Made by a program: the position numbers and the translations under genes
The notes under the pieces: model-generated
Seen by the model: the letters and a program-made list of their open reading frames with translations, nothing else
What the model was told of the DNA's origin: nothing
Databases searched by the model: none
Assembly: GCA_048013815.1 (NCBI GenBank)
Contig: CM106586.1
Span: 19,654,001-19,718,000, forward strand
Source of the DNA: Setoptus koraiensis
Taxonomy: Eukaryota; Animalia; Arthropoda
DNA length: 64,000 nucleotides
Reading direction: 5' to 3'
Shown here: positions 1-64,000 of the stretch, in pieces
Position numbering within the stretch: position 1 is the first letter of the stretch
Layout of the letters: the number at the start of each line of letters is the position of its first letter

Positions 1-1345
1 CGCGTAAATTTAAATAATAAATAATCCGACACTTTTTTGTTTCTGGCTGGCACTTGTTGCAATTTGCAACGCCGCCAAGCGACACCAACAGCCGCCCACG
101 CGACCCACAATGCGAGCGCACACATATGGCGTGTTTGTGCTCATCAGTGGCCAGTCATTGGGCGCGAAACAGGTGAGTCGGTCGCGTTCTCTTCTTTGCA
201 ATTGTTGTTTTTGCAATGCAAAACGAATGCGCTCCGCCGTTGTGGGTTGCGCGCAACGACACAACAAAACGCACGACGGGCGTCGCCAGAAATTCTGATG
301 CGCGTACTGGTCGCGTTCGTTCGAACTGGTCGCTCGAATCCGTCGCTCGAATTCGCCGTTTGCCCGGTTCGAATTCGTGTGCGAATTCGCACATTCGGAG
401 CCGACGCTGCTCGAAGTTCGAAGCCGACGCCGCTCGAACTTGGCATCCGACGCTGTTCGTCCGCTCACCTTGGGCGTGCGCTGCGCACCTATCCCAACTG
501 ACTGACTAACTGACCGGCTAATTACCGCCAATTGGGCTCTCGCTCGCGATTCGCTCAGCGGCAGCCGAATTTCAATGAATTTGCATTGCGCAACTCGCCG
601 TTATTGCGCAATGCAAATTCTGACGAGCACGTGTGATGCTCACGGTCGTTAGCCGGTGGTCGCCCTGTTTCGCCGGGTCCCACACAATGTTTTGAGCGGA
701 CGACGCCACAATTGGCAACTAACGCAACTTGTCGCTGCCGGTCGCCCGTCGTCATTGCCGTTGTTGCCGTCGTTGTTGCCATCGTCGTTGCCGTTGTTGT
801 TGCCGTGATTGTCGTGGCTGCCGCTGAGCGGTGGCCATCCGAGACGGGCCGCATCGTGGGCCGGTCTCGGGTTTCGCCAAGTGGCGCCAGCGGCTGCTTG
901 CTGTGAGCCAGTGAGAGTTTGTTTTCATCACCGAAATCACTATTGAGTGACCGGTGTGAACGCGCACCCACCTGCTCCGCTCGCAATCACTTTCGCCACG
1001 CTTGGCCAGCGGTGAGCACGGGCGAGCACCCGTAAACGGCCAACGGTGACCGGTGCAAGATGCAAGGTGCAAGGTGAGCGCTCAGCGGCAGGTGAGCGCG
1101 GACAGGAAGTGGGCCAGTCAATAATGATTAATTAATCAACATTGGACGGCTTATCGCCGCAGCGATCTTGCGCTCGGCGCCATTGTTTACCGCTACCGGT
1201 TGGAAAGTGCCCGACCGACACGGTGCGGTGCGTTGCGACACTCGGGTACGCCTTGCACCGTGCCGGGCACGACTACGCGAGCACTGCGCGAACCGTGCGA
1301 GTCACGCGGATACCCGACCGGCCGACTGCGCGAAAACCCGACCAG

Positions 1346-1463
1346 CCGAATATCCGAATATCCGAGTATCCGAATATCCGAATATCCGAGTATCCGAATA
1401 TCCGAATATCCGAATATCCGAATATCCGAATATCCGAATATCCGAATATCCGAATATCCGAAT
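1346..1463. repeat. 8-bp tandem repeat (CCGAATAT)n, ~14 copies, some CCGAGTAT variants
   Basis: Read directly; explains the SEYPNIRI/YSDIRIFG repeats in the ORF track. Confidence 0.95.
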
Positions 1464-2217
1464 GTGCGAGTGTGCGGGTATCCGAGCCGCCCAACGGACG
1501 GGACTGAGGCGGCGCCGGCCCGTCCGACAGGCGAGCCGAACTGGATGTCGCTGGAGCGGCGGCGAGCGCATCGCGTTCGAACGGCGCTCGATCGATCTGA
1601 TCTTTTATCTTTTTTATTGGCTATCATCAGTTACATCATTTATCCGGCCGCCGATAGTTGATTGGTGGGCGCGCATTTCGCTTTCGCTTGCCGGTCGCCG
1701 GTCGCCAGTTGCCGGTCGCCGGTGGCCGGTTGCCGATTGAATTGCAGTTAAAATCCTTGATATCAAAAGGCAGTGAGAGGGTCGCAAAAAACGCCAGACT
1801 CTCTCACAGGGACTTTTTTGGCTTGACTATTGCGTCAGTCGTAGTCGACATAAACGCATGCCGGTTGCGTAACAGAGCGCCACCGGCTCACGGGCGATGA
1901 GCGCTTAATAGCCTAATGGCGCCCTAATGGCAACGGCAACGATAACGCCAATACCAATGGTAATAGCAATGGTAATGGCGCCAGTCGCATTCATTAGTTG
2001 GCATAAGCATTAGATGGCTGCCTAATTACGGCTGCGTCTCGCCAAGACGGTCTTGGCGGCAGCCGCAACGGCGCCAGCGACACACCGTGTAGTGGGCATG
2101 ATGTGGACTGGGCAGGCTGCTGTTGTTGTCGTCGTTCTCACGAAGGGCGCGATGCTGCCGAGATGATTGCGCCGCTCGTTTGAATTGGTTTGAATGATCG
2201 CTGGCGATGATTCGAGC

Positions 2218-2283
2218 GCTTCGAATCCGACGCTTCGAATCCGACGCTTCGAATCCGACGCTTCGAATTCGACGCTTCGAATC
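2218..2283. repeat. 14-bp tandem repeat (GCTTCGAATCCGAC), ~4.5 copies
   Basis: Read directly; one unit has GAATTC in place of GAATCC. Confidence 0.9.
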
Positions 2284-3649
2284 AAACGCTGTGAGCCGGC
2301 CGAGAGCGGAGACATCGGCAACAAGTTGCGTAAACGCTCGACAGGTTGAGGAAGCCGCTTCGAGCTGGCGTTGTGCGCGCCGGCCAGACCGACAAATGTA
2401 CGCCACAAACAAATACGCAACAAGCACAAAATGGGAATAACAAACACAAAATAGGAATAACAAACAAACAAACGACCAACAGGCCAATTACCGTTGCCGG
2501 CAGAAGCGCTCCTTCGACAGCCGCATCAATTCTCAGCCGGTGTGTGTGTCTCGAATCGCTGTCTCGCTCGATATTCTCGTTCTTTCTCGATATTCTCGCT
2601 CTTTCTCGACTTGCTTGATATCTCGACTTGCTTGATCTGTCGATTTGCTTGATCTGTCCATGTGCTCGCTGTGTCGATGCTGTCGCTCTCTGTCGGTATT
2701 AGTGCGCTTAATATCCGACAACAACTTGCTGCTCGATCGGTGTGCGTCGGTGATGTAACCGTGATTCTCATGGGGGCCGCCAGCCGACACAACAACAATC
2801 CCCCGTCTGGCTGGCCGCTGTTGGCGGGCCGGACGCGATTCGATTCAAATTTAAATTCGAGCGACTGCCCAAAACGACCGGTCGGCGTGTCGGAACGAGG
2901 CGTCGTCGCAGCGACGCATCGGATAACGTCCGCATAACGGGTCGTCAATAACGGGTCGCGAATGACGGATCGCAAGCGATGATAAGGCCGCAAAAAAGGA
3001 TTGCCGGAATAATGGCGACGGCGATGATTGCCGGCGAGCACAGGCTGAGCCGATGCGCTTGTGATCGCAACCACTTGTTGCTGCCGCATCCCGATCCTGT
3101 CAGGCCGATTCTGTTGCGAAATATTATTGTTAGCGTTCGATGATTGGCCGCGATCACGCGATCGTCGGGCCGCCGATTTGTGGGTGCTGCCGCCCGCCTG
3201 AGCCCGACTGGGCTCGCTTGAACGGGGCGCGCGAGCTCGCCAATTGAGAGATCGCTGCTCAAGTTGTTGCGATATCGGCAACAAGTTGCGCTCGTCGCAC
3301 TGGCCGAGAGAGGGTGCTGCAACGAAAGTGATCGCCGTTGTCGCTGCTGTCGCTTTTGCCGTTTTTCATGTTGGTGCCGTTGTTGTTGCCGTTGTTGTTG
3401 CCGCTGTTGTTGCCGTTGTTGTTGCTGTTGCGACCACAGTCGGTTGGTGTTGGCGGCGCCAATTTGCGGGCTCGCCGACAGGAGGAAGCGCTCGCATTGA
3501 TAACAGTGATAATATTGCCGCCATGGCCAACATTGCCCGTTGGTCGGCCCGTGGATAATTGCTTGGCTGCGTGGAGTTTTGTGCAAACTTCGGCCGCCGT
3601 TCCGCGCCCGCGATTCGGCCCGTTGGCGGCCCGAGCACAATGGCCACGA

Positions 3650-3792
3650 CGGCAACAACAACGACAACAACACCGACAACAACAACGACAACAACACCGA
3701 CAACAACAACGACAACAACAACACCGACAACAACAACGGCAACAACAACACCGACAACAACAACGACAACAACAACACCAACAACAACAACT
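3650..3792. repeat. CAA-based compound microsatellite
   Basis: caacaacaac(g/a/c)... run of about 140 bp. Confidence 0.9.
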
Positions 3793-4629
3793 GCAAACGG
3801 CCCATTCAATCATCATTATAAATGAGATCGCAAATGAGATTCGTGCCACCATTGGCTGTTGGCATTCATTGCGACGCCCACTTAATTGAGTGGCCAAACT
3901 CAGCGCCGGCCAGCAACAGCTGACCGGCCCGAGGAAGCGCCGGGGCCAATGTCGTGAATGTTGGCACTTTCGTGGCGGCTTCCTGGCGAACGTTGGCGGC
4001 CCGAGCTTGGCGGCCCGAGCGGCTCGAAAGAAGCGACACGAGAGACAGAGAGAGAGAGAGAGAGAGCGACACGAGAGAAAGCGACGAGAGAAAGCGACAA
4101 GAGGTGATACAAGCGACGCAAGCGCCAAATGCGAGCGAAAGTGGCGAGAATCAATTTAAAATTAATTGTATCAATGTATGACCATCACGACTCGCCCGGC
4201 TGAGTGTGTCATGATATCCGCTGCCATTGATACTGAATCAATAGTCTCGGCAACGGCCGCCAGAGTAATGAAGCAATAAAAGGCTCGCTCTCATCGGCGC
4301 TAATGGTGTGTGAGAAGGCTGCGGATGGAGAGAAAAGAAAAAGAAAGGATGTGAGCCGGACAATGGCCAGAGGAAGCGTCGTCGTCGTCCTCCCACGTAA
4401 ACACGGCGCTTACTGCACTTGCCGCACACAACACAACAGCGACAACAGCAACACAACAGCAACAGCAACAACAACTGGTTGTGTAATGGTTACGTAACAA
4501 ATGGACGATCCGGATCCGAGGCAAGACTTTACATAACAATATTGCCGCTGCGGCCAGAACACGATTCGCTCGGTGCGGCCACGATGGCCGGCACTCATGA
4601 ATCGATTGGGATCATGAGCAACCACCACG

Positions 4630-4678
<49 letters not shown>

Positions 4679-7600
4679 CCAAGCCAACAACAAACATTAC
4701 GGCAAACTCACAAGTCGGCAGCTCACTAGTTGTCGGTCGAGTTATCGGAACGGCGGAAGTTGGCGGAAATTAGCGCGAAAATTAAGCAAATTACTCTTGC
4801 ACTTGTTGCGTCATTTCGCGTCATGTCAGTGGCGGACTGGCTGGCTGTGAGCGGCCGTGAGTGACCAATGTCAATCGCACTGGCCACTCGGCGTCGGGCC
4901 CCGAGCGTGGGCTGCAACACACTGCCAAGGATATTGGTCGCTCATTGTTATTATTTTCTAATAATTATCATGTTGCTCGGTGATTGTGTTACGTCATTGA
5001 TAATCAACGACCGTAATTAATAATCATCGCGCCAGTGCGTGCGTGTTTATCGCCCCATCGCAGCAGATCACAATGGCTTGTATGTACATACAATGTGTTT
5101 ATTTGTGGATATTTGCTCATTTCGTTGGTACCTTGACCCGCCGGCCCGCCCGCTTGTGCCCGTAATAATCTGATATTACTGTCCATGTTTTGTACAATAC
5201 GGGCCGCACAATACAATGTTTTGTACGGGCCGGTTGGCAATCTGACATTGCCGGCCCGGCCCGGCCAGCACCAACAACAACAACATTATCGTCACTCCCA
5301 ACTGCAGACTGTGCACTGCAGTTTGCAAGCCGGCGAAACTGCCAAGCTCGTTGGAAGCTCATCGAGCGATTGTGATGCAATAACGCCTTGATACTATTGC
5401 TTGGCACTGACAATGGTCGTCGGCCAGCGATACCAAAACATCAATCACGTCCAGCATTGTTGTTGTTGTTGTTGTCGGTATTAATAACAGCACTACATGC
5501 ACCGTGAGCAGCGATGCCGAGAGAGAGAGCCGTGCAACAGCGCCAACAAGTGGCCGAGAATGGATTGCGCAATAAAGGAATATGGTTATTAATTTCGCTC
5601 ACTCCGCGGCCAACAATTAATAATCGCGTTCTTTGTTGGCCGGCCGAGCGGCCACTAATGCTGCCGGCCAATCTCGTTGTTGCCGTTGTTGTTGTTGTTG
5701 TTGTTTATTTGGCTGCTGCTGCTGTTGCGCAATTGTTGTTTAAATGGATAGATAGGCCGTGGATAGCCGAGCGGCGAGTTAATTGCAGGGCCGAAATAAA
5801 TCTTGCTTGTCGTCATTACGCAACGCTCACTATATATTGCCGACAGGATTGCGATTTATTTTGGATATATTTGGGTTATATTTGGGATATATTCGGGATA
5901 TATTCGGCCATTGGACAATGGCGGCTGCTCGCAACGGCTCATTTCTGCCATCATTTGTGTTGTTGTTTGGGTCGTTATTTCTGCTCTCATTTCTGCTGTT
6001 GGTGGCCCCGCGTTCAAGGCGACGAGCGCGCCAATTAATTTCCAACGATCGCAACCGATCCGTGCCGAGCGTCACGTACCTGTCGAATGTGTGCGATTCG
6101 CCCACTTGCCGCCATTCTGGCCGGCGCCGCTCGACCGGTGGTTGTCGGCGCTGCTGGCGCGCTTGCTGTTGCTGTTGCCGTTGCCGTGCTGCCGGCACGG
6201 CGAAATTACTTTCGCCAACCGAGCACTAATTGCCCGCTGTGCCTCCGTGCCAGAGTTCGCGCGGCCCGCGGCCCCGTGAACCCGGGCGCGGACGCGGACG
6301 AGCAGGAGGCCGTCACCGGCGCGAGTGCAAGACGGCGCTGCGAGCAGCGGCCACGTGACAGAAGCGCCGATCGCAACGAGCCAACGGGCAACGTGTGAAC
6401 CCCTCGCCGCTTCGAATTCTTCGCCGCTTCGAACTCTTCGCTGCTTCGAATTCTTCGCTGTGCGTTCGCTCCGAACCGGTCGCCACTGGTGGCCGCGCTG
6501 GCCCCCGATGGCCGCTCAAAGTCAAATTGCGGCGTCAACTCGCTGCGATTGCGCGTCATTAGCCAACAATGAGGGGCCGTCAAGAAATTGGGAGCGCGCC
6601 CGGCAGGCGTGCAAATTGCGTCGCTGTCGTTGTTTTGGGTGTTGTTGCTGTCGGTGTTGTTGCTGTCGGTGGTGTTGTTGTTGTTGTGTTCGGTGTTGTC
6701 GTCGCCGTAAATTGCAAACAAATTGCCCGTCACCGACCGGCCGTCACCGAGTGCGGCGCGGTCCACAGCGGTCCGTCCGCTCGGTGTCCCGTGCGCGCCG
6801 TTTGCAGCGGGTTAGTGCGCGCCATTGCGGCAATGTTTGCAATTCGCTTGCAACGCTCGCGAACGCAACCATCGCGAGAATCGCCACTCTCGCCGCTTCT
6901 GTCGCCCCGCAAATTGCAAGTCACAGTCTGCGCGCCGAGCCGGCCGAACTAGACCAACAGCAACAACAACAGCGGCAACAACAACAACAACGACAGCAGC
7001 AGCAGCAGCAACAACAACAACAACGACAGCATTAACAGCAGCACCAACAACAACAGCGACAGCAACCGCTGCCGCGCTTGCAATGCCGGGCAATAAATCA
7101 CCCGCTTACCTGGGGGAGCCCGCATCAATTAGGAGCCGATTGCCAACAGCTGGCTGCCGACAGTTACATGACGGCGGCGCTGTCCACGCTCAGCCCATCA
7201 GAATGCGAATCTTCGGCTGCCGATCCCTCGGACCTGCGACCGAGCCGCTCGAACGTTCGAACCTGCGACCGAGCCGCCCGAACCTTCGACCGAGCCGTTC
7301 GAACGCTCGGACGTTCGGAACATGGCCGGCCAATTGCAGCCAGCAGCAACTCAATGCGCACACATATCAATACATGCGCCTATCAATACATATCGACACA
7401 CACAGTTCGCCGTGATGCGGACAAGACGCATCGGTGTGTCGTGGACGCGATCATTTTATGCAAATTAGCCAATTGTAACGGAAACGGCATTCGCTGCGAA
7501 CAGCGAGAGTCTCGGCTGTCGGCTCGCAAGCGGCTGTCGGCCCAGTGGCGCCGAGCGGGCTATTTTGAGCCGTTGGGCAGGGCCCGAGCGGCTGGCAGCG

Positions 7601-10600
7601 AGCGCCGACTGCAACCGCTCACGGCTGACACAATCCAGTTTGTTTTTGAGTGGCATTCACACAAATTCGCAGCCTCGCGAATTGACCAAATTTGATCTGC
7701 CCGAACTGTATGCAAATGCAAACGCATATATCCAGACAGATATCTGTTTGGCATCACGATAATTGAGTGACCGGCGGTGATACTTTTATTGGTGGCATCA
7801 TCACCGTCTGTGAGCTCATTGTTCTGGCCAGGGCCAGGGCTCGTCGCCTCCGCCGTCCAGCGACCATTTGCTCCAATTTTCGTGCGCCCGTTTCGCTCAA
7901 TTGGCCGGCCCGACGTGATTGAATTGAATCGCAATTCAATTTAATTCATCGTGGCCATTGTTTGCTGTCGCTGTTGCCGTTACTGTTGCTGTTGATGTTG
8001 ATGTTGCTGTTGTTGCCATCAAGACAGCGCCACTCGCTCATTAGCTGCATCGCAAAGTAACGGATTTGTTTGGACGTTGCGTCACACACTTAAACAAAAT
8101 CAAAACAAATGCAAACAAACGCAACGATATCTGGCGCGTCACGTTGCGCAATCGTGATTGAAGCATAACCATACCATCAGGCTACCTGTTGATTCTGGCC
8201 TGTTCATCGGCCCGCTAGCTGGCTCGTCGTCACTCAACATGCTGGCCAACTGTCTTGCCATCAATCACAATCGGACCGCTCGATGGGCAGCGGCAAGGCC
8301 AGCACGATGATCGCATCACTGTCATTACTGTCATTTCTGTCATCCCCGTCATTCTCGTCATTCCCGTCAGCTGCGTCATTCCCGTCATTTGCGTCGTCGC
8401 TGTCGTCTCTGTCATCGGGTCGGCATGCCGGCCACATTATCAATAACTCGGCCCGTGTGCCGCCACCCGATCAACGGGTAACGCAGGCAAGCAACACACA
8501 GGCCAAATCTCATTATCAATTCAAATGCAAGTTGCGCAATTAATTATGCCCGCCATCGTGGCCCCTTCGACAGCTCACATTTCACATAAATGAATGAGCC
8601 GCAATTATGACTCGTCATTGATGAGGCTCGCATCACAGACCGTCGGTGGCCGCTCGCCACGGGACAGTCTCGTCCGCGGCCGACAGCGGCCGCGTCGGTC
8701 ACGAGACAGCAGCGGCCAGCAATCGCCGCGTCGGTCATGCGACAACGGCAATCGGAGCGGCAAGAAGCCGCAAATGGCAAGTTCAAGTGCGAATTCGAAT
8801 TCGCAGGTTCGAATTCGCGGGCTCGAATTCGCGGGCTCGAAATTGCGATTCGGGCTCAAACTGGAACTAGAAAAAGACAGTGATTGGCCCACTTGTTGGC
8901 GTGGCCGCCGCGCCAAGCTTGTGGCGAGCGTCTTGCATAACATGACATGTTGCATAATGTAACATGTTGCATAACATAGCATGTTGCATAACGTAACATG
9001 TTGCGTATCTTGTATATCCGCTGACGCCGCAAGATATGAGCGTTGCAACACCGTGCGCGAATACCCGTCACTGGCGACCCGTCGGTGATTTGTGGCGCAA
9101 CAAAGCGGCTCGGACGCAGCGCCAGCGGCGACACTCGGGCCGAGTGACGCTGACCAGTTGACCGTTGACAAATTGCCTAGGTGGCCAGCGCCGCCTACAT
9201 TGTCGCCTACATCGCGAGGCCAATTCGCATTCTCTCAAATAAAACCATTCTGGCCAATGTCGCACACAAACACAATGCAAGCGCCGTGTGCGATCGCGCA
9301 ACTCACCTGTCCGATGTCGGCCCCGTCGGCGCCAGCTCACCTGTGTTGGTCAGTGTGTCTGACACTTTTTCTAAACTGTTGCTGTCGCGTGTGCTCTTTC
9401 CGTTGGCCTCTTTCTCTCACCTTGCCGACGGCTGTGCTAAGTTGTGCGCCGTAAATGAGCGACTACTATGCGATATCGTATGAGCCAGCGGCTCAACAAT
9501 CGAAGCGCCGCAAACAAACAACACACAAATCGCCATTGGCCAGCGAAAAAAGGGCCAAAAACAGCCAAAAACACTGCAAGCTCGCCGTGCATACAATGCT
9601 AATTCTGTGTGTGCTGTTTGGCCACTTTTTTATTTCGTCTACCTGTGTTGTTGTTATTATTATCCTGTGCCAATATCGAATTGGAGAAACAACTTTTATA
9701 ATATTGCCGCCTGTATATTGTTTATACAAACGACGGTCAGTTGTTCTTGGTCGCTGGCCGCCGTTGTTTGCCCGTTGTGTTCACTCTCTAACGATTGCGG
9801 CGCTTCGCTGCGAACGCTTCCATGCGAGCGCCGCCGTCCGAACGCTTCGGCTCGACACCGAACGCTCGATTCGAAATCGAACGCTGCGAGCCGCTCGCGA
9901 GCCAACAGACAGTCGGACAGGCGGCGAATGTTCCAATTCGATCAATTGCATGCCAATGGTCATGCGATAACGGAGCCAGCGGCTAGCGGGCGGCTGGAAA
10001 AAGCGAACTGTTCGGCCACTCGCAATTCGATTGTCGCTCGCCCCGTCGGCCGGCTCCGCACTGGCAGCTCGTCTTCGAATTCGGCTTCGGCTTCGAATTC
10101 GAATTGGTCGGCCAGTTCTTCGGCCAGTTCGGCGGCCTGTTCTTCGGCGGCTTGTTCGGCGGCCAGTTCGGTGGCGAATTCAGTGTCGAGCTGGAGAAAA
10201 GTGCAACCTGTTATTGCTCTTGTTAGCCTGAGCGTATGTATATTATGTTGCGATGAAAACTACTAGTTATTCGCTGTTATTTATTCCACTGCATTCTATT
10301 ATTCGCGAATCGCGATCGACAGTTAGCACAGTTACCGAACAACAACAAACAACAACAAGTGCTTCGATTGACATTGAACGGCGCTGCAGCGGTCGCCACT
10401 GTTGCTGGCCAAAATCAATGCAAACTGGCCACCGAAATGCATCGGCCGCATCGGCCAAAGTAACGGCCGTGTTGCCGGCTCAACAGGTTATTATGGTCAT
10501 CGCGTGATGCCGTTTCCATGCCGAGCCGACCATGATCGACACCGGCAAACAAACCGAGCCACTAGCTCGCCGGCTCGAACAATTGCCCAGCCGCTGTGTT

Positions 10601-10720
10601 TGTTTGGCCGCACTGCTGAATGTTCTTTCAACAACTGCAACAACATCGCCAACAGCAAACACAACGGCAACTACATCGACAACAACAACTGCATCGACAG
10701 CAACAACTGCAGCGGCAGCG

Positions 10721-10721
<1 letters not shown>

Positions 10722-10804
<83 letters not shown>

Positions 10805-10816
10805 ACAACAACAACA
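10722..10816. repeat. (CAGCAA)n hexamer microsatellite ending in (CAA)n
   Basis: Read directly; source of the poly-Q, poly-C and poly-AT/VA ORFs at 10.5-11.1 kb. Confidence 0.9.
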
Positions 10817-13800
10817 GCGGCCACATCGACGCCCGCTACAACATCGCTCACGCATGAGACGAGGCAACAAAAATGAGAGCGACTGGCCGCGATCATCATA
10901 TTCATCATGGCAACGGCGCACATTGCGCAACGGCGCTCATTGCGCAACGACCGGCCAGGTAAGGGCCGGCTCGCTCTCGTTTGACAGAAACAAAACCGTT
11001 TCTATCAAACGGCGAGCGAGCTTGCGCAATCGCCGCTTCGATTCGGGCTTCGAGCGAACGCAAACAAAGTTTTGTGCCGGCGATTCGCCTCTGATGATCA
11101 GAATCTGATCGCCGCAAAATCGCCGGCCATCCCCACCATCGATGACGGTCGATGATAGCGCATGACGGTCGATGATGGCGCATGATGGTCGATAGCGGCC
11201 CGACGACCCGGTGTCGCCTCGTCGCCCGCCGTGCGACTGTCGGCCCGACAGTGTCGACGACGAAAATCTCGGGCCGGAAATCGCTGACAATTCTCGATCC
11301 GATGAAAAATATCCCATGAAACATACTGGCGCCATCGTCGAAACGGGGCCCCTCGTCGGCCAACCCGATTCGCGGTGGCCGGACGAACGCCCACCGGACT
11401 CTGGTGACGGGAGCGGCCGCCAGAGCGCGGCGAAATGTAATGCTAAACTCACCTGTTGCGCGTTGGGCTGCGTCAGTCGTTTGTATGAATGTCTCTATTA
11501 TTGTGACTGCCTCAGGTGACTGGCTCATTTATTTGGCTGCAGCTCATTCATTGAGGGTCGGTCATCACCGGTGTGTGAGTGTGTGTGTGTGTGTGTGTTG
11601 CAGCCACTAATGATGATTTAAGAGTGAGAGACGAGAAATAAGAAGAAATTGATTAGTTCATTTGGCGCTGATTACTATCACTGCAAACTGCGAAACGATC
11701 ATTAATGGCAGCATCGCCATTACGCAATTAACGCAATCATTAGCGTCATTCATGCCGAGATTGTAGTCAGATTGTTGTCAGAGATAGCCGGCTGGCTGGC
11801 TGCGTTTATCGCAAACAGTTTGTGTCTCGCAAACAGTTTGTGTCCCGTAAACGGCGCACTCGGCGTATATCAGTTTATTGCCGCTGTCACGCTGTTATCT
11901 ATTGCCTGCGAGCCGGCACACTGCTCCCTACCGGCCGTTACGTATAACATTACGTAACACATTGCCTAGCATCGGCAAGTGTTTATACGCAGTTCATATC
12001 GGTTTATATCCGATCAGCCGAGTGCAGTATTGCTGTCGGTGGTGTCATGACAACGACGCTACATTTGATCGTTTGATCATTATTATCTCCGGCCATCTAT
12101 CGATTCGGGCCGCTAATAGCGCCCGCCGCGGCCGCCGCCGCAAACATACCCCAAATGTACATTGCGAGCGCCTCTGCGCCGATGCCGACGATGATTATGT
12201 TTGCGCATGATGCCCATGATCTATGCCCGTCTATGACTATATAACGGTCATTATAATCGCCCGATTAGAAACAAAAATTGATTAGCTCGCTCAGATGCAG
12301 CGACCAGCGCAGTGTCGCTCGCTGAGCCGGCCCGACGGCGCGCATGAGTCGCCCGAGGAAACGGCAAATTGATTGAGCGTTGCTCCTCTGGCCGCCGGCC
12401 CGCTCGCCGGCCAGCGTCGGGCCGGCAGCCACGATGCGCGGCCCGATGGTCGATTGAGATGGCGCCGAGATCGGCGCATTGGCCGCCCAAATCACCGCAT
12501 CGGCGCCGAAATCACTGCAGTGGCCGCCGAAATCACGGCCAAGGCTCGAAATAGCGCCAACAGCAGTGTTGCGTTTCTGCGCCAATTACGCAAGTCAATT
12601 AAGAGCTTTTAATAGGGCTCATCAGCGTCACTGTCGGGCCGGCCAAGCGGCCGCTGGCTGTCGCTGACCGGCGCTAGTGGCCAGTCAATGGCAAGGTCTC
12701 GGCGGCAAATCGTCGCAGCATCGTCGGTGTGAGAGCGGCACGATTTTTCGGGCGAAGCGTCCTCGTCCTCGGCCAGCAAATGATTGATGATGACGCAACG
12801 GGCCGTTCTTTTGTAGCGGGCGCTAGCGGTCGCCCGTGAGTGTTGCACAACTTGTGTTGTTGTGTAACTTGCGTTATGTGTGACTTGTGTCATGCGACTT
12901 GTGTTACGTAACACAAGCGCATTGTTTTCACCTGTCGGACGCGAACGGCGATACTCGGCTCGGGTTACGCGCCTTTGGATCGACGATCGGCCGCGATTTC
13001 GCTCGAGGTTCTCGGCCCGAGCAGGCCGCTACGAGTGCGCTTGTGGGCGGGCCGGGCCGGGGCGCTCCGTTGAGTGCGCGCGGACAGTCGGATCGCTGAC
13101 TGGCCATATAAATATACACATATATATCTGAAAATATTATTAATATAGATATTATAAACAATATACAAATGCGAAAATATACAAACGTGAGAACAACGAA
13201 GGCGCCGGGCGAAACTGAGCTGAGGGCGCGGGTTGTAATCGCGCAAGCGCACGCCGGCCAGAAGAACCGTGGCCGCCGGATTAGCGCGCCGAGCGGCTCA
13301 AACGGGATCAGCGGGCGCGCGAAAGCGGGTGGCAGCGCCACCGAACACACAAGCGGCTCACGGCTAGCCGGCCGGCGAACGCGGCGGATGCGCGCCCGCA
13401 ATTCGAAGCGAGCGAACGCTTTCAATTCGGTCGGCTTGCGACCATCGGCCGGCGCCGGCGGGAATCGACGGGCGCAAAGTGCGATAAGAAGCCTCTTAGC
13501 GGTGGCTTAAGCGTCTCGCCGGCTGCCGCGGGATTGCCGGTGCGGCGCGCGGTGAGCCGGGCTCATTGGGCGCGCGAGCAGCCGATGACCGTGCCAAGAT
13601 TGCGCTGGCAAGCGAGATTGGGAGTGCGCGCGCGCTCACTCAACAACAATCGTAATGCGACGATAATCGCCCGACAATCGCCCAGCAATCGCCGGCCGTG
13701 ATGGGGCTGCGAATGGAGTCATCGCCAGGGATAATCCGCGCGTCTGGCGCACACCGACGAGCGGCGGCCGAGCCGTGCCGACGAAAGTGCTTGCGTCGGT

Positions 13801-15695
13801 CGCAGCGCCGCCCTGGCGCTTGTTTTAGCTGGCGAGCTGCCGTTTACGGCGGGCGTTTTTATCGCGAGGGCCGCTCGTTTTTTATCGAGCGCCATTATTT
13901 AAAAGGCCCGGCCGGCCGGCCGGGGATTAGACGAGCGCGGCGAGCCTCTGGCGCTCGGCGTGCGGGGGACGAGCCGACCGACAAAAATAAACTCTCGACG
14001 ATGCGCCGCTGACGGTTGCGCAACACCATGAGCGCGTTGATGATGAGCGCTGCGAATTATCATCACTGTTACGTCATCATTGTTATGGTCGCCCGGCTGA
14101 CCACTTTAGTGCGCGCCGTGCATGTTTGTGTGCACCGTTAAACGGCGTCATTTCGAATTCGAACATTCTGAGTGCACTGTTCGAAACGAACGAACAGTGG
14201 CCAGCGTGTGAAACTGTTGCGCAACAAACAAATCTCATGCGTCGTCGTCGTCGTCGTAAAAAGTCGCTTGTTTGTTTTGGCTGTTGCGCAACTGTCAGTG
14301 CGCCAACCGTCAGTGCCACTGCCAGAGCGCCGGCCGGCCCGACGATCAGAGCGCCGGCCGGAGCGGCGCTCAGCGCGGCGCTCAGTGGGCCGAGAGGGCG
14401 CCACCAGTGACTCACCATAAGTGAGGGGCTTGTTTGCCTCAGGTGAGAGTTGGCCAGACGGGCGGACAGAGATGGAAGGATTCGCTTTTTGTTGGCACGG
14501 CCGTCAACATAACGGCCGGGCGGCTCGCTTTCGCCGCGGCGCGCCGGCCATACCCGCCATACCCGCTCGGCTAATTTAATGCAGCGACCAGCAGCAACAG
14601 GCGGATTAGTCAGCGGGATATTGGCCTATTAATTGAGTTTCTGTTGGACGCGCTCGCCGGCCAATAACAGCAGTGATAAGCCGGCTGGCCAGCAACAACA
14701 ACACCAACAACCGCATCAACAACGGCAACAACAACAATATCGTTTCTGCGGCCGCTGCCATTCTTTTGGATAACAACCTTCACGTGAGTCGCTCTGGCGG
14801 CTCGTAATCGCTCGTTGTCTCTGCCGGCTGCCCGCTGACCACCGCAGAAGCCGCGCGGACCAGATGCGGCCAGATATCGAGCTGCCGGCCAGACCCGAGC
14901 GGCAAACAGAGCCGAACGGACGCAGAGACACGGCGAGACGGCGCTCGAAAACGGCGACCGCTATTTAGCGAGACGCAATCATCAAACAACATGAATGAAT
15001 TTAATCTGGCGGCCGCTGTCCGCAGCCGGCGCTGGCGTCTCGGCAAACACCGACAGCGACTAACCTCAAAACTGGCCGCCAGCCCTGGCTACCGCTCGTT
15101 GGCATGCCAACCAAATCGGCCAAATCGCTCAGATTAAATTATTCCGTTTTCGCTATCTCGGCGGCAACAACGACGGCGGCAACAACAACAACAACAACAA
15201 CAACGAGGCCGGCCGGCCGGCGCATCCCTGCCTCCGCCTCGACAGACTCGCTCGTCGGCCGGCCCGGCGAAGCGCAATTGGTCAGCTGTCGTTGTTGTTG
15301 TTGTTGTTGTTGCCGTTGTTGTTGTTGTTGTTGTTGTTGTTGCTGCTGTCGGCGCTTTGTGTGTGGCGTGCACACTCACACAGCCGACAGCGGGCCGGCC
15401 AAACAACAACAATTGGCAAGCTCATCATTTGGCCAGAGCGACTACCAATCGCAGCTTGTCTCTGTTGTGTGTGGTCAGCGGCATGATTTGCATGCCTGCC
15501 TCAGAAGCACATGATTAAAATGTAAATGACCACCACCGCCAGCATCATTAGCTCGCCACACATAATCAGTGTGTGTGTGTCAGCGACGTTGGCCAGGCTC
15601 AATTACTCGTAATATATAATGTTACGTAAGAGGCCACTTGTGAGAGAGTTGCCCATGTTGTTGTTGTTGCTGTCGTTGCTGTTGTTGTTGTTGCC

Positions 15696-15726
<31 letters not shown>

Positions 15727-16890
15727 TTGTTGCTGTTGCCCAACGATCGGCCCGATCGGCCCGCTCGACATCTCACTCTCAATGAACGGCTGTCCATGGC
15801 GTAATTGCGATGGCACACGGTGATATTTCAAACTGACCACCGTTATGACGAGCCGAATATTGTGCAAACTTTGACTTAAATTGCAATTTACATTTGCCCT
15901 GCTCTTGGCGGCTCTCAATTCATTGGCGCATCGCTGGCTCGCTGGCTCACTGCGCCCGCCTAAACGGCCCGCTGTCCAGCTAATTAATTAGCGTCGTTTA
16001 ATAAAATGGCACAGTTAATAAGTTGACGGCGCAATTGACGGCAGCGAGCGCCGCTTAGTGGCCAATTAATTATCGCTAAAAGCTCAAATCGATTATAATT
16101 GGCGTCGCAAAATGCCATTGCACAAACGAGCCAACATGCCACAAGCGCTGTTTGGATTGTTTATTGTCGGCTTGACAGTGTCGTGCGCGCCACACTTGCC
16201 AAGCCAGTGACCGCAATGTATATTGCGCAATATCTCTCGGTATATCTAGCGGCCCGAATTAGCGTCTATAAAATTTGTCTGCGGTGTTGTGGCGGCCCAA
16301 TCAACAGCAGCAAATCTCTGCAGTCTCGACTGGCCGAGCTCGGGCTGGCCCGCGGACCGGCAGCCCCGATCGGGTTGCATTGCGAGCCCTCGAAGCAGCC
16401 CTCGCAAGACTCGAAAGGCTGCTGCTCGCTCGCCGGCAACGCCAAACAACCGGGCTAAACTGATTAGAGGATAATTGATGAGCGAGCGCCTAAATGGGGC
16501 ATGCCGTTGATTGTTTTTGGCCGTAGCCAGTTGTTGTAGCCGGCGCGTCTGGCGACCGGCCGTTGGCTTGCAAGAAGCGTCTGCCTGAGCCACCGAACAC
16601 ACTATTGTAATCAATCGGTCATGTTCACAATGGCGATGACAGTGACTCGAACAGCAACAACAAGCTGCACCGTTACGTAATGATGTTCGCCGGCACTGGT
16701 GGTTGGTGTGTGCGTCTTTGCACAGGGATTATCCGTTGCTTATCCAGCGTCGGCAGCAGCAGATTAAATAATAAATGAGACGAGTCCAGTGCGCCCGTTA
16801 TCATTATTACCTGTGTGTGTATGTATTATTTTTAGTGGCTCACGGCTTTTGTTGTTTGTCATGTCTCGAGAGGTCGCAGTGAATTTACAT

Positions 16891-17028
16891 TTCGCAGTTC
16901 GCAGTTCGCAGTTCGCAGTTCGCAGTTCGCAGTTCGCAGTTCGCAGTTCGCAGTTCGCAGTTCGCAGTTCGCAGTTCGCAATTCGCAATTCGCAATTCGC
17001 AATTCGAAATTCGCATTTCGCATCTCGC
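16891..17028. repeat. Heptamer array (TTCGCAG)x12 decaying into TTCGCAA/TTCGAAA/TTCGCAT units
   Basis: 12 perfect units 16891-16974, then variant units. Confidence 0.95.
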
Positions 17029-20000
17029 ATCGGGCTCGCAAACAAACTGTTAGCCCGGGGTTAATAATAACGCCGCTCGCCGTTGAGGTGAATATCCACA
17101 TACTCGCACATATCCACACGGCAGCCACTTGCGCCGGCCGCAACGCCAACGACGGCAACGCCAACTACAGCAACGCCAACTGCAGCAACGCCAACTACAT
17201 GCAACAGCAGCCACAACAACGGCAAATATATGTACAACAGCACAGCTATGTTGCGCATATGTTGTGCTGCAGTTATGCAACAGGTACGGCGGTTACGTAA
17301 CAGAATCGGAGGAGCAGAGAGCACGACGACGACGACGCCGAAATTGTTATTGTTATTATTATTGTGTTATCGCGTTACGTAACGAAACGAGCCAGCGGCG
17401 CCGGCAGCAGCAGACGACGCCCACAAGTGTCCCTGTTTATGGCACTTGGACACTTTATACGTTATTTAGTCATCGCGATGACAATAATAACAGCAGCAGC
17501 AATAATAATAGTAATGACGATGCTCCAGATAGACGCTGCTCGAATGTGACACTTTCGGCGCTGTCGTGTCGTCTCGACGATCGCGTTCTGGCGCACTCGT
17601 CGCGACTCGCCAACGTCTCTGGGCAGCGCCGTCAGCAGCAGCAACGACAACGACAACAACGACAGCAACAACGACAGCAACAACGACAACAACGACAACA
17701 ACGACAACAACGACAACAACGACAACAACGACGACGACCTCATCGGCGGCAGCAGCGACGGCAGCCACAGCGGCAACAAGTGTCCGCCGCAAGCGTCGAG
17801 CCGCTCATAATGACGGCAAGTGCAAGTGCAAATGAGGCTCGCTCGTTGTCATTCGAGCCGACGAGCCGACAAGCCGGCTGGTCAATGAACTGGAGAAAGT
17901 ATCATTTTTCAATTACGCTGCTGGACGCACGGCGTTGGTCGTCGTCGTCGCCGGCGCCGTCATCGTCGGTGTCGCCGCTGTCAGAGCGCTTCGACAGTCG
18001 ATAGACGCCGGCCGCCACTCGCCAAAAACAAAAGCCTCGGCGAGCCCGTTGGCGAGTTGGCCGCGGCTCGCAGCCCGCAACTTGCAGCTCGCAACCTACA
18101 GCTCGCAACTTGCAAGTTCGAACAGGTGACCGGGCGAGCGGCGAGCGGCCGAGCGCGGATAAATTGCGCACAATGGCAGTGGATCGACGAGCAGGGTCTG
18201 GCCGCACGGTCGGCCGGCGACGCCGGCCAGCGGCGGTGTGTAGCCGGGCGAGCGATCGGCGGCCGTTGGCATGCCAGCCATTGATAGGTGTTGCGCAATG
18301 GAGCCGGTTGACAACAATCGATCGATGGTCGTCGTCTCTTGTTTCTGTTGTCGTTCGACGCCGGCGCTTCGAAGCCGGCGCTCCGAAGCCGGCGAACAAC
18401 AGCCGGCCGACGACACACAAAGGAGCCACGGAAAAGAAACTGATCGCTATAGGCGAAAGAAGCCAACGCAGAGAACGGACCAGCGCAGAGAACAGACCGA
18501 CGCAGAGAACAGACCAACGAAAATGGAACGGCCACCTGTTATTGGCCGCTGTTGGCGACGGTTGTTGAATTAGATGCAAATGGGCCGGCGCATTTGAATA
18601 TCATCGGCACAGTGAGCGACGGACGACGGTCGCTATAGCAACTAACTGCATTAAAACAGTCGCCGTGGTGACGTAATTGAATTAAATCAAGTTCATTCAT
18701 GCCAACTGGTGGCTGCGATGTTGCGAGTCGTGCCCACTGCCATTAGCGGCAATTGATCGGCCGACATTTGAATGGCCGAGTGGTTCGAATGGACAATGTC
18801 GCATCATGTCGCTCGTCGCTCCACAAATGGACGTCACAAATGGACGTCACAAATGGACGTCACAAATGGCTGCCGAGCGAGCGAGCGGCCGCAACCTGTT
18901 GCGTCTGCGGACAAAGTGCCGTTGCTGGCCTTATGTTGGTCATTGCGTCACTATGAGCATGGTCATTGCGTCACTATGAGCATGGTCATTGTATCGCTGT
19001 GCCCATGTCGGTATGGCCTTGCCCGCTTGTGGCCGATACCGGTGACCGATGCAGCGACTGGCCGATATTGCTGACCGATGCGGCCAGTGGCCGTGCAGCG
19101 AGTGGCCGTGGCCCGGTCGGGCCGGCGCCCGGACAGACCGCATCGCGATTGGGTCGATTGAATGGCCTGCGCAAGGCTAAATCAATTTGCTGAATTGCTG
19201 AATTAAAATTAAATTCCAGATTCTTCTCCTATTTCAATTTACATGCTCTGGCTGGCCGATTCTTTGCCGATTCGGCGCTTGTCACAGGTTCAACCGAAAT
19301 TGGATCAATTGTTGGACTATTCACAAGCGACTGCACTGGCTCTGGCACACAATTGGTCGCCATGAGCCGCGAAATACACACTCAATTTAAATGTGTTTAT
19401 GCTCATGTTTATGCCCGTAACAACACACACACACTGTACAGTCACTGCATTTGCACAAAGCCGCTCTCCGTTGCGAGCAAGCCCATTGATCTGGCGCTGA
19501 CGCTTGCGCAATTGCAACCTTTTGCCAAGATCGTTTCGCCAAGATCGTTTTGCCAAGATCGTTTTGCCAAGATCGTTTTGCCGCAAGTGTGCCGAGCGGC
19601 CGGCCGAGATGTGCAGAGATGAGTGTTGGTAGTAAAAGAATGCCATTGCCAGCCAGCTATGAGCTGGGTAGCTGAGTGCAGCTGACTCGGTCAGCTGACC
19701 GGACCGAGGGCCAGAAGGGCGCGCCATAAGCCACAGTGATGCGCAGTCGAAATTAACGGCCGGTCGGCCGGCCGAGCATGCGAGCGCCCGAGCGACAAGG
19801 GCCGGCCCGTGGGTGCTAACGGCCGGCGGCTCGTCGAGCGGCGTCTTGTTGGTCGGCCGACAATTGGGCGCCATTCTAGGCCACTTGCTCCACTGGACGC
19901 AGCTCCACTGGACACTGGACGTTGCTCCGTTGGACGTTGCTCCGTTGGACGTTGCTCAGGGCTGTTAGACACCCGTTGTTACTGTTATTGTTGTGTCGTT

Positions 20001-20186
20001 GTGGTTGTTGTGTGTCGGTGCTGTTGCGAGTGGCCGTTGTGTGTCGCTGTTGCGAGTGGCCGCTTTTGTCACTGGCTCTGATTTGGGGTGATCACGCCAC
20101 TTGTTGTCGTCGTAATGTGCTAATGTGTAATCAGGCACACAATAATAACCGCGATAATATACTTATGCAACCGACGGTGCGACCGA

Positions 20187-20274
20187 CGGATAATGCCGGC
20201 GCACAAAACGGATAATGCCGGCGCACAAAACGGATAATGCCAGCGCACAAAACGGATAATGGCAGCGCACAAAC
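20187..20274. repeat. 22-bp minisatellite (CGGATAATGCCGGCGCACAAAA), 4 copies
   Basis: Read directly; later units carry single substitutions. Confidence 0.9.
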
Positions 20275-21129
20275 GACAACCAACAACAGGCAGCCGTTTA
20301 ACCGTCAAAACGAATGCCAAAACGATGGTGCGCCACTTAAATGCGATGCACCATTTAAATGGCGCATCATTTGAATGGCGCACCATTTAAATGATGCAAT
20401 ATTTAAATGAGACGACAAATACCTTGTGTGACGCAACGTGTGGTGTGTTTGGTCGCAATTAGGCCGGCCGCAATGGTCGCGCAACCACTTTAGCGCACAC
20501 AACCATTCACTATTTGCCATTGACTCAATTTGACTGTTGGCCGCTGTGACGCTCACCTGTGACGCTCACCTGTGTCGAGTCGGTGCCGAGTCGGTGCCGA
20601 GTCAGTGTCGGACTCGAGGCGTTTGACTGGCGATGCAACTGTCAATTAACTGCCGGCACACACAACAAACGGCCAATAAACACATACGCCGGTCAGCCAG
20701 CCCGGCAAGTGATTTATTGGCCTGAGTCGGCTCCATTGGTGGCGATACGCAAACGTAACGTAGGAGAGCATAATTCAAACGAAACGGACTGCCCATTGCA
20801 TGATAATGGCCCAATGGCAAGCCGGCTCCAGTGCAGCCCGAGCTGCAGATAATTTATCCGGCACGATAATTTGCAGCGGCCACTGCTGGGCTGCGTGTCG
20901 TTGTGAGCGCGCCACTGGCGTGTCGTTATGAGAGCGCCGCTAACGAGCCCGTCTCACACTTGCGCAACGATATATCGCGCCGGGCGCCGCCAGGGTCCCG
21001 TTGCCGGCGGCCGCGGCCGACCGACGAGCAACAATAAGTGAGGCAAATAACGCAAATGGACGCGAATTGAGCCGGCCCGACCGATCGTTGGGCATCATTG
21101 GGCATTTGTGAGAGCGGCGACCATTGTGG

Positions 21130-21176
21130 CGAGTTTGAATTGTGGCCCACAATTTCTGGGCCACAATTCAAACTCG
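21130..21176. repeat. Perfect 20-bp inverted repeat with 7-nt loop
   Basis: CGAGTTTGAATTGTGGCCCA-caatttc-TGGGCCACAATTCAAACTCG. Confidence 0.95.
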
Positions 21177-22243
21177 AGACGACGGCTCACACCGCCAGTT
21201 GGTAGTCGGGCGCGGGTAGCCGGCCGCTAGCAATCGCAAGCAAACAATTGCCGGCAGAGCCGGCCCGACGCGCAGCCGGCCAAGGCTGCTGAGACAGAGC
21301 ACGAGCGAGCACATCAAGCGTAACAATGTCTCGCACAGCGCACAATTATGCAATTGCGCACAATGCTCTCATTGTGATTGATTGTGTTTAATTGATAAAC
21401 TCAATTAGAGTGCGTCCATTGTGTGCGCGCCGCGTGTCGCCCGATGTGGTCCGGTGTGCGCGCGTTGTCGGTGTTGCGACTGGCACAGCGCTGGCCGAGC
21501 GAGCACAACTCGAGCGAGCTACGCGGCTGTGCAAGCACGCGCCGGGCCGACCTTGAGATTCGCGAGTCGAGATTCGCGAGTCGAGATTCGCGAGTCGAGA
21601 TTCGCGAGTTGAGAAGCCGTCGCAGGGGCTCGCCACTTGCAAGGATCGTCCATTGTGAGGGGGGCCATGCGAAGGGCATCCGAATAGCAGCAGATCTTGT
21701 CTCTGTTGGCGCTCGCATTGTTTTGTCTCGCTGTCGGGCACGGGCAAACAACAGCGCGAGCGGCCGAGAAAAGAGCCAAGAAAAGAACACACACGAGCAG
21801 CGGATTGTTATCGCGCCATTGGCGATGTAGAGATTCTAAGATATTCAAATGAGCCAGTTCCAATGTCCGCTGTCACGCCGCTCAATGTCATACGCTAAAT
21901 ATACTTACAATGTGCACTTGTTAGCCGTGCGCCAAATATACTCAATATACACTTATATCTACTTGTCAGTGGGTATGCACCAAATACACACAGCCGCGCA
22001 ACAACAACAGCGATGTTTGCAAACACACACACACAAACAGTCAGTTTAACAGTGTGTGGCAACAATTTAAATTACGACAACAACAATGGCCAAACAACAG
22101 GTGGTTGAGTGGTGCGGTATGGCTGTTGTTGTTGTTTGTCAGTATCACGATTGTCCGACAATGTTGCTGTTGCGACAACAACCTGTTGCACAGCTCGCCT
22201 GACCAGCGCACTGCTAATGCGCGCTGCCAACACTCACTTGGCG

Positions 22244-22284
22244 GCTCATGAATCAAGGGCCGCTGAGGCCCTTGATTCATGAGC
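22244..22284. repeat. Perfect 18-bp inverted repeat with 5-nt loop
   Basis: GCTCATGAATCAAGGGCC-gctga-GGCCCTTGATTCATGAGC. Confidence 0.95.
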
Positions 22285-23029
22285 TCGAATAATGAGGAGC
22301 GTCTCGAATTAATTCTTTTGTTTCGCTGCCAACTTCGCCGTTAACTTGCGCTGGCAACTTGCGCTGGCCACTTGCGCTGGCCAGCAACTTGCGTGGTGCA
22401 AGCCGGCGAGAGGTTGCGTCACAACGCTCGCCAGACCGTTGTTGCCACTCGCAACTTGTGAGCCCTTTTTATCTGCGAGCTTGCCGGTTTAATCAGGCGA
22501 AATCGGGCGAAATTAGCGCAGTTAGACTCTCACTGTTAGAGCGGCCGGCCCAACCGGCCCAACGAAAGTTAGTTAAAAACGCAATAAACAATGATGCCGC
22601 GTGATATATGGGGCCTGGGCGGCGGCGTTGGCATGCCCGCTGACGGGACTAGCTGACGGACGAGATTAGCAGAGTGGCAGCTCGGCTAATTGCTCGCTTC
22701 TTTTTCAGCGCGCCATCATTAAACAGCCCATAAAACACGGCGCAACGCAAGACGCGCTAGCGATGGCCGACCGACAACATAAATTATCGCGCCGCTTGAT
22801 TAACCGGGGGCGCCTTTGATAATTTAAAACTGCGTCGGAGTGAGCTGGACTGGCCACTTTGGCGCCCATAATTAGAAAGTAATCAGCTGCAGGGCGATGA
22901 TTACTTTCTGCCAAAATGCTTGTCCATACAAGCATGCTCGGCGCTTTCCCTTGTTTCATGACGCAAGGCACCACAATGACGCAATCAGACAAACACAAAC
23001 AAACAATACATATTTCATATTGCGCCGAC

Positions 23030-23140
23030 GCTGACCGCCGTCGGACTGACCGTAGCGCTGACCGTCGGACTGACCGTTGCGCTGACCGTCGGACTGACCG
23101 TTGCGCTGACCGTCGGACTGACCGTTGCGCTGACCGTTGG
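23030..23140. repeat. 24-bp minisatellite (GCTGACCGTCGGACTGACCGTTGC), ~4.5 copies
   Basis: Read directly; each unit is two related 12-mers. Confidence 0.9.
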
Positions 23141-24496
23141 CCGGCGCCGCTGACAGCGGACGGACGGGAAAGTGCAGCGAGCCAACAAGCGAGCGCGCTC
23201 CGACGCTCTCATTCAGTGCTAATAGCGATGCTCGCTGATAGGCGACGCTCGCCGCTGCCGGCGCCGACAATGAGCCGGGCGCCCACGCCAGCCCAATGGC
23301 CTAAGCAATAGCAGCCGGTCGCCAGAGCCGGCTGTGATGAGTGGTCCGTGCCGCCGAGTGGCCGGCGCTCGCACGCCGGCCAGCTCAAGTTGTGCAATAA
23401 TATATAATAAGCCGGCGGCAACAAGTTGTGCCCAGGTGAGACCGTTGCCGTGCGCAACACCAACAAACAACAATAGGCCACTGCGAGCGTCGCCGTCAAC
23501 GGGCCAGAGATGTGCCTAATTGATCACGACGACACTGTGGCCCGTGGGCGAGCCTCTCGACTGGCCGGCCCGCGCTCGGCGCGTCGGCCGCGTCGGATAA
23601 GTCGGCCGCGTCGGATAAGTCGGCCGCGTCGGATAAGTCGGCCGCGTCGGCTCACTCGGAAAATTGGTGAAAATTGGTCGAAATTAGTGCAAGTTTGCTG
23701 GCAATTCGGCCACAATTTTCAGCGAGCTCGCTGGACCAATTTCCAATCGAAGAGGCGAGTGCGAGCGAGCGGTTCGAGTGGCTCGCTCGTCCACTCGCAA
23801 ACGATGCATACTGACGACGAACGCTGACGACGACTACTGGCCACGAACAGTCGAGGCGGCGGCCACAGAATCGGCACGAAATGAGTTCAATCACGAGCAG
23901 TGCCCGTCGAGCATGTTGAGCGGGCCGGCCGGACGCAGCGGTTGCGCAACAAGGCGCATTCAAATCGGCCGGTGACAGAGTGCGCGTCGCTGTTAGTTGC
24001 GTCGGGTTCGTAATAACGGTATTGTTGCGAATCGGCGCATACCGTTATGCAACTAGCGCCAGAGAACAATGAGCGACGGCGAAGAAGCGCCAAAAGTTTT
24101 GACTCAAAAGTGCTCTATTGAATCAATAGTATTGAATCAATAGTATTGATTCAATGGGGTCCATTGTCTCAAGTTGCGTGTGTCATCTCTGCCAGTGATT
24201 CACTGGGCAGCAGTCAAGTTGTTGGCCGGGCAGTGCGCGTCTAGTGCCGACATTTGCGCGCCGGCCGACATTTGCGGGCCGGCCGACGCCGATGCACTTG
24301 TCTCGACAACGGGCACCCACATACTGTTGCCGTGCGACCACTTGATTGATTCGCGAGTCGACCAGACCAAGAGTGATTATTTCATCACTTCTCGGCGCTC
24401 GTCTCGCTCGCTAAACGGCCGCACTAACGGCGCGCTCAACTGGCGGCAACTCGCCAACAATTAGCGAGCAAATCTTCACATTTTCATGTGTCAGCT

Positions 24497-24600
24497 CGAG
24501 CGATCACTCGGCGAGCGATCACTCGGCGAGCGATCACTCGGCGAGCGATCACTCGGCGAGCGATCACTTGGCGAGCGATCATTTGGCGAGCGATGACTCG
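24497..24600. repeat. 15-bp minisatellite (CGAGCGATCACTCGG), ~6 copies
   Basis: Read directly; degrades toward the 3' end. Confidence 0.9.
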
Positions 24601-27362
24601 CCGGCGATGATCGTCCACTCGGCCAAGTGCACAGCATCCAGCATGCAGTGCAAACCGTATGCAATTCGGGCACGAAATAACGGTCACCGAATAACGATTC
24701 TGGCGAGACGCTCGCTCGACGAGTCATGCTCCGGCCATTCAAATGCGCATAAAACACAAGCGGTCGGCCGGCCCGACCGGCCGCACGTCAGCCTGGCGGC
24801 CATACGGCACCGGCCGGCTGATTGGCTCGCTCGGGCGCTCATGAGCCGGTGCGCCGATGAGCCGATAATGAGACGGGCTCAGGCGAACAACACCAAGTGT
24901 TGATTGAATTATCGTGCCGCGGTCATCACTTGCGTCATTGGTCGCCACGGCCGGCTTATTAATAAATGAAGCGGCCATTTATTGTGTGATGTGCCAAGGT
25001 GGACACAGTGGCACAGTTTCGCCTACCGGCAGCGCGCCGACACTGCGCGTTTTGATCGGGCGTTTGGCGCGGCTCGCCGAGGCACGGCCAAGCGAGCGCC
25101 GCTGCAAACGACCGAATGGCTGAATAAGGCCAAATAAATCTCAGCTAGCCACCATTTAGCCGGACAATCAATCATCGTTTAAGTGACGCTCACATTTGCA
25201 CATTTGCGCCAGTGCACAATTGCACACTGGCGCCCTTGCGCCGATCTCGATGCCGGCCACTTGGGCCGAGCGTCTCGGCCGACCGGCTCGCCGGCCTTTG
25301 CGCTTTGGCCGGCCCGAGCGGTCGGCGGCCGGCGGCCGCTGACTGGCGACCCAACCGGCGCCGCGCTGCCGGCAACCGGGCAACGGACCGGACAAGTGTC
25401 GGCCGGCCGCAGGTTCACACTGTGTCCGCGGGCGCACATTTCAGGCAGCCTCTTTTCTAGGCCGGACGACGAGCGTGGTTGCTTATCATCGCATCATTTT
25501 ATTTATCATTGAGTCGTCGTCGTCGTCGTCGTCGTCGTCGAGTGCATCGCATCACTTTATCATGGTATCATTGCGTCGTTGCGTCGTTGCGTCGTTGCGT
25601 CATTGTATCATTGGGTTGTTGCGTAACATTGCGTCACACTGCGTTTCCTCGGGCTTGCGTGTGCTGGCGCGCTGTGTCATAATGGCAGCGGCACAAACAA
25701 CAAGTGGCCAAAACAAGTCGCTGCAACAACTTGCAACAACGCTCACCGCAACGACAACAACGCCGACCGGCACACACAACAGGCGCTTGTTTTGCATAAG
25801 AACAACAGCAGCCGCTTGTGAATTTAAATGTAAATTTGAATGTCGCATCCCTCGAATTAAATCTCTCTCTCCTCTGGGCTGAATTATCTCCGCCGAACAG
25901 TGTGTGTGAATGCGCCGGCTATTAGATTGCCGGCGCAAATAACTGTATGTGTGTATCACATGACAGTGGGCAGTTTGTGTGTGTCCGAGGGAGCGACTGT
26001 TTGTGTCCCACGATCAGATTAGATCAGAATTGTCGCACACTTGGCACCGCGGACGGCGGACACCGGACACTGCGCAACAACGGACAAGATCGTCTTCTTA
26101 TCCGACCGAGCGCTGTCTGCGCGCCGCTTCTGGTCACTTGTGTCACTGCTAAAATTGGTCAAATGGCTCGAATTTGGCCAATTCGAGCGACTTGCGGCCA
26201 ATTCGAGCGACTTGCGACCAATTCGTCGCCGGCCGGCGCAAACTTTGCACTGCAAAGGCCGCCGTGGCGCACGGTACAAATTGGTGGCCGCTCTAATGTC
26301 ATCGCTGGCCACCTCTAAAGTTTGCAGTCTAAACCTGTACCCATTGTTTGCTGGCGGTGGTTTGTTGCGCAACCACCGTGTGCGTCCATTGCCATTGATT
26401 GCGGGTCTTATGCGTATCGCGCGCGCGCGCGCCACTGGTAGCCCGACACTGTTGCTGTCGCCATAACGACGGGCGCTTCCGCTCTGTTGCGCCAGTTGCC
26501 ATGACGACTGCCTCTGTCATTATTATGTAACAGCCGAAATGGCTCTCTCAATAGCCGGCCTGCAACGTGTGTGACACTGAGTGTGCCAAAATGGTGGTAG
26601 TGCCAGGGTGACAGATAAATGAGATATGGAGTTGCCAAAAATGAATCGCAGGCAACTTATAACTGCTTGTACTTATGTAATCTCTGGGCTCACCCAGTCA
26701 GTTACTGACTCAGTCACTCAGGCACCGCGGCCGCTGCGAAGTGTGATTGTCCGTCTGAGCGTATTGTATCATCCTGTTGTTGTTCACATTACATCGCCGC
26801 ATCAACATCAACAGCAGCAGCACCATTGCCGCCAGCAGCAACAACAAGTGCCAGTCCATTTGATGCAGGCCAATTGTGGCCTAATGATGATGGATAAGTG
26901 GCGCTGGTGGTCAAGGTGAATTGGACGACACACACACCTACGGGCGCTATTGAAAGGCATCCATTGATAATAGCAACAACAACGACAACAACAACAGGCT
27001 GCGATGGAGTTGATCGCAGCTTGCCATCGCATAGAAATCGCCATGGTGTCTGATGCTGCACAAAGGCAGCAACGTCGCCTCGTTGCCAAACAACAACAAT
27101 AACAACAACAACAATAATGTCCTCATCAGTGTCACTGCAACTACAGCTACATTTATAAAACTACTACTACTACCACATCGGCTACTACTAACAAGCCGCC
27201 ACTATTTGGCGGCCAAGGCGACACCGTCCGCACCGTCGGCACCTCACCTGGCTGCGCTGGCCAGGGCGTGTTTGGCTTGTTGCGTCACCTTGATCTCAAT
27301 AGTGGATGCGGCTAAAAAGCAAAATTGAAAAATTTAGTGCCACTCGATTTAGTGGTCAGGCC

Positions 27363-27364
<2 letters not shown>

Positions 27365-27402
<38 letters not shown>
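27365..27402. repeat. (GT)n microsatellite, with an (AC)n tract at ~27735-27761
   Basis: Read directly. Confidence 0.95.
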
Positions 27403-27404
<2 letters not shown>

Positions 27405-27730
27405 TTGGGTGATACTGAGGGTGCCTGTAGCTGTTGCTGCCTGTAGTTGTTGCTGGACACGGCAAAACAACTGCAGGCCGACGACAACAACAACAAGATT
27501 ACAGGCTGCAAGCGCGCACCGTGGACGCCGCCGAGGCAGTGGAGAAAAAAAAGATCAATTGGTCATCAATGGCAGTTGTTGGCTGTGTGAGAAAAGTGAC
27601 CTCCTGTCCTGTCCAAAAACGTTGCCTGTCCACTGCACCCTCTGTGGCGTATCAGCCAGCCAAGACCAGGTCGACAACTATCAACAAGACATTGTTAGCA
27701 CTATGTGACCACTGGTCACTCCGGGTGCTG

Positions 27731-27769
<39 letters not shown>

Positions 27770-28957
27770 CTGACCACTGCTTTATGTATCTTGTGAGCAT
27801 GTTGCGTAATAATTGGCAGACATGGGCGCAACAATAATTGATGGTGGCTGCCTCGTCTTTGTTCTTACCTGCCGTTCCTCTGGCGCACTATTCTGGCGCA
27901 CTATTCTGGCGCACTATTCTGGCGTGTTCTTCTGGCGTGTTCTTCTGGGGCACGCTGTGAGCTGGTGTGTTCTGGCGAGGGCACTGGGACACCGAAGCCC
28001 GACGATGGTCTGTTGAGCGGACGACGACGCGCTGAATGTCGATGCTTGCTGATTGGTGCCGCTAGTGATTGATTGATTGCACACAATGACGCTGGACTGT
28101 TGATTGCATTTATAATCGATGGCTAGCTGCCAGATCGGCGATGGCTGCGAACGGATAACGGTGTTAGTTTGGCGCACAACGCAACTCGTGCTTCTTGCTG
28201 TGATCTTGCTGTATTTGTTGTAAGTTGTATTTCGTTGTTGTGATTGGTATTTTGCTGTGATTTAGATCTTGTTGTGTGACTCGTATTTCGTCGTGATTTG
28301 TAGTTTGTTGCGACCGATCTAGTTTTGCTCGCTGGCAATCAATTTTCGCCCGCAATCGCTCGCTTGATATTGAGCTGGTCGATTTTAAATCGGCCTGATG
28401 ATATTAATATGATGATTAGATGATGATCATTGATTGGCAATTAGTGATTCGCATGTGGCCTTGTGTTGGCTGTGTTTTCTTGGTGGTCGTTTTAGTGGTT
28501 GCCGTTGTTGTCACTGGCTGCACTTGGGTGTGATGTTGACTGGACGAGAGCCAAAGTCCGAATGACCCAACCACAACAACAATGGCCGATGCTATAGTTA
28601 CCGCAGGGCGGGGCTTCTCGTGAGCGCCGCCAGACGGCAACACCGTCCGCTGGCACTAGGCTGGCCGAAATCGCGCTCGAGGGGGCGTAAGGGGGGCATT
28701 GCGCCAATGCCGTTGCCATTGTGTGCATTGGCCAATGCAACGGCAACTCATTATAAGAGTCTCAGTAGACAGAGCGACGTGAGGCGACACCTACAGTGCC
28801 GAAACAGAGACACAGTTAGTGATGACGGTGCATAGTGGTGTCAACATGGCCAATATAGGACGCCTCTGCTGTGCACACTGGTGCGCGTGTGGGTGCTCAA
28901 GCGCCTCTCCCACACAACCTGACGACGTGGCCCTAATTTGATTGGCCTCTCGCAACC

Positions 28958-29016
28958 ATCGAACTTTTAACCGGATCGAACTTTTAACCGGATCGAACTT
29001 TCAACCGGATCGAACC
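28958..29016. repeat. 17-bp tandem repeat (ATCGAACTTTTAACCGG)x3 at the compositional boundary
   Basis: Read directly; followed by a T-rich degenerate (TTTTATCC) repeat at ~29095-29175. Confidence 0.85.
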
Positions 29017-29270
29017 ATCGCCAGCATTGAACTCACCAGGCCAAAGAGCGCCCATTTGCGTTTCGCACTATGCACTCCGCGCCTCATAATTAGCATTTTA
29101 TCCTTTTACACGTTTTATCCTTTTATACGTTCGATCCTTTTATACTTTTTATCCTTTTATGCGTTTTATGCATTATATTTTGTATTTTTTATTCGACGCT
29201 CATTTATACCACATTCACAGGCACCACACAGGCTACACATTTCAGGCTATACAATTTACAGTTTGCGCTC

Positions 29271-29648
29271 TTGGAACGCCAACACATAACTGGAGATCTC
29301 ACCCATTCCATAAGGCAAAATTATCTCGCGCCAACGATGGACGGCCAAGGAAGCCAAGAAAGACGAAAGAGGCCTCGCTTCAAGATAACACCAAAGAGAC
29401 TGTTCCACACACCGGCAGTGCGACCCACAATGGACCAAGTAAGACGAAGAGTCGCCGAGTGGCTCGAGAATCATGTCCAAGATATCCATAGAAACACAAG
29501 CGGAATAGATCGGCTGTATATGTCACAAGCCATCATAGACCCGCCAATTGTAACAATATCAACGGAGCGACATACTGCGGAGCAGGAAAAATATGACAAA
29601 TCTACGCAAACCAGCCATCACGACCAACAGTTTGAGCCATGGCCTTAG
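29271..29648 (+). CDS. Hypothetical orphan ORF (125 aa; ATG start at 29337 would give ~103 aa)
   Basis: Ordinary, non-repetitive composition in the gene-dense domain; no recognisable motif; directly followed by a duplicated PREP 3' end carrying AATAAA. Confidence 0.3.
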   Translation: MERQHITGDLTHSIRQNYLAPTMDGQGSQERRKRPRFKITPKRLFHTPAVRPTMDQVRRRVAEWLENHVQDIHRNTSGIDRLYMSQAIIDPPIVTISTERHTAEQEKYDKSTQTSHHDQQFEPWP

Positions 29649-29663
29649 CGCAATTGCAGCAAA

Positions 29664-29980
29664 TCTCGGTGAAAAAGTCCTTCAGAATACCCCTCTTCTA
29701 ATAAGGGTCGGTACCAACGCAAGTCACGGAGCAGTCAAACCTGTTACTAAGACTATTGATGAGTCTACAGATATTTATTACTTTTCGAAAAGTTCACTCG
29801 AGTTACACTTCGAACCATAATCGATTCCAATGAGAAGAAAATGTCATCCTGATCTACTGATACCCAATTGAATAAAAATCAAATAGAATCCTACAATTAT
29901 TTTACAACATAGATCTCGAATAAGCATTGTTGTCATCATTTAGTGTTGTTTCCGCCCTCTGCTCCACGCAGCAAAAACTT
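29664..29980 (+). pseudogene. Duplicated fragment of the prolyl endopeptidase C-terminus, stop and 3' UTR (inverted relative to 31763-32080)
   Basis: Translates LGEKVLQNTPLLIRVGTNASHGAVKPVTKTIDESTDIYYFSKSSLELHFEP* versus PREP LGDKVDQDTPLLIRVDTDAGHGAGKPITKTIDEYTDIYCFLINSLKLRFEP*; the UTR part differs at only a few positions. Confidence 0.92.
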
Positions 29981-30962
29981 GGCTCTATATAATGACAATT
30001 AGATAATGAGATTCACGGCATTTTGAACCTCAGGCAATTCCAGGAAGAGCAAAATATCTCTTTAATCTACAGATGACCGTGTGTAGAATCGAGAGCAATC
30101 CTTCAATTATTTCACAACACTTATCTTAAACAAACATTTGGTCTTGGAAACTTTACAATGGGAGGAGATGCGGTGAACCAAAACAGTTTCCAGTGCAAAA
30201 CATCAAGATATCACTAGGAAAATAGTCTTGGTTACGTACGACTTATGTAGCGTATGATGCACTGTTGACGCGAACATTTGGCCTCGTTTCAATCACAACA
30301 TGAATGAGAGAATTAAAGAAGCCTCGTCATCATCGTAAACATGTGTACAACAGCGATAATCTTATAAATGGTGATTCACATACGATTCCACAAACAAAAT
30401 CATGCATAAACAAATGTTTACCGTATCTCAAGGACGCAAACACAAATCACCTCCATCTGCCTAGATCCTTGTCTATTCTTCGAAGAACTTAGCAAGGTCA
30501 AACTTGAAAGATGCAAAAATGGTGGCATGTAATATGTCGCCATGTGACGATACGTCTTGTCACTTACAGTTGACGGTGTTGACTAGACTAGGCAGAACGT
30601 TCTTGGCAGTGAACTTGAAACTGAGCCAAACAATGGGAGGAGCGCTGATGCAGCAGACAAGGGTCTAACTTTCGTTTATGGCACTTAGGAACGCACTTAG
30701 GATTTCGATTGTAGCCTGGAATTGGATGGAAAATTCTTCAGTCACAACAGTACATTCAGTTAGCAGCCTCTCTCACAGTTGTAAGTGTCGACTTGAGTGT
30801 GGTCATTAATTATAAACTATAAATTTACAATCGTCTATTCAAAAAAGAGTTACTTCAATATTGCAACACAACATATCAACAACTCACCAATCAAGAATTA
30901 TAGATCTTCAATTTAACGCAAGTTTTATCGACAATCTTTCAATCAAAACAGAGAAAGACAAA

Positions 30963-31698
30963 ATGTCGACCGAGTCGCCCATTGTGGCTACTAATTCACC
31001 CAGAATCTTCGGTAATGACAAACTTTCGTCGAGAATCTCACAGTTTCAAACCGCTGCCGACAAATCAAATTGGGAACAAAAACAGAATCCATTCTCTGGC
31101 TCTTTTGAGGCTTCCTCACTGAGGGGCAAAATCAACATCAACGACCCAAAGTAAGTATAAATCGACCAAAAACTAATACTATGCGATAGAGGTGGCATGA
31201 TGTGGTCGATCTAACCAAACACTTGGCCAATGTCATCTTGATTTACTCAGCTATGGAAGGCCAATACCAGGTTCCAAAACAGAGGCTCGTGGAATCAAAG
31301 CCCATGAGAGTATTGAGGATGAGATCAGAGTTCTTTGTTCTGTCATCGAAGACCACGGACGACCAGTTTCACCCGGTGTAGAGGGCATCGCCGAGATCAC
31401 ATTCGGAGAGCTATTTCGTGTAAGTTATTGTGCCCATAATCAGTTCAGTACAAACTCTTTGTTGATCACTAATCAATTAAACCTTACTTATCTCCCTTCT
31501 ATACAGCTCTACCAAGTCATCTCTAATAAAGTGGTGGGAGTGCTGATTCGAGCCAGGAAACATGGTTATCTGAACTTTGAAGGGGAGATGCTGTATCAAA
31601 GAAGAGACGACGACAAGATCATAACATTAATCAAATCACCTCAGCGAGGCTACCAGGTGACCAAAAACAACATCATAAAGATACCGAACAAGTCATGA
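30963..31698 (+). CDS. ABRA: Costars-domain protein, actin-binding Rho-activating (ABRA/STARS)-like, 182 aa, 3 exons
   Basis: Exons 30963-31150, 31251-31419, 31507-31698 with GTAAGT...CAG introns that join in frame; motif ITFGELF..Y..ISNKVVGVLIRARKHG...FEGEMLYQRRDD is the Costars signature. Confidence 0.88.
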
Positions 31699-31923
31699 GG
31701 TTAACGGTAAATCCCGGGATCATTTCACATGGGCAACTATCAATATATCAAGGTAGTTTCTAAAGTTTTTGTTGCGTGGAGCAGAGGGCGGAAACAACAC
31801 TAAATGATGACAACAATGCTTGTTCGAGATCAATGTTGTAAAATAATTGTAGGATTCTATTTGATTTTTATTCAATATGGGTATCAGTAGATCAGGATGA
31901 CATTTTCTTCTCATTGGAATCGA

Positions 31924-34270
31924 TTATGGTTCGAAACGTAACTTGAGTGAATTTATCAAAAAGCAATAAATATCTGTATACTCATCAATAGTTTTAGTAA
32001 TAGGTTTACCTGCTCCGTGACCTGCGTCTGTATCGACCCTTATTAGAAGAGGGGTATCCTGATCGACTTTATCACCTAGATAATACTGCATTTGAGCCGC
32101 AAATTTCAAACTGTGAGCAGGTACTACCCTATCGTCGTGATCAGCAGTCAGCAATAACGTGGCCGGATACTTGTCGGTATCTGGTATGTTATGATACGGC
32201 GAATATTTAATAAGGTTTTCGAAGTGTTCCTTTTCATCCGGTGAACCATAGTCCGATGTCCATGCGTGACCTATGGTAAATGTATGGAATCTTAGCATGT
32301 CCATCACACCAACATGAGCTATAGTGGCGCCAAACAAATCTGGCCTCTGATTAGAAACGGTGGCCACTAGGAGGCCGCCATTTGAACCTCCCTCAATTGC
32401 CAACTTCTCACTGGATGTATATTTATTTTTGACGAGATATTCAGCTGCGTAAATGAAATCGTCGAAACAATTTTGTTTGTTCAGCAATCTACCAGAATCA
32501 TGCCAATCTTGTCCTAGCTCGCCACCACCTCTGATGTTGGCAACGGCAAAAACGCCATTAACATTTTTTAGCCAAATTAAACGGTTGATATTGAAAGTTG
32601 AGGTGACCTGATGGTTGAATCCACCGTATCCATACAGTAGGCAAGGACTTTCACCGTTCAAGTTTATGTTTTTTCTGTGCACAAGGAACATCGGCACTTT
32701 AGTACCGTCCTTGCTATCATAGAATACCTGATTGATGACAAACTCATCGGGATCGAAATTCCTCGGTTTAGATTGGCGCAAAATCTGTGGCTCATTCTCT
32801 AAATTATTCAAGTTAAAATGATAAGTCATTCCAGGGGTTAAGAAAGATGTAAATTGAAAAAAGATTTCGGTGTCTTCGCGCCGTCCGCTAGATTTGGATA
32901 TTGTGCCCATTGAAGTGGAGAATTTTTTGATTAAGTTACCCTCTAGCTCGTGCAACTCTAAATAGTGAACAACCTTTCTAAGATAATTTACCAAAATATA
33001 GTCCTTATAGTTGCACGTGAATACCTCTGCCCAAGTAAGAACATCTTCATCGTGTGATGGTATAACATCGGTCCAGTCTTTTGGGTCCGGTTTGTTCAAG
33101 TCTATCTTGACAATGCGATAATTTTTGGCATCTAGATTTGTTCTAGCGTAGAAGATATTTCCATTGTTGGTAACGTACTCGAACTTTGCACCGAACTTGT
33201 CGTAGATCGGTTTAAGAATTAGTCTTTTGGCATGTTGGAGATCAGGGTCGTGCAAATCGCAAACGAACCACTGATTGTCGTGACAACCCTCGCCGGGAAA
33301 CACATTCAGATATCGACCGTCATCAGAGACGCAAGCATCAACAAGCCATTTGGGATTTTGCGGAAAATCCACAGCTAGCCTGTCGTAGATTTGGTCTGAA
33401 TACAATCTATGATAATACAACGAATGGTTTTCATTTGATTCGACTTCAGAGACTTTGCCCTCATGCTCTGGGTATTTAGCGTAGAAGAATCCAGAATTAT
33501 CATGCAACCAGGATATCGATGTAAATTTACAACGCTCCAGCTTGTCCGGTAGATCCAGGTTTGTCTCAAGATCTTTTATGAAGATCTCAATCCAATCTGA
33601 ACCACTGTAACTCAAGCCATAAGCGAAAAACTTTCCATCGTTAGAGAATGCGGTCAAACTTAATGCAACGGTTCCATCATCACTCAGTGTGTTGGGATCA
33701 AAAAAAATCCTGGGCTCTGAATCTAATGTGTCCTGTTCATAGAGAACGGATTGGTTTTGTAATCCGGAATTTCTATAAAAGTAATATTTACCTCCACGCT
33801 TGAATGGGCAGCCAAATTTTTCGTAGTTCGTATTGTCAGTGAGTTTCTTCTTGATGGCCGCACGATGGGGGCACGAGCTGACGTAAGGCATTGTTATACA
33901 ATTTTGTACGTGAATGAAATCTTTTGTCCTTACTGAGTTGGGATCTTCGAGCCATCTGTATGGATCTGTCACCTAGTTATAGAGTAGGTTATAAAATTGT
34001 ATTAGACTCTGAGTCATTTGTACATATGTTTATCTGATGGTGATGGAGACGAAGAGATTAGCTTACCAGATGACCGTGTAGATCATCAACAAGAAGGTCA
34101 TCACGATAAGCTTCAGGATACTGGAATCTACTAAGACTGGTAGTTGGCATAACTGATGCAGACAGTGTCGGGTCGATCCTGGGGCGTTTGGCTCTTGAGA
34201 AAGTTTGTCTAGTATGACTAAAAATACTAGTAACTATCCTACGGATAGTTGGGCACGAATTTCGAGACAT
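31924..34270 (-). CDS. PREP: Prolyl endopeptidase (S9A), 750 aa, 2 exons
   Basis: Exon 1 34270-34067, intron GTAAGC...TAG (34066-33973), exon 2 33972-31924; YPEAYRD...HGH/VTDPYRWLED start, catalytic GGSNGG, DHDDRV and AGHGAGK motifs. Confidence 0.95.
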
Positions 34271-34618
34271 TTGTTGAGTGATGCATTATGATTGGTATCT
34301 ACTCCTATTTATACTGATAGCTAGGAGCTTGACCGGCTGCGAAATTTTCCATAGCGCATGCTATTTGATAGAGTAGAGCAGTCCGTATGAGTGCGTTTTC
34401 GTACCTACATTTTCCTTACGCACGAGGCGCCTTGAGCCGAACAGCGCGCAACTGCACCTGCTCTGGAGCACGCTAGAGCAAGCAATTAAAAAGTGAAACA
34501 TTTTACGGAACAGTCTGCTTTCAGCTTCACATTTTTTCGCCAACGCCAGCACCTCTGGCGGATTTTTCTTGAACCCAGTGTGAGTGCATTGGAAAAAGGA
34601 CACAGTAATATGAACAAC

Positions 34619-35004
34619 ATGCACACAAATCTAACAGCACATGAGCATTTTAGCCGACAACGTTACGAAAAAGATGGAATAACCGCCTGCCCATGCACGC
34701 CTGTGACTAGTCGATGTAAAAACTCGCATCACCACTCTATTTAACCTAATGGGCTTGTTGTTAAACTTTAACGGACACCGGCCCTCAGAAAGACACGACC
34801 AACTTGGATGAAATCTATTCGAATTCAAGATAGAAATATTTTTCAATTCACACCATCAGCTGCCCACAACAGACAATGCTCACAAGATTGAGGCGAGTGA
34901 AACAATGGCAAACATTCACACGAACATGGTGGCTGTATGACGCGAAATGGCAGGATCCCTTTGACAGTGGCCTACTTATATCCAGGTATCTAAGTGGAAA
35001 GCAG
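34619..35004. repeat. Left arm of inverted duplication (partner 38775-39140): MRPL13 upstream region plus first 43 codons
   Basis: 34737-34985 matches the reverse complement of ~38794-39042 with one mismatch; flanks are homologous but diverged. Confidence 0.95.
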
Positions 35005-36036
35005 AGATGCATCCAGCAACCAGATTTCGACGACAGTCGTCGTGTTGTTGTGGCCAACGTCGTCCCCGTGCAATCATACAAGCACCAGCTACGACACACA
35101 GACCTAGTGCCAGACGACGACAAATCAGTGATGTTAGATCCATTTTCAGATGCCTTCGAGGTAAATCCTGACTTCATTGAGAGCATGGCACCTGGATGGA
35201 AACAGAGCTTCAACTTGGCCTCCTATGTAAATAAGTCCAAAACGTTACAAACCTTCCTCAGCATGGGCGTTAGTCTATTCGACATTGAAAGCATTAGCAG
35301 AAAGAATGCCATATATTTCTTAAGTCTGGATTTCGAAAGAGATTGCGCTGCACACATAAGATTTCTAGTCGACAATGGTTTAAAGACGGACAGATTAGGT
35401 TGGTTTTTTTCCGAGAACCCCGTTATATTCAAAGAGTCCTTGGACGACCTACAAGTTCGATTAAACTATCTGAAGTCGAAAAAATTCACTCGATCTATGA
35501 TAGCCCAGATGATGAATAAGTCGGCTTTAATCTGGTCGCAGAATACAAAAACTATGGATCACAAACTCGGGCTTATTCAGACTGAGTTCCGACTTCCAGG
35601 GGAATATGTTAGAAGAATAGTCACTAAACATCCTACAGCAATTTTAATACCACATGGACAGATGTACATCGTGCGGTTCTCATTCCGAGAGGAGTATGGA
35701 TTCGATGAAGCTCAATTGCATCAATTGTTATTGGCTGAACCGTCTATACTGGAATCGCAAAGATCAGAGATGTTCAACCGTTTCCATTTAATCCATTCTG
35801 AAATGGAGCTGAGCCTCGATATGTTGATCAAGTTCCCCAAACTATTCACATGTCCAATTATGGATGTTAGGTGGCGTTACCGGTATCTTGCCAAACTGAA
35901 AAGAGCTCAATTTGATCCAAAAGTACCCCTGTACGTTCCTCCTAGTGCTTTTTACGACTGCGAAGACGATGTTTTTTGCAAAAAATACGCCAAGACGAAC
36001 ATAGAAGATTATAAGCTCTTTTTGAAGTCGGTCTAG
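34876..36036 (+). CDS. MTERF3: Mitochondrial transcription termination factor 3-like with MRPL13-derived N-terminus, 386 aa, intronless
   Basis: LASYVNKSKTLQ...MGVSL, LDFERD...IRFL.D.G, NP.IF...LDDLQVRLNYL.SKKF and C-terminal AQFDP..PLYVP...DEDDVFC match MTERF3/MTERFD1; the true start codon is uncertain. Confidence 0.88.
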   Translation: MLTRLRRVKQWQTFTRTWWLYDAKWQDPFDSGLLISRYLSGKQRCIQQPDFDDSRRVVVANVVPVQSYKHQLRHTDLVPDDDKSVMLDPFSDAFEVNPDFIESMAPGWKQSFNLASYVNKSKTLQTFLSMGVSLFDIESISRKNAIYFLSLDFERDCAAHIRFLVDNGLKTDRLGWFFSENPVIFKESLDDLQVRLNYLKSKKFTRSMIAQMMNKSALIWSQNTKTMDHKLGLIQTEFRLPGEYVRRIVTKHPTAILIPHGQMYIVRFSFREEYGFDEAQLHQLLLAEPSILESQRSEMFNRFHLIHSEMELSLDMLIKFPKLFTCPIMDVRWRYRYLAKLKRAQFDPKVPLYVPPSAFYDCEDDVFCKKYAKTNIEDYKLFLKSV

Positions 36037-36068
36037 GAGTCATCCGTGGAACCACGTGGCAATTCGTT

Positions 36069-37595
36069 CTACATTTGTCTTGGGATCAATCTCAAGTCGA
36101 TTCTTCTCTCAGGAGTTGTGACCATGCGCAACTTTATCTCAATGTTATCATCTATCACCGGCTCAATCTTGAAATTTGTTACTATTCTAGATATTAGGAG
36201 TCGCATTTGTAACTCCGCCATCCGCCTACCAATGCACGCTCTTACTCCTTTTCCAAAAGGTAAACTCGCGTATCTATTTCTAGTCATTGGACATGATATA
36301 GTTGGATCAGATGAGGAACGGAGCCATCTCTCTGGAAAAAACTCTTGAGCTTTGCTGAAATATTTTTCATCACGACTTGTAGTGAATAGAGAATATATAA
36401 TCGTTTTACCTGCGGGAAGTTTGTAGTTGTACAAATTTATATCACAATCCAGAGTCCTAGCGATAAAAGGAGCGATCGGATACAAGCGTAAGGTTTCCTT
36501 AATACACGCTTCAGTATAAGACTTATGATCCGGTGAGCGGTCCCGTGTGATTGTTTTTGACTCAGAGAAAATGCTCTCTTGATGAGAGGTATTTTTACTT
36601 AAAAGATACAAAACCCATTGTACTGCATTTGCTGTGGTATCAGTTGCAGCCAAGATTAAATCAACGATAGATTGGACGACCTGTTTCTCATTCATATGTA
36701 GAATCATATCTTCTGCAATGCTCGTGGAATCCAGATGTTCTCCGGAGGCTTTGTATGCTTTCGATTGTCCTTTCTTTGTGATATGAGATGTGCATCGGTC
36801 TACATAGAAGCTGGCCAATTCAATTGACCTGGACATATGACGGTCGAACTTCTTCCAAACGCCCAATCCTAATGCCCAAGCAAGCTTTGGTGGAACAATT
36901 TGGAATGTTGAAGTAGTTTCGAACACACCATTTACGCTACGAACTAGTTCTAAAGACTCCTTATTAGCGTCATTGAGGCAATCTAATCTTCGATCAAAAA
37001 GTATTATACCTGTAGACTCTATTGACCATCTATTTAGATCGTTCTTCAGATCTTCAATCAAAATTGATCCATCCTCTCTTTGGTGCCTATTCCATCTGGC
37101 AAATAAATCATCGATAGCGTCATTAAAAAGATGTATACGTGTGCGAATCCTACGTTCAAAGTTTTGTGGTTCAAGGAAGACTTTATTCATAAATCGACGA
37201 GTTTCGCCCCATTCTTGACCACGCATGAAAAATAAGCCGCGCTGTACATTTTTTATTTCATTATATAACTCCCATGCTGGTGGTACATTGTGATGAGGAT
37301 ATTTACCTTCGTAACGGGTTACTTGCTCGAAGATATCTGCATCCGCGACAAAGATAAGTTCAGTTGTGCCCAAGCTTTGTCTGAATATAGGACCCAACAA
37401 TACATGTTGCGTATCAATATGACGATGCAGATAACCAGGTCCACCTTCTTTAATAAGCTCGATCATAGGTATTCCTCTAGGTTTTGGTATATCTTCGCAT
37501 CTTAAGAGATTGCCCGAGTGAAGCTTGACCACCTGTTGGCATCTTCTTGTAATGTCCAATATTCTGCCTGAGGATACTAGCTGCAAGGATGTCAT
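36069..37595 (-). CDS. CYP315A1: Mitochondrial-clan cytochrome P450, ecdysteroid 2-hydroxylase (shadow), 508 aa, intronless
   Basis: Heme motif PFGKGVRACIG, ETLR, PERW, AATDTT; N-terminal GG..YLHRHID..H...GPIFR..LG and EGKYPHH..P.AW.LYN...RGLFFM.G.EW match shadow. Confidence 0.88.
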   Translation of the reverse strand: MTSLQLVSSGRILDITRRCQQVVKLHSGNLLRCEDIPKPRGIPMIELIKEGGPGYLHRHIDTQHVLLGPIFRQSLGTTELIFVADADIFEQVTRYEGKYPHHNVPPAWELYNEIKNVQRGLFFMRGQEWGETRRFMNKVFLEPQNFERRIRTRIHLFNDAIDDLFARWNRHQREDGSILIEDLKNDLNRWSIESTGIILFDRRLDCLNDANKESLELVRSVNGVFETTSTFQIVPPKLAWALGLGVWKKFDRHMSRSIELASFYVDRCTSHITKKGQSKAYKASGEHLDSTSIAEDMILHMNEKQVVQSIVDLILAATDTTANAVQWVLYLLSKNTSHQESIFSESKTITRDRSPDHKSYTEACIKETLRLYPIAPFIARTLDCDINLYNYKLPAGKTIIYSLFTTSRDEKYFSKAQEFFPERWLRSSSDPTISCPMTRNRYASLPFGKGVRACIGRRMAELQMRLLISRIVTNFKIEPVIDDNIEIKLRMVTTPERRIDLRLIPRQM

Positions 37596-37876
37596 ATTAT
37601 CTCACAGGGTAACCTAGGGGAACTCAACTCTCGGATTTTTTTCTAATGGGTCTGTCTTTGTGGATCTTGACGAGCTGAGTGTAACCCGAACAACCGATAA
37701 CATCAACCCATCTTCATAGCCTCCGTAACGCATGTGGGAGGGTGGCGTGTATGCCAAAAAACGCTTCTGTGCATGCGCAACGCCGAGAGAAGACCGGATT
37801 ATTCCAGAAACAAAAAATAATCCGGTTAAGATTTCATTAGGATTGGTATAAAGTATAATAAGAACAACAAACAAAG

Positions 37877-38200
37877 ATGATTTTATTCTGTCCCAATTGT
37901 GGCAATAGACTACTACTATCAGAGGGAGACACATCCTACGTATTCAAATGTCTCACTTGCCCTCATATACAGCGTGTCAAAGACAGGATAACTGCCGCTA
38001 AATACCCTAAACTAAAAGACGTAGACGATGTTCTTGACGATGCCAATACATGGAAGAATGTCGACCAAGCTGACACAAAATGTCCCAAGTGTGAATTCGA
38101 AAAGGCCTACTTCATGCAGTTACAAACTAGATCAGCTGACGAGCCCTCAACCACGTTCTACCGTTGTGTCCAATGTGCATACAATTGGAAGGAAAATTGA
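37877..38200 (+). CDS. POLR3K: RNA polymerase III subunit RPC10/C11, 107 aa
   Basis: FCPNCGN..L zinc ribbon, KLKDVDDVL, CPKC...AYFMQLQTRSADEPSTTFYRC. Confidence 0.93.
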   Translation: MILFCPNCGNRLLLSEGDTSYVFKCLTCPHIQRVKDRITAAKYPKLKDVDDVLDDANTWKNVDQADTKCPKCEFEKAYFMQLQTRSADEPSTTFYRCVQCAYNWKEN

Positions 38201-38345
38201 CAAATTCTGTATAGTCTGAACCTATCTAATCTATATTTATTTATCGTAAAGCATACAGAATTAACAAGTTACATTCTGGGTAGACCTGCTTGTGCTAATG
38301 ATATTACAAGTTGTTAAATAATTGTGAAGACAAAAAAAATCACTT

Positions 38346-38903
38346 TCAACTATCTTGATCCAAACGAAAGTCCGGGTGGTAATCGAACAACTTTGGAAAT
38401 TTGTCCAGTTCTTCTGCACTGCACTCCTCAATTTTCTTTGGCACAACCCTCAATTGTCTGATTTGGGCTGTAATATTTTGTTTAATGTCTTCAGGTATCT
38501 TTTCATCTCGAAACATCATTAGTCTGGCAAAGAATTCTTTTCTTCGCAAACTGTCCCTGTTGTATCTACAGCTTTTATAAATGGCACGCTCCAAGACAAA
38601 TGTGGGATCTTTCTGATGCAACGACCACGCGGAAGCCCATTTGGCACCTCCGGCATATTGAGTATGATGAAAGAAGAATCTCCACTTCCACTCTTGATTA
38701 GGTAAGGCCACATGAGCGGCATTTATGACTACCACGTGATCTCCACAATCTAGATCGGGGTGCCAGATGGGCTTTTGCTTTCCACTCAGATATCTGGATA
38801 TAAGTAGGCCACTGTCAAAGGGATCCTGCCATTTCGCGTCATACAGCCACCATGTTCGTGTGAATGTTTGCCATTGTTTCACTCGCCTCAATCTTGTGAG
38901 CAT
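38346..38903 (-). CDS. MRPL13: Mitochondrial ribosomal protein L13 (uL13m), 185 aa, intronless
   Basis: QW.TF.R.W..YDAKWQ.P..S...I..YL.GK.KPIWHP..DCGDHVVVIN...F.HT.Y.GG signature. Confidence 0.93.
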   Translation of the reverse strand: MLTRLRRVKQWQTFTRTWWLYDAKWQDPFDSGLLISRYLSGKQKPIWHPDLDCGDHVVVINAAHVALPNQEWKWRFFFHHTQYAGGAKWASAWSLHQKDPTFVLERAIYKSCRYNRDSLRRKEFFARLMMFRDEKIPEDIKQNITAQIRQLRVVPKKIEECSAEELDKFPKLFDYHPDFRLDQDS

Positions 38904-39140
38904 TGTCTGTTGTGGGCAGCTGATGGTGTGAATTGAAAAATATTTCTATCTTGAATTCGAATAGATTTCATCCAAGTTGGTCGTGTCTTTCTGGGGGCCG
39001 GTGTCCGTTAAAGTTTAACAACAAGCCCATTAGGTTAAATAGGATGGTGATGCAGGTTTTTACATTAACTTGAAGTCATTTCGTCTTTATCGTAACGTTG
39101 TCGGCTAGAATGCTCATGTGCTGTTAAGATTCGTGTGCAT
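38775..39140. repeat. Right arm of inverted duplication (partner 34619-35004)
   Basis: Reverse complement aligns to 34619-35004, with an indel-bearing diverged outer flank. Confidence 0.95.
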
Positions 39141-39542
39141 GCATAAATAGCGCACTCGCACAGCGTGTCTGTTCTCAGGTTCTACAATGCATTTTCAAAA
39201 AATAAAAATATATCACGGAGGACAGCGTAGCATTGTCTGTGGAAATTGCGGCCAACCTAAACAACAAACAATCAATCAATTTCAGCCAGATTATTTACTT
39301 ATACAGAATCAAACAAACAAATTACAATTATTATTTTCAATAACAATAACACCCATGTTAATTTATTTATCCACTCATACAAGCTTGTAATATAATCAAA
39401 ATTTTCTTCATAACGATAAGTAGGAAATTCCATATAAAATTATTAAGCACTATTATATCAGAAAAACACATTCACAAATAGACACATAAAACCGCGCTCG
39501 GTCGAACCAAAATACTGATAATAATAACCAATCATTTAGATT

Positions 39543-40043
39543 ATGATGGAAACTGGAGCCCTATTGCTCAAGAAACAGCTAGCAGAATTAAATAAGCATC
39601 CTGTGGAAGGTTTCTCGGCTGGTCTTATAAACGATAATGATATCTATAAATGGGAGGTTATGATCATTGGACCTACAGATACATTATTTGAGGGAGGTTT
39701 TTTTAAAGCTCATTTAGAATTCCCACGTGACTACCCTGTCAAGCCCCCTAAGATGAGATTTATCACCGATATATGGCATCCAAACATTGGCAAGGATGGT
39801 CATGTTTGTATATCTATTCTGCATGAGCCAGGAGATGATCAATTTGGTTACGAAAAAGCCTCAGAGAGATGGCTACCCGTCCATTCAGTAGAAACTATCT
39901 TGATTAGTGTTATATCTATGCTTGCCGACCCAAACGATCAATCACCCGCAAACGTAGACGCAGCTAAAGAATGGCGTGAAAACTATCCGGAATTCAAACG
40001 CAAAGTGGCAATGTGCGTTAAGAAGAGCCAAGAGGACATTTAG
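39543..40043 (+). CDS. UBE2G1: Ubiquitin-conjugating enzyme E2 G1 (Ubc7 family), 166 aa, intronless
   Basis: LLLKKQLAELNKHPVEGFSAGL, WHPNI...G.VCISILH.PGDD..GYE..SERWLPVH acidic-loop signature. Confidence 0.95.
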   Translation: MMETGALLLKKQLAELNKHPVEGFSAGLINDNDIYKWEVMIIGPTDTLFEGGFFKAHLEFPRDYPVKPPKMRFITDIWHPNIGKDGHVCISILHEPGDDQFGYEKASERWLPVHSVETILISVISMLADPNDQSPANVDAAKEWRENYPEFKRKVAMCVKKSQEDI

Positions 40044-40159
40044 AGAATAAATAAAAATTTTCAAATTGTGGATGTATGTGTGTAAGGAAACAAACAAGAA
40101 ACCAAGATTCCGTTGTATATGTGCGATCACAGTGTTCTTTTATTTAATCAATTCTACAA

Positions 40160-40537
40160 TTATTTAAAAGCAAATTTTCTTGAAGCACGCATAGTCGCTA
40201 GTCTCTTTTTGTCCTCTTCGAATTTGTCCCTTAATTCTTGCAATTGTTTCAACTTGCTCTCTCGTATCTCGAATGAATAGAAGTTCAATAGTTTATCTTT
40301 CTTTTCCTTCTTCAGCTTCTTGGCCTTGTCTTTGATGATTGCCCGTTTGGTTGGGTCCTTACCCTTCTTAGATCGCACAGTTATCCATCCGTCCTCGTCC
40401 GGTTCGACAGGAGCCCTCAGTCTATCCTTTAGCTCTTTAGATCTTGCTTCGTATTGTTCCAACGTCTGTTTGATTTCTTTTTTTAATTGTTCGACATTAA
40501 CTATGGAATTATTGTATTCTTGCATAAACAATTCCAT
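40160..40537 (-). CDS. RRP7A: RRP7-like protein, C-terminal domain only, 125 aa
   Basis: PDEDGWITV...LLNFY.FE.RESK...L.ELR.KFEEDKKR...MRA.RKF is the RRP7 C-terminal motif; in-frame stop a few codons upstream of the ATG. Confidence 0.8.
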   Translation of the reverse strand: MELFMQEYNNSIVNVEQLKKEIKQTLEQYEARSKELKDRLRAPVEPDEDGWITVRSKKGKDPTKRAIIKDKAKKLKKEKKDKLLNFYSFEIRESKLKQLQELRDKFEEDKKRLATMRASRKFAFK

Positions 40538-41445
40538 TGTGACAGCGGATCAAACAGTTGTTGAAGTTTTGTGATTAAGGGAGCCCGAGGTGGATGAGCA
40601 CGTTTTTAATACGAAAAAATAATATTCGACACAGTCGGCATGCCATCAGTAGTAAATCTGCCATGATGGCGCACAACTAGCTCACATCTTTTGTCACTAG
40701 ATGGCCAGATGCCTTCATCGAGTTCAAATAGTGTTGTCAAGCAACGCCCTAAGGTGGTTTCTCACACACCTTACTTATAGCGCCCCTTACAGCAAAGTGC
40801 GTAACTAAATTTGATGTTATTAACTGTATACATTTCCTGCATTCACCATAAGCAAGTGTTGATGCACAGGTTAACTGTTTATTTTATTCATGGCAACTTG
40901 ATTCGACGGTGGTAAACAGAACTTTTTGGGCGATGCCTTTTTTGTTGTCCATGCACTTGTCTTCAATAGTTCCTGATTCATCCAATGAATATTAGCACGG
41001 ATAATTAATTGCCTTATTGCATCATTTTTACACATGCTCCTCTGATATCCGTCCATGGACGCTCATACAAATACGAATTGGATGCAGACACCAATATTAT
41101 TAGATCATCCTAACTTGAGAGACATGGCATGATTACTGATTTATCAACTCTACTGCATCACAATTTTAACGAATCTCGTCCTGTAGCGAGGAATATTAGA
41201 ATCAACCTCAAATGAACTCTCATCATATACCCTATTTTCGGCCTTGTATGACTCATCAAAAAATAACACCAACGTACTCCAACTAAGATGCCTTCACCGT
41301 AACATTATTGGAACATGTAAACAAATATTTAAATCTCAAACTATATTATAAAACTAACAATATACTTAAACCACATTGAATTGTCACTTGTGTTCCTCGG
41401 CCCATCCAAATTATTGGTTTTGAATGGAATAATTTATCATCTAAA

Positions 41446-42267
41446 ATGTCTTCAATTGTAAGCTACGCTAACACAAACAACAACAATCATGTACAGGAAG
41501 CACAATCTAATGAGAAGAAGGAGAGAAAACATCGATTGAATATTTCTCAACGTTTACATAATACAGGTGTGTTGGCATTTGTTTCATTCGTTGTACTACT
41601 TATTGCATTCGCAAGCCCTTATTGGCTGTCATCCTATGGATACACATCTTCAAAATTTAAGCACATGGGCCTCTGGGACTTCTGTTTTCAGGATTACAGG
41701 CACCCATTCTATCAATATGACACGAAATTCACTGGCTGCCATTGGATCTATAGCAACGTATTCCTAAATGTGAGAGACTGGCTTCAGCCACCATGGTTGA
41801 TATTTGTTCAGACTATGATGACATTCGCCTTATGCTTGAGCGCACTTGGATTGATCTCAGTATCTGCCTTATTCATGCATTACTTGATAAGGTTTCAGGT
41901 TGCTATATTACTATTAGCATTCGTATGTCATCTTTTTGTGGCATTATTTCTTGGTTTTGCTGTCACGGTGTTTGCGCTCAAAGCATTTGACAGAAACTGG
42001 ATACAATACCCGAACTTCAACCATCTAGATTGGGCATACATTCTTGCAGTTGTATCATTTTTGGGCAACTGCACAACTACATACTTTTACTTGGGTGAGA
42101 TAAAAACTCTAAAGGCACAAATGGAACGTATGAAAAGATTGGTTATCAGCACTGACAAGAAATCAGATATCGACTCTATAGATGCTGTCTATACTTCACG
42201 ATCATACAATCAAGGGACCCCTGTCGGATTAGACCGAAGTACATATCCGCATTTTACTCAGGTTTGA
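41446..42267 (+). CDS. pck: Septate-junction claudin, Megatrachea/pickel-like, 273 aa, intronless
   Basis: Four hydrophobic segments; F.SPYW..SY.....FK.MGLW..CF.D...P.Y.....FTGCH.I.S...R.WL.P.WL..VQ and R.W..YP.FN.L.W.Y.LAVV resemble Drosophila Mega. Confidence 0.8.
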   Translation: MSSIVSYANTNNNNHVQEAQSNEKKERKHRLNISQRLHNTGVLAFVSFVVLLIAFASPYWLSSYGYTSSKFKHMGLWDFCFQDYRHPFYQYDTKFTGCHWIYSNVFLNVRDWLQPPWLIFVQTMMTFALCLSALGLISVSALFMHYLIRFQVAILLLAFVCHLFVALFLGFAVTVFALKAFDRNWIQYPNFNHLDWAYILAVVSFLGNCTTTYFYLGEIKTLKAQMERMKRLVISTDKKSDIDSIDAVYTSRSYNQGTPVGLDRSTYPHFTQV

Positions 42268-42599
42268 TTCCTTTTCAATATCTGCGCTTAGATCAAATCG
42301 ATTTAATTGATTGTTATGAGAACTCCGATAGTTGAAATGAAGCATAGTATTATAATGGTAATGTAACTAATTTGAATCTTATGAAGTATCAATAAAGGGC
42401 AAGGCGACTTTATTACGCCTGTAACGACCAGAATCTGTCTGATTTTTTGAGGGGAGAGTTAGGACGACCAACTCGGTAAAAATGATTAGATTTTCACCAA
42501 GATTCGAGCATATAAAGCAAGAGGCTATTATGACGATGGTGCGCATTGGAGTTTGCGACCGTGGTACACAGTTAATCAGCAATTGACCATCCTGATTAC

Positions 42600-43320
42600 C
42601 CACCAAAAAGTTTATTGATTTGACGATTGCGTAACTTTTTTCCATTGAAAATCCCGTTACTGTGAGAATACTGTTGATTTTATCGGTGCATTTCGAACAT
42701 GATCTAGCTTTTCATCAACAAAGATTTGGCAAGATTTGCGTCTCATTCAAATGCTCGAGTTTTGTATCCAATAGTGCAAGGCCCTCCAATGTAAATCCGG
42801 GTACAACTATCCCTACGTCCAATGGAGCAACACAAATTGTTGATCCTCCCCTAGCTCACAAGGGGTGCCAAAATCTCGCACTTGTCAGTCTGTTAATGGA
42901 TGAGGGGTCATTTGAATGGAATTCCATGATATTGCCGCGATGTATTATACGCATATCATGTGAATTCTCCATTCCAGCGGCTTGATGTTTCGGCACTAAT
43001 GCGAATTTGATTTCTTCCAAACCAAAACTGTTAGCCTGATCATCAAGTACATGTATATAAAAAAAAATGCAGAGCTCCATTATGAGCACTTCATGATCTG
43101 ATTCTACTGCGATCAGTTCGAATTCATGTTCTCATGGTTCCCTTTTTAAAATTCACCCCTCTGCAGCTCATAAGGCCTCAGATAACTCAGATTGAATTCC
43201 TTCACTGCCACAAGTTCTCTACCATCTTTTTTTTGCTCGTTCTTTCATAAACACTACCTGTTGCTCTCTTGCCCAACAGCATTTGTGGCCCAGATGTAAC
43301 TTTTGAAATAGTGAGGTTGA
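42600..43320 (-). pseudogene. Decayed IKKepsilon/TBK1 (ik2)-like kinase
   Basis: Across shifted frames: SYIW/LLGKRATGSVY (43247-43279), ELVAVKEFNLSYLRPYELQRGEF* (VAVK 43200-43211), NHEN, VLIMELC, LDDQANSFGLEEIKFALV..H.AAGM, IIHR--GNIM (42925-42942), DFGTPCELGEDQQFVLLHWT*G*LYPDL (DFG 42867-42875). Several stops and frameshifts. Confidence 0.85.
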
Positions 43321-43590
43321 AGGTCCTTGTAATTGGTATTAGACCAAATTAGTAGAGTTATTTTGATCAAATTTGGTATAATAACAGTGCAATAGATCAC
43401 GTCTTGAATTTCTGTTTTATTGCTCGGTTTCAGTTGAAATAAGTTGAGACTGCAAATAATCACTGGGTGTAGCTGATTACGAAATGTTTATGTGGCCAGT
43501 TCGTGCTGACAGGTAAGTTAGTTTACTCAGGATGTTGCACTCAAATATTGTCCGTTTCCATGGATCCAATAAATATTACAACAGTAAAGT

Positions 43591-43907
43591 GTTAAATATA
43601 TACTGTATAGCGGTGCAGTCCGAATGAGAGATCTCGAGACAAGAGGCAAAGCATATCAATTTCCGCTACTAATATTGTGTCGGCGAAGAGTTCAAACAGG
43701 AATTATCTCAGTTTCACAACCAAAGTGCAAGAAAATTCCGATCGTAATGGGAGCTTTGTTTTTAGTAGTGATAAATTATCTGAGGTGATGACAACAACTA
43801 TAAGGCAGGCGTTCGATTTAAATCACAGGAAGGACTTAGCTCAGAAAAATACTCAAAGGTTGGAACAGAAAATAATGAACAAAAAAGCGACTGTCCCGGA
43901 TTTTTAG
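43591..43907 (+). pseudogene. Decayed ced-6/GULP1-like PTB-domain adaptor fragment
   Basis: GAVRMRDLETRGKAYQFPL, then frameshifts, then YLSFTTK...SFVFSSDKLSEVMTTTIRQAFDLNHRK, compared with recalled CED-6 'HQFPL..ISYCAD..FSFIAK..CFVF.S.K.A..ITLTIGQAFDLAYRKF'. Confidence 0.7.
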
Positions 43908-45697
43908 ATTCCTCTGTTTTCAAAAGTTGAAATCGTGAATATTCAGATCATTTCGTATCATTTTTCTGTTTATATGGCAGAAAAAGTCAAGATTTTGTGT
44001 TTTCTCATAAGACGTAACTATGTAGGTTTGCTTATACGCGAATCTTCAGAGTTTTGTTATCAACAGAAAAATTTCGAAATTCAACTGCCTAGTGATCATA
44101 CAAAAGTGGTCGGTTGGGTAATACAAGTGGGATCTCTCTAGCTGCTGAGTCGCTTTTTAATATTGCCTATCCTTTATTTGAGAACTTTTTATGTCCGCTT
44201 CTACTTTTGCTGAGGTGCCAGTTGTCATGGCAAACAGTGGTGATGTCTAAATAACAATAATCGAGCTTAATCAACCGGTGATCACTTTACATTTTTCGCG
44301 CACGAAGCGATTGAGAATCTAGATGACAGATAAACAACAGACTTTACGCGCTAACAACTAATCTGAGATTCATCTGTCAACTACTTTTATCATTAGACTT
44401 TCTGCAAATCTCACAACAATGAATGATTTGCGATAACAGACTTCGCATGTCCATACGAGACGCCATAACTAAACAGTAGACATGTCTCGAAATATATTTT
44501 AATCCATGTTGCAGTAATAACATAAAATTCACAGTCGAGATGGCACAAAATTCCTTCAGGGTCTTGGTTTTGCCAGCGAATTTGGACAGCGAATAAAATA
44601 GTGGTTTTTATTGAGTGAACAAATCGCATTTTTGCCCTTCACCATTTCAATCTCGCTGTATTCTCGAATCTTTGTTTCTGGAGATCAGTTCAGAGAGATC
44701 ATCGGAATGTAGTAGCTTAAATAACAGACTAGATTTTCGAACTCGTGCCACCTATGCGCTAACTGAAAAAGATCCATGGCCTTTGATGTTCTGATCTTGG
44801 GAGTTGCCCAAATAGTTGGGCGATATCTCTTGGTTTCCCTATTAATATGATATCAAATATGGATCGAGACAACGAATACTCATTGTGACCTATTGGCAAT
44901 GTTAACACCCGAAATGCTCATGCAATTGAAACATGTCATATGAGCCAGCCAACACTTGACATAGAGAGAATACTGCTGAAAGAAGTAGATCACTCTTAAC
45001 CAGCATTGTCGATACGAAATATAAACCGAACTGAACAATAAGTCATGTGTTAAATTGTCTCATGACAATGATCTGTTTCAGCATGAAACGACTAGATATT
45101 CAGTGATTCTAATGTACCGAAGGATGGATATTTCTCTTTGTCTTGCTTGATCTCGAAGACAAATCCGTTTTGTGAAAAAAAAAAACTCATCATAAGCCAA
45201 CTCTGAATACTTAGCAGAAAAAAGCTTGTTATGGTCATCAGATCTTTTTCATGACTTACGTAACTTTGCAGCCTATGAGTCATGGCAAGATTCTGAGGAA
45301 ATTCCAAGTTGCATTGTTACAAAAGTTCGCCACTTGTGCGAGAAGTTTCTCCTTAGAATAATGTTTGCAACGAAACATGAGAGGGCGCTTGTGATGACTA
45401 AAGTAAACAACGGAACAGTTACGTTGACACATTTGTGTGCACTTATAGCGCCCCCTTCAGTAATTGTGCTGAAGTAGACCTAATGGCTATACTTTAGTAT
45501 TGCGATGTTCAAAAATATGCAATCGCATGACAAATGCAGCCTCTGGATCAGAAACATCACAAAGAATTCAGTTAAAGGCTAGTTGGCCTGTTTACTTATC
45601 TATTATTACAATCATTTTTGTTACCACCAAGTTCTGTGTCGTCATACGACATCATACAGAAATCAGTGAGAATATTTGACACATTGATAATGTAAAA

Positions 45698-48600
45698 ATG
45701 GCGGCCGCTGAGAATCTAGGGATCAGAAACATTAATCAAGATCAGCAACAATTTTCACCTGATGTCATTCATTTTCAGAAACGAGTGGAGGATCTCATAG
45801 CATGGATCTTCGAAATGGAGGAGAGATTCTTAAAACGGTCCAGCACGCCATCTATTAAAGATTCGTCCTCAGAGGAGCTTCTCGATCAATACAGTGATCA
45901 TGAAAAACATATGACTGAATTGAGTCGATACAATTCCATTATTAACCAATGTCGCGACGACGGAGAAGCATTAAAAAACCGCCTTAAACCAGACGAGCAA
46001 CATGAAGTTGCTATCCAAATCAATGCTTTAATGAGTTGTTATGAAAAACTTAAAATCCTTTCAATAGAGAAGTTACAAAAACTACAGAGCTCATTGGAGG
46101 AACGACAGCAAAGTCAAATAGATAGATTTGATGAATGGCTTTCCTCTGTAGAGGGTTCGATAGCAAGTTCAAACATGATTGGACCAGATTATCAATCAAT
46201 CGAAGCTCAAAAGGAAGACTTGAAACGATTACAACATGAACTTGAAATGAAGCAAGAATTCTTGAATTGTATGTCAAAAATGATATTGGTGTTCGATGAG
46301 GTAGATCCTGAGTCATTGCAAATAAGAAGCATATCTTGTGACGATTTAGACGATCAGCTCAGTGACCTAAATCATCGATGGACAGAAGTGTGTGAATATG
46401 TAGATAAACGGGGCTATGAACTACGCAACGCTGAGTCAGCTTGGAGACCATTGTTAGAAGATGGAGCCAAACTATCGTCATGGATGAGACGTATTGAAAA
46501 TCGTCTCGAAGAGATGGAATCAGCCGCCAGAGACTTACAATCAGAACCAGAAGCACATTTTATTGATGAACTTCGCGAAAGATACTTAAAAATAGACTCA
46601 GAAATCAAGAATAAACAATTGGCATTTCGCAATCTAGAAACCAAGACTAGACAAGCCATCGACAAGTTTGATGATTCATGTTCTATGTTGGTAATAGAGA
46701 TTGAAAGGAAAATAGAGGACCTTCAGGATGCATGGGGCTCTATCATTTGTCGGCAGCGAGAGTTGCAGAAATATCTGCTAGGCGAAACTGGCGACTTTAT
46801 CAGCATTCCAATACCAGAACCAATAACATCCAGATATGATATTGACACAACTAGAGGAAGCTCCTTATCTCCAAGAGATATTTCACCAGACCCTAGAAAT
46901 AATTATCATAGCAATTCCAACCAATCGTCTTCCAATTCATCTTTCCATCCCACTAAACTGAGCAACTCAAATTTCAGTCAAGGAGATGCTCCGAATAATC
47001 ATCATGATTCTAGCTACCCAGGTTCTACTAATGATGTCTATAAGAACATAAACGATACTGAATCTAGAAACCACAGTCACCTGTCAGATGATGATATCCC
47101 AGAAGCTAACAGTACTTCTCCGAAACTTGACAGCTGTAGAGTAGAAGAATGGAAACATGCCCTCGAATCTTTCTCTTTATGGTTAAAACAAGTGGAAACT
47201 TCTCTGGGTGTCAATCAGGGCATTACAGAGGAGGGCTTGGAACCCACTTGGTCCAGATTATCATTGCATGACCAATCAGTTTTATTGGACGATATAGAGC
47301 AGCAAGTTGTCACAACTTGCCGCGATGAGTTTGACTGCCTAATATTACAAGGACAACAAATAATTGAAGACTTATCTCCAGAGATAGATGAAAATGATCT
47401 GGCAAATTTGCGAAGTATTTTGAACGATATCGATGATCGATGGAACTCTGTAAAACAATGCTTGATTGATAGACGCAAGGAGATATTCAAGAAAGATAGG
47501 TGGAATCATTTGCTAAAAAAATTAAGGGATCTAAATGGATGGCTAAAACAAAAAGGGGACGATCTGATGCCTGAATCAGATATTGGTGGTGATTTGATAA
47601 CTTTAGCTCAACAGCAAGATCATCTCATGCAAACCAAAGGAGACTTGAATGAAAACTCGTCATTCGAAGCTAGTCTAGCGGAAGCAAAATTATTTTTGAA
47701 AATATTCAATGACTTGGAACAAAAATCCAAATATAAATCTACTGAGTTAGATTGCATATTAGATTACGACATGAAAATGTTGAAGGAAGATATTGAAGCG
47801 GAAATGAATAAGCTTTCCTTCCACCACTCTGAACTGTCACAACAATTAGAGAACCGCATCTGTAGGCTCGATGAAGTTCACCGTGAGATGCACTCGTTAC
47901 AACAGCGAACACAAGAATTCGCTACAAAGTTACAAGTAGCAGAAATACTTAGATCGAATTGGCAACCTGTTGCTCTGTTGACTATTGATCAGCTCTCGGA
48001 ACAATTAGAAGATCTCAAGTTATTCCGGGAACGCTTGACCGAAATAGAAACTGTGCATAAGCAATTGAACGGAATCTTCGAATGGATGACAAATCTTCAA
48101 GTCCCCCTCAGTCAGGCCAACCTAAAACGACTTAGTGAACTGAATACTATTTGGAGTCTATTTATCATAGCGGTTGACGAAAGGCAAAAATCGATCGAAC
48201 AGGCTTTTGACAACCAAGGCTCCTCAGAGCAATCTTTTCTCGCCAATACTGTCAAGCACCCATGGGAAAGGAGAGTAGCAGCTAGTAAGGTTCCCTATTT
48301 TGTTGATCACAGCAGCGAAATAACAAATTGGGATCATCCAGCATTCTCAGAGTTGATGGCATCATTGAATGGCTACAACGATATAATATACTCAGCTTAC
48401 AGGACAGCCATAAAGTTGAGAGCTATACAAAAACGATTGGGTATAGATCTACTCATGTTGGAAACATTCCAAGAAATATTTGACGAGTTTGGCTTAAGAG
48501 CTAAAAACGAAAAATTGATTGGAGCTAATGAGATTATTAGGTGTCTCAAGATTATTTTCGAACGACTGCAAATGGACGAGAAGCGATCGCTAGATATGCC

Positions 48601-49276
48601 ACTTTGTGTTGATCTAAGTCTAAACTGGTTGCTCAACCTTTTTGATTGCACACGGACTGGTTACATCAGAATTCTATCATTCAAAATAGGTTTAACATTA
48701 CTTTGTTGCGCCACGAGAGAAGAAAAATGCTCTTACATGTTTCAGTTGGTTTCTAATCAGCAGGGTATAGTGGATGACAGAAAATTAGGTCTATTATTTG
48801 AGGATTGCATGCAGATACCAAGACTGCTAGGAGAGTTTGAAGCGTTCGGTGGTCAATCAGTGGTGGAAGAAAGTATAAGAAGCTGTTTCTCACAAGCGAG
48901 ATACAATCCACATCATCCATCGTCTATTGTTTTTGAAGACTTTTTTAACTGGCTTAGGAATGAGCCTCAATTTATTATTTGGTTACCAGTTCTCCATAGG
49001 ATAATAGTATCAGAAAAAGCATGCCACAATATTAAGTGTAAAATATGCCGCGTCTTTCCAATCGTTGGGCTACGATACCGATGCTTGAAATGTTTCAATT
49101 ATGATATTTGCCAAGACTGTTTTATGTTAGGTCGCAATCTATTGCATCATAAAAAAACAAATGGACATCCATTCCAGGAGTATTGGTCTGTTGCTAGCCC
49201 AGGTGAGAATGTTAGAGATATGACTAAGATATTGCGTAACAAATTGAGACCAAAGAATTTCATGATTGGCAACTGA
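45698..49276 (+). CDS. Dys: Short dystrophin-family protein: ~6 spectrin repeats, WW, EF-hands, ZZ; 1192 aa, single ORF
   Basis: WW PWERRVAASKVPYFVDHSSEITNWDHP; YSAYRTAIKLRAIQKRLGIDLL; PLCVDLSLNWLLNLFD..RTG.IR.LSFKIG; EPQFIIWLPVLHR; ZZ C..C...PIVGLRYRCLKCFNYDICQDCF. Confidence 0.92.
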   Translation: MAAAENLGIRNINQDQQQFSPDVIHFQKRVEDLIAWIFEMEERFLKRSSTPSIKDSSSEELLDQYSDHEKHMTELSRYNSIINQCRDDGEALKNRLKPDEQHEVAIQINALMSCYEKLKILSIEKLQKLQSSLEERQQSQIDRFDEWLSSVEGSIASSNMIGPDYQSIEAQKEDLKRLQHELEMKQEFLNCMSKMILVFDEVDPESLQIRSISCDDLDDQLSDLNHRWTEVCEYVDKRGYELRNAESAWRPLLEDGAKLSSWMRRIENRLEEMESAARDLQSEPEAHFIDELRERYLKIDSEIKNKQLAFRNLETKTRQAIDKFDDSCSMLVIEIERKIEDLQDAWGSIICRQRELQKYLLGETGDFISIPIPEPITSRYDIDTTRGSSLSPRDISPDPRNNYHSNSNQSSSNSSFHPTKLSNSNFSQGDAPNNHHDSSYPGSTNDVYKNINDTESRNHSHLSDDDIPEANSTSPKLDSCRVEEWKHALESFSLWLKQVETSLGVNQGITEEGLEPTWSRLSLHDQSVLLDDIEQQVVTTCRDEFDCLILQGQQIIEDLSPEIDENDLANLRSILNDIDDRWNSVKQCLIDRRKEIFKKDRWNHLLKKLRDLNGWLKQKGDDLMPESDIGGDLITLAQQQDHLMQTKGDLNENSSFEASLAEAKLFLKIFNDLEQKSKYKSTELDCILDYDMKMLKEDIEAEMNKLSFHHSELSQQLENRICRLDEVHREMHSLQQRTQEFATKLQVAEILRSNWQPVALLTIDQLSEQLEDLKLFRERLTEIETVHKQLNGIFEWMTNLQVPLSQANLKRLSELNTIWSLFIIAVDERQKSIEQAFDNQGSSEQSFLANTVKHPWERRVAASKVPYFVDHSSEITNWDHPAFSELMASLNGYNDIIYSAYRTAIKLRAIQKRLGIDLLMLETFQEIFDEFGLRAKNEKLIGANEIIRCLKIIFERLQMDEKRSLDMPLCVDLSLNWLLNLFDCTRTGYIRILSFKIGLTLLCCATREEKCSYMFQLVSNQQGIVDDRKLGLLFEDCMQIPRLLGEFEAFGGQSVVEESIRSCFSQARYNPHHPSSIVFEDFFNWLRNEPQFIIWLPVLHRIIVSEKACHNIKCKICRVFPIVGLRYRCLKCFNYDICQDCFMLGRNLLHHKKTNGHPFQEYWSVASPGENVRDMTKILRNKLRPKNFMIGN

Positions 49277-49533
49277 ACAAGTTAGATAACAATGTAGTGT
49301 TGATTTTTATAGAAATTTTGTAAGTACACAAAATGTACAGTTTGTAGGAGAGGGTTTTCCTCTTTGATCGAACTCTATTAATGCGTTGTCTAGACAAATA
49401 AATTAACTATAAGTAGGTCTGTAGATTAGACTTTTGTACATAGAAACACAGGGTTAGTAAGAGTTACTACAATAGATCCCACTAAAAGATAACATTATTA
49501 GGTCTTTGTTCATCTGTTCTTCATTGTTTGTTG

Positions 49534-50901
49534 TCAGGCATCGGAACAAGCACAATTGGGATTTGGCTGACAAGTATGGTTGGGTGTCCATGGGCCAGAG
49601 CTATTCTTGGCGTAATAGTCCATAGGGTAGTGGGAATCCAGATTGCACTCTGACTTTCCTTGGATGCATTCTGAGGTAGGAGAATTTCGTTGCGCAAACT
49701 TTTTGATACACTGACTAAACTCAAATGTATTTAGCAGAGGTACTTGAAAGAATGAGCCCCAGTCAATGCTCAAACGTGGACATGCTACTTGAACCCAGGC
49801 GTCGACATCATGAAAATTTTGAAGTGTATCTTGCACAACTTCGGGCAGTAAGACACGTAGCATTTTGCACTTGGTGTGAGCTTTCAATTGATTGCATAGT
49901 AGATCAAAGACTTTTTCGCTACCCTGACGCCCTAATGTGCCCAAAACTATGCCAAATGTTCCATTATTTTCCATCGCCTTGAGACCTAGATCGATTGCAC
50001 TCATCCTTTGTTGATACATTTCTTCAAATTTGTAATGCTCGCGTGTAAGCTTACGCGAATAAGGGTCGTACCTATATGATGGTATTTTGGGATTGGCTAT
50101 CATAAGTGCCTCCAGATGGAATCTACCATCGCAGATAAATATGATAGCTGTTATGTCACTGGATAATTTCGGGGCAGTACAACCCAATATCTCACCAGAA
50201 CTGAGAGGCCGAGACTGGGGTAGAGTAATTTGATAACCTAGACCTTTTAATTTACGGGATATGTCGTGCACAGAGGTCACAAATTGGATGGTAGAGGCGA
50301 TTGCTATTTGATGCTCAGATGGCTGAAAATTGTGCTGAATACATTCTACCAAGTGATCTAGATCGAATTTTATATCAACGAAAACATACAGAAATTTGAC
50401 GTCCTTGTTGAGATTATTGATTGGAACTAGACAAGAGTGTGCGTAGTGTACGATGAGATCACAATTCATGGATGAGGCAAGAAAGTCATCGATACAACAG
50501 GCCCCGTAAGTAAGATCGCCCATAGTTATACAGTCAACTTCATGTTTGTCTTTGATTCCATTAAAGTAAGAGCAGATAATGTCCACTATAGTGGGGCCAA
50601 ATCTAATTAATCCCTCGGGAAATTGCAATAGGACACGCTTGGATTCGTTGCATTTGATGCGCCAGATTGTCTTGTGGATTTCAAAGTTATAGTTCTTAGG
50701 CAGACCTGCCTTGATTAGGGCATTCAACTCACAATCATTCAGTATTTCGTCCGGTATGATGTTAATGTGACAAACGTTTGCAGTTTTCTTGGCCGCGACT
50801 ATACATTTTCTGTCTGCTACTGGCGCGGCCTGAAAAACACGTTCAGAACTTGATCTTGGCTCGTCGAGATTCTCGTGCTGTTGCTCAGGAAATTCGGTCA
50901 T
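49534..50901 (-). CDS. DPH1: Diphthamide biosynthesis protein 1, 455 aa, intronless
   Basis: LPKNYNFEIHKTIW, LQFPEGL, MGDLTYGACCIDDF, HYAHSCLVP, PLSSGEILGCTAP, DGRFHLE, LGTLGRQG, QVACPRLSIDWG. Confidence 0.95.
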   Translation of the reverse strand: MTEFPEQQHENLDEPRSSSERVFQAAPVADRKCIVAAKKTANVCHINIIPDEILNDCELNALIKAGLPKNYNFEIHKTIWRIKCNESKRVLLQFPEGLIRFGPTIVDIICSYFNGIKDKHEVDCITMGDLTYGACCIDDFLASSMNCDLIVHYAHSCLVPINNLNKDVKFLYVFVDIKFDLDHLVECIQHNFQPSEHQIAIASTIQFVTSVHDISRKLKGLGYQITLPQSRPLSSGEILGCTAPKLSSDITAIIFICDGRFHLEALMIANPKIPSYRYDPYSRKLTREHYKFEEMYQQRMSAIDLGLKAMENNGTFGIVLGTLGRQGSEKVFDLLCNQLKAHTKCKMLRVLLPEVVQDTLQNFHDVDAWVQVACPRLSIDWGSFFQVPLLNTFEFSQCIKKFAQRNSPTSECIQGKSECNLDSHYPMDYYAKNSSGPWTPNHTCQPNPNCACSDA

Positions 50902-51276
50902 CGCTTGGTAAATTTTTTCCGGCTACTTAAAATGAAATACCAATTGAAAAGTCGGATTGGACCAATTAGATAACAGTAATGTTTTTGTTACCACCTAAAA
51001 GTCACATGTATCATATTTGTGGATGTGGCGAGAAGCGTTCCAAACACGAGCTACAGTCACAAGATTGACAACTGTGACTCACGTTCATTTCTCATAGCGC
51101 CAAATTTAAAAAATAAAAAAGTCGTAATTCCAAGAAATGTCATCAGTTCAACTCTGTTGAAGTGGATAAATAAATTATTCGAATGTTGTGGATGGCGAGA
51201 CGTGCAAGATACACCGGTAAATAATCTCGGGGCCAGAAAGATTTATTAGAAAGTAGAATTGTACAACTTGATTCGT

Positions 51277-52334
51277 TCACTGTTTCGGATAGAGTACATC
51301 GTAGTGCCCTGGCCGATATAACAAGTGAATACGAGGTTTTAGTGGCGGATCCTGTTCCGGAAAGTCGTGGGCGTTCACAGAGTCCAAAGATGAACCTCTG
51401 TCCATATAGATTATTCTGGTACAAACATTTAAAGCCGATGTGATTGCTACAACATGTATGTGATCACTCTCTTTGTACATTGGTTCCACTTCCGTCTTAC
51501 AGAAATCCACAACACTTTGGTTACCTTCGATAAAATTAATGAAAGTTTCTTCATTTCGCTGAAGATAACCACTTGTGATTAGCCGAAAATAGACGACAAT
51601 ATAATCTGATGTTGCTTGGTCACAGAATGCCTCAAGTAATTGCTCCGGTGTGGATATAACATTCTCTTTGATCTTGGTGAGAACTTCCAGGAATACATCA
51701 TAGAAGTCCTCAATTGTGAATTGTAGAAATCCTAGTTTAATTAGGTCCTCTTTATTCGTTTTGACATAGTTTATAAATCTTTCTAGTTCTATTTTATCAT
51801 TGACAAGCGACTCAAAATAAGCAAATCCGAATGCCCTGAAGAAACAGTTGCCATCTGGCCTGGTGCGCCTCAGATATTGATACTTGTCAGAGAGGTTAGT
51901 GATTTTGGTTTGGTAAATAAGATCTTCAGGTTGATAGTCGTTTTTTAAAGCGAACACGGCCAGCATTGGGCTGACAATGGGATTGGTTTCGGCTATTTCT
52001 TTTTCTATCAATCGTTCCTGATTTCTTATAGCTTCCATTCTGTTTGTTTCGGGGTCTATTGTGCGTTGGAATAGCAATGAATGAAAATTATGAGGTTTGT
52101 GATAAGATAAATAGAGGCACACAATAGAGAGCACTACTCACCGCAATTCCAGTCACTGTCCTGGCCAGAACTAGTGGGCATCAATGGCTGACAATCGTCG
52201 CCCTGAGGCAGAGCGGGTAGTAATTCATTCTCAGCAAGTCCGTGGTACACGGGTTGCGGTTCAACTGTAGCACTGGGGTCCGACGAGCATGTGTTCGAAT
52301 CCTCTGGGCCATTTGAGCTTGTTTGTGGGTCCAT
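51277..52334 (-). CDS. OTUB1: Otubain-type deubiquitinase, 323 aa, 2 exons
   Basis: Exon 1 52334-52142, intron GTGAGT...TAG (52141-52056, phase 1), exon 2 52055-51277; RRTRPDGNCFFRAF, EVEPMYKESDHI, LLYRPGHYDVLY. Confidence 0.92.
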
Positions 52335-54067
52335 GTTGTCGTTCAAATACAAAAGTTGTCTAGGGGTGGGGGCTGATATTATCTGTCAGACAATTGTGAG
52401 TACTATTATTGTGGTCTTAAATGATAAATAGAGAGATAAAAGAGTCTATATTTGAAGTGTGGCTGTTAGCGGATTATTGTTGCCTGGCTAATGTCCATGT
52501 GTCGACCGGCGTTGCTAGAGGATGTAATGTATGTAAAATAAGCCAACAACAATATGTCTTTTTGGTGGTTGTTGGTGGTTGTTGGTGGTGGCAATAAAAA
52601 AGCGACCAAGATGATGAAGATGCCACATTCACTCTGTCGCGCACTGCCTGTCTGCTGGAATTCTGTTGTAATGTTCATCTGATCATCACAATACTGTGCC
52701 TGTTTCACATAATTACAATGTGCTGTGCATCAATATATAAGAGATGGTAAAAATAAAAACTGTGCTTCGTTTCCAGAACATAAAATATAGTCAAAAGATT
52801 TCGTACAAATTCAAGGCCCGGCGCACAGGATGTGGAACTGCGCTGCACACGATTTGTCGTCATTCACGTCTGCGCACGACGTGTTTTGCACTGACGTTTC
52901 CTCTCTTGGCCTGTACTTACTCACTCGCTCACTCACTCACTCATTAACTCACCTGTGCTCACCGGTATGCAAATTAGAGAACCCACTAACAACATGTTGA
53001 ATATTATGCAATTCTATAACGATTCAATGAGCGCTTTCGGCAACTTGTTGTCTGTCTTGTCGTTTTCACTCTATCCGGACGACACCATTTTTTAGATAGG
53101 AGGACTCGTAGCTTCATCTAACGAATGCCAACCGAGCCCAAACAGCAACAAACTCGCCTTTTTCGCGCGCTCTTCCGGTTGCGTCTCGCCGGCACGCGCC
53201 CACTGCCATCCGATTGCAGCTATTGAGCGGCTATCAAATATAGGATATAGGGGCGAATTTCGTGTCGAGGCCACGGGTTTCTTTGGAGCCGGTACAAGCG
53301 AGATGAGCGAGTGGTGGCCGTGCGAGAAAAATATCTGTCGGGAGACAAGTGGTTGTCGAGTAACATAATGTTTGTCGTTTATTGTTAAGTTATGGCAACT
53401 ATTATAGTAGTAGTCTTATACAGTCGGTGGTGCTTGTGAGCGATCTAGGCACGTTGGCGCCAACGCTGCTCTTGCGCGCTGCTATTATATCATGGTCTCT
53501 ACATATTACATAACACAATCTCTCATCATAAGAGTGTTGTTGTTGATGTCTTATCATCTGATTATTATCATCATTGTTGCATTCATTATTTGCATCATAG
53601 AGTAGTAGTGGAAAGAACAGAAGAAAAAAAAATTATAGGAAATCATCATCACAGTCTGCCAGATGCCGTTTGCTCACTAGAATGGCTGTGGTAACACATC
53701 TCGCTAGGACACTCAAGACCTTTTTGTTTCAGTTTAGTTACAAATCACCATTGGGTCACAGTTGTAAACTTGTTGGTTCGTCTCACAGTCGTATGTACAG
53801 TTGTGTGTCTCCTCGTTATTGACTCGATTGCTTGGCTAATCAATAGTGGCTAATTAATAGTGGCTCATTAACTGCTCAAAGGGCGACAACGGGGGCCATC
53901 AGTCATCGAGAGGTCACAGAGAGGTTTGGCGTCATTCTTTAATTTAATTACAGGCTCTCCGTCTGTCTGTCTGTCTGTCTCTGTCGAGCACCTTGAACTC
54001 TGGCTTCGTGCCGTGTTAGTTAGTTGATCACTGTGCGAGCCAGACGCTAGTGTCGGAAGTGTCGTTG

Positions 54068-56920
54068 TCATTGAATGGTCTCACTAGTTTTCAAGTTGAT
54101 GCTGTTGTTGTTGTTGTTGTTGTTGTTGTTATAATTGCTATTGTTTTTGTTATTTTTGTTTTTGTGTCTATTAGAAGCCACCGGTTTCAGTAGTGAATTT
54201 TGGCAAACTTTTATACATCCTGCACAGGTTATTATGGCGCCGTTTCCTGAAGATACAAGCTCACAATTACTGTCTGTTTGTGATATCGGTTGATTGTTGC
54301 TGCTTAGAGTGGAACTCGAACCGTGCCTGTTAAGATGATTGACGGCTACCAATGATGATGGAAACACACTGTTGTCGCTGCCACTTATAGCCGACGATTG
54401 CAAACTGGAGCCCTTAGATGATTTTTTGTCTGTTTTGCCTAAATTTGACAACCACGATTGGGGCTGAGATTCGCTGGCGTCGTCATTCAATGTTCCCGTT
54501 TGTTCACTATTGTTTCTACTATTGGCACCGGGTAAACATTTTGCTAATGAGATCAATGTTGACATTATTCCAATAACTAGCAGCACTAATGAGGATACAC
54601 TGTATATGGTGGGCGATAGTGTCATAGACCAGTACAACATGGATGCCACTGGCTGATCAATGTCAAATGTGACCTCTTGCCACAGCACCGGTATCATGGC
54701 ATTTGGCAAATTTCTGAATCGCAGCTCGGGTGTTGCAACGTTCAACTGGAGTCTGGCTTTGGCGGCAACAGGCACTGAGTGCAACGTTGACTCGACATCG
54801 ATGTAAAATTCATGTAAACTTCTATTTGGCTTTAAACCGTCCACTTGATCCAAATAATAGTCGTCTGCATCGAGGAAATGAGGTAATGAGGCGTATATGG
54901 GTGCACCAAGTTGACATTGACTAAGACTGAACACACCTTTTGGCCACTTAAAACGAAATTGTGTTATCCATCTATCACTGCTTGCGGACACTGTTGCTGG
55001 CAACAACGACGAACCTTGAGCCACCAGATTATTTGCACTCTGACTAAGAGCCTGCAAGGGCGAAGCCATCATAGAATGTGCTGATGAGCTTGATGAATGC
55101 GCAAACGGTGTATCAATATCCGGTGAATTGCGTGCAGATAAAGCAGAGAATGGATTTGTGATTAAACTTGACGCGCTACCAGCCAATGTAGGCAATAGCG
55201 ATGATCCAGAGCCAGCCATTCTTTGTGACACTATGTTACTGAATAACTGTCTCACTCTGCCTAGTCTACTAATAGTGTTACTGCTCGGGCTTGCTTGTTG
55301 ATCCGACAAGCCATTGTTGTTATTATTGTTATTTCCATTGAAATTGATGCCGGCATTGATATTGGCTCCATTATAATTGCCCGTCGATCTACCTTGTACA
55401 TCATTGTTGGCATGGTGATGATGATGATTATTGTTGTTACCGTTAAAACTGTTACTCAGTGATTGCCCAAAACCACTATTGGCAAATCCTGTCACACCGG
55501 CAACATTGGCCGCACCACCCGTGACACTATTTATTGTTGCTGCCAGCGTATTTGCCAAGGCCGGCCTAGGATTCATCTCGTAGCATCTGTTGCTTGGCAC
55601 TTGCGACGAATTCATAAACACTCTGGGATCTATAACGTACCTAGAGGCTTTGATGCCGTTTGGGGTGAACACTTGCTTTATTGAGGGCAACAAGTGTATT
55701 GGTCGACACAAATCCGGATAAAAAATATATTTGCCAAGATCACTGGCCGACTGGTCTGCCGATTGTTGTTGTTCGTTTGCGCTGCTTGCTCCGGCGCCGT
55801 TTTGGGCCTGCGACGAGGCATTGTCGTCGTAATTAATAGATTTGGCATCTCTCATGTTATCTTGTTTCTGATTGTGATTGTTATGATAATTGGCCGCCGT
55901 GCTGCGCCCTTGAAATCGTCTCTTTTGTTGATGGTACAGTTGACTACTATGCTGACGCTCGAGTATTGGCTTCAGGTCCTCCAAATTGAACGGAGCAAAC
56001 AATTGCCCGTTAGTCGATTGATCCAAACTCCACGCCGAGGCACACTCTGGCCTCACCTCGTTCAGGCCCTGCGGCAATTGGCCAGAGCTTGAGCTAGTCA
56101 TATTTACAACATTACTACTGAATTTGGAGATCTTGTTCAGCTTGGACATGTCGTCTACTCCAGTTGACACTGTCCATATGCCATCTATTGAGTCGTTTTT
56201 ATTATACAAATAAGCAAATTTTCCATTGAAATTAGAAAATCTTCTGTCGAACAGGGGCCCTACGGAAACAATAAGATCAGAGTAGCCCTCAAACAATAGA
56301 CTTCTGATGTTGCGCTTAATGAAGGCTCCCTCTCCTAAGCCATCCAATATTACGCTCACTATGTTACGTGTAATAACCGGGGCATTCTGTATGAGAGCTA
56401 ACGCTGTCATTAGAGGCGTATTTATGGTCCATATCTGGTCATCTTCGTAACCCTTTGAAAGATGCGGTATAAATATCCACTGTTTTCTCTCGGCAAAGTT
56501 AACATAGCGTTCATTGTCTAGAAAATTAATATCTGACTTGGTCCAAATAGTTTTGTACACGTAAGGGCCCACCTCTGCAAAGCGAGGCTTCTGGCCGAAA
56601 CCTTTCACTTGGTTCCAATTGGTCAAATTGAAAAAAGTGAAGCTTTGGTACATCGTCACAGGCATATCCTTCCACATTTTGTATGAGAATCTGCTTGGCT
56701 CTATCAGAAGTTGCTGCAATGGCACAGAAAGAAGTTAATTTTTGTTAGTTGTTTAGGTAAAAAATTTAACAAATCCTCACAAGTTTGTTCGATGTTCGCT
56801 CATTCGTTATGTGTAACTTACTTTTTCTGCGACAAACTTCATTGACGACTGAAGTTTCAATATGGCCCATATGCCGGCGGCCAGAAGCAATAATGATACT
56901 GTTAGCGCAACTTTGGCCAT
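54068..56920 (-). CDS. CD36/scavenger receptor class B family protein, 914 aa, 2 exons, with large low-complexity inserts
   Basis: Exon 1 56920-56822 (MAKVALTVSLLLLAAGIWAILKLQSSMKFVAEK, TM1), intron GTAAGT...CAG (56821-56714), exon 2 56713-54068; FTFFNLTN, EVGPYVY, LLFEGYSD, PDLCRP, GAPIYASLPHFLDAD, LHEFYIDVE, RLQLN, IPVLWQE, then C-terminal TM. Confidence 0.88.
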
Positions 56921-59900
56921 TTTCACTGTCCCTTATTGGCTGGGGCCTAGTATTATAATTATTGCAATTGTTGTGTTGTATGGCTTTGTATTTTATTTTT
57001 ATTGATGTAACTTTGCTTTGTAATGTGCTAGCATTGGCTTGATGTTGATCACATCTCTTTGGCACAAATGTGTTTGACAGTCACATACAAATGGTTGTTT
57101 TGTGTATGGTTCACTCGCGCAAATGCAACTTTATTAATATTTCCTGGATTGTTGCGTCTGAATGTTTGCTAATGCAAGGTTACAATACTTCACATTATAT
57201 AATTCAGTTGTATCTAGTGCGAAAGTTCAATTATGATGTTGAAAGTTCATAAATCCTATTTTTATCTTATTGGGAAACACATAGGTCATAGGACGGACCG
57301 TTGAAATACGCGTTAACAATTGCGGTAACTAATCTTGATCTTGCCTGAGCTACCTCTCGACATGTTGATTGATGACTGCTGGTCAATGCCTGCTATCACT
57401 GTAGCAAGATAACATTCGAGTCGTTGTTGTTGTTGCTGTTGGTGGTGGCAGTAGCAGGAAACTAGCGAATCAGTGTTGATAAACAGTTGGTCAACAAATA
57501 AAGTGAAGTGCATGAACGGATATGATCTTGTGTTTGTTGTCGATGAGGACTGATGTCCCTTCAAGCACCTGACGACTAGCACTGAATAATGGTTGGTGTT
57601 GTGGAAGACGACAATAAGTTGCGCAACAATCTTCAATTATTCTTATTGTGACTCTCTCACTAGTTGCTGCGATAGCTTGTTGTTTGTTGTTTGGCTGACA
57701 CTGACAATTGTGAATGGAAGTATGATGAAGTTGAACGGATCATATAAGAGACGCATCTAGACACTAATTGTTGTGTTGGAAGTTTCCGTTGGAATCAAGT
57801 TGATCATTGGGCTATGTCATCGATGCTACGTATTGTGTGCTCTTACGAAAATCTCTTTCTATCTTCACGAGTTTAAAGCTGTCAATTGTGGTGGTGGTGC
57901 TGCTGTTGTTGTATCGTTGGCTGATCTAGCAACAGTTTTTCGATAGTTTCTGGCTCCCTGAAGACTGACAACAACAGTGAAGAAAACAACAACAAGTTTG
58001 TTGTTTATAGTTGCCCTTGTGAATCTGTTGTCGTGAATCATCATCATAGTTAGCGCAATCTACATCTGTTAGCAACGCAAATGATCATCATCGTCATAGC
58101 CCTCTGTTTGTGGGTGTAGGATCTGGTGCAACGGCGGCAACAATTTATCTAACAGAATGCGTTGGGGCTTTACTCGAAGAACTGTTACGAGATATGGTTT
58201 GTTGGTGCTGAAATTCCCACTCTAGCAGGTTGTTGTTGTTGCTGTTGTTGTTAAAAACATTTCTTGCTGCTGCTACTGCTGCACAAGCCGCTGTTATTAC
58301 TGGTTCGACAAGTAGGCTATATAAGCTAACATTTGTTGTATGCTTGTGTACTTTCACTTCTTCATTTATTACGTAACTACGACAACGGCGTCTATCTATC
58401 CAATGTCGGCAAATGTGAGTATGTGTGTAGTGGTGTTGGCGTGTCCGTTGTTGTTAGCGTAGTTGAATATGCTAGTTACATAATATTGGGACAGACAGAC
58501 AGACGGACCGATCGGCGGCCGACAGACGGAGAGTGAGAGAGAACGAGGATAGGTCGAACCTGTGTGCGACTACCAGCTTCCAATCTGTGAATACATGCGA
58601 TAGTCGGAGAATTGTAGTTGAAGTGCGTCTTAGTTTAATTGATTTCAGTTTTACTCAAGCTGTTGATGTTGCTTGGGCCGGACGATGGAGATTACTTAAA
58701 GATGGTTGAGCACAACTATCCCTAAGAATCTAGATAACAAGTGAAGTCCAGTCTGGCCAGTCTTCCCATGTTGCCATAGCAATGGCACTCGGACAAACAT
58801 GGTCTCTCTCACTGTGGGCCGGCTCAATTCGTTCTCTCAATGCTCTGATAGATGGTTCAATATACTAGCTACAACAACTATCACTACTGCTGTTAGCCAC
58901 TATGCATTTTCTTAATTTACAACAACAACGATATCAGCAGACCTAAATATGAACGATCATTGTGTGTGTATAAACATAGCAGCAAAATTTATTTTTAATC
59001 ACGGCAATAAATATAATTAGTTTGCCTCACTTTTGCCATCTATGTGAATGTGTGTGAGCTAAATAGAACTGTGAAATTTTCACTTATATCAACATGTACA
59101 GAGATGCTTACATATTTAAACTTCTTGCATATGAGCAAATGAAATTTTGATAATTTAGATGAAGTCTTATCGGAATGTATCACCTGAGACTGCTACACTG
59201 ATGCCTGTGTGTTCATTTGTGCATGGTGCCCAAGTGAATTTTGTGTGCGCCAATTGAGGCATTCGCTTAGCCAAACTAGCTAGCCAAATGCCATTAGAAT
59301 TGCATGCGACACTGACCTAACTATCTTGCGCCCATTTATCCTGTCAAGCGCGCCCAATTCTAATGCTTATTCTACCAGCTAGACGGTATCATAACGGTCG
59401 TCGGCGTCGTCGTCGTATTGTTATTGTCGTCGCTTTCGCCGCCTTAGTTACTTGAACTGCATACCTTGCACTGCCACCATCAGGCCGCTCATACATACAT
59501 GAGCTATGGTAGTAACAACAATAAAAATGTCAACTACAGTCAAACCAAACGTAAGCTTACCGTTATAAAAGACCCTGCTACCAATACCAAGCGAGCCATA
59601 GTGATTCGTACAAGAACTGTCTGTCTGTCTGTCAAACTCGCTAGTCTTTAAGGACAAACCTAGCTGGATATCTCTTCCGTCCAAGGCTCAGACGTTTGAG
59701 CGAGATAGACTCAATTCTCGTTCATAGTGTAACTGACAACTTTTACTTATTATTCATTGACTTCTTAGGTTGCACAAAAGTTGATTGTAATCTTCACTCT
59801 CTTTCTCTCTGTTTCAAGTCGCACAACGCTCGGTTTGAGCCGGCGCGGCTACGATCGGTCGATTCACCTGTGTGCCGGCACCTGTATGCTGCGTTAAGTC

Positions 59901-61424
59901 TTGTCGTAATATATGGTTTCGTTATCGTTGTTAGGCATCGCCGGCTTTCATGAAGTTCATTCGAAAGTGGCACAGTTCTAAGGCATGAGTTGCTTTCATT
60001 AGATGGTCATGAGAGACGATGCAACAAAACTTTATTCAAGTTTTGCTCTCTTGTCTTTTCTTCCTTGTGCCACAACCGTTAGCTTATACATCGGATACAA
60101 TGTTTACATACTTAATGCAACATTTGCTTGAGACATGTAATAATTTCTCAAAAATAGATACTTTCTCATGAAGAAAATAAAAGGTTATCTGCGCGCGATA
60201 CTAACAATCATCCACATACCTGATACATATGCCTGATACAAACAGTCTAAGTGTGTTGCACTTAGTGAACACACTCAGTCAACATTTAATATCAAGGTTC
60301 ACAATCGTCTATTTTAATCATACCTTACGGCAATCATTCAATCGAATCAACCTGTAAATCATGCGCTCTTAAGTGGGTGGCCGATTCAATGACCAGTGGT
60401 AAACCTCTTGGCCAGTTAATTTCATAGACAAGTATGTGTGTCTTCAGGGGAAGTTTTTTTTGACAATGTTTACAACACTACCAACTCGACTTGGTGCCAT
60501 TGATACCGGCTGGACTAATCAAATCTTTTATTTATATCGATTGCATTTGAAGGCCTCTGGACGCCACTAAAATCAAGAATCACTTGACGACCGTATCGCT
60601 ACATGAAATCAAGCCAAACCACTGAGCAGTTCATTTTGCAACTCTTACCTATCATACGTTATTCTTGACATGCTCGGCAGGATGACATGAGTCGAGCTTT
60701 CGCGATCCAACTTTGGACTTCAGTTGGTGGTCGAAGCGGAAACTCTTCGAGCGAGCCGTTAGTTTTACGCCTGTTCGAGCCGAATGCGTTCGAGGCCAAG
60801 TTTGTTCTGTCACAACAGAAAACTGCCATCAATTTTCAATCGAGCCGACAAGTAATTGTCGATTCTTTAGAGTTCTGCTGCTCGGAATTAGCGCAAGATA
60901 TCTGTCACATCTACGTCAGTTTGATTTGGGCTGCCCTCGCGAACCGTAGACGCTATTTCGTCGGAATGTGCTCGCGGTACGCTGATATTACCGCCCGTGA
61001 ACTAAACTTTTAACGACAGCAGTCACATGTACTTTACTTTATTTTATTTTGCTTTTGTACCAAGACTGTTTTCACTGACAAGATCTTGTGAAGATCTAGT
61101 CTCACCAATAAATTGTGGCCACTTGTTAGTTTGCGTGCTGGCGCACTGTCTTTTTTTCAAATTTCGCGTTTGAAGTGCGCGCCAAAAAAATGCAACGCGT
61201 GCGCAAGACAATCAATCGTGATTGGCAGTTTGCTAAATGCTAGTTCTTCGCTGTAAAACACAGCCAAAGCCGATTTGATGTCGGAGCTATCTTCTCTAAA
61301 GCCCACATTGCTTATGGTGGTATCTTTTGTATTTTTATTATAAAATTTTGTGTGGCACGCCAGAAAACTCTTAAATTATCGCCTATCTGTTGGAAGGCCG
61401 TTACACGACACCTAACAAAACATC

Positions 61425-63185
61425 ATGACAGATGCCGGTTTCTTCAGAGGCACTAGTGCCGAACAAGATAATCGTTTCTCTGACAAACAAAAGAAATATA
61501 TGAAAACAGAAAAGTTCCCCTCGGTTTTTAATCAGAAAGTAGACATGCAAAAAATCGACTTGAACTCAATTAAACCATGGATAGAGGAGACCATCAAAGA
61601 GACATTAGATAGTGAAGACGAGATTCTTTTAAATCTCCTATATCATCATCTTGAACAAGAAAGGCATCCAGATGGCAAAATAATACAAATAAACATTATG
61701 GGCCTCGTTGACGAAGACAATAGGCCAAATTTATACAAATTTATGGATAAGCTATGGTGTAAACTTCTTAAAATACAAGATAACGTTAACGGAGTCGATA
61801 ATGGTAGTAGTAGCGCTATTGCTAGTGGACAAACAAGCAAAGAAGACGATTTAGACGTCCCAATGATAGAAGCGGGTGATGCTGTTAATAGTAGTAATAA
61901 ACAATCACATGACAAATCATCATCGGGCTCTAAAGAACAAAATCAACGAGCGCGCTCATCGAGAGCATCTAGATCGCGCTCAAGGTCGCACTCCCACCGA
62001 TCCTCTAGCGGATCCTCAGATAGACACAATAGAGATGGCAAGTCCAGGAGTAGTAGGAAGACACAACACAAATCACGATCATCACACAAAGAGACAACAC
62101 AACAACAGCAGGGAAGCAGATCGCCATCAGCAAATGACAAAAATTCAAAGGCCACTGGCTCGGCATCTAAATCTAGGTCAAGATCGGCTAGTGGTTCGCG
62201 GTCAGGCTCAAAATCGCCATCTCGTTCCTCTAGATCACCGCACGGCGGTGGTTCCCCATCACGCAGACGGTCGTCACGTTCTAGTTCTCAATCGGGTTCA
62301 AAAAGCCCACACTCTAGAAGTCGATCGCGCTCTAGGACATCATCAAGATCTCGGAGTCGATCACCCTACCGGCGCCGTAGGGGTAGCCGCAGTAGAAGCC
62401 GCAGTAGAAGTCGTAGTCGCAGCCGCAGCCGTAGTAGAGGCATCAGATCACACCATCGTTCGCGTTCACCCAGAAGTAGACGGGGCTTCAGACCGAGCCG
62501 TCCTTACAGAGGAAGATTCGCTGGTAGTAGTTATGTCGGACGAAGGTATATCAAGGGAGGAGGCGGCGGCGGAAGAGACTTGCGAAGACAACGTTCCCCG
62601 TGGTCTCGTAGACGTAGAACGCCATCATTTTCACCTCATCGTCGCAGAAGAACTCCGTCACCCATGTCTCCACGTAGGAGACGCAGTCCTCTCATGTCAC
62701 CTAGACGTCGTATGATGTCACCTCGTAACAGGTCGCCAATAGGTCAGGACGATCGTATGTTAGATTCACCGAGAATGGCACAAAGTTTACGCTCTGGTAT
62801 GCCTCATGATCACATGAATCGTCTTCTAGCTAATCAGGATCATCAGACTACTAGATCATTTGATCGAATGGCTCCCATACAGAGAAGCCCAATGCTAAAC
62901 CAAGATCCAGGTTATGACACATCATTGGCCATGCGACGTTCCCCAAATATCCTACATTCAAAGACAGACGGTACCGTATCTGCACATCCACTACTACAAG
63001 CGAATTCGAGCGGACAAACGGTGCCAAGCCAGCATAGTCCTGTTGTACCTAGTAAAAGGAAGAAGGAACACAAGGACAAAAAGAAGCACAAGAAACATAA
63101 GAAACACAAGAAGCACCGAGAAAGCCCTAGCAAGAAGAAGAAGCATAAGAAACACAAGAAACACAAAAAACACAAGACCCATTGA
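61425..63185 (+). CDS. SRRM1: Serine/arginine repetitive matrix protein 1 (SRm160), 586 aa, intronless
   Basis: MTDAGFFRGTSAEQDNRFSDK...KVDMQK..L..IKPWI PWI domain, long RS region, terminal KKHKKHKK tract. Confidence 0.93.
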   Translation: MTDAGFFRGTSAEQDNRFSDKQKKYMKTEKFPSVFNQKVDMQKIDLNSIKPWIEETIKETLDSEDEILLNLLYHHLEQERHPDGKIIQINIMGLVDEDNRPNLYKFMDKLWCKLLKIQDNVNGVDNGSSSAIASGQTSKEDDLDVPMIEAGDAVNSSNKQSHDKSSSGSKEQNQRARSSRASRSRSRSHSHRSSSGSSDRHNRDGKSRSSRKTQHKSRSSHKETTQQQQGSRSPSANDKNSKATGSASKSRSRSASGSRSGSKSPSRSSRSPHGGGSPSRRRSSRSSSQSGSKSPHSRSRSRSRTSSRSRSRSPYRRRRGSRSRSRSRSRSRSRSRSRGIRSHHRSRSPRSRRGFRPSRPYRGRFAGSSYVGRRYIKGGGGGGRDLRRQRSPWSRRRRTPSFSPHRRRRTPSPMSPRRRRSPLMSPRRRMMSPRNRSPIGQDDRMLDSPRMAQSLRSGMPHDHMNRLLANQDHQTTRSFDRMAPIQRSPMLNQDPGYDTSLAMRRSPNILHSKTDGTVSAHPLLQANSSGQTVPSQHSPVVPSKRKKEHKDKKKHKKHKKHKKHRESPSKKKKHKKHKKHKKHKTH

Positions 63186-64000
63186 AACGGCACCTTATAT
63201 ACTAACTTTAATTTGAATAAAGTATTACATCTCCTGTCAGAATAGATTGACAGCTTCACACAGTAAAGTAGATATCGCTTGGATTCCAAGTTGCTCAATT
63301 TTGGACTATCGCTTAACTATCGAGTGCATTGTTTTATTAATTTCACATCCGATTCGATCACTGATATTCTTTATAATAGTCAAGAATATAGTCTTGAATA
63401 TGTGGAAAGTTGCCGCAAATTTTAGTTGCATTCAATCTAGGTAAAAGTGAGTTTACGATACTACAAAGTTGTAGAAGAGTTAGTATTTCACGCGAGTCTT
63501 GAACTGCGTAAGATGTTTCCAATACCCTTACACATGGTTCAAGAGAAATCAGACAGGGCGGCGCTACTCAGGTGCAAGAGAGTATCAGTCGATCGATAAT
63601 AAGCATTGCACCCCCTTGCGCTAAAACGCGCGCAGAGTGTGCTAGAGCAATCAAAAAAAGAAAATATTTAATGAAACACGCTGCTTTCCGCTTGACATTT
63701 TTGGGCGATGCAAGCGCCCCTGGCGGATTTTTTTAGACAGGGTTTAGGACAATTGGAGAAACCTCACACTTTACAACGGAGTTATCGGGCAACATCACAG
63801 AATGCATGCTGGTTGTGTAGCTTCGTAGGAGAAAATCACAATCGATCAATGAATTCTTTTTATCAACATATGTTGTATCGATCAGCATGACAATTAGGAG
63901 ATTTTTGTCAACGGATTAATACTCGTGTATGTTCATCCTCATATTATCTAGACATAGATCTATACATGTATATAGATGTAGATTAGTCAATCACCTAGAA

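Follow-up and report, generated by a model that had tools for sequence, protein, structure and literature searches.

A chimeric MTERF3 gene in an eriophyoid mite with a 5' end derived from its neighbour MRPL13

Jingwei and Sdic are among the chimeric genes of Drosophila, and it is a general phenomenon that inverted paralogous segments evolve in concert by gene conversion. Other Drosophila chimeras, which arose by partial duplication or by rearrangement, are described for example in PMC6776367 and PMC5460883, and where unique sequence is duplicated in inverted orientation at the breakpoints of inversions, staggered breaks have been held responsible (Ranz et al. 2007, PMC1885836). In plants it is the presequence that has been copied from gene to gene: in the summary of Kadowaki et al. 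(1996) given in PMC2631504, rice rps11-1 obtained its presequence from atp2, Arabidopsis sdh3 from hsp70 and carrot rps10 from hsp22. The locus described here lies in a 64,000-nucleotide stretch of the genome of Setoptus koraiensis (the window), a member of the eriophyoid mites, whose genomes are portrayed in PMC7738191 as very compact and intron-poor. It holds a chimeric gene of a known evolutionary kind, fairly old, in which the body of MTERF3 follows a 5' part descended from MRPL13.

As in the plant cases, the N-terminal end of a mitochondrial protein is here copied from the 5' portion of a different nuclear gene whose product is likewise mitochondrial, which is the mark of presequence acquisition. 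The plant recipients, however, had been freshly transferred from mitochondrial DNA and had never possessed a signal, whereas MTERF3 is an old nuclear gene of animals whose own presequence would have been replaced after relocation. Unlike the plant donors, moreover, the donor of the mite gene contributed its own upstream region as well as the N-terminal part of a mature ribosomal protein, and the import function of this piece is putative. The MTERF3 junction is set apart also by its persistence over a synonymous divergence (dS) of about 1 and by the repeated conversion that keeps the shared module similar.

As in the Drosophila chimeras, a single ORF here unites the body of one gene with a 5' end that came, along with its regulatory region, from another, and the donor is left intact. 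Most of those chimeras are young additional copies that took on new functions, whereas the mite MTERF3 is constrained (dN/dS 0.08), its chimeric form persists over a dS of about 1, and it appears to be the mite's only recognisable MTERF3 orthologue, known here from one locus. The likeness to inversions by staggered breaks (PMC1885836) is that a short segment is flanked by inverted duplicates of a gene fragment that is not repetitive, with a second such pair nearby; the difference is that the bracketed mite segment is only about 3.6 kb long and that its inversion relative to the ancestor is putative. The arms also resemble duplicates in concerted evolution, in that a sharply bounded, near-identical tract stands within an older, diverged duplication and both species have their own shared states. 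In contrast to the usual situation, in which two copies of one gene are involved, this tract is the module of predicted promoter, 5'UTR and start codon of two different genes.

The inverted duplication and the two parent genes

An inverted duplication of about 450 bp (34632-35085 / 38694-39126) includes about 245 bp 5' of the ATG besides a coding part (Table 1). Its arms pair as 34709-35030 / 38749-39070 (322 nt, 94%) and as 34632-34683 / 39075-39126 (90%), a similarity that by alignment is far above chance, and ungapped homology at about 50% nucleotide identity continues to about 35085 (codon 70). The core, 34737-34985, has a single mismatch (34785) in 249 nt, and the outermost part of the left arm is a partly diverged, older duplicate of the sequence 5' of MRPL13. 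The arms enclose, besides the MTERF3 body, a P450 gene (-) and RPC11/POLR3K (+); the loose-end sequence of a second P450 copy was absent from the window.

Table 1. Features of the MTERF3-MRPL13 region, in window coordinates
Feature	Position	Strand	Basis or description
Outer upstream part of left arm, about -245 to -140 from ATG	34632..34736	+	82% over 84 aligned nt; 21-nt insertion
Near-identical core, left arm	34737..34985	+	139 nt 5' of ATG, codons 1-36 and two bases of codon 37
Conserved upstream block, 61-83 nt 5' of ATG	34793..34815	+	Invariant columns in four-way alignment (both arms, both species)
Chimeric MTERF3 ORF	34876..36036	+	386 aa, intron-free; Pfam, structure match
L13-derived coding segment, codons 1-70	34876..35085	+	Codons 1-43 equal MRPL13 protein; codons 44-70 diverged
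Linker, codons 71-86, origin uncertain	35086..35133	+	Between L13-derived part and conserved MTERF3 body
MTERF3 body: LDPF motif, then mTERF solenoid	35134..36036	+	Orthologous to other eriophyoid MTERF3
Genes between arms: P450 36069-37595 (-), RPC11/POLR3K 37877-38200 (+)	36069..38200		Pfam
MRPL13 (uL13m), intact donor gene	38346..38903	-	185 aa; Pfam L13; uL13m colinearity
Right arm: MRPL13 upstream region and codons 1-70	38694..39126	-	Repeat pairs, alignment

The identity of each parent is clear. The 386-aa ORF matches Pfam mTERF (PF02536) with E 2e-16 (60.2 bits against a cut-off of 23.1), and its top match among solved structures is human MTERF3/MTERFD1 (3m66, E 5.5e-43, residues 117-385), compared with only about 1e-6 for the structures of MTERF4 and MTERF2. 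Forty-nine mTERF homologues were found, and those with names (from the eriophyoid mites Fragariocoptes and Aceria, from Limulus and from Ixodes) are annotated as MTERF3, which places the window's owner among the eriophyoids; in the tree the window gene likewise groups with arthropod proteins so called. On these comparisons the ORF is an MTERF3 orthologue rather than another mTERF paralogue. The 185-aa ORF of the donor is a full Ribosomal_L13 in Pfam (E 7.5e-30), with a dN/dS of 0.02 relative to its counterpart in the second species treated below. Its residues 6-181 are colinear with residues 6-178 of the full-length, 178-aa mammalian uL13m chains found in mitoribosome structures (E about 2e-42). 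Because MRPL13 aligns from residue 6 with full-length uL13m, the captured piece corresponds to the mature N-terminal part of the L13 fold and is no classical detachable presequence; any targeting information would sit inside this mature part.

Both ORFs begin with the same 43 residues, as the original prediction had claimed, and BLASTP of one against the other gives 54/73 identities (E 4e-33). The prediction had also counted three nucleotide differences in these codons, all synonymous, and exactly these were recovered, at 34986 (AGG/AGA), 34992 (CTA/CTG) and 35004 (CAG/CAA). Its claim of homology past codon 43 holds as well, but the end that it set at 35070 does not, since the likeness reaches about 35085, the position of codon 70. 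The L13 profile is matched by residues 16-67 of MTERF3 below threshold (22.6 bits against a cut-off of 23.8) and over profile positions 1-52 of 119, so by the Pfam gathering score the segment falls short of a complete L13 domain. We therefore regard it as an L13 homologue by descent, but no L13 protein. The linker that follows, codons 71-86, showed clear homology to neither parent in the alignments. In the AlphaFold2 (AF2) model residues 1-81 have a pLDDT below 50, residues 110-386 form an all-helical solenoid, and pLDDT exceeds 90 from about residue 110 onwards. With two identifiable parents fused in one uninterrupted ORF and the donor MRPL13 kept intact, the MTERF3 locus is, as far as sequence can tell, a real chimeric gene formed by 5' capture. 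That it is chimeric, with MRPL13 as donor, had been proposed from the window itself and is borne out by an orthologous chimera in a second species.

The arrangement is found in independent reads, assembled into contigs at k=31, a procedure in which recombination inside the 249-bp core changes no k-mer, and the reads gave no joints. In run X3, from a separate study, contigs 34400-34766, 34737-34985 and 34956-36026 tile the left arm without any difference, and the core is collapsed into a single contig with a depth of 259 compared with about 110. Runs X4 and X7 contain diverged L13-like codons joined to the MTERF3 body, so that the junction is present in three independent runs (X3, X4 and X7). 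Depth differs gene by gene in X4, which might indicate RNA, yet all intergenic DNA is tiled, and for this reason the run is not counted as RNA. Run X10, which is probably RNA, yielded a single 203-nt contig (38793-38995) inside the shared core, the end bases of which match the MRPL13 arm.

Age of the capture, gene conversion and relocation

The closest homologue of the chimeric protein, P0001 (389 aa, 78% identity), is encoded on a 7.5-kb contig of another sample (L001, here called the relative). Its gene order, PREP(-), MTERF3(+), P450(-), RPC11(+), MRPL13(-), is that of the window, and its MTERF3 has an L13-derived N-terminus with L13 likeness to about residue 70. Compared with the relative's own MRPL13, that N-terminus has 10 differences in its first 43 residues, unevenly distributed: residues 1-19 have one difference and three synonymous changes, and residues 20-43 have nine differences. 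Its arms are 76% identical over 245 nt, and upstream homology can be traced to about -200. Between window and relative dS is 0.95 for the MTERF3 body and 1.06 for MRPL13, and across this distance the orthologous chimera has persisted with its reading frame kept. A search with residues 1-100 among 5.8 billion proteins for further chimeras returned only P0001 and two MRPL13 proteins, and the other 33 eriophyoid MTERF3s in the tree, as well as that of Fragariocoptes, have ordinary short N-termini. The chimera is thus known, among the sequences compared, in two species only, the window mite and the relative.

Site patterns were counted over four sequences, the MTERF3 and MRPL13 of each species. 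Codons 44-70 have 10 gene-type sites, no species-type sites and one cross-type site, a pattern that places the capture before the split of the two species. The suspicion that the capture is older than the identical core implies is thereby upheld, and dating the fusion from the MTERF3 of related mites, as had been proposed, puts the chimera already in the common ancestor with the relative. The 139 nt 5' of the ATG together with codons 1-36 have 24 species-type sites (18+4+2) and no gene-type site, which shows gene conversion in both lineages. Its direction is suggested by the window core being closer to the relative's MRPL13 than to its MTERF3 (91% and 77%, respectively, in codons 20-36; 57% and 47% upstream) and by the encoded protein being equal to MRPL13, both of which argue that conversion ran from MRPL13 to MTERF3. 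We take the 249-bp core, on this evidence, to be a recent conversion tract in that direction. Three layers can be told apart in the arms: the youngest, 34737-34985, with 0.4% divergence; older flanks, 34632-34736 and 34986-35004, with about 16-18%; and an unconverted end, 35005-35085, with about 50%. The upstream block at 34793-34815 is kept in all four upstream copies, although its surroundings diverge by about 50%. In the relative, some 30 of the 35 positions around it are equal between the arms, compared with about 40-50% in the flanks, and the block is a candidate promoter or 5'UTR element.

Gene order bears on where MTERF3 stood before. At four loci representing two other sampled eriophyoid MTERF3s (L002-L005), the gene lies between ABHD16, to which it is head-to-head, and an aPKC gene. 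ABHD16(-) and MTERF3(+) are head-to-head in Fragariocoptes too (L006), and since Fragariocoptes is the outgroup in the MTERF3 tree this adjacency is the ancestral arrangement. Neither ABHD16 nor aPKC domains were found in the scanned long ORFs of the window, where MTERF3 now stands between the PREP (prolyl-oligopeptidase) and P450 genes, about 4 kb from MRPL13. Taken with the ancestral adjacency, this indicates that the gene was moved in the chimeric lineage. The move would have cost it the 5' flank once held in common with ABHD16, so that a new promoter and N-terminus were needed, which offers a reason for the capture. In the stretch beside the right arm (39127-39542) nothing recognisable as a remnant of the ancestral MTERF3 N-terminus was present in the ORF list, a result that the poor conservation of presequences makes uninformative.

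Other signs of rearrangement surround the locus. A second inverted pair, 3 kb away (29663-29980 / 31763-32081), copies the 3' end of PREP. On the outgroup contig the order is RRP7(-), MRPL13(+), RPC11(-); the window retains the adjacency of MRPL13 and RPC11, and it has UBE2G between MRPL13 and RRP7 and RRP7 on the other strand, so that several rearrangements separate the two gene orders.

A single history combining relocation, capture of the MRPL13 5' end, conversion and use of the captured start would explain these observations best, and we consider it probable as a whole. On the comparisons above, MTERF3 left its head-to-head position beside ABHD16 in the common ancestor of the window mite and the relative and lost its own promoter and presequence, and part of MRPL13, copied in inverted orientation (codons 1 to about 70 and about 245 bp 5' of them), was joined in frame to the MTERF3 body. 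The single ORF has been kept open ever since in both lineages, and the arms have exchanged sequence repeatedly by gene conversion, the latest event being, in the window lineage, the transfer of 249 bp from MRPL13 to MTERF3. The promoter and 5'UTR would then come from the copied upstream segment, and the MRPL13-derived ATG would start translation. The basic, acid-free first ~20 residues may serve as mitochondrial import signal and the remaining L13 fragment as a loosely constrained, disordered linker. The inverted duplication around a 3.6-kb segment would be the footprint expected of a micro-inversion by staggered breaks.

The captured codons and alternative readings

Over codons 1-87 the window and the relative differ by a single in-frame indel of 9 nt, and both are free of stop codons there. 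In non-coding DNA of the same species pair, 1197 aligned nt contain 24 gap events, of which 17 are out of frame, a rate at which about 3.7 frame-breaking indels would be expected over 87 codons. In codons 44-70 dN/dS is about 0.94, so that no constraint on protein sequence is detectable there and it is the kept frame that supports translation. The ratio is 0.36 in codons 71-87, which hold the one in-frame indel, and about 0.2 in codons 87-103, a stretch with the LDPx motif whose proline is invariant in an alignment of 12 sequences; the body as a whole, codons 88-386, has 0.08. In the relative M1 is the sole in-frame ATG upstream of M107, and the constrained LDPx stretch could therefore be translated only from the MRPL13-derived start. 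The window has in-frame Met86 and Met104, the latter common to the relative (as Met107), and a shorter MTERF3 product from either is possible; from M1 to codon 87 there are four to seven ATGs in other frames. A candidate splice donor, AG/GTATCT at 34984, which could have removed the L13 part, was rejected: the same string occurs in the coding sequence of the relative's MRPL13 and is absent from its MTERF3.

The first 21 residues have a charge of +5 with no acidic residue, and the first 25 have +6/-1, the first acidic residue being at position 22. This pattern resembles that of the presequences of the orthologues, whereas a start at Met86 would give +1/-5. In composition the first 21 residues resemble a targeting signal, and the results on frame, charge, dN/dS and AF2 together suggest that a short signal at the N-terminus leads into a linker under loose constraint. 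There is a good chance that the chimera is the functional MTERF3 translated from the captured start.

The L13-derived stretch could instead be a 5' leader, or untranscribed, with MTERF3 starting at Met86 or Met104 (Met107 in the relative) and imported by internal signals or without a presequence. The near-neutral evolution of codons 44-70 would fit this well, as would the position of the confident AF2 fold, from about residue 110, and the presence of Met104/Met107 in both chimeric species where other eriophyoids have Leu; the probable RNA of run X10, too, covers the shared core only and not the junction. A leader would hardly be expected, however, to keep its frame over 87 codons in two species at a dS of about 1, with one in-frame indel in place of the number calculated above. 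It would contain 5-8 upstream ATGs, a start at Met86 would give the protein an acidic N-terminus, and in the relative the constrained codons 87-103, including the invariant proline, can be reached only from M1. For these reasons we think a leader unlikely. Far less credible still, to the point of being negligible, is an assembly artefact or a very recent, strain-specific duplication without evolutionary persistence. A 249-bp near-identical inverted repeat can indeed mislead assemblers, but diverged homologous sequence flanks the core on both sides in both arms, so that a mis-join within the core could not make the chimera. Arm-specific junctions recur in the independent runs X3, X4 and X7, and an independently assembled contig of another species shows the arrangement again, there with diverged arms. 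The left arm, which the original prediction had said long reads might expose as artefactual, is on the strength of these junctions and of the second-species contig real.

Other readings accept the translated chimera and ask more of the uL13m fragment than import. Both parents, MTERF3 as an assembly factor and uL13m, act on the mitochondrial large subunit, and the fragment might bind, for example, 16S rRNA at the site of uL13m or one of the partners of uL13m, tether MTERF3 to nascent large subunits and be kept L13-like by conversion or selection. That common site of action would favour such a tether, as would the identity of the first 43 window residues with uL13m and the L13 profile that is still barely detectable. 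The same profile, however, is seen by Pfam over its first 52 positions only, 10 of 43 residues have changed in the relative, including core positions of the first strand, and codons 44-70 drift neutrally; AF2 gives neither fold nor docking. The identity in the window, moreover, takes in to the same degree 139 nt of non-coding sequence 5' of the ATG, a sign of conversion rather than of selection on the protein, and a tether seems to us very doubtful. A broader version, to which we give slightly more but still little weight, is that recurrent conversion in both species has kept the promoter, 5'UTR and N-terminus identical for a reason, hard-wiring co-expression and co-import of MRPL13 and MTERF3, or that the uL13m-derived peptide guides MTERF3 to the uL13m site on nascent subunits. 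Included in it is the idea that the 249-bp arms could let the 3.6-kb P450/RPC11 segment flip, in which event only the distal upstream sequences of MRPL13 and MTERF3 would be exchanged.

Implications for mitochondrial genes in compact genomes

Under the history preferred here, in which MTERF3 was relocated and is translated from a captured MRPL13 start, the locus shows how an essential, otherwise conventional mitochondrial gene may persist although a rearrangement has deprived it of promoter and import signal. The remedy would have been a single borrowed piece, taken from a neighbour that also encodes a mitochondrial protein, which supplied the two together. The locus provides a clean animal counterpart to the copying of presequences in plants, with a history dated by two species at a dS of about 1, and with layers of gene conversion visible in the MTERF3 and MRPL13 arms. 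It also raises the question of what minimal part of the N-terminus of a non-cleaved ribosomal protein is enough for import. Finally, it adds to the evidence that kilobase-scale inverted duplications reshape the extremely compact genomes of eriophyoid mites.

Duplicated and probably duplicated segments near MTERF3

A second inverted duplication (coordinates tabulated below) has the same architecture as the one pairing MRPL13 with MTERF3. Its arms are copies of the prolyl-oligopeptidase 3' end and of the DNA downstream of it, and they bracket a segment of about 1.8 kb. The N-terminus of the prolyl-oligopeptidase is encoded by a separate ORF upstream of the main ORF of that gene, and it is probable that this gene has retained one short intron in a region that is otherwise intron-poor.

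The P450 gene segment (35997-37596) had a depth of 228 in run X3, as against 108-129 in its neighbours, or approximately twofold. At both of its ends, contigs from runs X3 and X4 continue into sequence that is absent from the window. The genome probably contains, at another site, a second and identical copy of this segment of about 1.6 kb.

Features of the window and of L007
Feature	Position	Strand or orientation	Description
Prolyl-oligopeptidase N-terminus	34058-34270, within 33972-34270	(-)	separate ORF; motif ...YPEAYRDD...HG...
Second inverted duplication	29663-29980 / 31763-32081	inverted pair	204 nt at 90% and 114 nt at 97%
UBE2G-like gene	within 39543-40537	(+)	upstream of MRPL13
RRP7 C-terminal domain gene	within 39543-40537	(-)	upstream of MRPL13
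435-aa ORF	L007 10001-11308		single, uninterrupted; another eriophyoid sample

MRPL13 and its 5' flank

Two ribosomal-protein domains lie in the 435-aa ORF: Ribosomal_L13, complete at residues 16-132, and then Ribosomal_S2, which starts at residue 236. The interval from the first domain to the start of the second is without a Met. It is possible that this ORF represents an MRPL13-MRPS2 fusion, or that a stop codon has been lost.

Directly upstream of the MRPL13 ATG (38878-38998), run X7 of organism C has two versions of the sequence, one matching the window exactly and the other with 4-5 differences; in the X7 contig of the MTERF3 body (35601-35929), 10 of 329 nt differ. The two arms may not have been homogenised in this population, or the run may represent a mixture of two strains. 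In another eriophyoid RRP7 and MRPL13 lie head-to-head, and comparison with the order in the window indicates that the MRPL13 5' flank has been rearranged in the window's lineage.

Follow-up and report, generated by a model that had tools for sequence, protein, structure and literature searches.

We consider it likely that the locus enclosing mTERF3, a CYP315A1-like P450, POLR3K and MRPL13 represents an inverted segmental duplication that is static and whose copies interlocus gene conversion has kept alike in part. This is an ordinary kind of structure, already known, with a neat chimeric-gene history. It also provides a clean, datable case of three joint processes in one of the smallest animal genomes: the reverse duplication of a gene fragment, the recruitment of this fragment as the N-terminus (and probably the promoter) of mTERF3, an essential mitochondrial factor, and its repeated overwriting by the parent gene. 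A sequence-only reading of the window (the whole stretch of 64,000 nucleotides that was analysed) had proposed a flip-flop cassette; the data can be accounted for with no inversion of the 3.8-kb block, and such an inversion would not amount to a regulated switch.

Inverted arms and the genes around them

The features of the locus, in window coordinates, are as follows.

31924-34270, minus strand: PREP (prolyl oligopeptidase); main exon 31924-33972, probable first exon within 34058-34270
34617-34736, plus strand: left arm outer flank; non-coding, 140-260 bp upstream of the mTERF3 ATG, assigned to a putative older conversion layer
34737-34985, plus strand: left arm core; 139 bp of upstream/5'UTR sequence and the first 110 nt of the ORF, the putative youngest conversion tract
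34876-36036, plus strand: chimeric mTERF3 ORF, 386 aa; Pfam mTERF (2e-16) and Ribosomal_L13 (1.2e-4)
34986-35004, plus strand: left arm inner remainder; codons 37-43, assigned to the older layer
35005-35100, plus strand: decayed uL13-derived coding sequence within the mTERF3 N-terminal region; probable relic of the original duplication
35997-37596, minus strand: CYP315A1 (shadow)-like P450 segment; ORF 36069-37595, Pfam p450 (8e-79)
37877-38200, plus strand: POLR3K (RNA polymerase III subunit C11); Pfam Zn_ribbon_TFIIS (1.3e-20) and Zn_ribbon_RPB9
38346-38903, minus strand: MRPL13 (uL13m), the probable arm donor; Pfam Ribosomal_L13 (7.5e-30), full domain
38775-39142, minus strand: right arm; inner remainder 38775-38793, core 38794-39042, outer flank 39043-39142
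39543-40043, plus strand: UBE2G-type ubiquitin-conjugating enzyme, right neighbour, divergent from MRPL13; Pfam UQ_con (7.2e-50)

The gene content given in the sequence-only reading was confirmed: the mTERF3 body, the CYP315A1-like P450, POLR3K and the MRPL13 body lie inside the cassette, and PREP and the UBE2G-type E2 lie outside it. PREP, the left neighbour and divergent from mTERF3, carries the Pfam families Peptidase_S9_N and Peptidase_S9 (its two exons were searched separately), and its first-exon region is conserved with the sister-species contig L011 (tblastx). The named homologues of the mTERF3 ORF are mTERF3/MTERFD1 proteins of eriophyoid mites, and its single match in its own genome makes it the only mTERF3 gene there; the best named matches of the P450 ORF are CYP315A1 proteins of Tetranychus and other arthropods. 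MRPL13 is present as one full copy in the genome, apart from the arm, and is 95% identical to the MRPL13 of the sister species. Neither ncRNA nor tRNA was found in the arms or the cassette.

A repeat search and MAFFT alignment supported the arms that had been read as 34619-35004 and 38775-39140, and refined their limits to 34617-35004 and 38775-39142; the arms differ in length through a 21-bp indel, an insertion at 34685-34705 in the left outer flank, and one 1-bp indel. Each arm comprises about 260 bp of upstream sequence plus 43 codons of the MRPL13 5' end, and the right arm is the native MRPL13 5' end and upstream region. The core, 34737-34985 against 38794-39042, extends over 249 bp with one mismatch (99.6%; T at 34785, where the other arm, read on that strand, has C at 38994), and its longest exact run is 200 bp. 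The earlier description of a near-perfect core with diverged edges thus holds, since 1 of 249 core sites differs as against 19 of the 118 aligned sites in the flanking parts of the arms (Fisher p = 2e-9; at the flank rate, 249 sites would show one difference or none with a probability of 5e-18). The left and right outer flanks are 83.8% identical, and in the left inner remainder (34986-35004) 3 of 19 nucleotides differ, all synonymously. Beyond the arms, a lower, coding-level homology runs on to about 35075-35100 (residues 16-67 of the mTERF ORF match Pfam Ribosomal_L13). The arm sequence occurs exactly twice in the 48.8-Mb genome, in mutually inverted copies with 3.7 kb between them, and a transposon origin of the arms was therefore ruled out.

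Repeats are readily over-polished in long-read assemblies, and the arms could in principle be more different than they appear, or one of them could be non-existent. The read-set evidence, which consists of k=31 Logan contigs that all end at the core edges, makes such an artefact scarcely credible. All four arm-flank junctions were reproduced in contigs of three independent studies (X1, X2 and X4), and the 249-bp core was a single sequence in a contig of its own at about twice the flanking depth, both in X1 (258.9 versus 108-129) and in X4 (168.5 versus 82-97); together, these results argue against an error of assembly or polishing, as does the presence of the same architecture in the sister species. 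In run X7, whose contigs cover gene bodies only and are RNA-like, a second version of the 5'UTR part of the core was observed, with 4 differences at 38908-38958; across the core, these contigs are not attributable to one arm, and the second version is not tied to either.

The probable captured N-terminus of mTERF3

The first 43 codons of the mTERF3 and MRPL13 ORFs encode identical proteins. In mTERF3, about 75-85 MRPL13-derived amino acids, encoded by a reversed copy fused in frame, precede the mTERF repeats, and residues 16-67 match positions 1-52 of the Ribosomal_L13 profile (Pfam). The L13 segment is absent from the mTERF3 proteins of all six outgroup eriophyoids compared. In the outgroup contigs examined, mTERF3 is flanked by ABHD16 and aPKC, and MRPL13 has RRP7 and POLR3K as its neighbours; ABHD16 and aPKC are dispersed in the mite's own genome, and the outgroup neighbourhoods are heavily rearranged.

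The sister species carries the same chimera. Its contig L011, the one sister-species sequence compared, holds PREP(-), mTERF(+), P450(-), POLR3K(+) and MRPL13(-), and is collinear and co-oriented with window positions 31915-39319 at about 80% nucleotide identity. The sister mTERF (P0001) shares 78% amino-acid identity and has a diverged uL13-like N-terminus. The ORF spanning the junction is open in both species (386 aa and 389 aa, the captured part differing by a 3-codon indel that keeps the frame), and codons 1-43 of the sister's copy show a dN/dS of about 0.23-0.31. From this conservation of the ORF, mTERF3 probably uses the shared ATG and promoter. With 5 basic and no acidic residues among its first 20, the shared N-terminus looks like a mitochondrial import signal; we infer that mTERF3 and MRPL13 probably share a proximal promoter as well as this signal. 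The captured module appears to be interchangeable, in that the 43 residues reverted to the MRPL13 version and the only mTERF3 gene was retained, which would fit a generic module for import and expression.

Duplication followed by probable gene conversion

The two species group differently along the repeat. In the inner flank (35005-35100), the mTERF arms of both species are 67.8% identical and the MRPL13 arms 83.3%, as against 56.7% for the two arms within the window; this grouping by gene indicates that the duplication is older than the species split. The core groups by species: in its coding part, identity of the window copies is 90% with the MRPL13 of the sister as against 83.6% with its mTERF, and the window's 43 residues equal those of MRPL13 in both species, from which it follows that MRPL13 was the donor and mTERF3 the recipient. 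In the outer flank, the arms within the window (83.8%) are closer than the orthologous MRPL13 arms (73%), which points to a second, older transfer after the split. Between the sister's two arms, identity is 76% over 245 nt, and the longest exact run spans 22 nt as against 200 nt in the window. The suggestion of ongoing gene conversion in the sequence-only reading is therefore borne out, and for more than one event, by the divergence of the sister's arms and by window arms that are closer to each other than to their orthologues. As in interlocus (ectopic) gene conversion and concerted evolution generally, near-identity breaks off sharply inside older, diverged homology, paralogues within a species are closer than orthologues, and the incongruence has an identifiable donor; we find no essential difference between that process and the mite locus, and conclude that it probably operated here.

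In the sequence of events that we favour, the MRPL13 5' end, comprising some upstream sequence and at least 75 codons, would have been duplicated in reverse orientation before the split, and the reversed copy would have joined a relocated mTERF3 body in the same reading frame, replacing the presequence at the N-terminus of mTERF3. In the sister lineage, the arms may then have drifted to 76% identity. In the window lineage, non-crossover recombination would have copied the MRPL13 arm over the mTERF3 arm on at least two occasions, leaving a putative older tract at 34617-35004, now about 16% diverged, and a very recent one at 34737-34985, 0.4% diverged. mTERF3 would thereby have come to begin with roughly 260 bp of upstream DNA and 43 residues that are the same as those of MRPL13.

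Purifying selection on a common promoter and N-terminus might instead have held the core identical without any exchange of sequence: both genes require expression and mitochondrial import, and the 43 residues are invariant in the MRPL13 of the two species. The identity, however, extends to every synonymous site and to 139 bp of non-coding sequence on the 5' side. Between the species, codons 1-43 of the MRPL13 orthologues have a dS of about 0.85 and the 5'UTR part is only 56% identical, and the sister's mTERF arm has tolerated 9 amino-acid changes within the same 43 residues. Because sites that differ strongly between species are identical between the arms, selection cannot explain the core, and this comparison effectively refutes an account by selection only, which we regard as extremely improbable.

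It is also very unlikely that the core arose by a non-homologous route, such as replication template switching, in a second partial duplication or replacement of very recent date. Detectable arm homology in the sister starts about 38 bp before the ATG, and the older layer (34617-35004) extends about 220 bp farther upstream than this; an ordinary conversion tract requires homology at both ends. Non-coding DNA is, however, saturated between the species, and the sister's left arm, which cannot be aligned to the window in the left outer-flank region, may have decayed upstream. The young tract, in turn, lies wholly inside prior homology and has clean boundaries with no junction insertions, which is the signature of conversion.

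Possible inversion of the block and comparison with known systems

According to the flip-flop reading, the 3.8-kb block turns over repeatedly through homologous recombination in the core, and both orientations coexist in populations or tissues; we regard this as unlikely. The inverted repeat is perfect over 200 bp and 99.6% identical over 249 bp, with its copies only 3.7 kb apart, and it has precedents in yeast chromosome XIV (PMC9731477) and in recurrent human inversions at inverted repeats (PMC3961182). As in flip-flop regions, a two-copy inverted repeat bounds a unique segment, and the arms are homogenised within the lineage. Repeated conversion, moreover, implies that the arms interact, and if conversion intermediates were resolved as crossovers, the block would be inverted. 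That such a crossover would regenerate both ORFs intact, as the sequence-only reading stated, is formally true. The 200-bp perfect repeat could be a substrate for occasional inversion by homologous recombination; its high-identity tract is long enough for this and short beside the kilobase-scale repeats of documented cases. The locus illustrates how gene conversion can build a recombination substrate that is absent from the sister species.

Against the flip-flop reading, the block is oriented alike in the assembly and in the sister. The divergence of the sister's arms precludes recombination between them, and the window therefore shows the ancestral state; the opposite orientation was found neither in the assembly nor in L011, the single comparison between related species. 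A passage of the yeast report, in addition, describes that region itself as stable on laboratory timescales (PMC9731477). A programmed site-specific inversion switch of the invertase or FLP type was rejected because it would have an associated recombinase, and no recombinase gene is present among the seven ORFs in or beside the cassette, whose Pfam families are mTERF, P450, TFIIS/RPB9 zinc ribbons, L13, peptidase S9, UQ_con and RRP7 only.

The functional effect of an inversion would also be small. The proposed swap of promoters was overstated: the distal context would change, but each arm takes along about 260 bp of the shared DNA upstream, of which 139 bp are identical, and an inversion would therefore exchange only what lies farther out. 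The point that the block includes a moulting-hormone enzyme is correct in that CYP315A1 is enclosed, but it is weakened by a second copy outside the cassette, 3.5 Mb away on the same chromosome (G000:C2:23216728-23218327; 3 nt differences, 99.8%); the CYP315A1 segment shows double depth and alternative flanks in X1, X2 and X4. An alternation of mTERF3 and MRPL13 between the PREP-side and UBE2G-side contexts is doubtful, and we think it improbable that the four-gene block of mTERF3, CYP315A1, POLR3K and MRPL13 is a segregating or recurrent micro-inversion in gall-mite populations. If it were, two genes for mitochondrial gene expression would trade distal regulatory neighbourhoods with no gene broken, and the locus would parallel the yeast region on a compact scale in an animal, adding a very small case to the few flip/flop regions known from nature.

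Human inversions mediated by inverted repeats include the FLNA-EMD inversion. In HsInv0241, AQP12A and AQP12B trade their first exons (Aguado et al. 2014, PMC3961182), and, similarly, breakpoints in the mite would fall in shared 5' parts of oppositely oriented genes and leave both intact. In the human cases, whole paralogous genes or duplications on the kilobase scale take part and the polymorphism has been genotyped; in the mite, two unrelated genes have only a captured 5' module in common. The flip/flop region of yeast chromosome XIV has inverted repeats of about 4 kb and both orientations within and between species (Salzberg et al. 2022, PMC9731477); it too is a multi-gene block bounded by an inverted repeat homogenised within lineages, whereas the mite has an identical tract of 249 bp and one known orientation (the assembly and one sister contig).

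Staggered-break inversions in the Drosophila melanogaster group leave inverted duplications at their breakpoints (Ranz et al. 2007, PMC1885836). Since MRPL13 is single-copy apart from the arm and outgroup mTERF3 lacks L13, the mite locus likewise has inverted copies of ancestrally single-copy genic sequence, one at each end of the segment and one of them a gene fragment. It differs from the Drosophila case in that another gene took up the MRPL13 fragment in frame as its N-terminus, and in that this fragment was later re-homogenised. A second inverted pair (29663-29980 and 31763-32081) adjoins the cassette and recalls the reuse of breakpoints.

Structure of the inverted arms and the chimeric mTERF3 gene

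The inverted repeat predicted by the sequence-only reading was recovered both by repeat search (322 nt at 94% identity plus a 52-nt extension) and by coordinate alignment, which places the left arm at 34617-35004 and the right arm at 38775-39142; the lengths are unequal owing to two indels, of 21 bp (34685-34705) and 1 bp. The two arms share a core of 249 bp (34737-34985 = 38794-39042) with one mismatch (34785/38994) and a 200-bp exact run. Outside the core, 19 of 118 arm sites differ (Fisher p = 2e-9), and, had the core diverged at the rate of the flanks, at most one difference among its 249 sites would have a probability of 5e-18. All four arm-flank junctions were recovered in contigs from three independent studies, and in read sets X1 and X4 the core forms its own 249-bp contig at approximately 2x depth; therefore, the structure is not an assembly artefact. 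Only two copies of the arm exist in the S. koraiensis genome (48.76 Mb, two contigs). Rfam and ARAGORN gave no credible ncRNA or tRNA match in the arms, and such a gene was rejected as the cause of their conservation.

The gene order, determined from ORFs and Pfam, is as follows.

Genes in and beside the block enclosed by the arms
31924-33972, probable first exon near 34058-34270, minus strand: PREP (exons examined separately)
34876-36036, plus strand: mTERF gene, mTERF3 by named homologues in eriophyoid mites
36069-37595, minus strand: P450, CYP315A1 (shadow)-like by named homologues
37877-38200, plus strand: POLR3K
38346-38903, minus strand: MRPL13
39543-40043, plus strand: UBE2G-type E2
40160-40537, minus strand: RRP7

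The homologue names include Fragariocoptes and Aceria, which are eriophyoid (gall) mites. Between CYP315A1 and POLR3K lie two short elements of approximately 85-95 nt (37601-37696 and 37713-37798). Copies of them, at least 15 in number and 76-90% identical, occur on both chromosomes, and the elements may represent a miniature repeat family.

The ORFs of mTERF3 and MRPL13 both start within the core, and their residues 1-43 are identical. In MRPL13, a full L13 domain runs on beyond these common residues, whereas the mTERF ORF matches only L13 profile positions 1-52, at residues 16-67 (Pfam, E = 1.2e-4), and then continues into mTERF repeats. The common 43 residues are native to MRPL13; thus, the right arm is the true MRPL13 5' end with its upstream sequence, and the left arm is a reversed copy joined in frame to mTERF3. 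Because the genome holds one mTERF3, together with one MRPL13, the working copy of mTERF3 is this chimera.

The first 20 residues of mTERF3 contain five basic and zero acidic residues, as in a mitochondrial presequence, and the conserved mTERF3 core begins near residue 86. Between S. koraiensis and its sister species (described below), codons 44-70 evolve almost neutrally (dN/dS ~0.9), and codons 1-43 of the sister's mTERF gene show some constraint (dN/dS 0.23-0.31); a 3-codon indel leaves the reading frame open in both species. Together, the presequence-like charge, the position of the conserved core, the constraint and the open frame indicate that the captured module most likely brought mTERF3 both an import signal and the proximal promoter of MRPL13. 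That the two versions of the module are interchangeable is shown by the last conversion discussed below.

Age of the fusion and layered gene conversion

The closest mTERF3 relative is the sister species' protein (P0001, 78% amino-acid identity), which is encoded on a 7.5-kb Logan contig (L011) with the gene order PREP(-), mTERF(+), P450(-), POLR3K(+), MRPL13(-). This contig is collinear and co-oriented with 31915-39319 of the window at ~80% nucleotide identity. The sister's mTERF3 also has an L13-derived N-terminus, but a diverged one: within residues 1-43 it departs from the MRPL13 of the same species at 9 positions, and the L13 homology is traceable to approximately residue 75. The sister's two arms share 76% identity over 245 nt and no exact run longer than 22 nt; codons 1-43 offer too few synonymous sites (~27) for dating them. 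The relative searches found the chimera in this species only, and the next relatives reach at most 52% identity for mTERF3 and at most 69% for MRPL13; exact-protein look-ups of the window's mTERF3, MRPL13 and POLR3K returned no record for all three.

In six more distantly related eriophyoid mTERF3 proteins, the N-terminus is ordinary and unrelated and gives no L13 signal. In the fetched outgroup contigs, mTERF3 lies between ABHD16 and aPKC, and MRPL13 is head-to-head with RRP7 and adjoins POLR3K. The chimera in the sister and the separate, L13-free mTERF3 of the outgroups place the duplication and fusion, as judged from these sequences, later than the arrival of mTERF3 at this locus but earlier than the split of the two species. 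In one outgroup, MRPL13 and a Ribosomal_S2 domain share a single call (435 aa), which may be a fusion made in gene calling.

The arms were then compared segment by segment within and between the two species.

Segment identities (w, window; r, relative; L, mTERF arm; R, MRPL13 arm)
Inner flank: wL-wR 56.7%; wL-rL 67.8%; wR-rR 83.3%
Core CDS: wL-wR 100%; wL-rL 83.6%; wR-rR 90%; residues 1-43 identical to those of MRPL13 in both species
Core 5'UTR part: wL-wR 99.3%; wL-rL 46.6%; wR-rR 56.1%
Outer flank: wL-wR 83.8%; wL-rL unalignable; wR-rR 73%

By these identities the inner flank is the old layer, in which copies group by gene. In the core CDS, the window copies pair with each other, and of the sister's two arms the MRPL13 arm is the nearer to them, which identifies MRPL13 as the donor and mTERF3 as the recipient. 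Selection as the cause of the core identity was ruled out, because interspecies identity in the 5'UTR part is low and dS between the MRPL13 orthologues is ~0.85 over codons 1-43. The outer flanks within the window are nearer to each other than the orthologous MRPL13 arms are, and three differences at 34986-35004, all synonymous, occur at a density similar to that of the outer flank; therefore, 34617-35004 forms an intermediate layer, whose transfer postdates the split. A rough Jukes-Cantor estimate gives this layer a distance of 0.18, the core 0.004 and the orthologous flank 0.335. These layered identities require at least two conversion events after the split, which supports the earlier proposal of ongoing gene conversion.

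Read set X7, which carries another organism label, has gene-body-only coverage and is possibly RNA. Its mTERF3 haplotype is diverged: 10 substitutions fall within 140 nt (35631-35769), and eight of these affect third codon positions. At 38878-38999 it contains two versions, one equal to the window and the other with four changes (38908-38958, in the core 5'UTR part); its remaining contigs match the window exactly. The variant core could be allelic, or could stem from another strain in which the mTERF3 arm is unconverted, the sister's non-coding sites being too diverged to be informative on the arm of origin. X7 may represent another strain, or a case in which the arms were not homogenised.

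Orientation of the block

The sequence-only reading further proposed, as a candidate switch, that crossover in the core would invert the ~3.8-kb block and swap the promoters of mTERF3 and MRPL13. We agree that such a crossover would regenerate both ORFs, since both start within the core; nevertheless, no sign of a second orientation was seen in the assembly or the sister contig, and we regard an active or polymorphic inversion as improbable. The block is oriented in the window as it is in the sister, whose arms cannot recombine, and the window therefore represents the ancestral state, which fits zero inversions or an even number. Pfam searches of the ORFs in and beside the block found no recombinase gene, and Rfam and ARAGORN no RNA gene in the arms. 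The known analogues, namely the flip/flop region of yeast chromosome XIV (PMC9731477) and human inversions mediated by inverted repeats (PMC3961182), one of which swaps the first exons of AQP12A/B, have repeats on the kilobase scale. The read comparison used a 5,201-nt query and covered Logan contigs of runs X1, X2, X4 and X7; with k=31, these contigs inevitably break at the exact stretches of 200 and 48 bp, gave no joints and are silent on orientation either way.

The consequences of an inversion would also be smaller than proposed. Each arm carries ~260 bp of common upstream DNA, 139 bp of it identical; therefore, only the more distal PREP-side or UBE2G-side sequence would change, and the promoter swap would be modest. 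A moulting-hormone enzyme is indeed present in the block, but a second CYP315A1 copy lies outside it at C2:23216728-23218327 on chromosome 2, 3.5 Mb from window 35997-37596. The two copies differ at 3 of 1,600 nt (36099, 36519 and 36532), with one amino-acid change (P355L), and X1, X2 and X4 confirm the second copy by double depth and matching alternative flanks. The duplicated segment begins 1 nt before the ATG and ends 72 nt beyond the stop. Since the distant copy retains the final 40 nt of mTERF3 coding sequence, it was copied from the window locus; a retrocopy origin was rejected, the ends having neither poly(A) nor a T-run.

Neighbouring rearrangements

The arms resemble the products of the staggered-break inversion model (PMC1885836), in which inverted copies of a unique gene fragment lie at both ends of a segment. 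The only other long inverted pair in the 64-kb window lies immediately next to them. It consists of the 3' end of PREP and its copy (29663-29980 / 31763-32081), 90-97% alike (204 nt at 90% and 114 nt at 97%), and brackets ~1.8 kb. RRP7 is reversed relative to MRPL13 when compared with two outgroup contigs (those of P0050 and P0051; L019:9333-11308), in which the two genes are head-to-head, and UBE2G lies between them here; this points to one more micro-inversion in the region upstream of MRPL13. The PREP duplication and the RRP7 reversal together suggest several micro-rearrangements with nearby breakpoints. In S. koraiensis, ABHD16 and aPKC are scattered: ABHD16 is present twice at full length, at widely separated sites on chromosome 2 (C2:1229584-1231287 and C2:13871793-13873481), and aPKC is on chromosome 1, split over several exons. 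The outgroup neighbourhoods are too rearranged to give the ancestral block order.

With the arms described above counted in, PREP has an arm of an inverted duplication at each of its ends. Elsewhere in the window, a short-period (9-15 nt) tandem repeat occurs in three related blocks (3593-3837, 6910-7106 and 10602-10870) spaced ~3.2-3.6 kb apart (direct-repeat family D1).

Follow-up and report, generated by a model that had tools for sequence, protein, structure and literature searches.

A six-repeat mini-dystrophin encoded by a single exon in an eriophyoid mite

Full-length dystrophins and utrophins, such as human DMD Dp427, the long forms of Drosophila Dys and C. elegans dys-1, are proteins of about 3500-3700 residues encoded by dozens of exons. 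Within a 64,000-nucleotide stretch of DNA from the mite Setoptus koraiensis (hereafter, the window), the initial annotation described one open reading frame (ORF) of 3.6 kb as an intronless dystrophin with six spectrin repeats, and proposed that evolution had converged there on the design of gene-therapy micro-dystrophins. The locus thus raises the questions of whether the frame is a whole gene, which parts of dystrophin it retains, whether it is the only dystrophin of the animal, and how far the likeness to the therapeutic proteins extends. The evidence below establishes the architecture of the protein, the homology of its repeats, its single locus, its conservation across a clade, and strong purifying selection on it. 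The gene is very probably the only orthologue of dystrophin in an eriophyoid (gall/rust) mite, reduced in the stem of the lineage; the WW-EF-ZZ region of its product would dock on a membrane partner.

The ORF comprises 1192 codons and a stop, about 3.6 kb of coding sequence that begins with ATG (Table 1). Both Pfam and an AlphaFold2 model built with 13 orthologues upheld the reading of three repeats, a Ser/Asn/Pro linker, three more repeats, and a WW-EF-ZZ region. The Pfam scan that the initial annotation had suggested returned Spectrin (1.3e-18), EF-hand_2 (residues 885-1003, 4e-36), EF-hand_3 (residues 1008-1102, 4e-25), and ZZ (residues 1110-1149, 1e-9). The WW match was weak, at 18.6 bits under the Pfam cut-off, and aligns to the WW domain of 1eg3; among 13 orthologues its residues W856, H871, W878, and P881 never vary and T876 hardly does, and all Cys/His ligands of ZZ are likewise invariant. 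The cysteine-rich region (residues 867-1189) matches human dystrophin 8yt8_E at 1.6e-93 with high identity, and is about 51% identical to that of Dinothrombium. The order WW, EF-hand_2, EF-hand_3, ZZ is that of the dystrophin/utrophin orthogroup, and the spectrin repeats immediately N-terminal of WW, colinear with R22-R24, set the protein apart from dystrobrevin and dystrotelin. In the model, residues 21-360 form seven long helices (pLDDT mostly 80-90) that make up three repeats, the last helix of each repeat continuing into the first helix of the next, and residues 480-840 form the helices of three more. The 119 residues between them (361-479) are disordered, at pLDDT 25-30; this linker starts with a conserved IP(I/L)P(E/D)PIT motif, varies in length between orthologues, and lies close to its earlier placement at about 46800-47140. 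The rod therefore consists of six repeats and one disordered linker, as compared to the ~24 repeats and four hinges of canonical dystrophin. The ORF coordinates agree with the initial description in placing the stop just past ZZ, by about 40 residues, and 257 bp from DPH1. The C-terminal residues before the stop are KILRNKLRPKNFMIGN. DPH1 itself occupies 49534-50901 on the reverse strand (Pfam Diphthamide_syn, 1e-94), and an Rfam scan of the window gave no match.

Table 1. Features of the mini-dystrophin locus, in positions of the window
Feature	Position	Strand	Basis
Proximal upstream region, probable promoter and 5' UTR	45225-45697	+	Conservation against a relative; X4/X5 contig starts
Whole mini-dystrophin ORF, single exon	45698-49276	+	ORF reading, Pfam, PDB alignment, dN/dS 0.039 against L016
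N-terminal 20 residues ahead of repeat 1, without CH domain or hinge 1	45698-45757	+	Orthologue alignment; disordered in model
Three spectrin repeats, residues 21-360, homologous to dystrophin R1-R3	45758-46777	+	Profile alignment, R1 crystals, model
Disordered Ser/Asn/Pro-rich linker, residues 361-479, in hinge position	46778-47134	+	pLDDT 25-30
Three spectrin repeats, residues 480-840, colinear with R22-R24	47135-48217	+	PDB and profile alignments, model helices
WW domain, residues 854-881	48257-48340	+	Pfam 18.6 bits, invariant residues, 1eg3 alignment
EF-hand_2 and EF-hand_3, residues 885-1102, dystroglycan-binding cysteine-rich region	48350-49003	+	Pfam 4e-36, 4e-25
ZZ zinc finger, residues 1110-1149	49025-49144	+	Pfam 1e-9
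Short tail and stop codon	49145-49276	+	Dinothrombium alignment, orthologue ends
Tail-to-tail spacer between mini-dystrophin and DPH1, 257 bp	49277-49533		80% identity to a relative's spacer

The repeats had initially been assigned to R1-R3 and R22-R24, and this assignment stands firmly for R1-R2, R23, and R24, and more weakly for R3 and R22. When the protein was aligned as a single sequence to dystrophin in PDB 9c3c_D, residues 23-284 corresponded to dystrophin 341-596 and residues 483-1189 to 2685-3379. A family profile aligned its positions 29-371 to dystrophin 343-670 with 91.8 bits, the second-best placement of that block in the rod having 17 bits, and the front block also matched crystal structures of dystrophin R1 and utrophin R1; the dystrophin fragment in PDB 9ec1 covers residues 731-837. 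Judged from these alignments, the front block corresponds to R1-R2 and, by the profile, probably to R3. The rear block is colinear with Varroa dystrophin over residues 498 to 1187 in a profile-profile alignment, and a Varroa rod query against the genome matched only R22/23-R24 of the mini-dystrophin; it represents R23 and R24 and, by colinear extension, probably R22, the weakest of the three. The repeats could be mapped only with the entire protein or with the profile of its family; isolated repeat pieces (residues 243-375 and 478-730) found no dystrophin match among PDB sequences.

The genome that carries this gene is 48.8 Mb in two contigs, and the best named match of the protein is from Fragariocoptes setiger. 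In a tree of R24-ZZ only, made by a quick method with no dystrobrevin outgroup, 13 short orthologues formed one clade (SH-aLRT 100) that is nested in the chelicerates as sister to the trombidiform mites Dinothrombium and Leptotrombidium (SH-aLRT 99), on a long stem branch of 0.68 substitutions per site. The start Met falls in the same column across the aligned short orthologues (invariant in alignment A1, at least 90% in A2), and the C-terminal remainder measures 0-25 residues in the 13 mite orthologues versus 230-584 in complete outgroups. Compared to the close relative L016, dN/dS is 0.039 at dS 0.60, with 0.08 in the linker and no block above 0.08, which indicates strong purifying selection. 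The short form is not a one-off in this species; with at least 13 divergent orthologues sharing it, the comparison of sequences makes it the ancestral, clade-wide state. The single exon was confirmed, but it is not special to the gene, because intron poverty is a genome-wide trait of eriophyoid mites, in which more than 80% of genes are intronless (83.7% in Aculops lycopersici; PMC7738191); the orthologue of one relative keeps one 86-nt intron.

It could be argued that the ORF is the main exon of a larger gene, to which distant exons add CH domains through an acceptor at 45778 or a C-terminal region beyond DPH1. Consistent with this are an acceptor-like string at 45772-45778, the unusually long upstream intergenic DNA of 3.4 kb, and the fact that a few introns do survive in the lineage. 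However, the residues encoded 5' of 45778 are conserved in orthologues and the human R1 alignment crosses the site, and X4 and X5 contigs (library type unknown) are colinear with the genome over 45552-45785, so that the TTTTCAG ending at 45778, initially named as a possible acceptor, is very unlikely to be in use: coding conservation and contigs of two runs pass straight through it. The first of these contigs start at 45552 and 45572, the stretch 44000-45551 being empty of them, and they cover the locus patchily from 45552 onward only; their starts suggest that the transcript begins nearby and, taken with the structure of the ORF and its conservation, indicate the probable transcript ends. The proximal upstream region is ~75% identical to that of a relative, and the remaining intergenic DNA is unalignable. 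An in-frame TGA (45677-45679) lies 6 codons 5' of the ATG, with a minimal ATG-TAA upstream ORF at 45690-45695, and in four species an in-frame stop occurs 3-31 codons 5' of the start. Upstream neighbours differ, being Claudin-like here and in L016, where only 1255 bp lie upstream, YIF1 in L008, head-to-head at 425 bp, and B9-C2 in L010. As initially described, CH domains are absent: Pfam found none in the ORF, nothing resembling CH is encoded by the forward-strand ORFs from 42268 to 45697, and no CH match occurs within 1 Mb of the locus, the nearest being more than 1 Mb off. Together, the in-frame stops, the differing neighbours, and the distance to the nearest CH match argue against a hidden head. 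A CH gene elsewhere as the missing head was rejected as well, since dystrophin or utrophin was the best match to none of the loci checked, L011-L015, which are part of the CH matches of the genome; read by eye, they look like beta-spectrin (L011, a 2148-aa frame), alpha-actinin (L012), and filamin (L013), whereas in PDB searches L014 resembled MACF1/beta-spectrin and L015, not fully classified, was a CH2 ORF of spectrin-like type. At the other end, the alignment to the 1081-residue Dinothrombium protein puts the stop at residue 776, the point from which other dystrophins continue into the C-terminal region that binds syntrophin and dystrobrevin, and the 13 orthologues all end within 25 residues of one point. 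The Dinothrombium C-terminal region matched nothing in the whole genome at E<=1, which bears out its initially reported absence, and the spacer to DPH1, which contains AATAAA at 49397-49402, is too short to hold a 300-residue C-terminal region; the two results together argue against a hidden tail. A larger gene is therefore very unlikely.

It is extremely unlikely that a working full-length gene lies elsewhere or unassembled and that the ORF either arose by retroposition from a short or misspliced transcript or is a relic in decay, even though an intronless and internally deleted gene is what a processed, exon-skipped transcript would be expected to give, and a split dystrophin is reported from rotifers (PMC10293626). 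The search for a second dystrophin locus that the initial annotation had called for found none in the genome: EF-hand_2 occurs at one locus only, and both the window protein and the Varroa rod (P0084, residues 1-1000) match only this gene, unrelated ZZ fingers aside. The low dN/dS does not fit a decaying copy, the same architecture recurs at non-syntenic loci of 13 divergent species, one of them with an intron, and lack of introns is in any case the rule among the genes of these mites. A different proposal accepts the gene as functional and holds that the protein was repurposed outside the dystroglycan complex, its WW-EF-ZZ region binding a different PPxY partner and its repeats serving in a new role. 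The genome does have a dystroglycan-like gene (L007:3993-8186) and a sarcoglycan-like gene, but the 231-residue tail of the dystroglycan-like protein contains neither PPxY nor LPxY, and so the canonical WW ligand is missing. Repurposing would also agree with the long stem branch, with the loss of the actin-binding domain and the C-terminal region, and with the absence of two usual partners from the searches: dystrobrevin is not represented, there being no second EF-hand_2 gene in the genome, and syntrophin PH_17/Syntrophin_4th (PF18012, PF23012) was not found with the queries used, in a search that the controls cannot validate. The same holds for alpha/epsilon-sarcoglycan (PF05510); the absences of syntrophin, of alpha/epsilon-sarcoglycan, and of the C-terminal region come from six-frame searches with few queries in a fast-evolving genome. 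A predicted complex of residues 841-1192 with the dystroglycan-like tail scored 0.01, no verdict either way, and a word search for dystroglycan-like orthologues gave one weak match, swamped by low-complexity words. Repurposing nevertheless appears unlikely in view of the close match of the cysteine-rich region to its human and Dinothrombium counterparts, the invariance of the key WW and ZZ residues, and the retention of dystroglycan-like and sarcoglycan-like genes. Moreover, the EF-hand region of the solved complex also contacts beta-dystroglycan outside the PPxY motif (PDB 1eg4).

For a sole dystrophin reduced in the lineage stem, the following course may be proposed. The eriophyoid stem would have lost the CH-CH head together with hinge 1, repeats R4-R21 of the rod, and the syntrophin/dystrobrevin-binding C-terminal region, so that R1-R3 and R22-R24 remained, joined by a disordered linker that resembles a hinge and followed by WW-EF-ZZ; a purge of introns throughout the genome would afterwards have reduced the gene of this species to one exon. 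When the CH domains and the rod repeats were lost is judged from the literature, according to which almost all bilaterians have the full structure (PMC10293626). The WW-EF-ZZ region would still dock on a membrane partner, in the canonical case the tail of beta-dystroglycan, and the two three-repeat blocks with their flexible tether would form a scaffold beneath the membrane. Human dystrophin binds lipid through R1-R3, and its R20-R23 takes part in the binding of microtubules; by analogy with such vertebrate work the blocks may have similar roles here. Lacking an actin-binding domain, the mini-dystrophin cannot link actin directly to dystroglycan as micro-dystrophins do; with no direct F-actin bridge, it may organise or stabilise a dystroglycan-sarcoglycan complex in the manner of the vertebrate short isoforms that lack this domain. 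The loss of the C-terminal region goes together with the lack of detectable dystrobrevin and syntrophin in the genome. More tentatively, and with somewhat less than even likelihood, eriophyoid mites may possess a stripped-down complex of dystroglycan-like protein, sarcoglycan-like protein, and mini-dystrophin, with no direct actin-binding domain, dystrobrevin, or syntrophin, in which selection has kept exactly R1-R3 and R22-R24. If so, the rod ends, and not the actin link, would be the indispensable core of dystrophin in a whole lineage, and would offer a naturally validated template for minimal dystrophins.

The mite gene is orthologous by phylogeny to full-length dystrophin/utrophin and has homologues of its R1-R3, R22-R24, WW, EF-hand_2/3, and ZZ, arranged in the order found there; CH-CH, hinge 1, the 18 repeats R4-R21, and the C-terminal syntrophin/dystrobrevin-binding coiled coil are missing. 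Therapeutic micro- and mini-dystrophins (R1-R3+R24 or R1-R2+R22-R24; PMC10293626) share with it a rod cut to its two ends, a retained cysteine-rich region, a dropped C-terminal region, and a coding length of ~3.6 kb. R1 and R24 are present in every clinical construct, with further repeats taken from among R2, R3, R22, and R23, and it has been suggested that evolutionary conservation could guide their design (PMC10293626). In contrast to the mite protein, all of them have hinge 1 and an actin-binding domain at the N-terminus, and their H2 or H3 is unlike its 119-residue disordered linker. Convergence on the micro-dystrophin design, as initially proposed, thus holds for the rod ends and the cysteine-rich region but is overstated for want of the actin-binding domain; the likeness is one of functional analogy, not of descent, between engineered proteins and a natural deletion kept across a whole superfamily. 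We found no paper that describes this mite mini-dystrophin.

Internal-promoter isoforms (vertebrate Dp260, Dp140, Dp116, Dp71, and Dp40; Drosophila Dp186, Dp205, and Dp117) also lack CH domains and have membrane functions with dystroglycan, and Dp40 lacks a normal C-terminus as well. These are contiguous C-terminal portions made beside a full-length product, whereas the mite protein fuses R1-R3 to R22-R24 and has no longer counterpart. The dystrophin of the sponge Amphimedon, with six repeats from about SR20, a dystroglycan-interacting domain, and no actin-binding head (PMC10293626), also resembles it, but the sponge form is ancestral and older than the long-rod fusion, whereas that of the mite results from secondary reduction and still has R1-R3, which belong to the part of the rod acquired later. 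A whole animal lineage thus keeps a six-repeat dystrophin that has the repeats chosen for gene therapy without the actin-binding head common to all constructs, which makes testable both which rod repeats are intrinsically indispensable and how useful the dystroglycan-binding end is without an actin link, syntrophin, or dystrobrevin. It is also a clear case, in an arthropod that is among the smallest known, of streamlining at the protein level beside a miniaturised genome.

The gene encodes a lineage-wide, secondarily reduced dystrophin that retains R1-R3 and R22-R24. No paper joining dystrophin with eriophyoid terms was found in the searchable literature; the Aculops genome paper (PMC7738191) mentions neither dystrophin nor spectrin. 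The mini-dystrophin ORF starts in the context AAAATGG, with an in-frame TGA six codons 5' of its ATG, and ends 257 bp from a convergent neighbor. Its product contains, in Pfam order, Spectrin, WW (weak), EF-hand_2, EF-hand_3 and ZZ domains. In an AlphaFold2 model with 13 orthologues as input, residues 21-360 form seven long helices readable as three spectrin repeats, residues 361-479 are disordered, and residues 480-840 form three further repeats, followed by WW strands and EF-hand helices; owing to the shallow alignment, the model is poor at the ZZ end. The open reading frame, domain order, modeled repeats and linker, and intergenic spacer all agree within a few codons with the anatomy read from the sequence in the initial annotation. 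A minimal upstream ORF, an ATG directly followed by TAA, lies out of frame at 45690-45695, two bases 5' of the start codon; a relative shows CATGCAAAAATGG at this position, retaining the ATG and not the TAA.

Features of the mini-dystrophin locus, with dN/dS by segment (window versus L016, the locus of a close relative)
Feature	Position	Strand	dN/dS	Basis
Mini-dystrophin ORF, uninterrupted, 1192 codons	45698-49276	+		ORF reading
Diphthamide-synthesis (DPH1-type) gene, convergent neighbor	49534-50901	-		ORF and domain search
R1-R3			0.027	
Linker			0.082	
R22-R24			0.036	
WW-EF-ZZ			0.046	

The window and L016 share the synteny UQ_con, RRP7, claudin-like, dystrophin and DPH1, and across their dystrophins dS is 0.60 and dN/dS 0.039. 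Although overall identity among the 13 orthologues is just 43-49%, save for one 95%-identical relative, none of them departs from the WW tryptophans, His and Pro or from any of the ZZ Cys/His ligands. Of the intergenic DNA 5' of the gene, only the proximal ~470 bp aligns well with L016; the additional DNA of the window (42268-45224, compared with L016:3245-4498) holds a weak PTB/PID-like ORF (43677-43904, E 0.016).

The assignment of the repeats to R1-R3 and R22-R24, first proposed in the initial annotation, is borne out by sequence and profile comparisons. In a search of PDB sequences, window residues 23-284 and 483-1189 align with residues 341-596 and 2685-3379 of dystrophin (9c3c_D). With a family profile built from ten mite orthologues, the front block reaches dystrophin 343-670, which takes in R1-R3 completely and ends where hinge 2 begins, and this placement scores 91.8 bits as against 17 bits or less elsewhere in the rod; the profile also matches the R1 crystal structures of dystrophin and utrophin. 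The rear repeats are the last three before the WW domain, since profile-profile alignment is colinear with Varroa dystrophin over window residues 498-1187. BLAST gives 44% identity to Dinothrombium across residues 600-1189. Single repeats as isolated queries found no match, which makes R3 and R22 the weakest assignments.

Four lines of evidence say that the mini-dystrophin has no hidden head. An in-frame stop lies 3-31 codons 5' of the same start Met in four species. The upstream neighbor is a claudin-like gene in the window and in L016 (at a gap of 3.4 kb versus 1255 bp), whereas the dystrophin loci of two other relatives are preceded by YIF1, in head-to-head orientation 425 bp away (L008), and by B9-C2 (L010). 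Plus-strand ORFs in the gap that separates the ATG from the claudin-like gene show no CH similarity, and the genome holds no CH-domain match nearer than 1 Mb, in keeping with the absence of CH domains suggested at the outset. Distant CH exons might instead have been spliced in at a putative acceptor ending at 45778; this is not supported, as the site falls within codons conserved among orthologues and aligning to the start of human R1, and contigs of two runs pass through it unbroken. The CH genes checked elsewhere, tried as a possible head, look like beta-spectrin, alpha-actinin, filamin and a spectraplakin or spectrin-like gene. That beta-spectrin keeps a 2148-residue frame speaks against a wider shortening of giant rod proteins. 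The open frame at L015:913-2217 (G000:C2:22887412-22888716, in the window's own assembly) has 435 residues, with a spectrin-type CH2 at its start, a poly-proline tail at its end and no neighboring CH1.

The absence of a C-terminal region is likewise supported. Beyond the common alignment end, each of the 13 short proteins has 0-25 residues left, versus 230-584 in complete outgroup proteins, and the Dinothrombium C-terminal region (305 residues) found no genome match at E<=1. Searches with the window protein, with the EF-hand_2 family and with the Varroa rod all led to this locus and no other; by these few queries the genome has no second dystrophin and no dystrobrevin.

The best-matching named protein is 'Utrophin, partial' of the eriophyoid Fragariocoptes setiger (P0002), in whose public gene model the dystrophin part starts from about residue 400; the HLH and Med27 domains fused N-terminally look like neighboring genes joined by annotation. 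Phylogeny of the R24-ZZ region unites the window protein with twelve other short proteins in a single clade (SH-aLRT 100) within chelicerates, sister to Dinothrombium plus Leptotrombidium (SH-aLRT 99). The initial annotation stressed that the gene is intronless; the single exon stands, but is unremarkable, since 83.7% of genes in Aculops lycopersici are intronless (PMC7738191) and a single-exon gene is therefore normal in this genome (48.8 Mb, two contigs). The L008 dystrophin (1302 aa when spliced) retains one 86-nt GT..AG intron (L008:9267-9352) after 'NWLLNLYDS' that the window lacks; because of it, gene callers that rely on ORFs break the protein up or cut it short, and P0007-P0020 end at that point.

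Judged by homology, the protein most likely remains tethered to a membrane partner through its conserved WW-EF-ZZ module, and the two three-repeat blocks with their flexible linker may form a short sub-membrane scaffold. A direct actin bridge is impossible because both the CH domains and the R11-R17 actin-binding region are missing. Vertebrate short isoforms, which also lack the actin-binding domain, are a closer likeness than therapeutic micro-dystrophin; conservation has been weighed against micro-dystrophin design, and a possible dystrophin split described in rotifers (PMC10293626). Dystrobrevin and syntrophin, which bind the C-terminal region in other dystrophins, are apparently absent as well, in line with its loss; genome searches run without a positive control found neither syntrophin-specific domains nor Sarcoglycan_2 (PF05510). 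A sarcoglycan_1 gene is present, as is a highly divergent dystroglycan-like gene (L007:3993-8186; G000:C2:22607992-22612185) encoding 1397 aa with one transmembrane segment and matching the second cadherin-like domain and cleavage-site region of dystroglycan. No PPxY or LPxY was found in its 231-residue cytoplasmic tail, despite the fully conserved WW domain of the dystrophin.

Window positions 1-28000 are rich in micro- and minisatellites (CAA/CAG-type, 7-34-bp units) and nearly devoid of long ORFs with an ATG start, of which there are five, 150-290 aa in length and for the most part overlapping. Composition changes sharply from 49-60% GC there to 38-45% GC in the gene-dense 30000-64000.
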